From Candidatus Hermodarchaeota archaeon (lineage in GTDB: Archaea; Asgardarchaeota; Heimdallarchaeia; Hodarchaeales; Hodarchaeaceae), in NCBI GenBank assembly GCA_048886185.1, contig JBHLKY010000023.1:1-32000 (forward strand): a stretch of DNA of 32,000 nucleotides, given 5' to 3'. Below, in pieces: positions 1 through 32,000 of this stretch. A program made the translations under genes and the position numbers. Under the pieces are notes generated by a model. The model saw only the letters and a list, made by a program, of their open reading frames with translations, searched no databases and was not told where the DNA came from. Each line of letters opens with the position of its first letter. Positions within the stretch are counted from its first letter, which is position 1.

Positions 1-2
1 CT

Positions 3-647
3 GCCATCACTGTTATGTTTCTTCTCCTTCCTCTGTTATTACATAGTAAGTATAAGATTCTCAGTTACTTAAGTATTGGAATTGGGTTTCATTGGAAATA
101 TATTTCTCTCATTCTCCTTCCTTATCTATTAATAATTGATTATGTTGAAAATAAACAGGTATTATTTGGATTTTTAACTGTTATCACTTCAATGATATTC
201 CTATCTTTTCCCCTACTCTTTTCACAATTTGTATTACGTTATTTCAGTTCATTTGGTAATTTAGAATTGTATTCTGGTCAAATTCCGTCAAATCCTCTAT
301 ATTTATTCTACCCTAGTATTTCCTCCCTACTATCCTCCCTCCTTCTGATTCTCGCCATACTGTACTGGGTAGGTATTTTTCCTCAAATTGATATGTCGAA
401 TATCAATATCCATGGGATTCTTGAACGGGTATATTGGTTCCCCTTTATTCTTCTTCTTGGTTTTCTTAAGATCTATGCTACTGCTTTTCCATGGTATTGG
501 ATGTGGTTTTACCCCTGCCTAATTATTCTCCCAAGAAAAATCCGAAGTTTATTCGCTGTTCTTTTAGGAGTTACATTTGCAATTGGACTTCTTGATTTTG
601 TTCAGATGACAGTAGGCTTTAAAACACTCATAGAACACTTTTTTTAA
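3..647 (+). CDS. Polytopic membrane protein, probably 5'-truncated by the window edge; possibly GT-C/GT87-like glycosyltransferase
   Basis: Frame is open to the window start and highly hydrophobic. GIGFHWKYISLILLPYL and YPWYWMW-like aromatic segments resemble GT-C membrane glycosyltransferases, but the family call is weak. Confidence 0.45.
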   Translation, partial: AITVMFLLLPLLLHSKYKILSYLSIGIGFHWKYISLILLPYLLIIDYVENKQVLFGFLTVITSMIFLSFPLLFSQFVLRYFSSFGNLELYSGQIPSNPLYLFYPSISSLLSSLLLILAILYWVGIFPQIDMSNINIHGILERVYWFPFILLLGFLKIYATAFPWYWMWFYPCLIILPRKIRSLFAVLLGVTFAIGLLDFVQMTVGFKTLIEHFF

Positions 648-664
648 GAAACAGTAATCATCCC

Positions 665-2017
665 CTATATTAAAATCTTACGTCCACGTGTAGAAAGCAA
701 TAATGGAATGTCTACTATTTCTCGGTACATCTCAGGGTGTTCTGTATGAATTGGGATCACTATTTGGGGACTGATCTCTTCTACTATTCGCTTTAAATCG
801 CTACGAGGGGCATGTCCAGATGCATGATACTGTTTAAATTCTAGACGGAAATGCTTGATCCATTCCATCATTCGGTTATAATCCAGTTCCCCTTGTTCAT
901 CAAAAGGATCCCCATGACTATAAAAATAGGTAGATTCATTAGGTTGTGGCTTAATATCAATTAAATCTGTTAATCTCCAAAATTCACAATGAAAAACATA
1001 CTCTGTTTGATCAAAATCTGGAGATTCAATCATATGGTATTTTTCACATAATTCACGCTCCCATTGAAAATAACGAGTCTTGGGACGCTTATAGATCTCG
1101 ATATTTGGATCAGCTAAAGAGGGAATCTCTAAGTGAGGATCATTTTGCAGTAGTTGAAGTAGATATGCCTGTTGCATGCTTATTAGAAGTTTTCGACCAT
1201 TTTCCTTAGAGGCTAAATAAAAGGATCTAAATCGATCAATGTCACGTAAGCTATAGTTAGCGATTGCTAATCCATTTGTTTCTTTGATTGCCTGGGAAAC
1301 ATCTTTTTGAACAGTTCTCTCTTCGGTCTCAAAATCTTCGTTGATGTTTGTTCCTTCTATCAGAAGTGTATTAAGGTTTTTTTTCCTAGCAAGATCAATA
1401 AAATCTTGTGTTAAATCTTTTCGGAATCCATGCAAGCGAATGTCTCCGCTGTATCCAATAGCTTGATCATTATAACTTTCAATAATAAATCCATAAGCTC
1501 CTGGAAGAGAATGATCAACGTGAACTGGAGTAACCTCAAGATCATTGATTTGAATCACGTCACCCGTCCTGAAAGTTCTTATATTTGAGGGATCATCTTC
1601 TGTAGCTTCTCTGATATATGGTCGGCCAAAACGAGGTCGTGTGGTGTCTTGGATCGATTGAATTATCGTGTTTGCAGTTTCTCCCATGAAAATAGGGATG
1701 TCTTCATGAAGCAAGTTTAAGTTCCCAAAATGGTCTAAATGTGCGTGAGATAGGAAACATGCGTTGATTGCCAGATTAGTGACATCCTCATTTGGAACAA
1801 ATTCTCGAGCATAAAGGCCTTCGATTCTCGGTACTATGTCGAACTCAAGGAAATCCTTAAGCCCTTGGGAAGTACGGGGGAGTAAAAATCCTGTAAAATA
1901 GGTGGCTTCTTGTTTGAATGATCTACCAAAATCTAATAGGATTCTTGAATCATTTATTTCTAAAAGGAAGGCGTTTCCACCAACCTCATTCACTCCCCCA
2001 TATGATGTGATGTACAT
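665..2017 (-). CDS. MBL-fold/beta-CASP metallo-hydrolase, RNase J-related (archaeal type)
   Basis: N-terminal YGGVNEVGGN and LLDFG; SHAHLDH metal motif, VDHSLPGA, YSGDIRLHG, HASGHA and PIHTEHP. ATG at 2017 is preferred over GTG 2029 because AAGGTGA (SD-like, overlapping the upstream stop) precedes it. Confidence 0.8.
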   Translation of the reverse strand: MYITSYGGVNEVGGNAFLLEINDSRILLDFGRSFKQEATYFTGFLLPRTSQGLKDFLEFDIVPRIEGLYAREFVPNEDVTNLAINACFLSHAHLDHFGNLNLLHEDIPIFMGETANTIIQSIQDTTRPRFGRPYIREATEDDPSNIRTFRTGDVIQINDLEVTPVHVDHSLPGAYGFIIESYNDQAIGYSGDIRLHGFRKDLTQDFIDLARKKNLNTLLIEGTNINEDFETEERTVQKDVSQAIKETNGLAIANYSLRDIDRFRSFYLASKENGRKLLISMQQAYLLQLLQNDPHLEIPSLADPNIEIYKRPKTRYFQWERELCEKYHMIESPDFDQTEYVFHCEFWRLTDLIDIKPQPNESTYFYSHGDPFDEQGELDYNRMMEWIKHFRLEFKQYHASGHAPRSDLKRIVEEISPQIVIPIHTEHPEMYREIVDIPLLLSTRGRKILI

Positions 2018-2025
2018 GAATGATA

Positions 2026-2826
2026 TCACCTTTTCTGGAAAATCAAAGCATAATGATGGTGTACATTTGGTACAAATGAATAAGGATAACCATACGGACG
2101 TAATGTTTTTTGGTTTTGTAACCAGATACGTTCCCCTAAAAATTGGTAATCTTGTTTTAAACCAAGTGCAACTTCAAAAGCCAGAGGATTAATCTCCCCT
2201 TTATCACGAATATTCTGGATAAAAATAATTAAATGACCACGATTTTTTAGAAGAATTTTAATTTGCTTAAATAAATTGATCAGTTCTCCAAGAAACGTGT
2301 CCTGATCCTCAATCATTCCGAGATCATTTGGGTGTTCTCCATATTGGAGATCTAATCCTTTTTGAAGCCGTTCTTGTTGATTATAATCCTTTTTCTTCTT
2401 TAATATTCGCCAATAGGGCGGTGAGGTGATACAGAGAGTAAATTCCATTCCATCAGCTATAAATAATGGGATGATCTCTCGAGCGTCTCCTTGATAAATG
2501 GGTAGGTTTGTCCGAGCTTGAGCTGTCTTTGAGTATTTTTCATAGAGTTCTATCCCAACTCCTTGTCGTCCACACTCATCACACGCAACTAATGTCGATC
2601 CTGTACCTACGAAAGGATCTAAAACCTTTTCACCTGGTTTTGTAAAAAATTCTATGAATTCTCGTATCATCGCAGGAGGAAATGAAGCGGGATGAAGGTC
2701 GATCTCATGTGAAATATCACTAGGTTTTCCATCAGCAATATACCATGATTTTGTAAAACGAATCCATTCCCGTCCTGTAAGGGCATTAAGCTTATTTCGG
2801 GGATCAATCTGTGACTCTTCGTCCAT
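2026..2826 (-). CDS. DNA amino-methyltransferase (likely N4-cytosine); motif I precedes motif IV
   Basis: HPASFP, motif I VLDPFVGTGST, GIELYEKY, then motif IV ITSPPY. SPPY is typical of m4C enzymes. Confidence 0.8.
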   Translation of the reverse strand: MDEESQIDPRNKLNALTGREWIRFTKSWYIADGKPSDISHEIDLHPASFPPAMIREFIEFFTKPGEKVLDPFVGTGSTLVACDECGRQGVGIELYEKYSKTAQARTNLPIYQGDAREIIPLFIADGMEFTLCITSPPYWRILKKKKDYNQQERLQKGLDLQYGEHPNDLGMIEDQDTFLGELINLFKQIKILLKNRGHLIIFIQNIRDKGEINPLAFEVALGLKQDYQFLGERIWLQNQKTLRPYGYPYSFVPNVHHHYALIFQKR

Positions 2827-2920
2827 TTCTATCCGCTATAGTACAATTGGGGTCTTGCTTAAAAATATTTAAACCATTCAATTTCCTTAGCATAATTATA
2901 CCTTTGGTTGTTGATGTGTC

Positions 2921-3568
2921 TTGAAACTTCAATGTGTGATCTTTGACATCGATGGTACTCTTGTGGACAACAGTGTTGACATTATTCGCTTATTTCAAAA
3001 GATTATGAAAAAATATCTGGATAAAGAAATGTCAGATCAAGAAGTTCTTTCTCTGTGGGGGCCTCCTGGTGATGAAATTTTTAGGAATGTTTTCCCTTCA
3101 GATCTAGTAGACCCTGCCTGGACGGAGTTCCTCCAAAGTTATCGTGAAATACATTCAACGACAGGATTTTTCACTAGAGATCAGTTGGTAAAAATAAAAA
3201 CTAATGTCCCCTACTTAACCATTTTCACCGGGAAGAGTAGAACTACAATGGGCATAACCTTAGAAAAATTAGGAATATTCGATCTTTTCGATCTTATATT
3301 GACTGGAAATGATGTCACTCGTTCAAAACCATATCCAGATGCGCTATATCGGACTGTTAGTACTTTTAACTTAAATAAAGATGAAACTCTTTTCATAGGA
3401 GATAGTCATCTAGATATTATGGCAGGAAAAGCGGCAGGGATAAAAACTGCTGCTGCTCTATGGGGAGCTGTTGAACCTCAAAGGTTATTAGAAAGTAGAC
3501 CTGATTATACTTTTGGTACTCCAAAGGAATTTATGGACTTCGTGCTTTCAGAAGACAGGTTTGCTTAA
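2921..3568 (+). CDS. HAD-superfamily phosphatase (Gph/PpaX-like)
   Basis: Motif I IFDIDGT, FTGK, KPYPD, FIGDSHLDIMAGKAAG; TTG start. Confidence 0.9.
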   Translation: MKLQCVIFDIDGTLVDNSVDIIRLFQKIMKKYLDKEMSDQEVLSLWGPPGDEIFRNVFPSDLVDPAWTEFLQSYREIHSTTGFFTRDQLVKIKTNVPYLTIFTGKSRTTMGITLEKLGIFDLFDLILTGNDVTRSKPYPDALYRTVSTFNLNKDETLFIGDSHLDIMAGKAAGIKTAAALWGAVEPQRLLESRPDYTFGTPKEFMDFVLSEDRFA

Positions 3569-5707
3569 ATGACTTCTAAATTAATTGAAGAAAAATTCCC
3601 TATCCTTGAGATAAGTAAGCTAGCTATCCCTGAGAGAAGTAGTTACAAACCTATATACCAGATTTCTAAGTGGTTTGCTCGACGTTCATCTTCTATATTC
3701 AGAGCGATTTTGTTGGGGTCAATACTTCCACCATCAGATGACCTCATGATGAATTTTTACCTTGACCATGACTTCTCAGATATAACTGTTCTCGATCCAT
3801 TCATGGGTGGGGGGACAACTATAATCGAAGGGTTACGATTAGGTTTAAGTTGTGTTGGTGTTGATATCAACCCAGTAGCTTGGTTCATTACAAAAACTGA
3901 AGCTGAAATGGTTGATTTAGGCGAACTTAAGAATTGGATAATGGATTGTGAGAAAAGGATTAAATCAAAAATCAAACAATGGTACTTAACTGAATGCCCA
4001 ATATGTCACCATCAAGCAGATATCATTTATACTCATTGGGTTAAATTGGTACCCTGTGAGAAATGTAAAAGTCAAGTTCCATTATTTCGAAACTTTATAG
4101 TCACCGCGAAAAAGGGAATTGCCACAATCTTATGTCCCTCCTGTGAAGCTATATTTGAGTATTCAGACTCGGTAAAAGGAGTACAAAGTTGTCCACAGTG
4201 CCAGTTCAAATTTAATCCCCTGAAAGGGAATCGGATCGGACGTAATGACTGTAGCTGCGCAAAATGTGGGAACATAACAAATATAATTGCCTTTCTCAAA
4301 AGGAATAAGAACCCTTTAGAAAGTAAATTATTCGCTATCGAGGGATATTGTTCAACTTGTGCCAATAACAATAATGAATTGTCTCCTCTTAAAACCACCC
4401 GATTTAAATTCATTAAAGCGGTTTCTAAACAGGATATTGATCTCTTCAACAAATCTAAAGAACAATGGAAACTTTATTCAGCTAAAATCCCATGGCCAAA
4501 AGATTTAATCCCCCTTGGAGTAGCTACGAAAACCCTTCATAATCATAACTATAAGAAATGGTCAGAATTATTCAATAGCCGTCAATTAATGGCTCTTACT
4601 ATGATTCTGGATTACATCCATAAGATTCCAGAGAGAATTTATCAAGAAATGTTTTTGGCTGCATTTGTAAATCTTCTTAACCATAATAATGTGTTCACAA
4701 GGTATTCTCCTAAAGGTCAGAAGGTAGAGGGAATCTTTGCTCGACATGATTTTCATCCTCTTTCAACATTTGCCGAAAACAATGTCTGGGGCACTAAATA
4801 TGGAAGAGGAACTTGGAGAAAATGTGTTAGGCAGCTCCTGAAAGGAAAGGAGTATAATCAAGCTCCTTATAATTATGTTCGGTACGAAAGTGATGGAGGA
4901 ATAACGAGAAAGAAGAAAACTTTTATTGGAAAAATTAATGGAAAAACGATTTCAGAATATGATGTAAATTTTCCTTCAGCTAAAAGCAATTTATTGCTTC
5001 TTTGCCAAGATGCAGAGGATCTTAAAGGGATTGCATTGTCTGTTGATCTCATCATTTCAGATCCACCATATGCTGATAATGTAAATTACTCTGAATTATC
5101 AGATTTTTTCTATGTATGGCTTCGATTGGTTCTTCAAAGTAGATATCCCTGGTTTTCTACAAATGAAACACCAAAGGATTCAGAAGCTATTATCAACCCA
5201 AATCGCCCCTTAAACTATTATGAGAAGTTAATTGAGATTCTTAAGGTCACGAAAGGGAAGCTTAAATCTAATGGATTATTAGTTTTCACATTTCATCACT
5301 CTGAGAAACAAACATGGTTTAAGCTAGCTGAGGTTATTACACAATCAGGATTCAGAGTAGTAAAGACGTATGCGATTCCGAGTGAAGCTCGAAATGTATT
5401 GAATATTCAAAAAAAGAAAGCTATTGCTTTTGATTTAATAATTGTATGTCGTTTTGATATACAAATACAACGCAAGATTATTTCCTTAGAGAAATTCAAA
5501 CAACTTTTCCTGAAATTTTATAAGAAAAGATTGGAATTATACAACATGGCAGATATTAAAGTAATGGATTATGATCATTTAGCTATTTATTCAGGGATTC
5601 TACTTGAAATGGATTCGAACTACCATGTTGTAAGTCATTCAGGGCACTACCTCTCTCAAAGTGAAATTTGGGAATACAGTTATGACCTAATGACTTCCTC
5701 CTTATAA
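3569..5707 (+). CDS. DUF1156/COG1743-type adenine-specific DNA methyltransferase with multiple Zn ribbons
   Basis: N-terminal LIEEKFP...KWFARR (DUF1156-like), motif I VLDPFMGGGT, motif IV SDPPYADNVNYSELSDFFYVWL, LVFTFHHS, and six CxxC pairs. ATG directly follows the HAD stop codon. Confidence 0.85.
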   Translation: MTSKLIEEKFPILEISKLAIPERSSYKPIYQISKWFARRSSSIFRAILLGSILPPSDDLMMNFYLDHDFSDITVLDPFMGGGTTIIEGLRLGLSCVGVDINPVAWFITKTEAEMVDLGELKNWIMDCEKRIKSKIKQWYLTECPICHHQADIIYTHWVKLVPCEKCKSQVPLFRNFIVTAKKGIATILCPSCEAIFEYSDSVKGVQSCPQCQFKFNPLKGNRIGRNDCSCAKCGNITNIIAFLKRNKNPLESKLFAIEGYCSTCANNNNELSPLKTTRFKFIKAVSKQDIDLFNKSKEQWKLYSAKIPWPKDLIPLGVATKTLHNHNYKKWSELFNSRQLMALTMILDYIHKIPERIYQEMFLAAFVNLLNHNNVFTRYSPKGQKVEGIFARHDFHPLSTFAENNVWGTKYGRGTWRKCVRQLLKGKEYNQAPYNYVRYESDGGITRKKKTFIGKINGKTISEYDVNFPSAKSNLLLLCQDAEDLKGIALSVDLIISDPPYADNVNYSELSDFFYVWLRLVLQSRYPWFSTNETPKDSEAIINPNRPLNYYEKLIEILKVTKGKLKSNGLLVFTFHHSEKQTWFKLAEVITQSGFRVVKTYAIPSEARNVLNIQKKKAIAFDLIIVCRFDIQIQRKIISLEKFKQLFLKFYKKRLELYNMADIKVMDYDHLAIYSGILLEMDSNYHVVSHSGHYLSQSEIWEYSYDLMTSSL

Positions 5708-5726
5708 AAAAGCTTTTGGGTTTAAA

Positions 5727-6491
5727 ATGTCTAGGGAATCAAATTATGAACTCATGATTGGAGATGTTCTCGAAACTCTACCATTAAAAGCAGAAAAACG
5801 GTTTTTTGATCTTATTATTGCTGATCCTCCTTTTGGAATTTCGTTTAATAAATCCAGCCATGAATATGGTGCTGAGGATTATGACTTATATCAAGATAAT
5901 TTTACACCTGAAACTTATTTTGAATTCTCCAAACAATGGATTCAAACCTGTTATAATGTATTAAATGTTAATGGGAGTCTTTACATAATATCTGGATGGA
6001 CTAATCTTCAATACATTCTGAATGCAATTAAACATACTAAGTTTCATATGTTGAACCATATAATTTGGCAGTTTACGTGGGGGGTTTATACCAAAAGACG
6101 ATATGCTACAAGCCATTATCACATTCTTCTATTGGTTAAAAATAAGAAAAATTATCAGTTTTACAAACAGAAACATTACGACGAGGACGTATTCTTTTGG
6201 CCAGATTATAATCGGGGAAATGATCCGCATCGTATAAAAGGACATCCATGCCAGTTGCCAATTGTACTCTTAAGGAAATTAATCCTCACCTCCAGTTCAC
6301 CTGGTGATCTTGTAGGAGACGTCTTTTCAGGAAGTGGAGGAACAATCCTGGCAGCGCGTCAAACATGTCGTGATGTAGTGGGATTTGAAATAAGAGAAGA
6401 ATATAAAGATATTATTTATCAGAAAGCCCGATTTGGAAAACTAGTGTCTCCCTCGGTTAAGCAATCTACTCTAGAAAGTTACCTAGAATGA
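5727..6491 (+). CDS. Beta-class N4/N6 DNA methyltransferase with a C-terminal PIP-box-like tail
   Basis: Motif IV IIADPPF near the N-terminus, IIW, HPCQLP, and motif I VGDVFSGSG near the C-terminus. Ends KQSTLESYLE*. Confidence 0.88.
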   Translation: MSRESNYELMIGDVLETLPLKAEKRFFDLIIADPPFGISFNKSSHEYGAEDYDLYQDNFTPETYFEFSKQWIQTCYNVLNVNGSLYIISGWTNLQYILNAIKHTKFHMLNHIIWQFTWGVYTKRRYATSHYHILLLVKNKKNYQFYKQKHYDEDVFFWPDYNRGNDPHRIKGHPCQLPIVLLRKLILTSSSPGDLVGDVFSGSGGTILAARQTCRDVVGFEIREEYKDIIYQKARFGKLVSPSVKQSTLESYLE

Positions 6492-6630
6492 GGAATCTCA
6501 TTAACTAGTCAATCACAGTGATAATTTGAAAAAAAAAAATAAAGCCATTTAATAAAACAGAATAAAGGCATTTTTAACAATTTTCTAGTTTCTATATGTT
6601 CTTATAGTGGAATAGTTGATTAAACTAACG

Positions 6631-7572
6631 ATGGCAATGGCTCAAGAAACAGATTTAGCGATCATTGGAGGAGGCCCAGCTGGTTTAACTGCTGCAATTT
6701 ACGGAGCTAGAATGGGTTTAAGGACTACAGTATTTGAAGCTGAGGAAATTGGGGGTGTTGCGCGAACAGCCAAAACAATCGAGAATTACCCCGGATTTAT
6801 AACGATTACTGGATCAGAATTAGTAGATAAGATGAAAGCCCAAGCTGAGCATTGTGGGGCTAAGATTATTCTTGATACCGTAGCTACAATTGATCATGCT
6901 AATATGATGATTACTACTTCAACGGATCAATGGAAAGCAGAAGCTATTATTGTTGCTACAGGATCAAAGCGTCGAAAGCTTGGATTGTCAAATGAAAAAG
7001 AACTTGAAGGGAGTGGGTTATCATACTGTGCTGTTTGTGATGGGCCAATTAACCGAGGAAATATAGTTGCTCTTGTTGGAGGCGGGAATACTGCAGCACA
7101 TGATGCTATCTATTTAGCTGGCGTAGCGAGAAAAGTTTTTCTAATTTATGAAGCTGATAAACTTGATGTCAATGAAACTATTGCAAGTCAAGTTTTTTCC
7201 CATACTGAGATTGTCCCAATGTTTAATTGTAAGATTGAAGAAGCTATAACAAAGCATGGGAATCTAAGAAAGCTAAGAGTGAAGAATCTTAAGACCACCG
7301 AAATATCGGAGATTCGGGTGAAAGCACTTTTTGTAGCAATTGGAGAAGATCCTTTCAAGCTAGCGACACTTATAGGAGTAGAAACAGAGATTTCTGGGAA
7401 TATTATTGTGAATAAGAACCAAGAAACTAGTGTTGATGGAATATATGCTGCTGGAGATGTCACAGGTGGGATTAAACAAATTGGAACCGCTGTTGGTGAG
7501 GGGATTGTCGCAGCACAGAGTGCAGGTTATTACATTAAAAGAAAAATTCGGATGAGGAAACAAACCAAATAG
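6631..7572 (+). CDS. trxB: Thioredoxin reductase (low-Mr, FAD-dependent)
   Basis: IIGGGPAGLTAAIY, IENYPG, ATGS, redox motif SYCAVCDG, VGGGNTA, GIYAAGDVTG. ATG at 6631 or 6637 is preferred to TTG 6616. Confidence 0.88.
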   Translation: MAMAQETDLAIIGGGPAGLTAAIYGARMGLRTTVFEAEEIGGVARTAKTIENYPGFITITGSELVDKMKAQAEHCGAKIILDTVATIDHANMMITTSTDQWKAEAIIVATGSKRRKLGLSNEKELEGSGLSYCAVCDGPINRGNIVALVGGGNTAAHDAIYLAGVARKVFLIYEADKLDVNETIASQVFSHTEIVPMFNCKIEEAITKHGNLRKLRVKNLKTTEISEIRVKALFVAIGEDPFKLATLIGVETEISGNIIVNKNQETSVDGIYAAGDVTGGIKQIGTAVGEGIVAAQSAGYYIKRKIRMRKQTK

Positions 7573-7627
7573 CTGAATATTATATTTCTGATAAAAATGT
7601 CAAACACTTTTCCGGAAGATGAACTAA

Positions 7628-7978
7628 ATGAATGATGGTAAATTTCCTGAGATAATAACTTCTCTTCCGCAAGCAGAGATTTCCATGGAAGGAGTTCAGG
7701 CCTGGATCGCTCAGGGAAGAGATTTTCAAATCGTTTTTTTTGAAATAGAACCAACAGGAGTTGTTCCTCCTCATAGCCATTCCGCTCAATGGGGAATCGT
7801 AGTAGAAGGAGAAATGTCTTTAACAATAGCAGGGGAAACAAAAAGATACAAAAAAGGAGATAATTATTTTATTCCTGAGGGTGTTATTCATCAAGCCGAA
7901 TTCCATACCCACTTTCGTGCTCTAGATTTTTTTGCTGACTCAGAACGTTATACTCCCAAAAAGAGTAATTCATACTAG
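7628..7978 (+). CDS. Cupin-2 domain protein
   Basis: PPHSH...QWGIVVEGEM and GDNYFIPEGVIH cupin metal-binding motifs. Confidence 0.9.
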   Translation: MNDGKFPEIITSLPQAEISMEGVQAWIAQGRDFQIVFFEIEPTGVVPPHSHSAQWGIVVEGEMSLTIAGETKRYKKGDNYFIPEGVIHQAEFHTHFRALDFFADSERYTPKKSNSY

Positions 7979-7988
7979 ATAATTAGCT

Positions 7989-9830
7989 TCAGTTGCTAGA
8001 AACAGGTATGGAGAAAGTCTCGCAATGGTAGTATTGAAGTATTAATTTATCTAATTCTTGGATTAAATGTGTCTTCAGAGGTTTTGCAACAGTAATTTCC
8101 TTCGCTAAATGGACAATTTGACGGAATAACGGGTTATTAAGATCAGGATTCTTGAGAGGAAGACGTTTAAGATTACGAATTGATATTGCATTAGTGTATT
8201 TTGAGCCCAAGTTAAATTGACTTTCATAAAACCATCTGTAAAGAGAAGAATTAAGAATAGAAAGAATATAAAATAGTAAATCAGAATTTTTACTATATTC
8301 TGTTGTTAATGTCAAGTTATATACATTTTGGGTGGTCCAGTAATTATTTGAATCATATGCGGCACAAAGAAATGGTTTAATCTTTTGAACGACAAGCTTG
8401 GGTGAACTATAAATAGATGGATCTTTCTTCGATCGGTATATAACTTTTGGATCAATGAAATGTGTTTTATTGATAGAGAATGCCTCAAAATCATCCCCAG
8501 TTAAAATTGGTTGATTCTTTTTAGAAGTAGGGGTCTTTTGGATTATATACTTAGTTTTTAAATTAATTTTTGGTAAGGAGTTATGGCAGGAGGAGCATTG
8601 AATGAGAGTTTTTCTACTCGATAAAGGAACCCATTCAATACAATTCGGACAATACATTACTCCACCACGTTTTGAGAGTTCTTCTCCTCTCTTTATCGTT
8701 AGAAATTGATTCAAAGGAGTGGAATCCTCGTGAATAAGCTTAATAATTTGTTGAGATTGCGAGTTAAATTCTTTTGTGAAAATAAAATCAATATTGGTTG
8801 TATAAGAGACTTGAGGGACACGATTCTTACCATCAATCAGAATCATGTGCTCTAATGAAATATTCTTTGAATAAGCTCCAATTAAGGAGATAAATTCTTG
8901 AGTAACGTCTTGGAAAAGGCCATGGAAATTTATGGAAAGGATTTGAAAATTTGTGGCAATAAATTTTCGGAGATGAATGTACTGGTTCGAACGTGCAATA
9001 TTTTTCGGGAGGAGATAAGCCAATAATCCTTTATCAGGAGTTATCAGATTTGCAGCCTTGTAAACAAAGAGAGAAAACGTGTTAAGATTTCTCTTTGGAC
9101 TTTGAAGTCCAAATTTATCATAATAATACTCTCTCTGACTTTTACTCAATTTCCCCCCCCAGGGAGGATTTCCAATAACAATATCAAAACCATTGGTGGT
9201 GGAAGGAAGACTAGTCCAATCTGATAATGAACTTTCTAAAAAATCTCCAAGAACAATGTTTGTGCTCAATATCTCATTAAAAGATGAGGGAGGGGGGTTC
9301 GAAAATAGTTTAATGAGGTTTTTATAACACATTGAAATAGCTTTAGGATTTATTTCCATTCCAAAAAAATTTGAATTAAAAATATCTAGAATAGCTTGAT
9401 CAGAGTTTTTTTTATCGGATTTTAAAAGAGTATTAATTTTATCTTCAATTTTTCTTATTGAAACAATGCTTGCTCGTAAAAATTCTCCTTCTCCTGCTGC
9501 TCCATCAAGAATTCGAATGCTTTTTAATGCCGTTCTTAATTTCACTATTTCTGATAGCTCTGCAGTATTAAGGATTTCGTTAAGACATAAAAATTTAGAA
9601 TCTATCTGTTGATTTAGATGCCTTGTTAAATAGTGGTCGATTGCTGTTTCTGTCATAGATTGTGCTAGATGGGAAGGTGTATAAAAGGCTCCGAATTCCT
9701 TTCTTCTACGGGCTTCTAAATCTTTATTGATAGTTTTCGACCTCTTTATTTTTAATTTTTCATAAACTACTAGTTTTCTAAATAAAAATCTATTGCCACA
9801 TTCTAAAAAGGGTCCATTCATGATGTTCAT
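7989..9830 (-). CDS. Gamma-class N6-adenine DNA methyltransferase (Eco57I/TaqI-like MTase plus TaqI_C-like TRD) with a Zn-ribbon insert
   Basis: Motif X FGAFYTP, motif I ILDGAAGEGEF, FGMEIN, GDFL, motif IV VIGNPPW; C-terminal PKLVVQKI...AAYD and YILSILNS. The start is uncertain (9830 or 9821). Confidence 0.85.
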   Translation of the reverse strand: MNIMNGPFLECGNRFLFRKLVVYEKLKIKRSKTINKDLEARRRKEFGAFYTPSHLAQSMTETAIDHYLTRHLNQQIDSKFLCLNEILNTAELSEIVKLRTALKSIRILDGAAGEGEFLRASIVSIRKIEDKINTLLKSDKKNSDQAILDIFNSNFFGMEINPKAISMCYKNLIKLFSNPPPSSFNEILSTNIVLGDFLESSLSDWTSLPSTTNGFDIVIGNPPWGGKLSKSQREYYYDKFGLQSPKRNLNTFSLFVYKAANLITPDKGLLAYLLPKNIARSNQYIHLRKFIATNFQILSINFHGLFQDVTQEFISLIGAYSKNISLEHMILIDGKNRVPQVSYTTNIDFIFTKEFNSQSQQIIKLIHEDSTPLNQFLTIKRGEELSKRGGVMYCPNCIEWVPLSSRKTLIQCSSCHNSLPKINLKTKYIIQKTPTSKKNQPILTGDDFEAFSINKTHFIDPKVIYRSKKDPSIYSSPKLVVQKIKPFLCAAYDSNNYWTTQNVYNLTLTTEYSKNSDLLFYILSILNSSLYRWFYESQFNLGSKYTNAISIRNLKRLPLKNPDLNNPLFRQIVHLAKEITVAKPLKTHLIQELDKLILQYYHCETFSIPVSSN

Positions 9831-9927
9831 GGAATAAACTTTGTAAAATTGCTGAAATTCTGGTCAGAGTCAAAATGATACCAGTGCATCGAAATTACGA
9901 CTTCATATTGAGCATACTCGGTGTAAA

Positions 9928-10065
9928 TTGGGACAGTTTCAGTGTTATGCGTGTAAAAAGGAGCTGTTCAGTAAAATAGGATTATTGAATCATCTAAAAT
10001 ACACTCATTATATTGATAGAAGTGATAAAATCTCTCGAGTATTTAATAGAATCCAACGATGTTAG
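9928..10065 (+). CDS. Small C2H2 zinc-finger protein (45 aa; not in the supplied ORF track)
   Basis: My translation from TTG 9928 is MGQFQCYACKKELFSKIGLLNHLKYTHYIDRSDKISRVFNRIQRC*. It has exact C-x2-C-x12-H-x4-H spacing with hydrophobic residues at the canonical positions. Confidence 0.65.
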   Translation: MGQFQCYACKKELFSKIGLLNHLKYTHYIDRSDKISRVFNRIQRC

Positions 10066-10146
10066 AACAGAGTATCACAGACTTATGACCAATATACAAA
10101 TACAACTTATCAATAAAGTAGTAAAAAATACATTTTGGGACTCAAT

Positions 10147-10614
10147 ATGAGGGGTTTGACTCATGTACTATTCGGTATGGGATTTGTTAGTATATTGTTA
10201 GCTGCATCCAAGATTTCCTTAATCCTATGGGGAATTGGAACGTTCTTAATATCTCCAATTTTTTCTCGATTACCTGACCAAGATCAAAAGATAGCTAGGA
10301 TAACATTCAATCAAGTTGTCCCTCATCGGGGAAAAGGAACACACAATTTGTTATACGGACTCCCATTACTATTTATTTTAGTCGTACAGGACTGGATAAT
10401 AATAGGATTATTCCTAGTCTTGCTACTTGCTTCCATTTTTGGAGCATTGTTCGTTCATTCAGTTGTTGATGCGTTTAATTATGGTGGAGTTTGGTTTGGA
10501 ATTTTCCGTGTGAAAGGTTTTCTAGAATGGGATTCTTTCTGGGGAAATCTAGTTTTCAAAGTACTTGGTATTGCTTTAATCATAGTATCTTTACTCTGTT
10601 ATATAACAAATTAA
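10147..10614 (+). CDS. Membrane-bound metal-dependent hydrolase (YdjM/DUF457-like)
   Basis: THVLFG, LPDQD, PHRGKGTHNL and HSVVD motifs with hydrophobic helices; ATG at 10147. Confidence 0.8.
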   Translation: MRGLTHVLFGMGFVSILLAASKISLILWGIGTFLISPIFSRLPDQDQKIARITFNQVVPHRGKGTHNLLYGLPLLFILVVQDWIIIGLFLVLLLASIFGALFVHSVVDAFNYGGVWFGIFRVKGFLEWDSFWGNLVFKVLGIALIIVSLLCYITN

Positions 10615-10632
10615 CTTCGAGACTCTGAAGTT
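10613..10632. terminator. Short hairpin at the stop codon of the hydrolase gene (possible terminator)
   Basis: AACTTC-N8-GAAGTT inverted repeat overlapping the TAA. There is no U-tract. Confidence 0.25.
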
Positions 10633-10809
10633 GACAGACAAACAGAAGGATTATAAATAGTGGATGGCGTTCATTCGACCCCTAGGATTAATGCCATCTT
10701 ATTATCACAAGAGTTAGAATTCGTAATTTTGGAGAACGATCCTTAATTTAATGATGCAAGTAAAATTAATATTCACATAGGATATAGTGTCTTAGGAAGT
10801 GAAAACATA

Positions 10810-11520
10810 ATGACTAAAGCACTGTACTTAGACGATATGTTACTCAAAGAATTTGAAGCGGAAGTTGTTTCCGTTAAAGATGGAAAATATATAGTTTTAA
10901 ATCATACAGCCTTCTATCCTAAATCTGGAGGCATTGCTAACGATGAGGGGACTCTAACCAGAGGATCTGATGTATTCAAAGTTGTATATGTTGGTAAGTT
11001 TGGAGGGGAGATTTCACACGAAGTTGATAAAGAAGGGCTTCAAGTGGGAGATAAAGTCACTGGAAAATTGGATTGGGAAAGAAGATATAATTTAATGCGG
11101 TATCACACCTCTGCTCACGTTCTAAGTGGTGCTTTTTACAAGAATCTCGGCGCAAAAATAACAGGTAACGATATTGCATCTACTGATCAGGGAAGAATTG
11201 ATTTTAACCTTGAACATTTTAATCGTACTTTGATTGAGGAACAAGTGGAAAGAAGTAACGAAATTATTCAAGATGATCATCCTGTGGAAGTATATTACCT
11301 CGAACGATCAGAAGTGGAAAAAGATCCTGATTTAGTAAAGTTAGCAATGGGAATTCCGAAGGGGATTAAGAAACTTAGGATTGTTGATATTAAGAATTTT
11401 GATCGTCAACCTGATGGAGGGTGCCACGTTCAATCATTAAAGGAAATCGGCAAAATAAGCATTAAAAAGCTAGTGAACAAAGGAAAGAACAACAGAAGAC
11501 TTTATTTTACCATCGAATGA
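10810..11520 (+). CDS. alaX: Alanyl-tRNA editing protein, AlaX-M type
   Basis: LYLDD..LKEFEA, LNHTAFYPKSGG...DEG, RYHTSAH (HxxxH), GRIDF, LRIVDI and QPDGGCHV. Confidence 0.9.
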   Translation: MTKALYLDDMLLKEFEAEVVSVKDGKYIVLNHTAFYPKSGGIANDEGTLTRGSDVFKVVYVGKFGGEISHEVDKEGLQVGDKVTGKLDWERRYNLMRYHTSAHVLSGAFYKNLGAKITGNDIASTDQGRIDFNLEHFNRTLIEEQVERSNEIIQDDHPVEVYYLERSEVEKDPDLVKLAMGIPKGIKKLRIVDIKNFDRQPDGGCHVQSLKEIGKISIKKLVNKGKNNRRLYFTIE

Positions 11521-11564
11521 TGCTTCCAGATGATTCAATAAAAGAATTATCACAGCGAAGCACA

Positions 11565-12311
11565 CTAAAAGTTTGATAATTTTTTGATCGCTTCTATTAT
11601 TAAAAGTGAATCTCCCTTTTTAAAGGGAGAGAATTGATAATCACTGTACTCTTTATGGACAACAAAACCTGTTTCCCTTAATAATTGATGAACCTTGGTT
11701 CTTGTTATTGCATATGCCGTTGAATGCTGTGTAATCTTTTCGACTAATTTTCCTCGTTTGTAGGTTTCATAGACAAGTAAAACATCTAAAATTTCACTTG
11801 GAAGGACTTTAGTTTTGATAAACCGTTTATATTCAAAATCTTCTTTTTTAACTGTGTCGATTAGCGATAAAGGAGAATTTTTCATACCTGCAATATAGAT
11901 ATCAAAAATAAGTTTCCCACCAAGTTTCAAATGATGATTAATATTCTGAAGCGATATTATTCTCTTATTGATAGGGATATGATCAAAACTACCAGAAAGA
12001 AATGCTGCTGGGAACACCTCAGTTAGTTTGAAAGATTCTGCATCAGCAGCTATCAAAATAATGTTATCAACAAAATTAGGTTGGTGATTAAGTTTCAGAG
12101 AAAATTCATTTCGCATTGCAGGAGATGGTTCTATACAGACAACTTTTATCCCCTTTAAAGCCAAGGGAATTGCAATTCTTCCCGTTCCTGCACCAATATC
12201 TAAAATCTTCCCAGCCTCCTTCCCATATTGATAGAAAAAATCAATATTCTTCTTAGTGTCAAATAAATCATATAAATGAGCTGCTTTTTCGTAACCTTTA
12301 TCCTCATACAT
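11565..12311 (-). CDS. Class I SAM-dependent methyltransferase (small-molecule type)
   Basis: AHLYD, ILDIGAGTGRIAIPLA, CIEPSPAM, ADAESF, HLKLGGKLIFD. Confidence 0.88.
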   Translation of the reverse strand: MYEDKGYEKAAHLYDLFDTKKNIDFFYQYGKEAGKILDIGAGTGRIAIPLALKGIKVVCIEPSPAMRNEFSLKLNHQPNFVDNIILIAADAESFKLTEVFPAAFLSGSFDHIPINKRIISLQNINHHLKLGGKLIFDIYIAGMKNSPLSLIDTVKKEDFEYKRFIKTKVLPSEILDVLLVYETYKRGKLVEKITQHSTAYAITRTKVHQLLRETGFVVHKEYSDYQFSPFKKGDSLLIIEAIKKLSNF

Positions 12312-12558
12312 TGTTTGTAAATTCCCTTTCGTTAAGAAGTAAAGAAACTATCCGAATAGTATTGACCTAAGGAAGATGGGCGTAAAACAATCATTTTTAC
12401 TTGTCATTATAAGTATAAATTTGTTTTGAGATGAAATCTTATTTTCTTCATGCAGATAGTTCATATAATCATCTCCATTGCTCCAGTAATAGTGGTTATT
12501 CAGTCTTTCTCTCTGAATCAAATTTAGTTCTTCAAACAAAGTACATGGTCTGCTTAAT

Positions 12559-13659
12559 ATGCTGTCTAAAGAAGGTATCATTCAATTTCTAGCAAATTTA
12601 GCCACACTCTCAGTTTTTACTTTTGTCCCTATTTGGGGAGAAGAACTAGGCCTGTCAAATCCAGAAATTGCCTTTGCAGCTTTACTCTATGGTATTGTTG
12701 CTTTTAGTTCGGGTGTTTTTTCAGGAAGGCTATCAGACATAATCGGGAAGAGAAAAATCTTCGTTATCATTGGTTCCTTCGCAGCAGCTATTACTATATT
12801 TGGATTGATCATCCCGTATAAATTTGAGTTTGTACTCTTCAGAGGCCTTGGTGGCATTGGAATGGGCATGTTTGCTCCCGCCCTTGTAGCATTAGTGTCA
12901 GATAAAAAGGATAAAATCGGCCACTTTTCAGCTTACGGTTCTTTCGGATGGGCCATTGGGGTTTTAGTCAGTGGTGTGATTGGTTTATACTGGGTACAAG
13001 GGATTTTCGTTTTTGCTTCTCTTGCATTCGTTACTGCCGCTCTTATTGCGTTTACTGTTATAGAAGAAGAAACTACTTTTAAAAAATACAAGGATTCTGT
13101 ATTTAGAGTGTTTTGGGAACGGAAAGCAATTTATCTAACTTTGACCGTAAGGCATAGTTTTGCATCAGCAATATGGGTGTTTTGGCCTTTGTTTCTCCTC
13201 GAATTAGGAGCTGATACTTTTTGGGTAGGGATTATTCAGTGTGCTAATGGATTAACGCAAACTGTTGTTATGAATACTCTCACAGATAAATTAGATAGCC
13301 AAAGAATGGTTTCTTGGGGATTGATTTTATCATGTGTTTCTTTTTTCTCCTTCACCATTCCGCAAAGTTTCTGGGGGATTATTCCTTTACAAATCATTCT
13401 TGGGTTTTCTTGGGCGTTTCTTTATGTAGGAACCTTACGATTCTCAGTCGAAAAAAGTGATTTCGACAAATCTACTGCAGCAGGGATAATAACGAGTATT
13501 TTACCTATAGCTAGCCTTCTGGGGTCATTTATAGCTTTAATCATTTCTTCTATTGGCGGAAATTACGTTGACATAATGATTGTAGCAACCATTGCTACTT
13601 TAATTACTTTAGGTGGCTTTATATTTACTGATAGGAGACCAAGACCAATCTTAACTTAA
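12559..13659 (+). CDS. Major facilitator superfamily transporter
   Basis: About 12 hydrophobic segments, MFS motif A GRLSDIIGKRK, and FRGLGGIGMG. Confidence 0.9.
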   Translation: MLSKEGIIQFLANLATLSVFTFVPIWGEELGLSNPEIAFAALLYGIVAFSSGVFSGRLSDIIGKRKIFVIIGSFAAAITIFGLIIPYKFEFVLFRGLGGIGMGMFAPALVALVSDKKDKIGHFSAYGSFGWAIGVLVSGVIGLYWVQGIFVFASLAFVTAALIAFTVIEEETTFKKYKDSVFRVFWERKAIYLTLTVRHSFASAIWVFWPLFLLELGADTFWVGIIQCANGLTQTVVMNTLTDKLDSQRMVSWGLILSCVSFFSFTIPQSFWGIIPLQIILGFSWAFLYVGTLRFSVEKSDFDKSTAAGIITSILPIASLLGSFIALIISSIGGNYVDIMIVATIATLITLGGFIFTDRRPRPILT

Positions 13660-13669
13660 ACCATTGGTC

Positions 13670-15556
13670 TTATTGGTTTTTGAATTCTCTTGCCTCTTCA
13701 ATATATTCGAGGGATTGATGACGGAAATATGTATTATATAATTTGGCATAGTACCCGCCTAAATGCATCAATTCATCATGATTTCCTTCTTCGACAATTT
13801 TTCCATGATCTAGAACAATTATACGATTAACATGTCGAACAGTCCATAGTCTGTGAGCAATAATGATACTTGTTCTCCCTTTGATCGTTTTTTCCAAAGC
13901 TTCTTGTATTCTTGTTTCTGTAAATGGATCCACAGATGCGGTTGCTTCATCCAAAATCAGGATTGATGGATTTTCTAGGAGTACACGAGCTAAAGCTACT
14001 AGTTGTCTTTGTCCCATGGAGAGGAGTGATCCTCTTTCTCGAATGTTTGTATCAAGGCCATGTGGTAAATCGTCAACCCAACTCGTTCCACCAGCTTGTT
14101 CTAAAGCCCAAAGAACCTCCTCTCGGCTAGCTTCTTGTCTGCCATATTTTACATTGTTTTCTAGAGTGTCTCCCCATAGGAAGGGTACTTGGTGAATGAT
14201 TCCAATGTGTTTTCTATATGCTTTTAGATCGAAATCCCGAATACTTACTCCATCTATTAGGATATCACCTTTCTGAAATTCATAAAATCGTGCAAGTATC
14301 TTGGCTAGACTAGATTTTCCTGCCCCTGTATGACCAACTATTGCTAATGATTCCCCTGGTTTAACTCTTAAAGAGAATTTGTCAAAGACTTTTATCCTGT
14401 CACTTTTTTCGTGTTCTGTAACCTTATATTCCTCTTTTTGATTCAAAACATCTTTCATTTCAACGTATGAGAATTCTAAATTATCAAATATGATTTCTCC
14501 TTCAATTTTCTCTGGAATCACATTGTTTCTTTGAATAACAGCTGGTGGGGTGTCAATTAAAGCAAAAATTCGTTCTGATGCAGCCAAACCTGTTTGAAAA
14601 GTTGGCCAAAATGAAGCGATTGTTAAAAGTGGAAAAAAGAAAAGTTGTAAGCTCTGTAGGAAGAGGTAAAAATCACCTGCTCTTAAATCACCGTAAACAA
14701 CAGCTCCCCCTCCTAAAACAATGAGAAGAACCAAGGCAAATCCTTGAATGGTACTTAATGCAGGAAAAAGAAAGTTAAACAGATACGCTCTTCTTCGGTT
14801 AACTATGTAGGATTGTTGGTTAACATCCTTGAATTTAATAAAAAGTTTAGTTTCTTGGCGAAAAGTCTTCGCTATTTGAATTCCTGAGAAAGATTCTTGT
14901 ACAAATGCATTGACCACTGCGAGTGCTCGTTGTCCTAGTAAAGTTAATCTCCTAGCCATTTTTCTGAAACCTAACGTGATGAGGAAGATAAAAGGAACCA
15001 AACAAAAAATAACAGCCGTCAAAGGAACATTTATACTTAACATAACACCAAACATAATGATTACAAGAAGTAAAGATGAAGCGGTCATCATCAGTTGGTT
15101 TGCTGTTTCACCAAAGTCTCTGGAATCTGTGTTGATTCTAGAAACGATTTTTCCTGTTGGGTATTTATCGAAAAAAGACAAATCATGGTTTAAAACAGCG
15201 GAATTAACATCTTGGCGTAAATTAAGAACAACATCCCCGATTACTTGAGCGCTATAGGTTTGGCGTATATAATTGAATCCCCATCCAAGAGAATTTAATA
15301 TCAAGGTAATTAAAATTAAGAATAAGATATAAAGTTGTTGTTCTACTATATTTGTTGTTACTTCAAGCTTATTGATTGCTTCCCGGGAAATAATCGGGAT
15401 CAGAGAATTTGCAACACTTTGTAAAAACACGAATGTTATAACTAAAATCATCAATGTCTTATAGGGAGAGAAGTATTTTAACACTCGTCTGACTAAGTCT
15501 CTGTCCCTGTAAATTCGATCGTATTCCTCCGCTCCTAATCCAATACCAAATCCCAT
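13670..15556 (-). CDS. ABC exporter subunit (TMD+NBD) with consensus Walker B; partner of a heterodimer
   Basis: Walker A GHTGAGKS, non-canonical signature LSMGQ, Walker B LILDEATASVD, IAHRL. Its start overlaps the upstream stop (TAATG). Confidence 0.93.
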   Translation of the reverse strand: MGFGIGLGAEEYDRIYRDRDLVRRVLKYFSPYKTLMILVITFVFLQSVANSLIPIISREAINKLEVTTNIVEQQLYILFLILITLILNSLGWGFNYIRQTYSAQVIGDVVLNLRQDVNSAVLNHDLSFFDKYPTGKIVSRINTDSRDFGETANQLMMTASSLLLVIIMFGVMLSINVPLTAVIFCLVPFIFLITLGFRKMARRLTLLGQRALAVVNAFVQESFSGIQIAKTFRQETKLFIKFKDVNQQSYIVNRRRAYLFNFLFPALSTIQGFALVLLIVLGGGAVVYGDLRAGDFYLFLQSLQLFFFPLLTIASFWPTFQTGLAASERIFALIDTPPAVIQRNNVIPEKIEGEIIFDNLEFSYVEMKDVLNQKEEYKVTEHEKSDRIKVFDKFSLRVKPGESLAIVGHTGAGKSSLAKILARFYEFQKGDILIDGVSIRDFDLKAYRKHIGIIHQVPFLWGDTLENNVKYGRQEASREEVLWALEQAGGTSWVDDLPHGLDTNIRERGSLLSMGQRQLVALARVLLENPSILILDEATASVDPFTETRIQEALEKTIKGRTSIIIAHRLWTVRHVNRIIVLDHGKIVEEGNHDELMHLGGYYAKLYNTYFRHQSLEYIEEAREFKNQ

Positions 15557-17391
15557 TAGATAACCGCCTCCAGCAGTATTTCTTCATCTAGATCGAATCG
15601 TTTAACAAAAATGTTCCTGTATTCCTCAGATGTTTTTAAAAGCTTCTTATGAGTTCCTTTGGCAATTATTTCTCCTTTTTTCATCACAAGTATTAAATCT
15701 GCCCATCTAATTTGACTTAGTCTGTGCGTAATTAAAAATGTAGTCCTACCATAGAGTATTTTCGTCATTGCCTGTTGAATTTTATCCTCTGTGTCCGAGT
15801 CAATTGCAGAAGTTGAATCGTCCAATATTAATATTCGTGGATCAGTCAAAAAGGCTCTTGCTATGGCAATACGTTGTCTTTGGCCTCCACTCAATTGCAC
15901 TCCACGTTCTCCCACCTCACTATCATACCCCTTTGGTAATTTCATAATAAAATCGTGAGCTTGAGCTTCTTTAGCAACTCTTTTTATTTCGGTAAGGGAA
16001 CTCGTTAAACCAAATGAAATATTCTCAGCTATTTTATCCGAAAAAAGAAAGGTATCCTGTTCAATATAGGAGATTTGACTCCTTAATGACTCTAATTTCC
16101 ATTCTTTAATATTTACATTGTCTATTAATATTTGTCCCTCATCTGGATCATATAATCTAGAAAGCAACTTTGTCATTGTTGTTTTGCCAGATCCAGTTGT
16201 TCCCACTATAGCCACTGTCTGTCCAGGAGCAATAACAAAACTAACATTCGATAAAACCTTCGTTTTGGATCCTGGGTACTTGAATGAGACATTTTCAAAC
16301 TTTATCAGACCATTGATTTTTCTATCTACACCAAGAATATTTTCATCGATATCAGATTCCTTCTCCATTATATCGAGCAAACGATCTGCTCCAGATACCG
16401 CCAATTTAATTAATGCAAAAACCCAGATTGATATAAAAGTCGGAAACCTCAGATTGGAGATTAAACCGACATATGCTATGATCATTCCGACGGTCATTCG
16501 TTCCTCAAAGAAAAGATAGATTCCATGTCCTAATCCTAGAGTGATTGCTATTCCTATGAGTAATAATGGTAGGTATTTTGCCATGATTTTTCCTTGAAGT
16601 ACAAAAGCATCCCTATAACCTTGAGCATTGATGAGATAACGATTCATTTCGTATTTTTCTGATGTGCTCCCCTTAACAACTTCTATACCTGAAAGAGTTT
16701 CATTTAATATTGTGTTCATTTCACCGAATTCAAATCGTAATTGGTCACTAACAGGCCCCAGCTTTCTTGTATATCCTCTTAAAGTTATTATAAAGAGAAA
16801 TGTAAATAATAAGGGAGTAAGCAAGAGCTCTGAAGGGTAAAAAAATGCAATAAAAATTATTGGTGTAATCAAATTCATAAATGATTCAAATAATAAAGAG
16901 AGGCCTGGACTGATCATAAAATTCAACATGCGGACATCATTGGTTGCTCTTGCCATGATGTCTCCAATACGCTGAGAGTCATGGAATGATTGGCTTTTTC
17001 CCAGTAAATTAACATAAAACTCATGGCGTGCCTCCTTCTCCATTCTTTGAGCCAGCGTTTCTCGAATGATGTTTGTTACTAAATTAAGAATGGGTGATCC
17101 AACAGCAAAGATAATAAATAAAATGGCGTATGTTAAAAGATTTGTTCCTTCTCCTTTCGCAAATTCATCCAAAGCTATTCCTATGATAATCATTAAACCA
17201 GAATTTAATGTAGCAGTTAAAATGGTACCAATGAAGATAAAAAAAACAATAAGCTTGTTTGATCCAGCAAACATATGAGCGATAATCCATTGACGAGGGC
17301 CCTTCCGTCTTACCTTTTCGAATTTATCCTCCTCTGGTGAGAATTCCACCTTAAAAGAATTAATCGGCACTTTAGAACCGTCTCTCGTCAT
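15556..17391 (-). CDS. ABC exporter subunit (TMD+NBD) with degenerate Walker B; partner of a heterodimer
   Basis: Walker A GTTGSGKT, signature LSGGQRQR, Walker B LILDDSTSAID (E to D). This is the TM287/TM288-like asymmetric pattern. Confidence 0.93.
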   Translation of the reverse strand: MTRDGSKVPINSFKVEFSPEEDKFEKVRRKGPRQWIIAHMFAGSNKLIVFFIFIGTILTATLNSGLMIIIGIALDEFAKGEGTNLLTYAILFIIFAVGSPILNLVTNIIRETLAQRMEKEARHEFYVNLLGKSQSFHDSQRIGDIMARATNDVRMLNFMISPGLSLLFESFMNLITPIIFIAFFYPSELLLTPLLFTFLFIITLRGYTRKLGPVSDQLRFEFGEMNTILNETLSGIEVVKGSTSEKYEMNRYLINAQGYRDAFVLQGKIMAKYLPLLLIGIAITLGLGHGIYLFFEERMTVGMIIAYVGLISNLRFPTFISIWVFALIKLAVSGADRLLDIMEKESDIDENILGVDRKINGLIKFENVSFKYPGSKTKVLSNVSFVIAPGQTVAIVGTTGSGKTTMTKLLSRLYDPDEGQILIDNVNIKEWKLESLRSQISYIEQDTFLFSDKIAENISFGLTSSLTEIKRVAKEAQAHDFIMKLPKGYDSEVGERGVQLSGGQRQRIAIARAFLTDPRILILDDSTSAIDSDTEDKIQQAMTKILYGRTTFLITHRLSQIRWADLILVMKKGEIIAKGTHKKLLKTSEEYRNIFVKRFDLDEEILLEAVI

Positions 17392-17530
17392 GATTTACTT
17401 TTTCCTGCTTAATATAACCTTTTTGATTTATTTTAATCAGTATTTATCTGATTTCCTTTTTTTTACTAATTTACATAGTTCTTGTCTATAAGGAAATAAA
17501 GAGATTATTCCATTTGGATTAAAAGAGGAT

Positions 17531-18268
17531 TTATATCCTAGCTTCCCAATTTATCTCTCGAGGATTAAACCTGGGTTTAATGATTAATTCAGCTGTATTA
17601 ACTGTATCTGATTCTGAAACTAAATAATGACAAGCATGAGCCACATCGTCTGGTTCCATACTCCATTCAACTTTTTCTGGTTTATTTCCTCCAAATTCTG
17701 TGACAACGCTCCCGGGGCATACAACAGCAACTTTGATCTTATATTCTTTAAGATCTTCTCGTAATGACCAAGTATACCCTACTACAGCATGTTTTGAAGC
17801 AGCGTACAACGTACCTGTTTTAAATCCTGTTTTCCCTGCTATACTAGCAATATTGATGATTTGACCTGCTTCACGAGACACCATATGAGGAACAACATAT
17901 TTAGTTACTAGGAAGACTCCTTTAATGTTGACATCAAACATGAAATGATAATCATCTAATGTGAAATCATCAACTCGTTTGAATCTGCCTACACCTGCAT
18001 TATTTACTAAGATGTCAATCCTACCAAAATGGTTAATTGTCTCCTGAACTAATTGCTTTACCTGTTCTTCATTAGTGACATCGGTGGGAATAACTAAGGA
18101 TTTCCCTTTGTCAATTTTCCTAATCTCATCTTGTACATGTCGTAATTGAATTTCATTCCTAGCCACTAAAACAACATCAATATCATTAGCAGCAAATTTT
18201 AAACTGATAGCTTTCCCAATCCCTTTGCTAGCACCTGTAATAATTGCGGTTTTTTTAATCTCTTTCAT
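17531..18268 (-). CDS. Short-chain dehydrogenase/reductase
   Basis: ITGASKGIG, VARN (basic residue, suggesting NADP), NNAG, and catalytic YAASK. Confidence 0.92.
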   Translation of the reverse strand: MKEIKKTAIITGASKGIGKAISLKFAANDIDVVLVARNEIQLRHVQDEIRKIDKGKSLVIPTDVTNEEQVKQLVQETINHFGRIDILVNNAGVGRFKRVDDFTLDDYHFMFDVNIKGVFLVTKYVVPHMVSREAGQIINIASIAGKTGFKTGTLYAASKHAVVGYTWSLREDLKEYKIKVAVVCPGSVVTEFGGNKPEKVEWSMEPDDVAHACHYLVSESDTVNTAELIIKPRFNPREINWEARI

Positions 18269-18395
18269 CAGTTATCCACCAAAGAACTGAAAAATCATTT
18301 AGTTTAAGCAAAAAAGTAAAAACAAGAAAAAAGGCCCTCTACCAAAATCGTTATTTTTTTCTACCATGTTATTGGTAATCTGGAGGAATTGATAA

Positions 18396-18827
18396 ATGAA
18401 TGATTCTTTTACAATTAACATAAAAAAGACAGGACCAATACAGTTCACAACAACTTTCGATAAAGAATTTCCAGAACTATTATTTGATGAGGACAAACTA
18501 GTAGGAGGGGAGGATAAATATCCCAACCCGTCTAGAGTTCTAACTGCTGCGGTCGCTAGTTGTCTTTCCGCTTCCTTTACATTATGTCTTAAAAAAGCTA
18601 GAATTCCTGTCGACCGATTGGAAACCAAAGCGACATGTACGATAGTACCTAATGAAGAAGGATATCTTCGAATAACTCAAATTGATGTGAGTATTCATCC
18701 AGAATGGGATTCAGAAATTGGGATGAGAAAGAGAGATCATTGTGTAAAGATTTTTAAAAATTTATGTGTTGCTACCAATGCTGTAGTTAATAAAGTCCCT
18801 GTAAATGTTGATGTCCGATTGGAGTAA
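18396..18827 (+). CDS. OsmC/Ohr-like protein
   Basis: YPNPSRVLTAAVASCLS and a second Cys in DHCVKIF...LCV. Confidence 0.85.
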   Translation: MNDSFTINIKKTGPIQFTTTFDKEFPELLFDEDKLVGGEDKYPNPSRVLTAAVASCLSASFTLCLKKARIPVDRLETKATCTIVPNEEGYLRITQIDVSIHPEWDSEIGMRKRDHCVKIFKNLCVATNAVVNKVPVNVDVRLE

Positions 18828-18872
18828 TTTTTCTTCTAATAACAAATTAATATTGCATTAAAATCTTTTTTA

Positions 18873-19625
18873 TTATTGACTAGCTAATCCTCCTGTGATT
18901 TCACCTCCGTCTATAACAAAGCTTTGCCCAGTAATAAATTTAGCGTCATCAGAAGCGAGAAAGGTAAAGAGAGCAGCCACTTCTTCAGGTTGGCCTAGTC
19001 TACCTAATGGAATTTTGCGTTCACATTCACTTAGCATTTCAGGTGTGTATTCAGTCTCCTGCATTGGTGTTAAGATGTAACCAGGGCAGATAACATTTAC
19101 ACGTATAGTAGGAGCTAGTTCTAATGCCATAGAATATGTTAACTCTATTACCCCTGCTTTTGAAACGTTGTAATCAGTATAATAAGGATAACCCCTCATA
19201 CCATTTGTTGAACCCATGTTTAAAATGACACCCCCACCTTGTGTTAACATTCTTTGAGCAGCTTGTTGGGCAACAAAGAACATACCATTCAGATTCACGT
19301 TCATAATCCTCATCCATTCTTCAGGGGTTATTTCCATAAAGGCATGTCTAATACTGATTCCAGCATTATTGATCAGAATGTCTAATCCTTTCATTATGTC
19401 ATCAAGTTTGTTGAAAGCATGGACAACATCTTTGTACTTAGAGACATCAGCTGTAATAGTTCCACTTAATGCTGGTAGATTACTTTTAATTTGTTGACAG
19501 GCTTTATCATCAATATCCAAAACAACCACTTTCGCATCTTCTTCTAAGAAACGCGATGCTGTCGCCTCACCTATTCCTCTCGCTCCTCCTGTAATAAGAA
19601 CCCGTTTATTCTTTAATCCACGCAT
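18873..19625 (-). CDS. Short-chain dehydrogenase/reductase (FabG-like, likely NAD)
   Basis: ITGGARGIG, VLDID, NNAG, YNVSK, RVNVICPG, PLGRLGQPEEVA, ITGQSFVIDGG; SD AAGGAG upstream. Confidence 0.92.
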   Translation of the reverse strand: MRGLKNKRVLITGGARGIGEATASRFLEEDAKVVVLDIDDKACQQIKSNLPALSGTITADVSKYKDVVHAFNKLDDIMKGLDILINNAGISIRHAFMEITPEEWMRIMNVNLNGMFFVAQQAAQRMLTQGGGVILNMGSTNGMRGYPYYTDYNVSKAGVIELTYSMALELAPTIRVNVICPGYILTPMQETEYTPEMLSECERKIPLGRLGQPEEVAALFTFLASDDAKFITGQSFVIDGGEITGGLASQ

Positions 19626-19670
19626 AATTTTCTCCTTAACCTATTTATTCGCTGTTACTTTTTTTTAAGC

Positions 19671-21509
19671 TTAAAAATTCATAATACTTTTGGGGAAAAA
19701 TAATTCTTCTGTAAAGTATGACTGGAACATTGGAAAATTTGTGAGCTCGAGACGTTTAACACTAGTTGCAATAGTACTAGCCATTTTTCGGGCATCCATT
19801 GATAATAAGAATGCTCTCCCTCCTTTTTCTGCAGTGTTACCTTTAATAATGAATCGATTATTATCTAGAGTGGGTAATAAACCTATAATCTTCGCGCTGT
19901 TAATATCTAGATTTGAACCAAATACTCCAGCAATATGAACTGAATCAATCTCTTTCATCTGTATAGCGAGATGAGAAGTCAATGTGCGTATTGCAGCAAG
20001 TGTTGCTGCCTTTGCTTTCTGAATAGCCTCTACATCTTTTCGTGTCAGATATATAGCCTGATTATTTAAAGATTCTTGAGGTGGCACTAAAATTAACTTC
20101 TTAATTTTCTCTCCAGAGATCGAAAAGAGCTGGCCTCGGAAATCTAATTGTTTTTGAAGCAATAGTTGTGCTAAAATGTCAATAATTCCGGTACCACATA
20201 TTCCTTTGGGTTTATCTGAGTTAATGGTTTGGTATTGATAATTCCCATCTATAATTTTAAACTTCTCAATCGCTCCAGTCACTCCTCGCATACCACAAGC
20301 AATATGTTGTCCCTCAAAGGCACCACCAGCAGCAACTGATGCAGCATATAAGTTGTTGTTATTAAGAAGGATAATTTCGGAATTAGTACCAAAATCAATC
20401 AATAAGTGGGTCCCTTCTTTTTGATTGAAACCAGTATAGAGAATATCTACCACTGCGTCTGATCCAATAAAGCCACCAATGAGGGGTGGTGTTGTAATTA
20501 TTACGTGAGGTGGTAGATTAAGCGTTTTATCTTTATCCAAAGCCTTTGCGGAAAATGAAAGGGTTTTGGAAGTGACAGGTACAAAAGGAGCTCTGGATAA
20601 TCCTATCACTGGTAAGTTCAACAGTAAGTGATGCATCACTGAATTACCAACAATCACTATTTCATAAATATTTGTAAGAGAAGAGTTTTCAGTTAAAGTT
20701 AGATTGGTCAAGAGTTCCGATATTCCAAGAAGGACACTTTTCTGTAATTCCAGTTGATTCGAAGTTGAGGATAGAGCATGGGTTAATCGGCTCATTATAT
20801 CTCTGCCAAATTTAATTTGTGGATTAATAATTGAATCTGCACCAAGAATAACTCCTGATTCGAGATTTATAAGAGTAGCTACGATAGATGTAGTGCCTAT
20901 GTCGATTACAGCTCCAAAGAGAGGAGATTTATTTTTTTGTATCTGAATTAAATGATTTAGTTCTCTATCAATAACTGCAACAACCCTACCTTCATTTTCT
21001 CGTAATAAATATGCCATTTGAGATAAGATTTCAGTGTCTGTAGCAATTAGTTGGTTCTTGTATAATCCTTCTAGACCCTTTAATAAGCGTGAAAAGTCAT
21101 TTTGAGGGTTTTCTAAAGTTGGAGCTGATACTAATACAGAATGGGATGATATTCTTGGTTCAAACACGAAATTTAGCTTGAAATCACTGAAAGAGTCTTG
21201 AATCTTGAATATACTATCTCGAATTTCACTTATATCTAGAATTGTCAGTTTTAAATCTATTTCTCCTGGAATGACTTGGCAGGCTAAGCGAATATTGCCA
21301 GAGATGGTATCTCCTAGTATGTGTTTTTCAACATTGGTCGGAGGATTAATTTCCCAGATTAACTTTGGGTCTTTTACTGACATACTGGTTAGATTAACAC
21401 GACATTTTCCACATTTGCCATTCCCCCCACAAAGTGAATTAATAATATTCCTTCCTAAGCATTTGTGAATAATATTCAACAAATTACTTTCATCTGGAGA
21501 AAACTGCAC
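19671..21509 (-). CDS. [2Fe-2S]-ASKHA corrinoid reactivating ATPase (RACo/RamA/DUF4445 family)
   Basis: CGGNGKCGKC...RLACQ 2Fe-2S motif, IDIGTTS, NPQIKFGRDIMSR, VGNSVMHHL, GGFIGSD, IDFGTNSE, GICGTG, AGVFG and GNTA. The true start may lie further upstream (see findings). Confidence 0.88.
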   Translation of the reverse strand: MQFSPDESNLLNIIHKCLGRNIINSLCGGNGKCGKCRVNLTSMSVKDPKLIWEINPPTNVEKHILGDTISGNIRLACQVIPGEIDLKLTILDISEIRDSIFKIQDSFSDFKLNFVFEPRISSHSVLVSAPTLENPQNDFSRLLKGLEGLYKNQLIATDTEILSQMAYLLRENEGRVVAVIDRELNHLIQIQKNKSPLFGAVIDIGTTSIVATLINLESGVILGADSIINPQIKFGRDIMSRLTHALSSTSNQLELQKSVLLGISELLTNLTLTENSSLTNIYEIVIVGNSVMHHLLLNLPVIGLSRAPFVPVTSKTLSFSAKALDKDKTLNLPPHVIITTPPLIGGFIGSDAVVDILYTGFNQKEGTHLLIDFGTNSEIILLNNNNLYAASVAAGGAFEGQHIACGMRGVTGAIEKFKIIDGNYQYQTINSDKPKGICGTGIIDILAQLLLQKQLDFRGQLFSISGEKIKKLILVPPQESLNNQAIYLTRKDVEAIQKAKAATLAAIRTLTSHLAIQMKEIDSVHIAGVFGSNLDINSAKIIGLLPTLDNNRFIIKGNTAEKGGRAFLLSMDARKMASTIATSVKRLELTNFPMFQSYFTEELFFPKSIMNF

Positions 21510-21714
21510 AATCTGATTCAGATTAGTAATTTCTATGTGTGGAATGATGATTCCCTTCTGAAATTAGTATTTATTAACTCCAAATCACAAGACCTTTTTT
21601 ACCCTTTTTGTACTATTGCCACATTATGTAGATTTTTATACCCTATATCTTATGTTAATCCAATCAACTAATCATTTTGTTGATCCTCCTATTTCCCTAG
21701 AGTATAACATGGTT

Positions 21715-21751
21715 GTGGGGTGAACCATCTTTGGGATGTGTTCACCCCCTA
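21715..21751. repeat. GC-rich intergenic palindrome/hairpin, REP-like
   Basis: GTGGGGTGAAC-CATC-TTTGG-GATG-T-GTTCACCCC-T-AC forms about 15 base pairs with two single-nucleotide bulges, in an otherwise AT-rich spacer. Confidence 0.6.
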
Positions 21752-21832
21752 CTTATCACTACAAAGGAAATTTACTTATTCAATTCTTTCTTTTTCTCCT
21801 ACTGACTGAATTAAGAAAAGGATTTTTGACAA

Positions 21833-22114
21833 ATGACGAAGAAAGGGGAGATAAAAGAATGGTTATCACGGATTCAATATGGATTGGAGAATCCTCAAGA
21901 ATATTCTATTATTTTTCGTGATCTTGATGAATACATCGAACTGTCCTTTGAAGAGTTTATTAAAAGGCGACAAGAAGATAGCATTCCTCTTCACAGGATC
22001 ACACAAATCCGTAATAAAGATGTTCCTGTCTATACACGTCCTAATTTTTGTTCTAATTGTGGTAATCCTTTAGAGGAGGAAGCTTGTCGGAATTTAAAAT
22101 GTAATATGAAATAA
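21833..22114 (+). CDS. DUF504/MJ1316-like domain protein with a C-terminal Zn ribbon
   Basis: YSIIFRD...IELSFEEF...IPLHRITQIR...VY matches the DUF504 pattern, followed by CSNC...CRNLKC. Confidence 0.7.
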   Translation: MTKKGEIKEWLSRIQYGLENPQEYSIIFRDLDEYIELSFEEFIKRRQEDSIPLHRITQIRNKDVPVYTRPNFCSNCGNPLEEEACRNLKCNMK

Positions 22115-22415
22115 AGGACATTTCTCAGATAAAATAAATTACCCAGAAAAGGATATAAATTAAAAAATTTGTTGATTTTCCCACAAACAGTACACGGATA
22201 GTTTCTATACCCTACTTGTATTTAAATAATCCAGAAATAGTGTTTCCTATCGAAATTAGAACTATTTTTTTTTCTGATCCCACGAAAAATATCATCTGGC
22301 GGAAATTACCTACCACTATCATTATTTTTAAATTAGATAGTATTATCAAAGTATCTATTACTTTACATGCACGAAAGAAGAGTTTAAAAGCCGTTTTCAG
22401 AAGAGTGACTTGAAT

Positions 22416-23348
22416 ATGCAATCTGAAATCATCATTACGAATTCTTTGACCAAATATTATGGAAAAATATTAGGAATCGAAGATATTTCAATGAAGGTTC
22501 CAAGAGGTGGTGTAGGGTTTCTTGGGCCAAATGGAGCAGGGAAAACTACACTAATCAGGACCTTACTCGGTATCATTCGACCTACACGAGGGAGTGCACA
22601 GGTTCTCGGATATGATATTCGACATGAAATCAATCAGGTGAGAGACCGTATAGGGTATATCCCAGAATTTAACACATCATTCATTCCTGACACTACTGCT
22701 ATGAATTTTGTAGCATTTTGTGGTCGAATGAATGGATTATCTTATCCTGAGAGTAAACAAAGAGCAAGTGATTCCCTCTTTTATGTTGGATTAGGAGAGG
22801 AGCGTTATCGAAATCTTTCTACATTTTCACTGGGAATGAAACAAAAGGTGAAGCTGGCTGTTGCTCTGGTTCATGATCCAGAAATTATCATTTGTGATGA
22901 ACCAACCAATGGATTAGATCCCTCTGGACGCGTTCAGATGCTTGAATTAATTCGAAATCTACAGATAGATGAAGGAAAAAACATAATTCTTAGTTCACAT
23001 CTTCTTCGAGACGTTGAACAGACCACTGATTATGCATTAGTTATATCAGAGGGAAAAATACTTGCCCAAGGAAATATAAAAGAATTAACAGCGAATAAAC
23101 GTTCAACTATTAGTGTAAAAGTGAAATCAAAACAGGATGATCTCTTGAAAGCGCTTGAAGCTAATGGAATGAAAGTTTGGATAGACGGGGCTTTCATTGA
23201 GATTGAGAAAACTCCAAATATTGAAAAAGAAATTTTTACTACTGCTTATCAAGTAGGCATTGATATTCGATATTTGGGGAGCCGATCAAGAAGTCTGGAG
23301 GATGTTTTTGTAAGTTTATTTGCAGAACAGGAGGTTCAAATTCAATGA
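22416..23348 (+). CDS. ABC-2-type transporter ATP-binding subunit
   Basis: GPNGAGKTT, FSLGMKQK, ICDEPTNGLDP, SSHLL. ATG 22416 is preferred to TTG 22410. Confidence 0.93.
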   Translation: MQSEIIITNSLTKYYGKILGIEDISMKVPRGGVGFLGPNGAGKTTLIRTLLGIIRPTRGSAQVLGYDIRHEINQVRDRIGYIPEFNTSFIPDTTAMNFVAFCGRMNGLSYPESKQRASDSLFYVGLGEERYRNLSTFSLGMKQKVKLAVALVHDPEIIICDEPTNGLDPSGRVQMLELIRNLQIDEGKNIILSSHLLRDVEQTTDYALVISEGKILAQGNIKELTANKRSTISVKVKSKQDDLLKALEANGMKVWIDGAFIEIEKTPNIEKEIFTTAYQVGIDIRYLGSRSRSLEDVFVSLFAEQEVQIQ

Positions 23349-24346
23349 GTGAATCAAATACGAGTCCTGATGCTTACGTCAGAAAATTCGCATTTAGACC
23401 TTTTGATGGTTTTCGTCGTGGTCGGCTTTATCGCTTATGGGCTATTGCTTGGCAATGGTGGATTCATGAATGGAGACGCTCTAAGGCTGTGAAATTTCTT
23501 ATTGGATTTTTAATATTCACATTTGTGTTAATGAATATGTTTCTGTTATTTACCAAAGATATAATGCTCAATTTGAATCCTGGTCTCACAACAAATGATC
23601 TATTAGAAGATAATCTTCTCACAACGGTACGTGGAATTGTAACTTTCGGAATATCTTTCGCTGTTGAAAATGATGATGGTATGTCAGATACTGAATTCAA
23701 CTTTGGAGGTACCAGCATCTTCATTCTCATCCTCCTAGTTATTGTGGGATCTGGACTCATTGCTGACGATATATCTAATCAAACTACTGAAATATATTAC
23801 AGTAAGCTAGAGAAGCATGAATATGTCCTTGGAAAATTTTTGGCATTCATTATTTTCGGTAATATCGTACTTACAATGCCTTATGTTCTTGAATTTTTTT
23901 TGTTGGTAGTTGGCCTTGGAAATATTGATCTTATTTCTGCTCTTCCACTCTTAATTCATGTTATCGTATTTACAGAATTGATTACAGTCACATACTCAGC
24001 GATTATCCTTGCTTTTTCTTCTCTTACGAATCGAAGATTATATGCTGGTTTAACAACGTTTATGTTACTATTCACCGTTAATATGATTATTTCATCCTTA
24101 GCATTTTCAGGAGGCGAACCTGGCTTTGAATTACTATTTGATATCCTCACAGTCTTATTGCTAACATCTTACATTTTAAGTGGAACAACCACAGTTGAAC
24201 TTGATACCTTTAGGGGTTCTCAGATAATAAATTTGACTGATGGAATTGGTATTGAGAGTTGGATGGTGTTTGGTGCTTTAGGTTTGTTTATATTAATAGG
24301 TTTTCTAATTGTTGTCATTCAAGTTTATTGGAGGCATTCAAAATGA
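23345..24346 (+). CDS. ABC-2-type permease
   Basis: Hydrophobic; GSGLIADD...EIYYSKL...EYVLGKF; ATGA overlap with the upstream ATPase gene. Confidence 0.85.
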   Translation: MSESNTSPDAYVRKFAFRPFDGFRRGRLYRLWAIAWQWWIHEWRRSKAVKFLIGFLIFTFVLMNMFLLFTKDIMLNLNPGLTTNDLLEDNLLTTVRGIVTFGISFAVENDDGMSDTEFNFGGTSIFILILLVIVGSGLIADDISNQTTEIYYSKLEKHEYVLGKFLAFIIFGNIVLTMPYVLEFFLLVVGLGNIDLISALPLLIHVIVFTELITVTYSAIILAFSSLTNRRLYAGLTTFMLLFTVNMIISSLAFSGGEPGFELLFDILTVLLLTSYILSGTTTVELDTFRGSQIINLTDGIGIESWMVFGALGLFILIGFLIVVIQVYWRHSK

Positions 24347-25260
24347 TTGAAATTAATGAGGTGTCGAAATCATTTGGCGATGTCGTAGCTGTTTCTCGCT
24401 TAACTATGACTGCAAAATCTGGGGTGACAGGCTTCCTTGGACCGAACGGTGCTGGTAAATCAACAACGATTAAGCTTATTATGGGAGAAATACGTCCAGA
24501 TGCGGGAATAGTTCGAGTATTTGGCGAAAATCCTGTCAATAATGCAGTATTAAAAAGAAAAATTGGATATGTATCAGAACATGAGGATCTTTATCCATGG
24601 ATGAAAGGTAAACAGTTTATCACATCGCTTGCAAGATTGATCCTTCCCCGAGAACAAGCTGAAACCGCTGCCAAGGAAGCATTGTCAAAAGTAGGTCTGG
24701 CTGTTAAAGGAAAACGAATAAAATCATATTCAAAAGGAATGAAACAACGACTTAAAGTGGCAGCAGCAATTGTGCATGATCCAGATCTTCTGATTTTAGA
24801 TGAACCATTCGGAGGACTCGATCCATTAGGCCGCAGGGAAATGAAAGGCCTTGTGTCTAAATTGAATCACGAAGGAGTAACAATACTAATCTCGAGTCAT
24901 ATTCTCTATGAACTTGACGAAATGGCTACTAGGATGGTTCTCATTCATCGAGGGCAAGCGTTAGCTGAAGGCCCCCCTGAAGAGGTACTCAACCTTATTG
25001 ATCAATTTCCACATCAAATTTTATTCCGAGCACCGCAAAATGAGTTGCAAAAGTTGTCTAAACTCTTAATTGAAGAAAGTATAATCAAAACAATTACATT
25101 TTCTTCAGATAAAACAAAACACGATCTTATTGTGATAACAGATACCCCAAGTACGTTCTATCCTGTCGCTACTCGATTAATCGCAGAGAATGGACTTCTA
25201 ATAAATCATTTAGAAAGTCAAACCGATAATATTGAGGCGATTTTTGATTTCTTAACATAA
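24343..25260 (+). CDS. ABC-2-type transporter ATP-binding subunit
   Basis: True start is ATG 24343 (ATGA overlap). GPNGAGKST, YSKGMKQR, ILDEPFGGLDP, SSHIL. Confidence 0.93.
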   Translation: MIEINEVSKSFGDVVAVSRLTMTAKSGVTGFLGPNGAGKSTTIKLIMGEIRPDAGIVRVFGENPVNNAVLKRKIGYVSEHEDLYPWMKGKQFITSLARLILPREQAETAAKEALSKVGLAVKGKRIKSYSKGMKQRLKVAAAIVHDPDLLILDEPFGGLDPLGRREMKGLVSKLNHEGVTILISSHILYELDEMATRMVLIHRGQALAEGPPEEVLNLIDQFPHQILFRAPQNELQKLSKLLIEESIIKTITFSSDKTKHDLIVITDTPSTFYPVATRLIAENGLLINHLESQTDNIEAIFDFLT

Positions 25261-25271
25261 GGTGAAAAAAA

Positions 25272-26078
25272 ATGAGTGTAAGTGCTATAGAATCAAAACA
25301 ATCTCCATCTGTTTTAACCAAGGCTTTATTTCTAGGACAAATATTTCTAGCAAAAGTTCTATATGATAAAAAGACCTATATTTTAGTCTTTGTTAGTATC
25401 CTTCCCCTTCTTCCCTACATTAACACTGCTTCAGCTAGCATTGATGATTATATAGGTATAATCTCCATTGGTGAGGATACAAACATCTTTAATTTCTTGA
25501 TTTTACCTCTTATTTGCCTAATTCTGGGAATATCTGCTATTTCAGATGAAAAAGAGAATAAGACAATCAGTCAGTTTTTATCGAGGCCTGTTAAAAGAGA
25601 AGAAATAGTATTAACAAAGTGGATCACTGTTTTAATAATCGGGATTGTCATAGCCTGTTTGGATGCATCAATAATCTATATCGGATTGTGTATCATAACA
25701 AATGATTTTACAATTCTGAATTTTGAGGTGTTGCTTGGAACATGGTTGTTCGTAGGATTGTGGGTCATTGTTTATAGTACGATATTCTTACTTTTGGGCA
25801 TAGTAATTGATAAGAACACTCTGGGATGGGGTCTAGCTATTGCTTATTTTGAAGTTTTCTTCGGCCAGTTCATCTTTGGAATTGCTGGTGGTACGAATAA
25901 TCCATATTCTATCTCAAATCATATCTATTATGTTACTTCTGAGTTCTTCTTGGTAAATCGTTTTACCTTCAGTATTCCTGATTTTGAGCCCATATATTCC
26001 CTTATTATTTGTCTTGCGTTAATTTTTGGATTCTTATTACTGTCAATGTTAGCTATGCGCCGTAAAGACTTTCCCTAA
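25272..26078 (+). CDS. ABC-2-type permease
   Basis: AISDEKENKTISQFLSRPVKREEIVLTKW; SD GGTGA at 25261-25265. Confidence 0.87.
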   Translation: MSVSAIESKQSPSVLTKALFLGQIFLAKVLYDKKTYILVFVSILPLLPYINTASASIDDYIGIISIGEDTNIFNFLILPLICLILGISAISDEKENKTISQFLSRPVKREEIVLTKWITVLIIGIVIACLDASIIYIGLCIITNDFTILNFEVLLGTWLFVGLWVIVYSTIFLLLGIVIDKNTLGWGLAIAYFEVFFGQFIFGIAGGTNNPYSISNHIYYVTSEFFLVNRFTFSIPDFEPIYSLIICLALIFGFLLLSMLAMRRKDFP

Positions 26079-26177
26079 AGCGTCATACTGAAATATTCAA
26101 TCAACAATTAAAAAGATTCAGGGATCTTACCTTTGTTACTGATAAAAAAACCTCTTCCAAGGCATAGATGACAATCG

Positions 26178-27638
26178 ATGCAATTACAGGCAATGAAACC
26201 ATTGTTAAAACTCTTTGAAGGGGGGCCTTTAGCTTATATGACAAAATCACTGGCGAGTAATCTAGTTAGTGTATGCTCTCATTGTAATCAGAGTCTAATC
26301 AATAGGGTTTTTCCTATAGTGCAAAAGAACGAATCTGATTGTGTATTTTGTAAACCTAGTAGTCTTATGGCTAGATTCTTCTTAAGAAAAATTCTCGGTT
26401 TAAATGATAATGAATTCAAAAGATTTGCTTCAAACAGTCTATATAAACGGTCAGTAGTTGCGTGGATTCGGGGGATAGGAAGATTTGGGGTGAGTAGACC
26501 ACAACCTACCCTACCACCAATAGCAATTGTATGGAATTTTACGAACCACTGCAATCTTAAATGTCTCCATTGCTATCAAGATTCTTCTCTCATTACAGCT
26601 TCAAATGTGAATAGTTATCCAAAAGAGCTATCTACAGCAGAAGCTCTTAGAGTTGTCGATATTGTTGCTAAATCAGGGTGTGGGTCATTAAGTTTCTCTG
26701 GGGGAGAACCTCTTCTTCGCGATGATTTCTATAAAATTGCACACCATACTTCTAACCATAGATTACTTTGTACGCTCTCAACAAATGGTACATTGTTGGA
26801 TCATACAGTAGCTAAAGACTTGATTTCAGCAGGTGTGAGTGGAATATCGATCAGTCTTGATAGTCTCAGTTCAAAGTTCCATGATGAATTACGCGGAACC
26901 CCTGGAGCTCATACTAAGGCTGTTCAAGGAATTGAAGTATGTGCGGAAAATAGTCAGTTCAAAGAACTCATTATAGCTACAACCTTAACGAACAGGAATT
27001 TAGATGATATTTCAGGGCTTATAGAATTTGCTTCAGAGGTTGGAGCTACACGAGTGTATTTTTCCAGAATACTACCAGTGGGACGAGGAAAATCATTACA
27101 ATCTATGAATATCACACGAGAAGAGCAGAGGAAAGTATTGAAATACTTAGCAAAAAAATTCATTGATTATATTCAATATGGAGAACCATCAGTCGCGGTT
27201 ATGACGCGCGGAATGACTTATTTTGCTTCTCAATGTGCCTCACTCTCAAACTACAAGCATTTTCCTATTAGTGAGATAGTCATTGGCATTGAAAAACGTC
27301 ATAAAGAGATATTAGGTAATTCTGCAAAAACGCTCTTCAGACAATTTGCTGAATATGCAGGGGGATGTGCAACAGGATTAACTTATTGTGGATTGAGTCC
27401 AGAAGGAGATATCTTACCATGTGCTCCTGCCACTGATGTACATTTAGGTAACATACTTAAAGATGGGTTGGAAAGAATTTGGATAAACAATCCTGTATTA
27501 CGTCAAATTAGAGGCCGTTCTCTGGTTAAAGGGAAGTGCAATAGCTGTAAAAGTACTCTTATTTGTGGAGGTTGTCGAGTGACTGCTTATGGAACAACTG
27601 GAGATTGGCTTGCATCTGACCCCTCGTGTCCCTATTGA
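26178..27638 (+). CDS. Radical SAM protein with a SPASM domain and a Cys-containing N-terminal extension
   Basis: VWNFTNHCNLKCLHCY (CxxxCxxC), SFSGGEPL, STNG, SISLD. SPASM: GCATG...CGLSPEGDILPC...CNSCKSTLICGGCR...DPSC. N-terminal CSHC and CVFC. Confidence 0.9.
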   Translation: MQLQAMKPLLKLFEGGPLAYMTKSLASNLVSVCSHCNQSLINRVFPIVQKNESDCVFCKPSSLMARFFLRKILGLNDNEFKRFASNSLYKRSVVAWIRGIGRFGVSRPQPTLPPIAIVWNFTNHCNLKCLHCYQDSSLITASNVNSYPKELSTAEALRVVDIVAKSGCGSLSFSGGEPLLRDDFYKIAHHTSNHRLLCTLSTNGTLLDHTVAKDLISAGVSGISISLDSLSSKFHDELRGTPGAHTKAVQGIEVCAENSQFKELIIATTLTNRNLDDISGLIEFASEVGATRVYFSRILPVGRGKSLQSMNITREEQRKVLKYLAKKFIDYIQYGEPSVAVMTRGMTYFASQCASLSNYKHFPISEIVIGIEKRHKEILGNSAKTLFRQFAEYAGGCATGLTYCGLSPEGDILPCAPATDVHLGNILKDGLERIWINNPVLRQIRGRSLVKGKCNSCKSTLICGGCRVTAYGTTGDWLASDPSCPY

Positions 27639-28180
27639 ATGATTTTAGTGTTTTGAGGAGCACTCTGGATCAACAGATCACTATATGATTTAGAAACTAA
27701 GTTTTCTTCAGAAATCTCAAATAGTTCAAGAAAAAATTGGCATTGCTCCCGCAATTTCTCGATTCCAATCGTACCATCAATATCGATAGCTTCTACCTCT
27801 ACAAAAGACCCTAAATTTTCAACATTGTCGATATGGAATTTTATGTTTTCAATGAAGTATATTGCCCTTTGCTTAGAGACTACAACAAGAACTCCTAAGG
27901 ATTTTGTCAGAATCTCTCTTAAGGAAGATGAGGAATTAGGATCATATTTAAAAAGAGTTACATCAGATTTTTTTGGTTCTTTTGTATCACTTCGTTCATA
28001 ATAGATAAGAGCATTTTCGATTTTTCCCTCTCTCAATTTTAGCCTCCCAGAATTCACTTTAAAATAAGTATCTACTTGGATATCTATACCTTTAAAATCA
28101 GCTTTTCGGGAAATAAGAATTTCTTTAATTTTTCCTGGATCGGAACATTTTGCTTTAAATTCGATATTTTTATGCGTCAT
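27632..28180 (-). CDS. CYTH domain protein (class IV adenylate cyclase CyaB / triphosphate tunnel family)
   Basis: NIEFKAK, QVDTYF, RLKLRE, LIYYER, VSKQRAIY, HIDNVENLGSFVEVE, SYSDLL; ATG at 28180. Confidence 0.9.
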   Translation of the reverse strand: MTHKNIEFKAKCSDPGKIKEILISRKADFKGIDIQVDTYFKVNSGRLKLREGKIENALIYYERSDTKEPKKSDVTLFKYDPNSSSSLREILTKSLGVLVVVSKQRAIYFIENIKFHIDNVENLGSFVEVEAIDIDGTIGIEKLREQCQFFLELFEISEENLVSKSYSDLLIQSAPQNTKIIQ

Positions 28181-28283
28181 AATAATCATTCCTCTCACAT
28201 TTCCAAGGTGAATTTAAATAATATTCTTCTTTTTTAAAAGAAAAAGGTATGATTACCCATAGTAGGTGGGATTACCTATAGTA

Positions 28284-28661
28284 ATGCTTATGGTTTATCT
28301 TCGAACGACTTCTTTGAGGAGGAGGTTTGCTCGATACCTTACATTGTACCCTGATCTCTTTGCTGGTAAGTTAGTTGAAGGCCTGTTTCTCATGACGAAT
28401 ACTGGGAAAAGTATGACGCTACTTTTACCCGAAATGCAGAAACATAAAGGAAACATTGAAGTATCGATCCTTGAACCGGTTCGAATTGAAGATTTTCTGG
28501 AAGATTCAGAGCTAGGAAGGATGGCTTCTTGGTTAAAGGACAAAAACAAAGTTCGAAAGGTATTACAAAACGAGAAAGACGAACAGCTTCCAGAAGAGGT
28601 AAGCGAACTATTACAACAAGTTACAAAGAAAAGAATCTCTGTTCAGTGGAGAATCACTTGA
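28284..28661 (+). CDS. Hypothetical protein (~125 aa), first gene of the SMC-like operon
   Basis: Long open frame with a protein-like charged C-half (VLQNEKDEQLPEEVSELLQQV) and AGGTGG SD-like sequence upstream. The start could be 28266 (GTG), 28284 or 28290. Confidence 0.6.
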   Translation: MLMVYLRTTSLRRRFARYLTLYPDLFAGKLVEGLFLMTNTGKSMTLLLPEMQKHKGNIEVSILEPVRIEDFLEDSELGRMASWLKDKNKVRKVLQNEKDEQLPEEVSELLQQVTKKRISVQWRIT

Positions 28662-28687
28662 TTTTAAAGAAGTACTACCAGAATTCT

Positions 28688-28693
28688 GGAGGA
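28688..28693 (+). promoter_or_regulatory. Shine-Dalgarno GGAGGA for the 56-aa ORF
   Basis: GGAGGA lies 7 nt upstream of TTG 28701. Confidence 0.55.
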
Positions 28694-28700
28694 TGGTGTC

Positions 28701-28871
28701 TTGGCTAAAGGAAAGATAAATGGGGAAGAAATTCTTCATTCAGCTGAAATTGAGTTGATTGAGTATCTAAAACAGCTCAGCTCATTACCAACACAAGCTC
28801 CAAAAAAAGAAGACCCTATATCACGAATTCTTCAGAAATACATAAAAAAATGGCGAGGGATTAAGAAATGA
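28701..28871 (+). CDS. Small helical hypothetical protein (56 aa; not in the supplied ORF track)
   Basis: MAKGKINGEEILHSAEIELIEYLKQLSSLPTQAPKKEDPISRILQKYIKKWRGIKK*. It has a strong SD, a TTG start, and a stop overlapping the SMC-like ATG (ATGA). Confidence 0.65.
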   Translation: MAKGKINGEEILHSAEIELIEYLKQLSSLPTQAPKKEDPISRILQKYIKKWRGIKK

Positions 28872-30712
28872 CTTTACATATAATCTTGGAAAATATCGGA
28901 GGGATTGATAAAGTTGGATTGGACTTCAAAGAAGGAAAGAATTTAATTAAAGCACCAAATGCAACTGGAAAAAGCTCGCTTGTTCGTGGAATTGAACTTC
29001 TAAACTTACCACGAGAAAAAATAGAAAACCGTAGATATTACCTTAATCTTTTTGCCACCAAAGGCCGAGTTCAATTACAAAGAGATGGGAAAGTGATTTG
29101 TGAACGTAAATTCGAGGTTAAAGGGAATAAAATTGATGTTCAAGGAAAAGCTTTTCATCCCGAACACCAAAAAGCGAATTTATTTACTCTGGCAACTCCT
29201 GATAACGAGCTTATAGCTGCAATCACTACTGGAAAGAATTTAGAGAAACTTCTAACACAATACTCTGATGTGAAGTATTATTCCTATTTAATTTCAAATC
29301 TTAAAAGTCGAATAGCAAACCTGAAAAAAGATCTTCGCGTTTATTTAATGTATGAGTCTGATATTGATAATATGCAACAGGAACATTCTCAATTAGAGAA
29401 AGAACTGGAGAAGGCCAAAATTGAGCGAGCTACACTTCCTGAAATCAATCTGGAAGAGATTCAGTCATATTCAGAAATAGAAAATCGATATCATAAGTTA
29501 TCTAAGGAAGTTTTATCTCTTAAAAATAAAATTGAAAGTGCTTCTGACATTATAAAATTAAATATGGCTAGGAACCGTGATACAAAAGCTCAAATAAAAT
29601 CTATGGAAGAAGAAATCAAGAATTTTATGATTGAACACCCAAGTGTTGATCAGGAGATTGCTCGAATAACTGATGAAACGAAGGAATACCGACGATATTT
29701 AGAAGAGGTAAAAAATGAAAAAGGAGAGACTGAAAAAGCAATCAAAGAGGTAAGAAACTGGATTTCTTTGTCTCAACGAATGCCAGACCTACGAAAGTGT
29801 ATCGTTTGTGGACGGCCTTATACTGAAAAACATGCTAAAACACGAGAAGATAAGCTATTAGTAGAAGACTCTCATCTCAGCAAACGCGTTCGTGAATTAG
29901 AATTTCAAATCGATGATGCAGAACGACGAAAAGAAGATTTGGAAGTATTAATTCACAAAATTAAAAATGACAATCAAATAAGAATAAGTAAAGCCAAACA
30001 AGAAATCAGACGACTCCAAAAGGAGATTACTGACAAGAATCAAGAAATTGAATCATCTGAGCAGAGATATGCCGAGAAGGAGTCTGAATTAACTATTCTT
30101 GAGAGATCTGTTGATCAAGGTCGAGCTGATTCAATTAAATTAATAAATGAGCTCGATGCTAAGATTCAGAGAATCTTAGGAAAGATTGAGCAGCTTGATA
30201 AACAAATAAGTGAAAAGTCTGAACGTATTGATCAGATTGACCAAGTTCAGTCCGAATTCAACTTCTATAGTGCCTTAGAAGCTTATCTCGAAGAACGGGA
30301 AAAGATCGTTAAACTAGGTGTTATCGAGAATTTTAATCATCAAATCAAGAAAGTGTATCAACTAATGTCGTATCAAGATTTTGAAGACATTCGTATTGAT
30401 CCGAACTTTAACTTAATTGTTAGACGTAAACGAAAGGGAAAATTAATAGACCAACCTATCGAAAGTTTAAGTGACAGTGAACGTATAACAATTGCTCTAA
30501 TTGTGATGTTAGCTGGACGTGAGGAATACCTAACTGATTATCCCCTATTCGTTTTAGACAAAGTTACTTTAGATTACGATCCCACAAGGTTTGAAATGAT
30601 CTTAGATTACCTGAGTCAACGAGAAGTTCCATATACTTTGGTCACTCTTGCGCAAAGTATTGAAGAGGGTAGTGGGCAGTTAGAGGTTGAGTACATTGGT
30701 GTTAAAACATAA
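28868..30712 (+). CDS. Archaea-specific SMC-related protein (ASRP/Sph/ClsN-like; Rad50-like coiled coil with Zn hook)
   Basis: LENIGGID, Walker A APNATGKSS, long coiled coils, central CIVC at residue ~311 of 614, signature-like LSDSE, Walker-B-like FVLDKV. Confidence 0.8.
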   Translation: MTLHIILENIGGIDKVGLDFKEGKNLIKAPNATGKSSLVRGIELLNLPREKIENRRYYLNLFATKGRVQLQRDGKVICERKFEVKGNKIDVQGKAFHPEHQKANLFTLATPDNELIAAITTGKNLEKLLTQYSDVKYYSYLISNLKSRIANLKKDLRVYLMYESDIDNMQQEHSQLEKELEKAKIERATLPEINLEEIQSYSEIENRYHKLSKEVLSLKNKIESASDIIKLNMARNRDTKAQIKSMEEEIKNFMIEHPSVDQEIARITDETKEYRRYLEEVKNEKGETEKAIKEVRNWISLSQRMPDLRKCIVCGRPYTEKHAKTREDKLLVEDSHLSKRVRELEFQIDDAERRKEDLEVLIHKIKNDNQIRISKAKQEIRRLQKEITDKNQEIESSEQRYAEKESELTILERSVDQGRADSIKLINELDAKIQRILGKIEQLDKQISEKSERIDQIDQVQSEFNFYSALEAYLEEREKIVKLGVIENFNHQIKKVYQLMSYQDFEDIRIDPNFNLIVRRKRKGKLIDQPIESLSDSERITIALIVMLAGREEYLTDYPLFVLDKVTLDYDPTRFEMILDYLSQREVPYTLVTLAQSIEEGSGQLEVEYIGVKT

Positions 30713-30714
30713 CC

Positions 30715-31074
30715 CTAATCCCTAGCTGCAATTGCTTCAATCTCTATTCGTGCTCCCAAAGGTAACGCTGCTACTTGAATTGTAGCTCTCGCTGGGGGTT
30801 CAGATGGAAAAAATTTTGCATATTCCTCATTTACTAATGCGAAGTCGTTTATATCTGTTAAGAAGATAGTCGTTTTTACTATATCACTTAGATAGGCTTT
30901 TGCTTCATTGAGTATATTTTCGATTTTCTCAATTATTTCCCTTGTTTGAGTTTGAATATCAGCGTCCAAATTTGTCGCAATTTGACCAGAAACATATATG
31001 TGTTTTTTTCTTGATGTTTGAATCGCAGGACTGTATGGACCTACTACTTGACCGATTTTTATTGCTTTTTTCAT
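30715..31074 (-). CDS. ridA: RidA/YjgF/YER057c/UK114 family enamine deaminase
   Basis: GPYSPAI, YVSGQI, VKTTIFL, FALVNEEY, PARAT (catalytic Arg), LPLGARIEIEAIA. Confidence 0.9.
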   Translation of the reverse strand: MKKAIKIGQVVGPYSPAIQTSRKKHIYVSGQIATNLDADIQTQTREIIEKIENILNEAKAYLSDIVKTTIFLTDINDFALVNEEYAKFFPSEPPARATIQVAALPLGARIEIEAIAARD

Positions 31075-31091
31075 AATTATCACATTTAAGA

Positions 31092-31520
31092 TTATTCAAT
31101 TAAGTATGGTAATTCCAATAGCATTAATTTTGATACAGGGTCTTCTGTTCGTGAAACTCCAGGTTCATAAACTGAAATTTGAATTTCACAGGTAACTGAA
31201 ACGATACACCCTTGAAAAATATGTCCTCCAATACAGGATCCATCTTGCTGACCGAAAACTCCATGAATATGAACTATTTGATTTTGAGCAATATTTCCAT
31301 TTAATGATAATAACTCAAGATTTTCCGAAAAATTCATTTTTTGATATTCCTCACCATCAAAAAAACCAATATTTGCTTCAGAAACAGCTCCAATTCCATG
31401 GATCTGTCCAGAGGAGATTTTGTTGCGCTTACAAAATTTTTGGAGTGATTCGAGGATATCTTCTCCTCGAAAAAGGCGTAGGAGGTAATTCTTTTGATTA
31501 TTTTGCAAAATGTATTTCAT
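31092..31520 (-). CDS. PPC/DUF296 domain protein
   Basis: LRLFRGEDIL, GIGAV, ELLSLNGNI, VHIHGVFG, GGHI, VTCEI. Confidence 0.9.
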   Translation of the reverse strand: MKYILQNNQKNYLLRLFRGEDILESLQKFCKRNKISSGQIHGIGAVSEANIGFFDGEEYQKMNFSENLELLSLNGNIAQNQIVHIHGVFGQQDGSCIGGHIFQGCIVSVTCEIQISVYEPGVSRTEDPVSKLMLLELPYLIE

Positions 31521-32000
31521 ATGGGTAAAATCTCCTTGATTTATAGTAAAATTGTGAATAGATACAGTTTGCTAAATAATTTAAATAATGTTCATAAAAC
31601 TCTAGACTATCAAGAATTGCAGTTCATCTCCAATATTCTTTTCAAATTCATCTCAAATTATCATTTCAGAGGAGAGAACGAAGAAATTCAAGTGTGATTT
31701 GTGTCTAAGCTTACACCAATGTCTGATTTTTTGAAATCAAAGAATCATAGAAAAGGTTTTTTAAGAGGGATTCATTATGTTATTTGGAATTGCTTTTATA
31801 TTTTTGATTTAGAGCCTAGTAAGTCTTTAGTCAATCAAGATAACATCAAGAAACACATGATTTAGTACATCATTGAAGGGATTTTATGAGGTTTTAACTG
31901 TTGAAAATGCATTGTGATAGTAACTGTAGGCCCTGTGTGTTAGAGGGGGGTCCTAATCGGGATCTCGACAATAAGAATGCTGGATTCATGGCCTATTTCT

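Follow-up and report, generated by a model that had tools for sequence, protein, structure and literature searches.

A conserved block of four predicted methyltransferase genes amid housekeeping genes in a Hodarchaeales genus

The locus at 2026-9830 of a Candidatus Hermodarchaeota archaeon contig (GCA_048886185.1 JBHLKY010000023.1:1-32000; this whole stretch of 32,000 nucleotides is referred to as the window) is probably a vertically inherited ('persistent') block of four predicted-active, restriction-less [S/D/N]PP[Y/F/W] methyltransferases amid housekeeping genes in a genus of Hodarchaeales. The host is a member of this Asgard order, and the locus carries four intact genes for SAM-dependent amino-methyltransferases of four different architectures (M1 to M4, Table 1). 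The core observation of the preliminary description, four methyltransferases of distinct architecture without a recognised nuclease partner in the window, was confirmed. Throughout the genus the entire block is passed on with its gene order unchanged, which argues for solitary methylases that have long been kept and against a mobile defence island. Methyltransferase-like genes occur in this genome at about 1 per 100 kb; four of them in 7.8 kb are very unlikely at this density and stand in the same order in 13 relatives, and the clustering is therefore not due to chance.

Table 1. Coordinates of features at the locus, counted from the first letter of the window
Feature	Position	Strand	Remarks
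RNase J-like beta-CASP/MBL ribonuclease	665..2029	-	Pfam Lactamase_B_2 + RMMBL; NCBIfam RNase J family
M1, permuted PF01555, SPPY	2026..2826	-	266 aa
HAD-IA phosphatase (PpaX / phosphoglycolate phosphatase-like)	2921..3568	+	family match
M2, short DUF1156 type, DPPY, three zinc ribbons	3569..5707	+	712 aa
M3, beta class (CcrM/RsrI-like), DPPF	5727..6491	+	254 aa
M3 PIP-box-like C-terminal tail K-Q-S-T-L-E-S-Y-L-E	6459..6488	+	candidate PCNA-docking peptide
thioredoxin reductase (TrxR)	6616-7572	+	family match
cupin	7628-7978	+	family match
M4, gamma Eco57I + TaqI_C, NPPW, zinc ribbon	7989..9830	-	613 aa
C2H2 zinc-finger micro-ORF, 45 codons, divergent from M4	9928..10065	+	

Gene order, conservation and selection in the genus

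The gene junctions are as described earlier: the stop of M1 and the start of the RNase J-like gene share 4 nt, M2 begins directly after the stop of HAD, and M2 and M3 are separated by 19 nt. The RNase J-like gene is single copy (one tblastn match in the genome) and is regarded as part of the context, hardly as a restriction enzyme, and orf15 resembles a GT87-like membrane protein according to language-model features. In the synteny check that had been set beforehand, the order orf15-RNaseJ-M1-HAD-M2-M3-(TrxR/cupin)-M4-YdjM-AlaX recurred through the genus, the block order being found in the loci of the 13 relatives. HAD opens the HAD-M2-M3 run in 13/13 loci, preceding M2 or, in loci without it, M3; RNase J adjoins M1 in 9/13 and is separated from it in 4/13. 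The interval between M3 and M4 is variable: it contains neither TrxR nor cupin in G002, G004, G011, G013 and G018, has them reordered in G015, and has the cupin alone in G006. The proposed coupling of the methyltransferases to housekeeping genes is thus real at the junctions of this genome but not obligatory, as shown by the broken M1-RNase J adjacency and by the absent or rearranged TrxR and cupin genes. The micro-ORF was found at the same position, with 66-68% identity, only in G010 and G014; its product is possibly a small DNA-binding protein.

Orthologs were present in 17/18 genus members for M1 (65-85% identity to the window), M3 (69-83%) and M4 (42-63%), and, full or partial, in 15/18 for M2 (53-71%); the corresponding values for neighbouring genes were 62-73% (RNase J), 58-79% (HAD) and 63-77% (TrxR), and M1 and M3 are thus conserved at least as well as these neighbours. 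Misses of M1 to M4 fell in metagenome-assembled genomes of 74-80% completeness or at contig ends. In G001 and G016 the expected position in the block lacks M2, which has been lost in two species. The catalytic [S/D/N]PP[Y/F/W] motif was kept in all 12-14 orthologs of each methyltransferase, and the four genes, their order, the SAM-binding and catalytic motifs and the target-recognition regions were kept across species that are 20-60% apart in protein sequence. Values of dN/dS were 0.03-0.16 for M1, 0.12-0.22 for M2, 0.14-0.22 for M4, and 0.04-0.09 in five pairs for M3 with 0.30 in one near-identical pair; neighbouring genes gave 0.03-0.43 (RNase J 0.06-0.17, HAD 0.09-0.25, TrxR 0.07-0.16, AlaX 0.03-0.17, orf15 0.08-0.43). 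Estimated in this way, purifying selection acts on M1 to M4 with the same strength as on RNase J, HAD, TrxR and AlaX. As an internal control, the two methyltransferases of a cluster on contig C5 were found in only 7/18 genus members. At phylum scale the M3 family was detected in 25/301 genomes, in two genera; because of this patchy distribution the block is regarded as persistent in the genus and not as ancestral to Asgard archaea.

Features of the individual enzymes

M3 matches PF01555 (7e-40) and CcrM in the PDB (2.5e-21), with DPPF at residue 33 before FSGSGG at 200, which is the beta-class order; its target-recognition segment (residues 111-180) is the most conserved part of the protein (85%). 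The C-terminus reads QSTLESYLE, of which QSTLESYL fits the pattern Q-x-x-[LIM]-x-x-[FYW]-[FYWL]. Among 3356 ORFs genome-wide, only FEN1, Nre, M3 and one hydrolase carried the strict terminal motif, against 0.4 for shuffled tails; FEN1 of this genome ends in QQALDKFF and RNase HII has SKTLENYF near its end. In the tails of 14 M3 orthologs L249 and L253 never vary, conservation extends to the D/E and F/Y positions and the preceding linker is variable, and the tail is kept in many homologs labelled Sigyn, Loki, Hel and Hermod. In the AF2 model the linker (234-248) is of low confidence and is followed by a short helix (249-253). In archaea the consensus of the PIP peptide is KTTQSTLDSFFK, and NreA has been proven to be a client of this kind (PMC4929162). 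The M3 tail is accordingly listed in Table 1 as a candidate: PCNA would bring M3 to newly made DNA via the PIP-like peptide, and M3 would methylate behind the fork. M3 ends in Q-x-x-L-x-x-Y-L behind a flexible linker and in this resembles FEN1 and Nre of its own genome; from the archaeal C-terminal PIP-box clients of PCNA (FEN1, RNase HII, NreA and NucS) it differs in having Leu at position 8 and in that the Gln is not present in every ortholog. A review of archaeal PCNA partners names no methyltransferase with a PIP motif, only an adenine methylase that co-purifies with NucS in Pyrococcus abyssi (PMC4929162). Such a putative tether, linking a DNA methylase with the replication clamp, is reminiscent of eukaryotic DNMT1, which is, however, a C5 enzyme, whereas M3 is a small, unrelated beta-class N6/N4 enzyme.

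In M2, FMGGGT at residue 78 is followed by three CxxC...CxxC ribbons and then by DPPY at 498. Residues 4-628 align with residues 3-728 of a bacterial DUF1156/HmaB protein of 990 aa at 36% identity, and the DUF1156 motif at the N-terminus, the insert with the zinc ribbons and the DPPY core all fall within the common region; M2 is, however, about 280 aa shorter, lacking the C-terminal ~260 aa and having ~100 aa less insert. Measured against full-length DUF1156/HmaB methylases (~950-1000 aa), it scored below the family cut-offs (NF042963, 139.8 bits with a cut-off of 1000; Pfam DUF1156, 20.3 with a cut-off of 24). No helicase or DUF499-type ATPase was found beside M2, the neighbours being HAD and M3 in 11/11 loci with M2; in this it differs from Hma (helicase-methylase-ATPase) defence, as M2 is instead co-transcribed with the HAD phosphatase and M3. 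M2 may be a stand-alone derivative of an Hma-type DUF1156 methylase, and would then have shed its C-terminal domain as well as its helicase and ATPase partners.

M4 consists of Eco57I and TaqI_C parts with NPPW at residue 221. NPPW was intact in all orthologs read and the SAM motif pattern matched in all but one (L028); the half containing the target-recognition domain is conserved more than the catalytic half. Since orthologs begin at about residue 37-43, translation probably starts ~100 nt downstream of the called start, near 9720. No fused nuclease domain was found in M4 (at most 613 aa; in PADLOC the best models were MTase_II, and IIG models covered the methylase part only), which is consistent with a stand-alone gamma-class m6A enzyme. 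In 9/18 relatives a gene for a Dna2-like protein (~970 aa, Dna2 nuclease domain and SF1 helicase) lies upstream of M4, directly adjoining and co-oriented in 8 and 14 kb off in the ninth.

M1 is matched by PF01555 in two permuted pieces, with FVGTGS at residue 72 before SPPY at 135. This order of motifs I and IV is the reverse of that in the beta class, and M1 is therefore taken as a permuted relative and not as a member of that class; its motifs were intact in 14/14 sequences read. The substrate is probably DNA, with m4C or m6A as product. That M1 is instead an amino-methyltransferase of rRNA or tRNA, in which case the locus would hold three DNA methylases and not four, is unlikely but deserves consideration, because the linear order from motif I to motif IV is that of UPF0020-type RNA enzymes, and the top solved structures in a Foldseek search with M1 were archaeal Trm11, Trm14/TrmN and RlmL-type proteins (RNA m2G enzymes nearest). 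The M1 family profile likewise matched Trm14 (2e-6), Trm11 (3e-5) and the m4,2C rRNA synthase 8VYD (6.5e-5) across motifs I-IV, M1 and RNase J are translationally coupled in this genome, and M1 homologs of DPANN archaea (43-49%) are neighboured by genes for CarS, PCMT, tRNA-dihydrouridine synthase and diphthamide synthesis. These fold and profile matches to Trm11, Trm14, RlmL and 8VYD are weak, however, with TM-scores of only ~0.5 and identities of 12-16%, and those to DNA enzymes are far stronger: besides the two PF01555 pieces, the best sequence matches were PADLOC MTase_II PDLC03391 (3e-39, full length) and, with the profile, beta-class DNA methylases in the PDB (2e-28). M1 also has no THUMP, PUA or any other RNA-binding domain, and its family is patchy across Asgard families, which would not be expected of a core enzyme of RNA modification.

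Nucleases, site avoidance and alternative readings

Pfam scans of all window ORFs recognised no restriction nuclease, integrase or transposase, in agreement with the preliminary description, and NCBIfam and PADLOC scans of a subset of ORFs near the cluster gave the same result. No cognate endonuclease beside M1 to M4 was recognised in the window by profile scans; Type II nucleases are hard to spot from sequence. The locus has no tRNA and no flanking direct repeat, and its GC content is not anomalous. For the four palindromes that had been named as not avoided, observed/expected ratios (O/E) bore this out (GATC 0.94, CTAG 1.10, AGCT 1.04, TCGA 0.90), but a general absence of site avoidance does not hold: CCGG (1009 sites in 4.84 Mb) has an O/E of 0.40, the lowest of all 4-mers, and its deamination products CTGG/CCAG are not in excess (O/E 0.93). 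The strong avoidance of CCGG suggests restriction pressure somewhere, present or past. The genome as a whole has ~50 methyltransferase-like genes in several clusters (~26 PF01555, ~25 Eco57I-type and one C5), and the locus is therefore one part of a genome-wide expansion; a second conserved cluster with the same architectures is located on contig C1.

Under one alternative, the four genes are modification halves of restriction-modification (R-M) or related defence systems whose nucleases have either escaped recognition within the block (the RNase J-like MBL protein, or the Dna2-like protein in relatives) or are encoded elsewhere, and the methylome would consequently serve defence and not regulation. 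M2 is most closely related to DUF1156/HmaB defence methylases, the CCGG deficit without an excess of CTGG/CCAG is the pattern expected of restriction avoidance, and some of the Eco57I-type genes are 800-1090 aa long with Type IIG models as top matches; the co-oriented Dna2-like nuclease-helicase next to M4 also fits. The Dna2-like gene is, however, missing in G000 and 8 other genus members that keep M4, and full-length Dna2-like homologs occur in another family of the class without an adjoining methyltransferase. RNase J, being single copy and apart from M1 in several loci, and M2, which lacks the helicase or ATPase neighbour, speak against it as well, and Pfam models of HpaII, Bse634I and MspI had no match, although two of these controls gave no signal anywhere. 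R-M systems are typically patchy in distribution, and long fixation at one site under housekeeping-like selection is the opposite of this (PMC10609329, PMC6471742). We consider the R-M explanation rather improbable, and give still less credence to a 'vaccination' set, in which methylases are kept to pre-methylate the chromosome against restriction enzymes from viruses, plasmids or selfish R-M modules. The latter would account for the large methyltransferase complement, mostly without recognisable nucleases, and for younger clusters being confined to a subclade and older ones genus-wide, a pattern that resembles a ratchet by which methylases are acquired and then retained; neither a virus nor an incoming nuclease of matching specificity is known, however, and the PCNA-type tail and the long-kept target-recognition regions are explained no better than by an internal function.

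The persistent-block reading thus retains most of the domesticated set proposed earlier: the genes are chromosomally fixed, vertically inherited, without recognisable nucleases and not a mobile R-M island, with the reservations that CCGG is avoided and that M1 may be an RNA enzyme. A role in regulation or replication is a possible one, suggested by the PIP-like tail of M3 and, in half of the relatives, by the Dna2-like gene upstream of M4. Each enzyme would write its own short motif chromosome-wide, the four together giving a fixed multi-motif methylome, and the marks could be used as a self label against restriction or defence encoded elsewhere, or in replication, repair or regulation.

Comparison with known orphan methyltransferases and methylase-rich genomes

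Persistent orphan Type II methyltransferases are known in archaea from the survey of Anton and Roberts (PMC10609329) and from work on Halobacteria (PMC6471742). They include the CTAG m4C orphan in Halobacteria and, in Methanomicrobiales and Nitrososphaerota, the Dam-like GATC and AGCT m4C orphans (PMC10609329, PMC6471742). With these M1 to M4 have in common that they are solitary, retained vertically throughout a taxon, placed in a housekeeping context and under purifying selection. They differ in that four architectures stand side by side in one conserved block and that a second such cluster exists, and no persistent group is reported for this Asgard genus in the Anton and Roberts survey (PMC10609329). 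Many methylases in one genome are likewise not without precedent: Cenarchaeum symbiosum has 22 Type II methylase genes, 17 of them orphans (PMC10609329), and 11-13 methylated motifs are reported for Atabeyarchaeia, which are also Asgard archaea (PMC11529989). Compared with such genomes, the present one has roughly twice as many methyltransferase-like genes, and conservation of several clusters can be measured across its genus. The class of persistent orphans is thus already known, and what is unusual is the combination of four of them in one block with the second conserved cluster on C1.

Architecture of the methylase block

The host genome (G000, a Hodarchaeales archaeon) comprises 4.84 Mb in 75 contigs, and the window forms the initial 32 kb of contig C23. 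Near-identical proteins in public sources bear labels consistent with this placement (Candidatus Hodarchaeales, Heimdallarchaeota archaeon, Ca. Hodarchaeum mangrovi). Domain and motif scans assigned the four methylases M1–M4 each to a different architecture (table), and the gene junctions claimed in the preliminary description were exact: M1 and the RNase J-like gene overlap by 4 nt, the stop of the HAD phosphatase gene abuts the start of M2, and M2 and M3 are 19 nt apart. Family scans of all window ORFs gave no match to nuclease, integrase or transposase families, and no tRNA, flanking direct repeat or GC anomaly was found at the block as a sign of a mobile island; together with the junctions this confirmed the observation of four distinct methylases without a nuclease in 7.8 kb. 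Orf15 was considered as a hidden nuclease and rejected, as it had no family match and its language-model features resembled those of GT87/MptA-type membrane glycosyltransferases. The PDB relatives (CcrM, RsrI, MboIIA, PvuII, DpnA) were too distant for recognition sequences of M1–M4 to be inferred. A C2H2 zinc-finger micro-ORF, divergent from M4, is kept in place (66–68% identity) only in the relatives G010 and G014. The stretch was present, whole or partly, as contigs in nine public runs from four studies, and no RNA run was listed among its holders.

Genes and loci of the block and of the regions compared with it
Feature	Location	Strand	Remarks
orf15	window 15-647		
RNase J-like beta-CASP	window 665-2029	-	
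M1	window 2026-2826	-	PF01555 in two permuted pieces; motif I FVGTGS precedes SPPY
HAD phosphatase	window 2921-3568	+	
M2	window 3569-5707	+	short DUF1156/HmaB-like; motif I, then insert with three CxxC...CxxC ribbons, then DPPY
M3	window 5727-6491	+	classical beta-class; DPPF precedes FSGSGG
Thioredoxin reductase (TrxR)	window 6616-7572	+	
Cupin	window 7628-7978	+	
M4	window 7989-9830	-	gamma-class Eco57I-type, NPPW, TaqI_C recognition domain
Zinc-finger micro-ORF	window 9928-10065	+	45 codons
YdjM-like protein	window 10135-10614	+	
Second methylase cluster	C1:151600-169000 (L067)		
Gamma-beta methylase pair	C1:177400-180200 (L068)		
Further methylase clusters	C5:33000-72000 (L080, L081); C16:55-65 kb; C10:101-110 kb; C33:7-25 kb		
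C5 cytosine methylase	C3:195441-196993 (L074 5441-6993)		323 aa
PCNA	G000:C9:117150-118007; L038:1540-2400		
IS605 OrfB/TnpB-type gene	L027:7341-8612	-	G013
Dna2-like gene, examples	L025:12291-15206	-	
	L022:14087-16999	-	
	L028:2048-4978	+	
Sigyn-labelled contig, M3 homolog run	L062:8001-13305		
Hel-labelled contig, M3 homolog run	L064:8001-15449		

The 712-aa form of M2 was seen only in Hodarchaeales-labelled sequences, its next relatives being bacterial DUF1156 proteins of about 1000 aa (33–37% identity). In a pairwise alignment with such a protein, M2 had a whole catalytic core, was about 100 aa shorter in the ribbon insert and lacked ~260 aa at the C-terminus. Against the NCBIfam defence-associated family M2 scored 139.8 bits (cut-off 1000), and none of the partner genes of the DUF1156/HmaB defence system was found beside it. 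Being trimmed, far below this cut-off and free of partners, M2 is read by us as a putative stand-alone derivative of the DUF1156 family.

Methylase content of the genome and site avoidance

G000 is extraordinarily rich in methylases, with about 50 methyltransferase-like genes overall, several of them clustered; the counts were 37 segments with a PF01555 match, from about 26 genes, and 29 Eco57I segments, from about 25 genes of 500–1090 aa. In the second cluster, on contig C1, the methylases are an M1 paralog of 502 aa (tblastn identity 40%), an Eco57I-type enzyme of 766 aa and two short DUF1156 paralogs of M2 with 706 and 725 aa, and among them lie GNAT, PhoU and phosphate-transporter (PHO4) genes; no recognisable helicase or nuclease was found in it, and its M1 and M2 paralogs are likewise kept across the genus. 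The cluster is followed after 10 kb by a gamma-beta methylase pair. More clusters of Eco57I-type and PF01555 genes were seen on contigs C5, C16, C10 and C33, and their long genes match Type IIG models over the methylase part only.

Observed/expected ratios (O/E) of k-mers were calculated over the whole genome against a maximal-order Markov expectation. The earlier impression of no obvious site avoidance held for GATC (0.94), CTAG (1.10), AGCT (1.04) and TCGA (0.90), all unremarkable, and failed for CCGG, which at an O/E of 0.40 (1009 sites in 4.84 Mb) was the most avoided 4-mer, more than 6 SD below the 4-mer mean; the lowest 5-mers were GGWCC (0.68) and CCWGG (0.74). Loss of CCGG by m5C deamination was not supported as an explanation, because CTGG/CCAG was not enriched (0.93). 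The sole C5 cytosine methylase of the genome sits inside a ribosomal-protein/RNA-polymerase cluster, where the end of a DUF2122 'RecB-family nuclease' gene and the start of the methylase gene overlap. Pfam models of the CCGG-cutting families HpaII, Bse634I/Cfr10I and MspI had no match in the genome, a blank that is weak for the last two since they matched no control genome either. No link between the CCGG deficit and any of M1–M4 was found, and the deficit may reflect restriction pressure.

Conservation in the genus, candidate partner of M4 and substrate of M1

Conservation across relatives was taken as the test of whether the block is a mobile island or a domesticated set. Each of M1–M4 was searched in 30 relatives, 18 of them of the same genus, and all window proteins were mapped onto 13 loci fetched from relatives. 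Orthologs of M1 (65–85% identity), M3 (69–83%, two partial matches counted) and M4 (42–63%) were each found in 17 of the 18 same-genus genomes, and orthologs of M2, full or partial, in 15 (53–71%). Missing orthologs fell in MAGs of 74–80% completeness or at contig ends, except in G001 and G016, where M3 directly follows the HAD gene and the site has truly lost M2. The order orf15-RNaseJ-M1-HAD-M2-M3-(TrxR/cupin)-M4-YdjM-AlaX recurred across the 13 mapped loci; M4 directly follows M3 in G002, G004, G011, G013 and G018, and TrxR and cupin are variable filler. This synteny favours the domesticated set proposed in the preliminary description.

M1 and M3 were conserved at least as well as the adjoining RNase J, HAD and TrxR genes, and the SAM-binding and catalytic motifs were unbroken in all orthologs but for one of M4, which did not fit the SAM-motif pattern. 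dN/dS, calculated after Nei-Gojobori for six genome pairs, was 0.03–0.16 for M1, 0.12–0.22 for M2, 0.04–0.09 for M3 (0.30 in a single near-identical pair, where changes were few) and 0.14–0.22 for M4, against 0.03–0.43 for neighbouring genes. The putative target-recognition part of M3 (residues 111–180) had a mean identity of 85%, and the TaqI_C half of M4 one of 54% compared with 46% for the catalytic half; that these parts are not fast-evolving argues for stable specificities of both enzymes. As an internal control, two methylases of the contig C5 cluster were found in only 7 of the 18 genus members, which all belong to the subclade closest to G000. Compared with other methylases of this genome, the window block is therefore of greater age and more firmly fixed. 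Synteny, selection and the lack of mobility signs support the structural part of the original interpretation, namely that the set is domesticated, embedded, solitary and not mobile.

Among additional genes, an IS605 OrfB/TnpB-type gene inserted between M1 and HAD in G013 was the sole mobile-element gene in all block copies seen. A Dna2-like protein of ~970 aa (Dna2 nuclease, SF1 helicase, weak RING-like C-terminus) is encoded directly upstream of M4 and co-oriented with it in eight relatives, and 14 kb away in a ninth. It was considered as the missing nuclease of M4 and rejected as the main reading: M4 is kept without it in G000 and eight other genus members, and full-length homologs (34–35% identity) in another family of the class have no methylase nearby. 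More likely, the protein is a Dna2 homolog that this lineage can do without; given its absence from these nine genomes, Dna2 appears dispensable and repeatedly lost in the genus. For M1, the question was whether RNA rather than DNA is the substrate, which we consider unlikely, if by no means negligibly so. Owing to the linear topology of M1, the nearest solved folds are the RNA m2G enzymes Trm11 and Trm14 (TM about 0.5); the M1 profile reaches Trm14, Trm11 and the rRNA m4,2C synthase 8VYD, and DPANN homologs (43–49%) have CarS, PCMT, Dus and diphthamide genes around them. The M1 sequence, however, matches PF01555 and, over its full length, the PADLOC Type II model PDLC03391 (3e-39), and its profile matches a beta-class methylase of Thermus (2e-28). 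On its sequence, M1 is provisionally placed among the DNA enzymes.

The M3 tail and comparison with known systems

In 14 genus orthologs, the catalytic fold of M3 ends at about residue 237, ~10 variable linker residues follow, and after these comes x-T/S-L-[D/E]-x-[F/Y]-L, in which L249 and L253 are invariant. In many distant Asgard homologs a longer linker leads to K-K-x-x-L-[D/T]-x-F-[L/M], and one homolog subgroup (unnamed or Thermoplasmata-labelled) is without the motif. The AlphaFold model of M3 has a low-confidence coil at 234–248 and a short helix at 249–253. The FEN1 of G000 has QQALDKFF as its last residues, and its RNase HII has SKTLENYF close to the end; the archaeal consensus PIP peptide is KTTQSTLDSFFK (PMC4929162). 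The last 14 residues of all 3356 ORFs of at least 150 aa were scanned for [QKRSN]xx[LIM][DE]x[FYW][FYLMW], a small residue being required ahead of the Leu, which gave four matches (0.4 expected from shuffled tails), namely FEN1, M3, an alpha/beta hydrolase and archaeal Nre (identified by Pfam). In Haloferax, the PCNA client NreA requires its C-terminal PIP motif for function (PMC4929162). Judged by its conservation, the specificity of the scan and its likeness to FEN1 and Nre, the M3 tail is a selected short linear motif of PCNA-docking type and a candidate docking peptide. Complex prediction of PCNA residues 1–256 (21-row alignment) with M3 (14-row alignment) scored 0.44 and the one control 0.32, values that carry no weight in either direction. 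A review of archaeal PCNA partners lists no methyltransferase with a PIP motif (PMC4929162), a search of an accessible set of papers found no archaeal PIP-box methylases, and the words "methyltransferase" and "PIP" are absent from the main text of the Asgard replisome paper. PCNA of the genus has an extremely acidic C-terminal tail of ~35 residues, rich in E, D and W, which is absent from the shorter homologs of other families sampled.

At phylum scale (301 sampled genomes, ortholog threshold E <= 1e-70), 17 of 20 genus members had an M3 ortholog, as did 7 genomes of one other genus, and 28 other families had none. With orthologs confined to two genera, the M3 family is persistent within genera and patchy across the phylum. 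Metagenome proteins labelled Sigyn-, Hel-, Loki/Prometheo- and Hermodarchaeota have 53–62% identity to M3. On one Sigyn- and one Hel-labelled contig the homolog stands in a run with three further methylases (PF01555, Eco57I-type and Dam-type), which are not orthologs of M1, M2 or M4; methylase clustering around the M3 family therefore recurs independently. An ancient Asgard-wide four-methylase block was rejected, both because these partners are not orthologous and because M3 orthologs occur in two genera of the sample. On a Prometheoarchaeota contig the homolog is solitary, between SRP19 and guanylate kinase.

The best candidates for DNA methylation with a role other than defence in prokaryotes are the persistent orphan methylases, of which little is known in Asgard archaea. 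The locus offers four such enzymes, each of which can be expressed and typed singly, together with a natural comparison series across the genus (M2 lost in two species, the Dna2-like neighbour in half) and, in M3, an enzyme for which a simple prediction can be tested, namely binding of its C-terminal peptide to PCNA. Such binding would indicate clamp-coupled DNA methylation in the archaeal lineage nearest eukaryotes. A wider proposal, which we hold to be speculative and rather improbable, is that methylation in this genus is a fixed multi-enzyme housekeeping process: PCNA-tethered M3 and its block partners would re-mark every newly made duplex with several motifs, and the marks would be used for genome maintenance or gene control, not defence. 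If true, this would be a prokaryotic counterpart of replication-coupled maintenance methylation in the closest archaeal relatives of eukaryotes. Should the enzymes merely provide self-marks against restriction encoded at other loci, the block would still show that methylases can become fixed in the manner of core genes even as their partners are gained and lost.

The block is neither a Type II R-M nor an Hma system, nor does it hold a Type IIG enzyme, since a defining feature of each was tested and absent. It fits the definition of persistent orphan methyltransferases, which in archaea are likewise solitary and vertically kept and have mostly short palindromic sites; of the 29 persistent groups surveyed, 20 are Type II orphans (PMC10609329). 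Among multi-motif Asgard methylomes, those reported for Atabeyarchaeia contain 11–13 motifs (PMC11529989). New here are a syntenic block that unites four persistent enzymes, each of its own architecture, and is matched by a second conserved cluster with the same architectures, a trimmed DUF1156 enzyme without partners, and a block methylase with a putative clamp-docking-type tail.

Follow-up and report, generated by a model that had tools for sequence, protein, structure and literature searches.

A beta-class DNA methyltransferase encoded by an archaeon of the order Hodarchaeales ends in a short conserved peptide, set off from its catalytic fold by a variable linker, that is likely to be a true docking peptide for the sliding clamp PCNA. 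The best explanation as a whole is a PCNA-tethered methyltransferase that would act in step with the replication fork, and we assign this reading a probability of about 0.68. Hodarchaeales, we infer, probably methylate new DNA right behind the fork.

The methyltransferase and its family

The gene lies at positions 5,727–6,491 (+) of the window, the whole 32,000-nucleotide stretch of DNA that was analysed. It is an intact open reading frame of 254 amino acids whose C-terminal end reads FGKLVSPSVKQSTLESYLE, the last residues before the stop codon being KQSTLESYLE. The protein matches the PF01555 N6_N4_Mtase profile (E 7e-40; 137.7 bits against a cut-off of 26.7) over profile positions 2–220 of 221. 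Catalytic motif IV, DPPF (residues 33–36; 5,823–5,834, +), stands N-terminal to the AdoMet-binding motif I, FSGSG (residues 200–204; 6,324–6,338, +), which is the motif order of the beta class. D33, P34, P35 and F36 of the former and F200, G202, S203 and G204 of the latter are invariant across 67 homologues. The best sequence relatives in the PDB, found with the family profile, are CcrM (E 9e-26), DpnA-type methyltransferases, M.MboIIA and M.RsrI. DPP[YF] is typical of N6-adenine enzymes, and the DPPF motif, taken with CcrM, the DpnA-type enzymes and M.RsrI as nearest relatives, suggests that the product is probably m6A. The NCBIfam equivalog cut-offs lie well above the scores obtained, at 830 bits against 95 for CcrM and 292 against 109 for PRK11524 (YhdJ). 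The AlphaFold2 (AF2) model built from 67 sequences has a pTM of 0.84 and places the last helix of the fold at residues 224–234. Judged from these features, the gene product would be an active, vertically inherited beta-class DNA amino-methyltransferase that probably forms m6A.

A conserved tail behind a variable linker

The feature under study comprises residues K245–E254, encoded exactly by positions 6,459–6,488. Its core, the PIP-box-like peptide QSTLESYL (residues 246–253; 6,462–6,485, +), fits the pattern Q-x-x-[LIM]-x-x-[FYW]-[FYWL] with Leu, not Phe, at position 8. The sequence-only reading, which had described a beta-class enzyme ending in a PIP-like peptide with matches at Q1, L4 and Y7 and a Leu at position 8, was therefore correct on the motif itself. 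The peptide follows a variable, disordered linker, RFGKLVSPSVK (residues 235–245; 6,429–6,461, +), which differs in length among orthologues. In the AF2 model the confidence drops to block pLDDT values of 55 and 46 over residues 241–254 (mean 55 for 241–250), a one-turn helix forms at 249–252 and the tail is unpacked from the fold.

That reading had also proposed to examine whether the tail is conserved while the linker diverges, and this is what the homologues display. All 60 database homologues at 63% identity or above carry [LIM]-x-x-[FYW]-[FLIM] within their last 12 residues; this relaxed motif is a common one, with a proteome background of 7.2% at C-termini. In an alignment of 59 sequences, whose interrelatedness makes conservation counts overstate independence, Leu at 249, Tyr or Phe at 252 and Leu, Phe or Ile at 253 are found in every sequence, and Asp or Glu at 250 in 57. 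Gln occupies the canonical position 1 (L-3) in 29 of the 59 orthologues and stands one residue earlier, at L-4, in 21. Column entropy in the same alignment reaches 1.5–3.6 bits over linker residues 238–245 against a mean of 0.66 bits in the catalytic core. Further, the invariant Leu249 is written with five codons (CTA, TTA, CTG, CTC and CTT) and the aromatic position 252 with four (TAC, TAT, TTT and TTC) across 19 species of the genus. From this synonymous turnover it follows that selection acts on the peptide, not on the DNA, and that this selection is purifying.

The motif extends beyond the genus. Many Asgard orthologues at 52–62% identity (labelled Sigynarchaeum, Helarchaeota and Promethearchaeota) keep it behind linkers of differing length, with tails such as SSLDAFMKS, KSLTQFL, VDLTTFLG and QTGLDAF. 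A clade at 54–55% identity labelled Thermoplasmata or Methanobacteriota ends in RRGL or KAWF and has no PIP box. The idea that the tail is an element of the PF01555 fold was rejected. Only a handful of 150 representatives of the family at large have any such tail motif, which is therefore not part of the fold; the AF2 tail is unpacked, and in relatives insertions shift the motif away from the last helix.

The host clamp and its clients

The host is archaeal (Hodarchaeales), and the named homologues of both the methyltransferase and the host PCNA come from Hodarchaeales/Heimdallarchaeota MAGs. Its assembly (4.84 Mb in 75 contigs, 96% complete) contains one PCNA gene, on contig C9, and no DnaN, so that the PIP box is the relevant clamp motif. 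The PCNA (L001:1453-2352, contig C9) is extended at its C-terminus by a strongly acidic stretch, about 35 residues long, in which DEDWD-like units recur and which is conserved in the alignment consensus of Hodarchaeales homologues. This extension might attract basic residues that flank PIP tails.

In a crude set of 3740 ORFs from the host genome, a strict PIP box falls within the last 16 residues of 16 (0.4%), against 5.8 expected from the internal rate. A single PIP-like occurrence is thus weak evidence and not significant by itself; the signal for a real tail is its conservation among orthologues. The possibility that a low-complexity C-terminus has this ending by chance or as a neutral trait draws on these background rates, 0.4% of ORFs for strict boxes and the 7.2% of C-termini given above for relaxed patterns. 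It is very unlikely, given that the motif is kept in 60 of 60 orthologues beside a freely varying linker, that synonymous codons turn over at its invariant Leu, and that it recurs in five other methyltransferase families described below.

The 16 strict matches include PolB (GQVNLMEFFG), FEN1 (QQALDKFF), a Y-family polymerase (QLTLMPFLSHRA) and a radical-SAM/HhH protein. A less stringent scan brings in a further PolB (DMTLESFF), Nre (RKTLDAYF) and a DUF4130 protein. The PolB, FEN1, Nre and Y-family polymerase tails mean that established PCNA partners of this host use the same type of motif, which bears out the earlier expectation on this point. Several other proteins have ends of this kind. A DUF72 protein (C4:74601-75428, KRQMSLKDFF) and a RadA/Rad51-like protein (C5:149349-150155, KQQIPLTEFW) end in PIP boxes, as do both members of an adjacent pair made up of the radical-SAM/HhH and DUF4130 proteins (C18:28137-29914). 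By their tails, the four are candidate new PCNA clients. PIP-like ends also occur on a 210-aa ORF without a Pfam match at 15–647 (+) of the window (FKTLIEHFF) and, beyond the end of the window, on a 2314-aa Top6B-like ORF (C23:46416-53360, GRLDSYMTKE).

Docking model and proposed mechanism

A complex was modelled from PCNA residues 1–256 and methyltransferase residues 213–254, both supplied as alignments built for this analysis, in three runs with three controls. In this comparison, which the earlier reading had called for, the peptide was placed in what we take to be the canonical PIP site. The ipSAE was 0.69 (runs 0.68, 0.70 and 0.69) against 0.00 for the best control, a score that possibly reflects likeness to solved complexes, as PIP–PCNA is a textbook interface. 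Of 80 solved complexes, 58 attained this mark, as did 2 of 110 mismatched pairs. At least 93% of the contacts were common to the runs, with a partner pLDDT of about 50. The modelled interface joins methyltransferase residues 242–253 to PCNA residues 43, 46–50, 127–133, 205–210, 232–233 and 249–256, which presumably correspond to the hydrophobic pocket, the interdomain connecting loop and the C-terminal Gln pocket; many of the PCNA residues involved are invariant in 45 homologues. Passing this comparison means likeness to PIP–PCNA complexes and is not proof of binding.

The mechanism suggested by the model would be as follows. The catalytic fold would end at about residue 234 and be followed by a flexible linker of some 11 residues and the C-terminal PIP box QSTLESYL. 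The Leu, Tyr and Leu of the box would enter the hydrophobic pocket that lies beneath the interdomain connecting loop of the host's one PCNA, and its Gln the pocket that the PCNA C-terminus forms. Clamp rings remaining on newly made duplex DNA could then recruit the enzyme and let it slide or scan with them, and the target sites would regain their methyl groups just behind the fork, soon after synthesis. Both this timing and its benefit are what we infer from the predicted docking.

Five further methylases with PIP-like tails

About 27 ORFs of the host genome match PF01555 and, besides the focal gene, five of them end in PIP-like peptides. The core L-x-x-[FYW]-[LFI] is kept in 12 of 17 genus orthologues of a 360-aa enzyme (C19:50683-51765, tail TNLDQFFNTS), 10 of 12 of a 266-aa enzyme (C1:179413-180213, INLDSFL), 14 of 15 of a 307-aa enzyme (C5:5485-6408, PKLTDYLE), 15 of 16 of a 347-aa enzyme (C4:35833-36876, KTLQNFF) and all 18 of a 264-aa enzyme (C9:191608-192402, SNLDSWLVTTKK). 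A variable linker precedes the motif in each of these five orthogroups. The six PIP-tailed methyltransferases, focal enzyme included, share 21–34% mutual identity; three (the focal one among them) have DPP[YF] and three SPPY. With relatedness ignored, the strict core motif is enriched among the methyltransferase ORFs (3/27 versus 19/3713 others; Fisher p 5e-4). A C5-methyltransferase ending in AQQILMMFLEN also matches the strict expression but was set aside, its end being probably the motif-X helix. In three species (G057, G062 and G064), orthologues of the 360-aa enzyme contain one in-frame TAG, and their protein calls stop short of the PIP-like tail; truncation, a sequencing error or read-through could account for this.

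The five families bear on the earlier proposal that a PCNA-docking tail couples this methyltransferase to replication. The proposal came through the comparisons of conservation, host motif and modelling, but the feature is not special to the focal enzyme. Overall, the earlier interpretation is partly supported, with binding itself predicted from sequence and model.

A PCNA-binding tail could also serve another end, such as PIP-degron-like timing of turnover, coupling to repair synthesis or competition with other clamp clients. It is established that PCNA serves repair and turnover pathways too, and basic residues flank the motif in orthologues (for example, PSKKQ and IPIRK). Nevertheless, we know of no CRL4-Cdt2-type machinery in archaea, and a tail common to six different methyltransferases fits a need shared by DNA methylation itself. 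The eukaryotic precedent, DNMT1, is likewise one of recruitment to new DNA (PMC9690074). We regard these other roles for PCNA binding as quite improbable, and fork-coupled methylation remains the preferred reading.

Genomic setting

Orthologues at 69% identity or above are present in 19 of the 21 other species of the genus; in other Asgard families they are sporadic. The gene belongs to the core of the genus and is inherited vertically. The sequence-only reading had termed the enzyme an orphan. That description holds in so far as Pfam and PADLOC recognised methyltransferase models only, and no nuclease, in the conserved block. It should, however, be noted that restriction nucleases are hard to recognise, so that their absence from the block is not proven. 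The term also needs qualifying because the gene forms an operon with a second methyltransferase, a DUF1156-like Zn-ribbon DNA methyltransferase of 712 aa (3,569–5,707, +) with weak PF01555/DUF1156 matches. This gene is immediately upstream in 17 of 19 genus loci, with the focal gene 20–25 bp downstream of it, and the conserved block runs in the order HAD, DUF1156-like methyltransferase, focal methyltransferase and thioredoxin-reductase-like gene. Several CxxC Zn-ribbons separate motif I from DPPY in the DUF1156-like protein, whose C-terminus is not PIP-like. In length this protein falls well short of the anti-phage DUF1156/HmaB models, against which it scores 140 bits where the cut-off is 1000. 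The DUF499 and helicase partners of those systems are absent beside it, and its operon links it to a HAD hydrolase and the focal gene instead.

The operon bears on a further explanation for the conserved tail, namely that it is a linear motif for a partner other than PCNA: another hub protein, the DUF1156-like methyltransferase, a second copy of the enzyme in a dimer, or the enzyme itself in an autoinhibitory contact. In favour of this stand the shortness and generic character of the conserved core L-[DE]-x-[FY]-L, the variable placing of the canonical Gln, the link to the second methyltransferase in 17 of 19 loci, and the fact that a docking model is no proof of binding. Yet the two remaining loci have a HAD gene upstream instead, and their orthologues keep the tail without the DUF1156-like gene (RKTSLDQFL and RKTPLDHFL). 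Moreover, the same type of tail is found on five methyltransferase families at unrelated loci, it matches the tails of the host PolB, FEN1 and Nre, AF2 leaves it off the fold, and the controls that used an unrelated receptor gave 0.00. A different partner is in our estimate unlikely, and docking on PCNA is the reading carried forward here.

The setting and the tail also bear on function. The earlier reading had taken the tail as a sign of an epigenetic or replication role rather than restriction defence, but the tail does not decide between these. It is no argument against defence, because fork-coupled methylation would serve a solitary epigenetic role and a protective one equally.

Two other methyltransferases in the window belong to the conserved cluster, and neither has a PIP-like tail. 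One is a permuted PF01555-type enzyme of 266 aa (2,026–2,826, -; Pfam and PADLOC MTase_II), the other an Eco57I/TaqI_C-type gamma-class enzyme of 613 aa (7,989–9,830, -; PF07669, PF12950 and PF20473). A beta-CASP/RNase J-like metallo-beta-lactamase gene (665–2,029, -) lies downstream of the permuted methyltransferase and overlaps it by 4 bp. In two further species the same two genes are paired beside the HAD gene. By its position, the metallo-beta-lactamase gene may encode a nuclease partner of the permuted methyltransferase. Among the matches to positions 3,500–7,600 of the window there was no RNA dataset; the DNA matches were sediment and estuary metagenomes only.

Relatives in bacteria and other archaea

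A subfamily of homologues at 40–46% identity, drawn from named GTDB genomes, is very conserved, its mean column identity being 74%. A Bacteroidota member is 84–88% identical to Thermoplasmata members, which suggests horizontal spread across domains. The tail is [QE]-x-x-[LM]-F in ten of the 21 bacterial members (for example, QIDLF and QISLF directly before the stop codon, QLNLF and QPLLF), for which the background of the expression is 0.4%. The bacterial beta-clamp-binding pentapeptide is QL[SD]LF. The terminal QxxLF of these relatives resembles it by sequence and would occupy the same position as the archaeal PIP box, although it is a feature of the relatives and not of the focal protein. Members from Thermoplasmata and Nitrososphaeria carry Q-x-S-L-F-x-[WY]-[IV], a sequence that fits the PIP pattern as well.

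A strictly domain-matched tail, with the beta-clamp motif in bacteria and the PIP box in archaea, was considered and holds only partly. Two genomes with DnaN and without PCNA also carry the longer form Q-x-S-L-F-x-[YW], so that the match of tail to domain is suggestive but not clean. As Q-x-S-L-F(-x-[WY]-[IV]) holds both the pentapeptide and the PIP box, one enzyme could dock on the clamp of either domain. In the AF2 model of the Bacteroidota homologue, the last residues have pLDDT values below 50 and are unpacked, and four members of the subfamily have insertions of 3–13 residues between the last helix and the motif; both observations fit a linear motif.

A wider proposal can be formulated from these relatives and the five further methylases. 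Clamp tethering may be general among prokaryotic-type amino-methyltransferases, with at least six m6A/m4C-type enzymes of Hodarchaeales riding PCNA, an origin independent of DNMT1 and, in the bacterial and archaeal subfamily, a tail that fits the clamp of either domain. This wider proposal is tentative, and we hold it to be possible but rather doubtful.

Comparison with known systems

Binding of the tail to PCNA, if it occurs, would mean that these Asgard archaea couple DNA methylation physically to the replication fork. Such coupling would explain how the many marks of a genome that has about 27 PF01555 ORFs are kept complete, and would add a new enzyme class to the archaeal PCNA tool-belt. 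To our knowledge, fork-coupled DNA methylation outside viruses has so far been documented for eukaryotic DNMT1 only. On the wider proposal above, these close relatives of eukaryotes would possess replication-coupled maintenance methylation that arose independently of DNMT1. The tail is a directly testable handle on archaeal epigenetic inheritance, and the beta-clamp-like tails of the bacterial relatives suggest that the same logic may exist unnoticed in bacteria.

No description of a clamp-binding prokaryotic amino-methyltransferase was found in the full-text literature, where coverage of subscription journals is thin, so novelty is unproven. Reviews of clamp clients list no archaeal or bacterial DNA methyltransferase (PMC4929162, PMC9690074); one mentions only a putative adenine methyltransferase that was recovered together with NucS, PCNA and RFC from P. 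abyssi (PMC4929162). The archaeal clients with C-terminal PIP boxes, namely FEN1, PolB, the RFC large subunit, Nre and the Y-family polymerase (PMC4929162), resemble the focal enzyme in the type of motif, its extreme C-terminal position, the flexible linker and the predicted docking site.

The persistent solitary methyltransferases CcrM, Dam and the haloarchaeal CTAG methyltransferase resemble it in another way, as vertically conserved core genes with no recognisable restriction partner. We know of none of the three that binds a sliding clamp. Dam and CcrM systems use delayed methylation as a signal, whereas tethering of the focal enzyme to the fork would shorten the hemimethylated period.

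For DNMT1, a review describes a PIP-type peptide on a flexible region and considers that PCNA probably recruits the enzyme to DNA that has just been replicated (PMC9690074, citing Iida et al. 2002). The two are alike as DNA methyltransferases with a PIP-type peptide on a flexible region, a likeness in the proposed way of working and not one of membership. In DNMT1, a large multidomain C5-cytosine enzyme, the PIP box is near the N-terminus, whereas the focal protein is a single-domain prokaryotic amino-methyltransferase with the box at its extreme C-terminus. Its 254 residues hold a single PF01555 domain in place of the C5-cytosine domain with RFTS, CXXC and BAH domains that defines the DNMT1 family, and the two catalytic families have no homology beyond the Rossmann-like fold. 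Collectively, the focal tail would combine two known kinds, the PIP-box client and clamp-coupled methylation as in DNMT1.

Follow-up and report, generated by a model that had tools for sequence, protein, structure and literature searches.

An ancient pair of small genes encoded upstream of an archaea-specific SMC-related ATPase in Asgard archaea

To our knowledge, the ATPases of the SMC family work only in the company of accessory subunits. Both in the SMC-kleisin-KITE systems (Smc-ScpAB, MukBEF and JetABC) and in Lamassu, small accessory genes come ahead of the one that codes for the SMC-superfamily ATPase. A further architecture is that of Rad50, a zinc-hook ABC ATPase with an antiparallel coiled coil, which is held at its head-proximal coiled coil by a C-terminal helix-loop-helix of Mre11. 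Archaea have their own branch of these machines, the SMC-related proteins specific to archaea (ASRPs), which comprise Sulfolobus ClsN (coalescin) and the haloarchaeal Sph1-4 proteins, and whose flanking genes were reported to be without consensus (Yoshinaga, Nakayama & Inagaki 2022, PMC9389158). The sole partner so far described for this family is the haloarchaeal RdfA (Pfam PF21811), which is syntenic with Sph3 and acts in the same pathway (Schiller et al. 2024, PMC10869688). In contrast with the variable flanks reported for the family, the ASRPs of Asgard archaea are preceded by a constant pair of small genes.

The locus was noticed towards the end of the window, which is the whole analysed stretch of 32,000 nucleotides from a Candidatus Hermodarchaeota contig. 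The original prediction, of three plus-strand ORFs coding for a protein of about 125 aa, another of 56 aa and a 614-aa SMC-like ATPase, agrees with our re-reading of the sequence. ORF1, ORF2 and the ATPase gene form one co-oriented cassette (window 28266/28290-30712; Table 1), whose neighbours are genes for CYTH, RidA and PCC proteins. The start of ORF1 is ambiguous: its open frame spans 28266-28661 and offers a GTG at 28266 (131 aa), an ATG at 28284 (125 aa, the codon chosen originally) and an ATG at 28290 (123 aa), the last of which aligns with the start codon of the most distant relatives. Upstream of this ATG pair, a GGTGG(G) motif occurs at the same spacing in 13 of 13 congeners and might serve in ribosome binding or initiation. 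Downstream of the two small genes, an ATGA at 28868-28871 overlaps the stop of ORF2 with the start of the ATPase.

Table 1. Features of the cassette (window coordinates).
Feature	Position	Strand	Remarks
GGTGG(G) motif	28264..28269	+	upstream of ORF1 in a divergent intergenic region; includes the alternative GTG 28266
ORF1	28290..28661	+	123 aa; predicted ferredoxin-like domain (aa 1-60) and helical tail; distant DUF7855 homologue
Alternative-frame 59-codon ORF	28529..28708	+	overlies the 3' end of ORF1
Putative ~98-nt duplication copies	about 28612-28687 and 28710-28789	+	from the L007 alignment
Shine-Dalgarno-like GGAGGA	28688..28693	+	7 nt 5' of the ORF2 TTG
ORF2	28701..28871	+	TTG start, TGA stop, 56 aa; predicted helix-loop-helix microprotein with a basic N-terminus
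ASRP ATPase	28868..30712	+	614 aa; Walker A, CxxCG zinc hook, signature-like motif, Walker B
Walker A, APNATGKSS	28952-28978	+	aa 29-37 of ASRP
CxxCG zinc hook, CIVCG	29798-29812	+	aa 311-315 of ASRP
Signature-like motif, SLSDSER	30464-30484	+	aa 533-539 of ASRP
Walker B, PLFVLD	30542-30559	+	aa 559-564 of ASRP

Judged by its sequence, the 614-aa ATPase is a bona fide ASRP and so a member of an already known family. The kinship with ClsN and Sph proteins that had been proposed for it proved correct: it matches the NCBIfam equivalog model NF045487 with 369.4 bits, over a cut-off of 300, along model positions 1-591 of 593. The layout of the family can be read in its motifs, with an N-terminal Walker A and a C-terminal Walker B on one chain and a central CxxC zinc hook between them. 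Both Walker motifs align with those of haloarchaeal and methanogen ASRPs, and C311, C314, the Walker B aspartate and the Ser/Glu of the signature are invariant in an alignment of eight Asgard, haloarchaeal and methanogen sequences. Residues ~140-480 match the coiled-coil portions of Rad50 and SMC models in profile searches, and a sequence search of the PDB found no match below E 0.1. The residue that follows Walker B is a lysine, where the catalytic glutamate would be expected, and the protein has no His switch, so that it is uncertain whether ATP is hydrolysed in a classical cycle. The same genome also encodes a separate SMC-like ORF of 1220 aa.

The AlphaFold2 model of ORF1 (pLDDT 76.5) shows a beta-alpha-beta-beta-alpha-beta ferredoxin-like domain in residues 1-60, followed by a helical tail. 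Of the Cas2/VapD-like ferredoxin pattern originally suspected in this protein, the fold stood up in the model, while the likeness to Cas2 and VapD seems to be generic: Cas2 chains score against the model with Foldseek E values of 3.4-3.6 and VIA Z scores of 3.1-3.4, no better than many unrelated ferredoxin-like chains do, and ORF1 has no Cas2 match in Pfam. Nor did Foldseek find anything in the PDB at E <= 0.001, and the rows of a wide VIA search, the best of them at Z 4.5 (a Bax1 domain), were only generic ferredoxin-like ones. Its actual relative is DUF7855 (PF25253 and PF26293), a family of uncharacterised haloarchaeal proteins of ~120 aa with which ORF1 shares length and predicted fold. 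A DUF7855 protein was the best structural match in the ESM Atlas (TM 0.67/0.69 over 111 residues), and the ORF1 profile aligned with that of haloarchaeal DUF7855 with an hhalign probability of 94.9% (E 4.2e-8, 86 columns). A PF25253 search with ORF1 and 14 close homologues gave no match even at E 10, and a distant member of the ORF1 family, P0005, reached 26.3 bits where the gathering threshold is 27. On profile-profile alignment and predicted fold, ORF1 is thus a distant homologue of DUF7855 at the superfamily level. The haloarchaeal DUF7855 proteins are the only relatives of ORF1 that could be recognised. Their genes are single-copy (in two Halorubrum genomes the gene follows mcm) and do not adjoin ASRP genes; because of this, the fold is not tied to SMC-like ATPases in general. 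A tblastn search of plasmids with a DUF7855-like member had no match.

ORF2 is modelled as two helices, at residues 8-28 and 39-55, for which the Atlas offered generic helical hairpins only. W51 and L23/L26 are invariant among the congeners. The GGAGGA and a TTG or GTG start are kept in the six closest species (L001-L006), while in five others (L007, L010, L011, L012 and L014) ORF2 has ~80 aa and starts inside ORF1. This longer form may be remembered in the window by the 59-codon ORF in the alternative frame, which we regard with modest confidence as a relic of the 5' part of an older, longer ORF2, left behind by a tandem duplication of ~98 nt: a single L007 segment aligns twice, with scores of 59 and 44, and shuffled sequences gave a mean of 22 and a maximum of 42. 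The overlap of the frames in some species also raised the idea of an ORF1-ORF2 fusion by frameshifting, which we dropped: ORF2 comes here with a ribosome-binding site and a start of its own, and in L015 and L016 it begins at an ATG 3' of the stop of ORF1. An ORF2-type microprotein was left uncalled on one related contig, and gene callers can miss it.

Both small ORFs are real genes under purifying selection, beyond chance expectation. They lie directly upstream of the ASRP gene in 13 congeners with their frames open and in register, at identities of 42-85% for ORF1 (dN/dS 0.07-0.25) and 43-78% for ORF2 (dN/dS 0.15-0.40); the dN/dS of the ATPase is 0.03-0.06. Around them, RidA and PCC follow downstream in 13/13 congeners and CYTH precedes in 8/13. 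The comparison of gene neighbourhoods around other ASRP homologues bore out the proposed linkage strongly, with ORF1-like and ORF2-like genes found upstream of them throughout the genus, in another four Asgard families, in a second and a third ASRP clade and on metagenome contigs. All strong matches of the ORF1 family in 400 Asgard genomes, and on the two metagenome contigs of sufficient length, are followed by an ASRP gene whose product is only 25-30% identical to that of the window. A second ASRP clade carries ORF1 homologues (hhalign 90.7%, E 1e-6) together with a helical ORF of ~50 aa, a third retains an ORF of ~45 aa, and an ORF of 45-65 aa ends at the ASRP start in every other Asgard ASRP locus examined. 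At all loci the stop of ORF2 overlaps or abuts the ASRP start. The linkage of the small genes to the ATPase is therefore an ancient one.

The module is larger in other Asgard lineages, where it also comes with an AAA+ ATPase and often with a protein of ~250 aa. Both are absent from this genus, and entirely from this genome, so that the trio may have been pared down or partly disabled. For the upstream protein of the relatives (~250-300 aa), searches of Pfam, NCBIfam and PADLOC returned no match, and the Atlas no informative neighbour. Of 21 congeners, five do without the whole cassette: they have neither the ASRP nor the ORF1 gene, while RidA and PCC are present.

How does this partner set compare with those of the described systems? 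The likeness to RdfA-Sph3 is one of arrangement, a small gene directly beside the ASRP gene, as in Haloferax volcanii and other haloarchaea. RdfA is, however, a single protein of ~200-250 aa with conserved cysteines near both ends, whereas here two proteins, of 123 and 56 aa, lack motifs of this kind. The window's ASRP is only 18-23% identical to the Sph proteins with which it was compared, and its gene partners differ from theirs. RdfA, one of the folds that the original prediction proposed to look for, was rejected for both small proteins, singly or as halves of a split RdfA: there was no PF21811 match, hhalign gave 0.1%, and none of 400 Asgard genomes gave a PF21811 match above the cut-off. 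The suggestion of a kleisin or winged-helix KITE fared no better, as direct searches of Pfam, NCBIfam and PADLOC with ORF1 and ORF2 gave no match and ORF1 is modelled with a fold other than the winged helix. The ATPase also departs from those of the SMC-kleisin-KITE systems in having a zinc hook and not a hinge, and half the size. SMC models score 27-30 bits against it (cut-offs 567-729), and Rad50 models 35-44 bits (cut-offs 700-1087). The locus holds no Mre11 gene; the true Asgard Rad50 genes lie apart from the ASRP loci, with Mre11 upstream.

With a probability of roughly 0.6, we propose that the cassette is one operon encoding the parts of a small SMC-like machine, a three-subunit ASRP complex that acts on DNA, in which ORF1 and ORF2 are probably the accessory subunits. 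The 614-aa chain would fold back on itself so that its Walker A half and its Walker B half build one ABC-type head, two copies would join through the central zinc hook, and ATP would draw the heads together. ORF2, presumably made in step with the ATPase by means of the ATGA overlap, would most likely bind it in the manner in which kleisins or Mre11 use short helical elements to hold the coiled coil close to the head; the helix-loop-helix of Mre11 on Rad50 may serve as the model for such an action. ORF1, with its DUF7855-like alpha/beta domain and helical tail, would be the second accessory subunit. The analogy with ClsN and the basic tail of ORF2 suggest DNA as the likely target, so that the complex would most likely help to organise or partition the chromosome or other DNA. 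What we infer here comprises the physical binding of the trio, its stoichiometry, its DNA substrate and its cellular role. A complex prediction for ASRP, ORF1 and ORF2, with ASRP as the scored chain, gave 0.58, and its control with an unrelated protein in place of ORF1 gave 0.59; it weighs neither for nor against the model.

The same three-protein unit could instead control foreign DNA, either in defence, after the manner of Lamassu or Wadjet, or in maintenance, as a module derived from a mobile element, a reading that we consider unlikely. It draws on the weak, end-to-end alignment of the ASRP with the PADLOC LmuB model PDLC03859 (76.9 bits, E 5e-22), for which no curated cut-off is given and which distant homologues match too, and on the weak IetA/TRIP13-type matches of the relatives' AAA+ gene. 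ASRPs are moreover patchy and common on the plasmids of haloarchaea and methanogens (114 plasmid records), and an extrachromosomal origin of the family has been suggested in a review (PMC11344861); together with the loss of the cassette from a part of the congeners, this makes an accessory or mobile-element-derived role fit as well as a housekeeping one. Yet the locus shows no effector, be it an LmuA-like nuclease or JetD, and no match to LmuC or JetA/B, and PADLOC found neither LmuA nor LmuC in ORF1, ORF2 or the extra genes of the relatives. In 16 species it keeps its synteny and has been inherited vertically, with a strongly constrained ATPase, unlike a typical defence island; a search of IMG/VR viral contigs with the ASRP alignment found no relative. 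Those ASRPs that have been characterised, ClsN and Sph3, have cellular roles (PMC9389158, PMC10869688). One of these roles inspires another, quite improbable reading, a cell-shape or cytoskeletal module in which ORF1 and ORF2 would replace RdfA. Rod formation in Haloferax volcanii needs both Sph3 and the adjacent RdfA (PMC10869688), and the gene order, in which a small partner immediately precedes the ASRP gene, recurs at Halobacterium sph2 and in Halosolutus; against it stand the low identity to the Sph proteins, the unrelatedness of the small proteins to RdfA, the lack of RdfA over its cut-off in the Asgard genomes searched, and a locus at which no envelope or cytoskeleton genes are indicated.

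A different doubt concerns not the target of the three proteins but the nature of their association, as ORF1 and ORF2 might be transient partners of the ASRP, that is, regulators, assembly factors or loaders. Gene linkage and co-loss cannot separate these from stable subunits, and the evolution of the small proteins outpaces that of the ATPase three- to tenfold, but the stop/start overlap has been kept over deep divergence, which is more typical of subunits made in a fixed ratio. This last argument is only suggestive, and we hold transient partners to be rather unlikely. Very unlikely, finally, is that the ASRP mRNA begins here with an untranslated leader and that one of the small ORFs, or each of them, is no gene, an idea to which the shortness of ORF2 and its TTG start might lend themselves. 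In an AT-rich genome the two frames nevertheless stay open in 13 species and in distant families, with dN/dS far below 1 for both; ORF1 has a confident predicted fold and a family with 19 representatives among 1.84 billion proteins, and ORF2 conserves its ribosome-binding site, its start and a helix-loop-helix pattern with an invariant tryptophan.

The ATPase family is thus known, and what is new is its partner set, which is not described for any ASRP in the literature searched; the same search returned no paper on DUF7855, on an Asgard operon of SMC-like and AAA+ genes, or on sph1 with hp24. With their constant and ancient pair of small partners, the ASRPs of Asgard archaea would provide a concrete three-protein complex to reconstitute, one that in other lineages would grow to four or five proteins with the AAA+ ATPase. 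The pair also gives one branch of DUF7855, an uncharacterised family, its first context and adds a conserved microprotein to the ASRP loci. ASRPs have swapped their partner sets between archaeal phyla, which touches the question of whether the family has a single task, the organisation of DNA, or several, such as shape and defence. A bolder proposal, which we make tentatively and which stands slightly on the doubtful side, is that the DUF7855-like protein and the helix-loop-helix microprotein form a new class of SMC-family accessory subunits, distinct from kleisin, KITE, Mre11 and RdfA and ancestral to all Asgard ASRP clades, in a holocomplex that originally included a dedicated AAA+ ATPase. 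If true, such a class would define an SMC-like holocomplex that has so far gone unrecognised, in the archaeal lineage nearest to eukaryotes.

Three co-oriented ORFs sit on the plus strand between a CYTH-domain gene and a RidA/L-PSP gene (see the table), and the original prediction had described them accurately, since their frames, the ribosome-binding motif and TTG start of ORF2, the ATGA overlap between the ORF2 stop and the start of the ASRP gene (archaea-specific SMC-related protein), and the motifs of the ATPase were all located. Among the candidate starts of ORF1, ATG 28290 is the counterpart of the start (M-V-Y/W) in the most distant homologues. A GGTGG motif kept in 13 of 13 congeners (other species of the genus) lies about 15-20 nt ahead of the ORF1 ATG pair, a distance to the ATG that exceeds typical Shine-Dalgarno spacing, and includes the alternative GTG start. 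On the far side of the CYTH gene, a convergent radical SAM/SPASM gene overlaps it by 7 nt at their 3' ends.

Features of the cassette and its flanks (window coordinates)
Feature	Position	Strand	Remarks
Radical SAM/SPASM gene	26178-27638	+	
CYTH-domain gene	27632-28198	-	flanks cassette upstream
GGTGG motif	28264-28269		
ORF1	28266-28661 (open frame)	+	candidate starts GTG 28266, ATG 28284, ATG 28290
Alternative-frame ORF, 59 codons	28529-28708		over ORF1 3' end; read as putative relic of the 5' part of an older ORF2
ORF2	28701 (TTG) to 28871 (TGA)	+	56 aa; GGAGGA at 28688-28693
ASRP gene	28868-30712	+	614 aa; APNATGKSS aa 29-37, CIVCG aa 311-315, SLSDSER aa 533-539, PLFVLD aa 559-564
RidA/L-PSP gene	30715-31083	-	flanks cassette downstream

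The 614-aa ATPase adds a member to an established family. It scores 369.4 bits against NF045487 ("archaea-specific SMC-related protein", cut-off 300), which bears out its predicted kinship with ClsN and Sph, and only 27-44 bits against Rad50 and SMC models (cut-offs 567-1087). This family, defined by Yoshinaga, Nakayama and Inagaki, takes in the Sulfolobus coalescin (ClsN) and the haloarchaeal Sph proteins and is marked by terminal Walker A and B motifs and a zinc hook (PMC9389158). Eight aligned ASRPs, haloarchaeal and methanogen ones included, all share the two cysteines of the hook, the Asp of Walker B and the Ser/Glu of the signature. The position just after the Walker B Asp differs (K, A, S, G or E), with Glu in three sequences only; the window's ASRP (30542-30580, aa 559-571) has Lys in place of the catalytic Glu, and neither the alignment nor motif inspection revealed a His at the usual switch position near the C-terminus. 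Given these two departures, the ATP site looks non-canonical, like that of the rest of the family, whose ATPase cycle may be unusual. The genome also encodes a separate 1220-aa SMC-like ORF, which argues that the ASRP is no substitute for condensin. Weaker NF045487 matches in Asgard genomes (about 110-150 bits) look like Rad50, with Mre11 upstream at both loci examined. At loci L109 and L110 of one Asgard family (f14), short Rad50-like proteins of about 685-692 aa reach 150 bits on the ASRP model and have Mre11 directly 5', so that the weak Asgard matches are taken as Rad50 and not as ASRP.

To judge from their conservation, both small ORFs are genes. In 13 congeners, they lie directly 5' of an ASRP orthologue, with identities to the window's proteins of 42-85% (ORF1), 43-78% (ORF2) and 65-87% (ASRP), and dN/dS values (Nei-Gojobori) of 0.07-0.25, 0.15-0.40 and 0.03-0.06, respectively. 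The ribosome-binding site and TTG/GTG start of ORF2 are conserved in the six closest species, with an ATG start in two others, and RidA and a PCC-domain gene follow the cassette in all 13 congeners, and CYTH precedes it in eight. Identical or nearly identical proteins bear the names of Hodarchaeota/Heimdallarchaeota MAGs, which is where they put the genus. Five of the 21 species of the genus are without ASRP and also without ORF1 and ORF2 (loci L118-L121; genomes G018, G020, G013 and G002); where the contig reaches far enough past the locus (three species), RidA and PCC persist and other genes, among them a 450-aa one, replace the cassette. This joint absence indicates that the cassette is gained or lost as a unit and is not essential to the genus.

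In five congeners, ORF2 carries a Lys/Arg/Ser-rich extension of 25-30 residues, and its start codon lies roughly 130 nt within ORF1 in a different frame. The single-copy segment of one locus (L007) aligns twice in the window, at 28710-28789 (score 59) and 28612-28687 (score 44), compared with a mean of 22 and a maximum of 42 for shuffled controls. It seems that a tandem duplication of about 98 nt removed the ORF1/ORF2 overlap in the window's clade, and the alternative-frame ORF looks like a remnant of the longer ancestral ORF2 start.

Searches with the ORF1 profile yielded just 19 cluster representatives from 1.84 billion proteins and, in a larger collection, 40 proteins that are "hypothetical" throughout; 22 of 400 Asgard genomes, from seven of 85 genera, have a match. 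Outside the genus, an ASRP 25-30% identical to the window's lies 3' of every strong match (genomes G024, G054, G123, G148 and G182, and two metagenome contigs), and at all these loci an ORF of 50-65 codons overlaps the ORF1 homologue at its end and runs up to the ASRP start. In a second ASRP clade, represented for instance by G211, G128 and G181 and by the second copies of G005 and G054, the genes upstream encode proteins of about 120 aa, which as a group match the ORF1 family (hhalign 90.7%, E 1e-6) and are each followed by a helical ORF of about 45-55 aa. A third clade (G176, G178 and G253) retains an ORF of about 45 aa. The neighbourhood around the SMC-like homologues is hence conserved, as the operon proposal expected, with small genes preceding ASRPs in the 13 congeners, in other Asgard families and in the second clade.

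Each of these other lineages has an AAA+ ATPase gene 5' of the small-gene pair, whose product is about 235-250 aa long in clades one and two and 413 aa long in clade three; the two products scanned belong to PF00004 and are Cdc48/PAN/IetA-like at a generic level only. Single-domain AAA+ loci are found in other Asgard families (L037, L053-L056, L030), in the second clade (L101, L103, L104) and in the third (L105-L107). The AAA+ gene of the first clade is often preceded by that of a protein of about 250-300 aa, with no family match. Neither protein has an orthologue in the window's genome, so the trio would be a pared-down version of a module with four to five genes. On a G+C-rich contig from a Fidelibacterota bin (L031; GCA_046861655.1, JBHIAI010000027.1), an ORF1-family gene stands ahead of the gene for a 615-aa ASRP, 28% identical; either a bacterium has acquired the genes by transfer or an archaeal contig has been mis-binned.

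The AlphaFold2 model of ORF1 (pLDDT 76.5) has strands at residues 2-6, 24-29/32-35 and 56-60, helices at 10-19 and 39-55, and four further helices after the last strand: a predicted ferredoxin-like domain with a helical tail. The Cas2/VapD-like character first suggested, loosely, for the N-half of this protein appears to come from the class of fold rather than from kinship, as solved structures gave nothing at E <= 0.001 with Foldseek (Cas2 chains at E about 3.5) and generic matches only with VIA (best Z 4.5, Cas2 3.1-3.4). The one standout match, in the ESM Atlas, is DUF7855 (PF25253 + PF26293; TM 0.67/0.69 over 111 residues); one ORF1-family member reaches 26.3 bits on PF25253 (cut-off 27), and comparing the family profile with haloarchaeal DUF7855 gave hhalign 94.9% (E 4e-8). 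In haloarchaea, DUF7855 is encoded by a single-copy gene that does not lie near ASRP genes. In two Halorubrum genomes (L080, L081), the DUF7855 gene is just 3' of an intein-bearing mcm and 5' of a DUF7857 gene; two further haloarchaeal genomes showed no mcm within 1.5 kb of the DUF7855 gene. Our literature search found no paper naming DUF7855. The ORF2 model (pLDDT 70.8) consists of helix 8-28, a loop and helix 39-55, with a basic N-terminus.

A tblastn search with the ASRP against plasmids returned 114 haloarchaeal and methanogen records. Five of the neighbourhoods were inspected: in three, an annotated rdfA lies directly up- or downstream of the ASRP gene, and in two, hypothetical genes of about 207 aa occupy these positions. 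In Haloferax volcanii, rod shape needs both RdfA and Sph3, and about 80% of the haloarchaeal RdfA and Sph genes adjoin each other (Schiller et al., PMC10869688). RdfA was among the folds proposed for comparison with the small proteins, and it shows no kinship: hhalign gave 0.1%, ruling out ORF1 and ORF2 as its relatives, and PF21811 (RdfA) is over its cut-off in none of the 400 Asgard genomes. Small adjacent partners would thus accompany ASRPs in both phyla, although the partner differs between them. The flanking genes were described as without consensus in the family paper (PMC9389158), and a literature search found no paper on an Asgard ASRP partner set.

The best-supported reading, with a probability of roughly 0.6, is that the trio encodes a three-subunit SMC-like complex. 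An ASRP dimer would be joined at the zinc hook, with ATP engaging its heads; ORF2, made in a fixed ratio via translational coupling, would bind the ATPase, and ORF1 would act as a second accessory subunit. Mre11 grips Rad50 with a helix-loop-helix, and ORF2 could by analogy grip the head-proximal coiled coil of the ASRP. From ClsN and the basic ORF2 tail, we infer a DNA-directed role for this complex.

The rival explanations differ from this reading in role rather than in architecture. A function in defence or in the maintenance of mobile elements would agree with the full-length but weak match of the ASRP to LmuB, with the patchy, plasmid-rich distribution of ASRPs and with the absence of the cassette as a unit in some congeners; it is nevertheless unlikely, as the locus has no effector, its synteny is stable and a scan with the ASRP alignment found no relatives in viral contigs. 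A role in cell shape, as for Sph3, appears quite improbable. Under the three-subunit reading, a DUF7855-like protein and a helix-loop-helix microprotein as putative ASRP partners represent, on the sequence evidence, an undescribed variant of the theme of SMC proteins with accessory subunits, where the undescribed part is the conserved partner pair, the ATPase family being already known.
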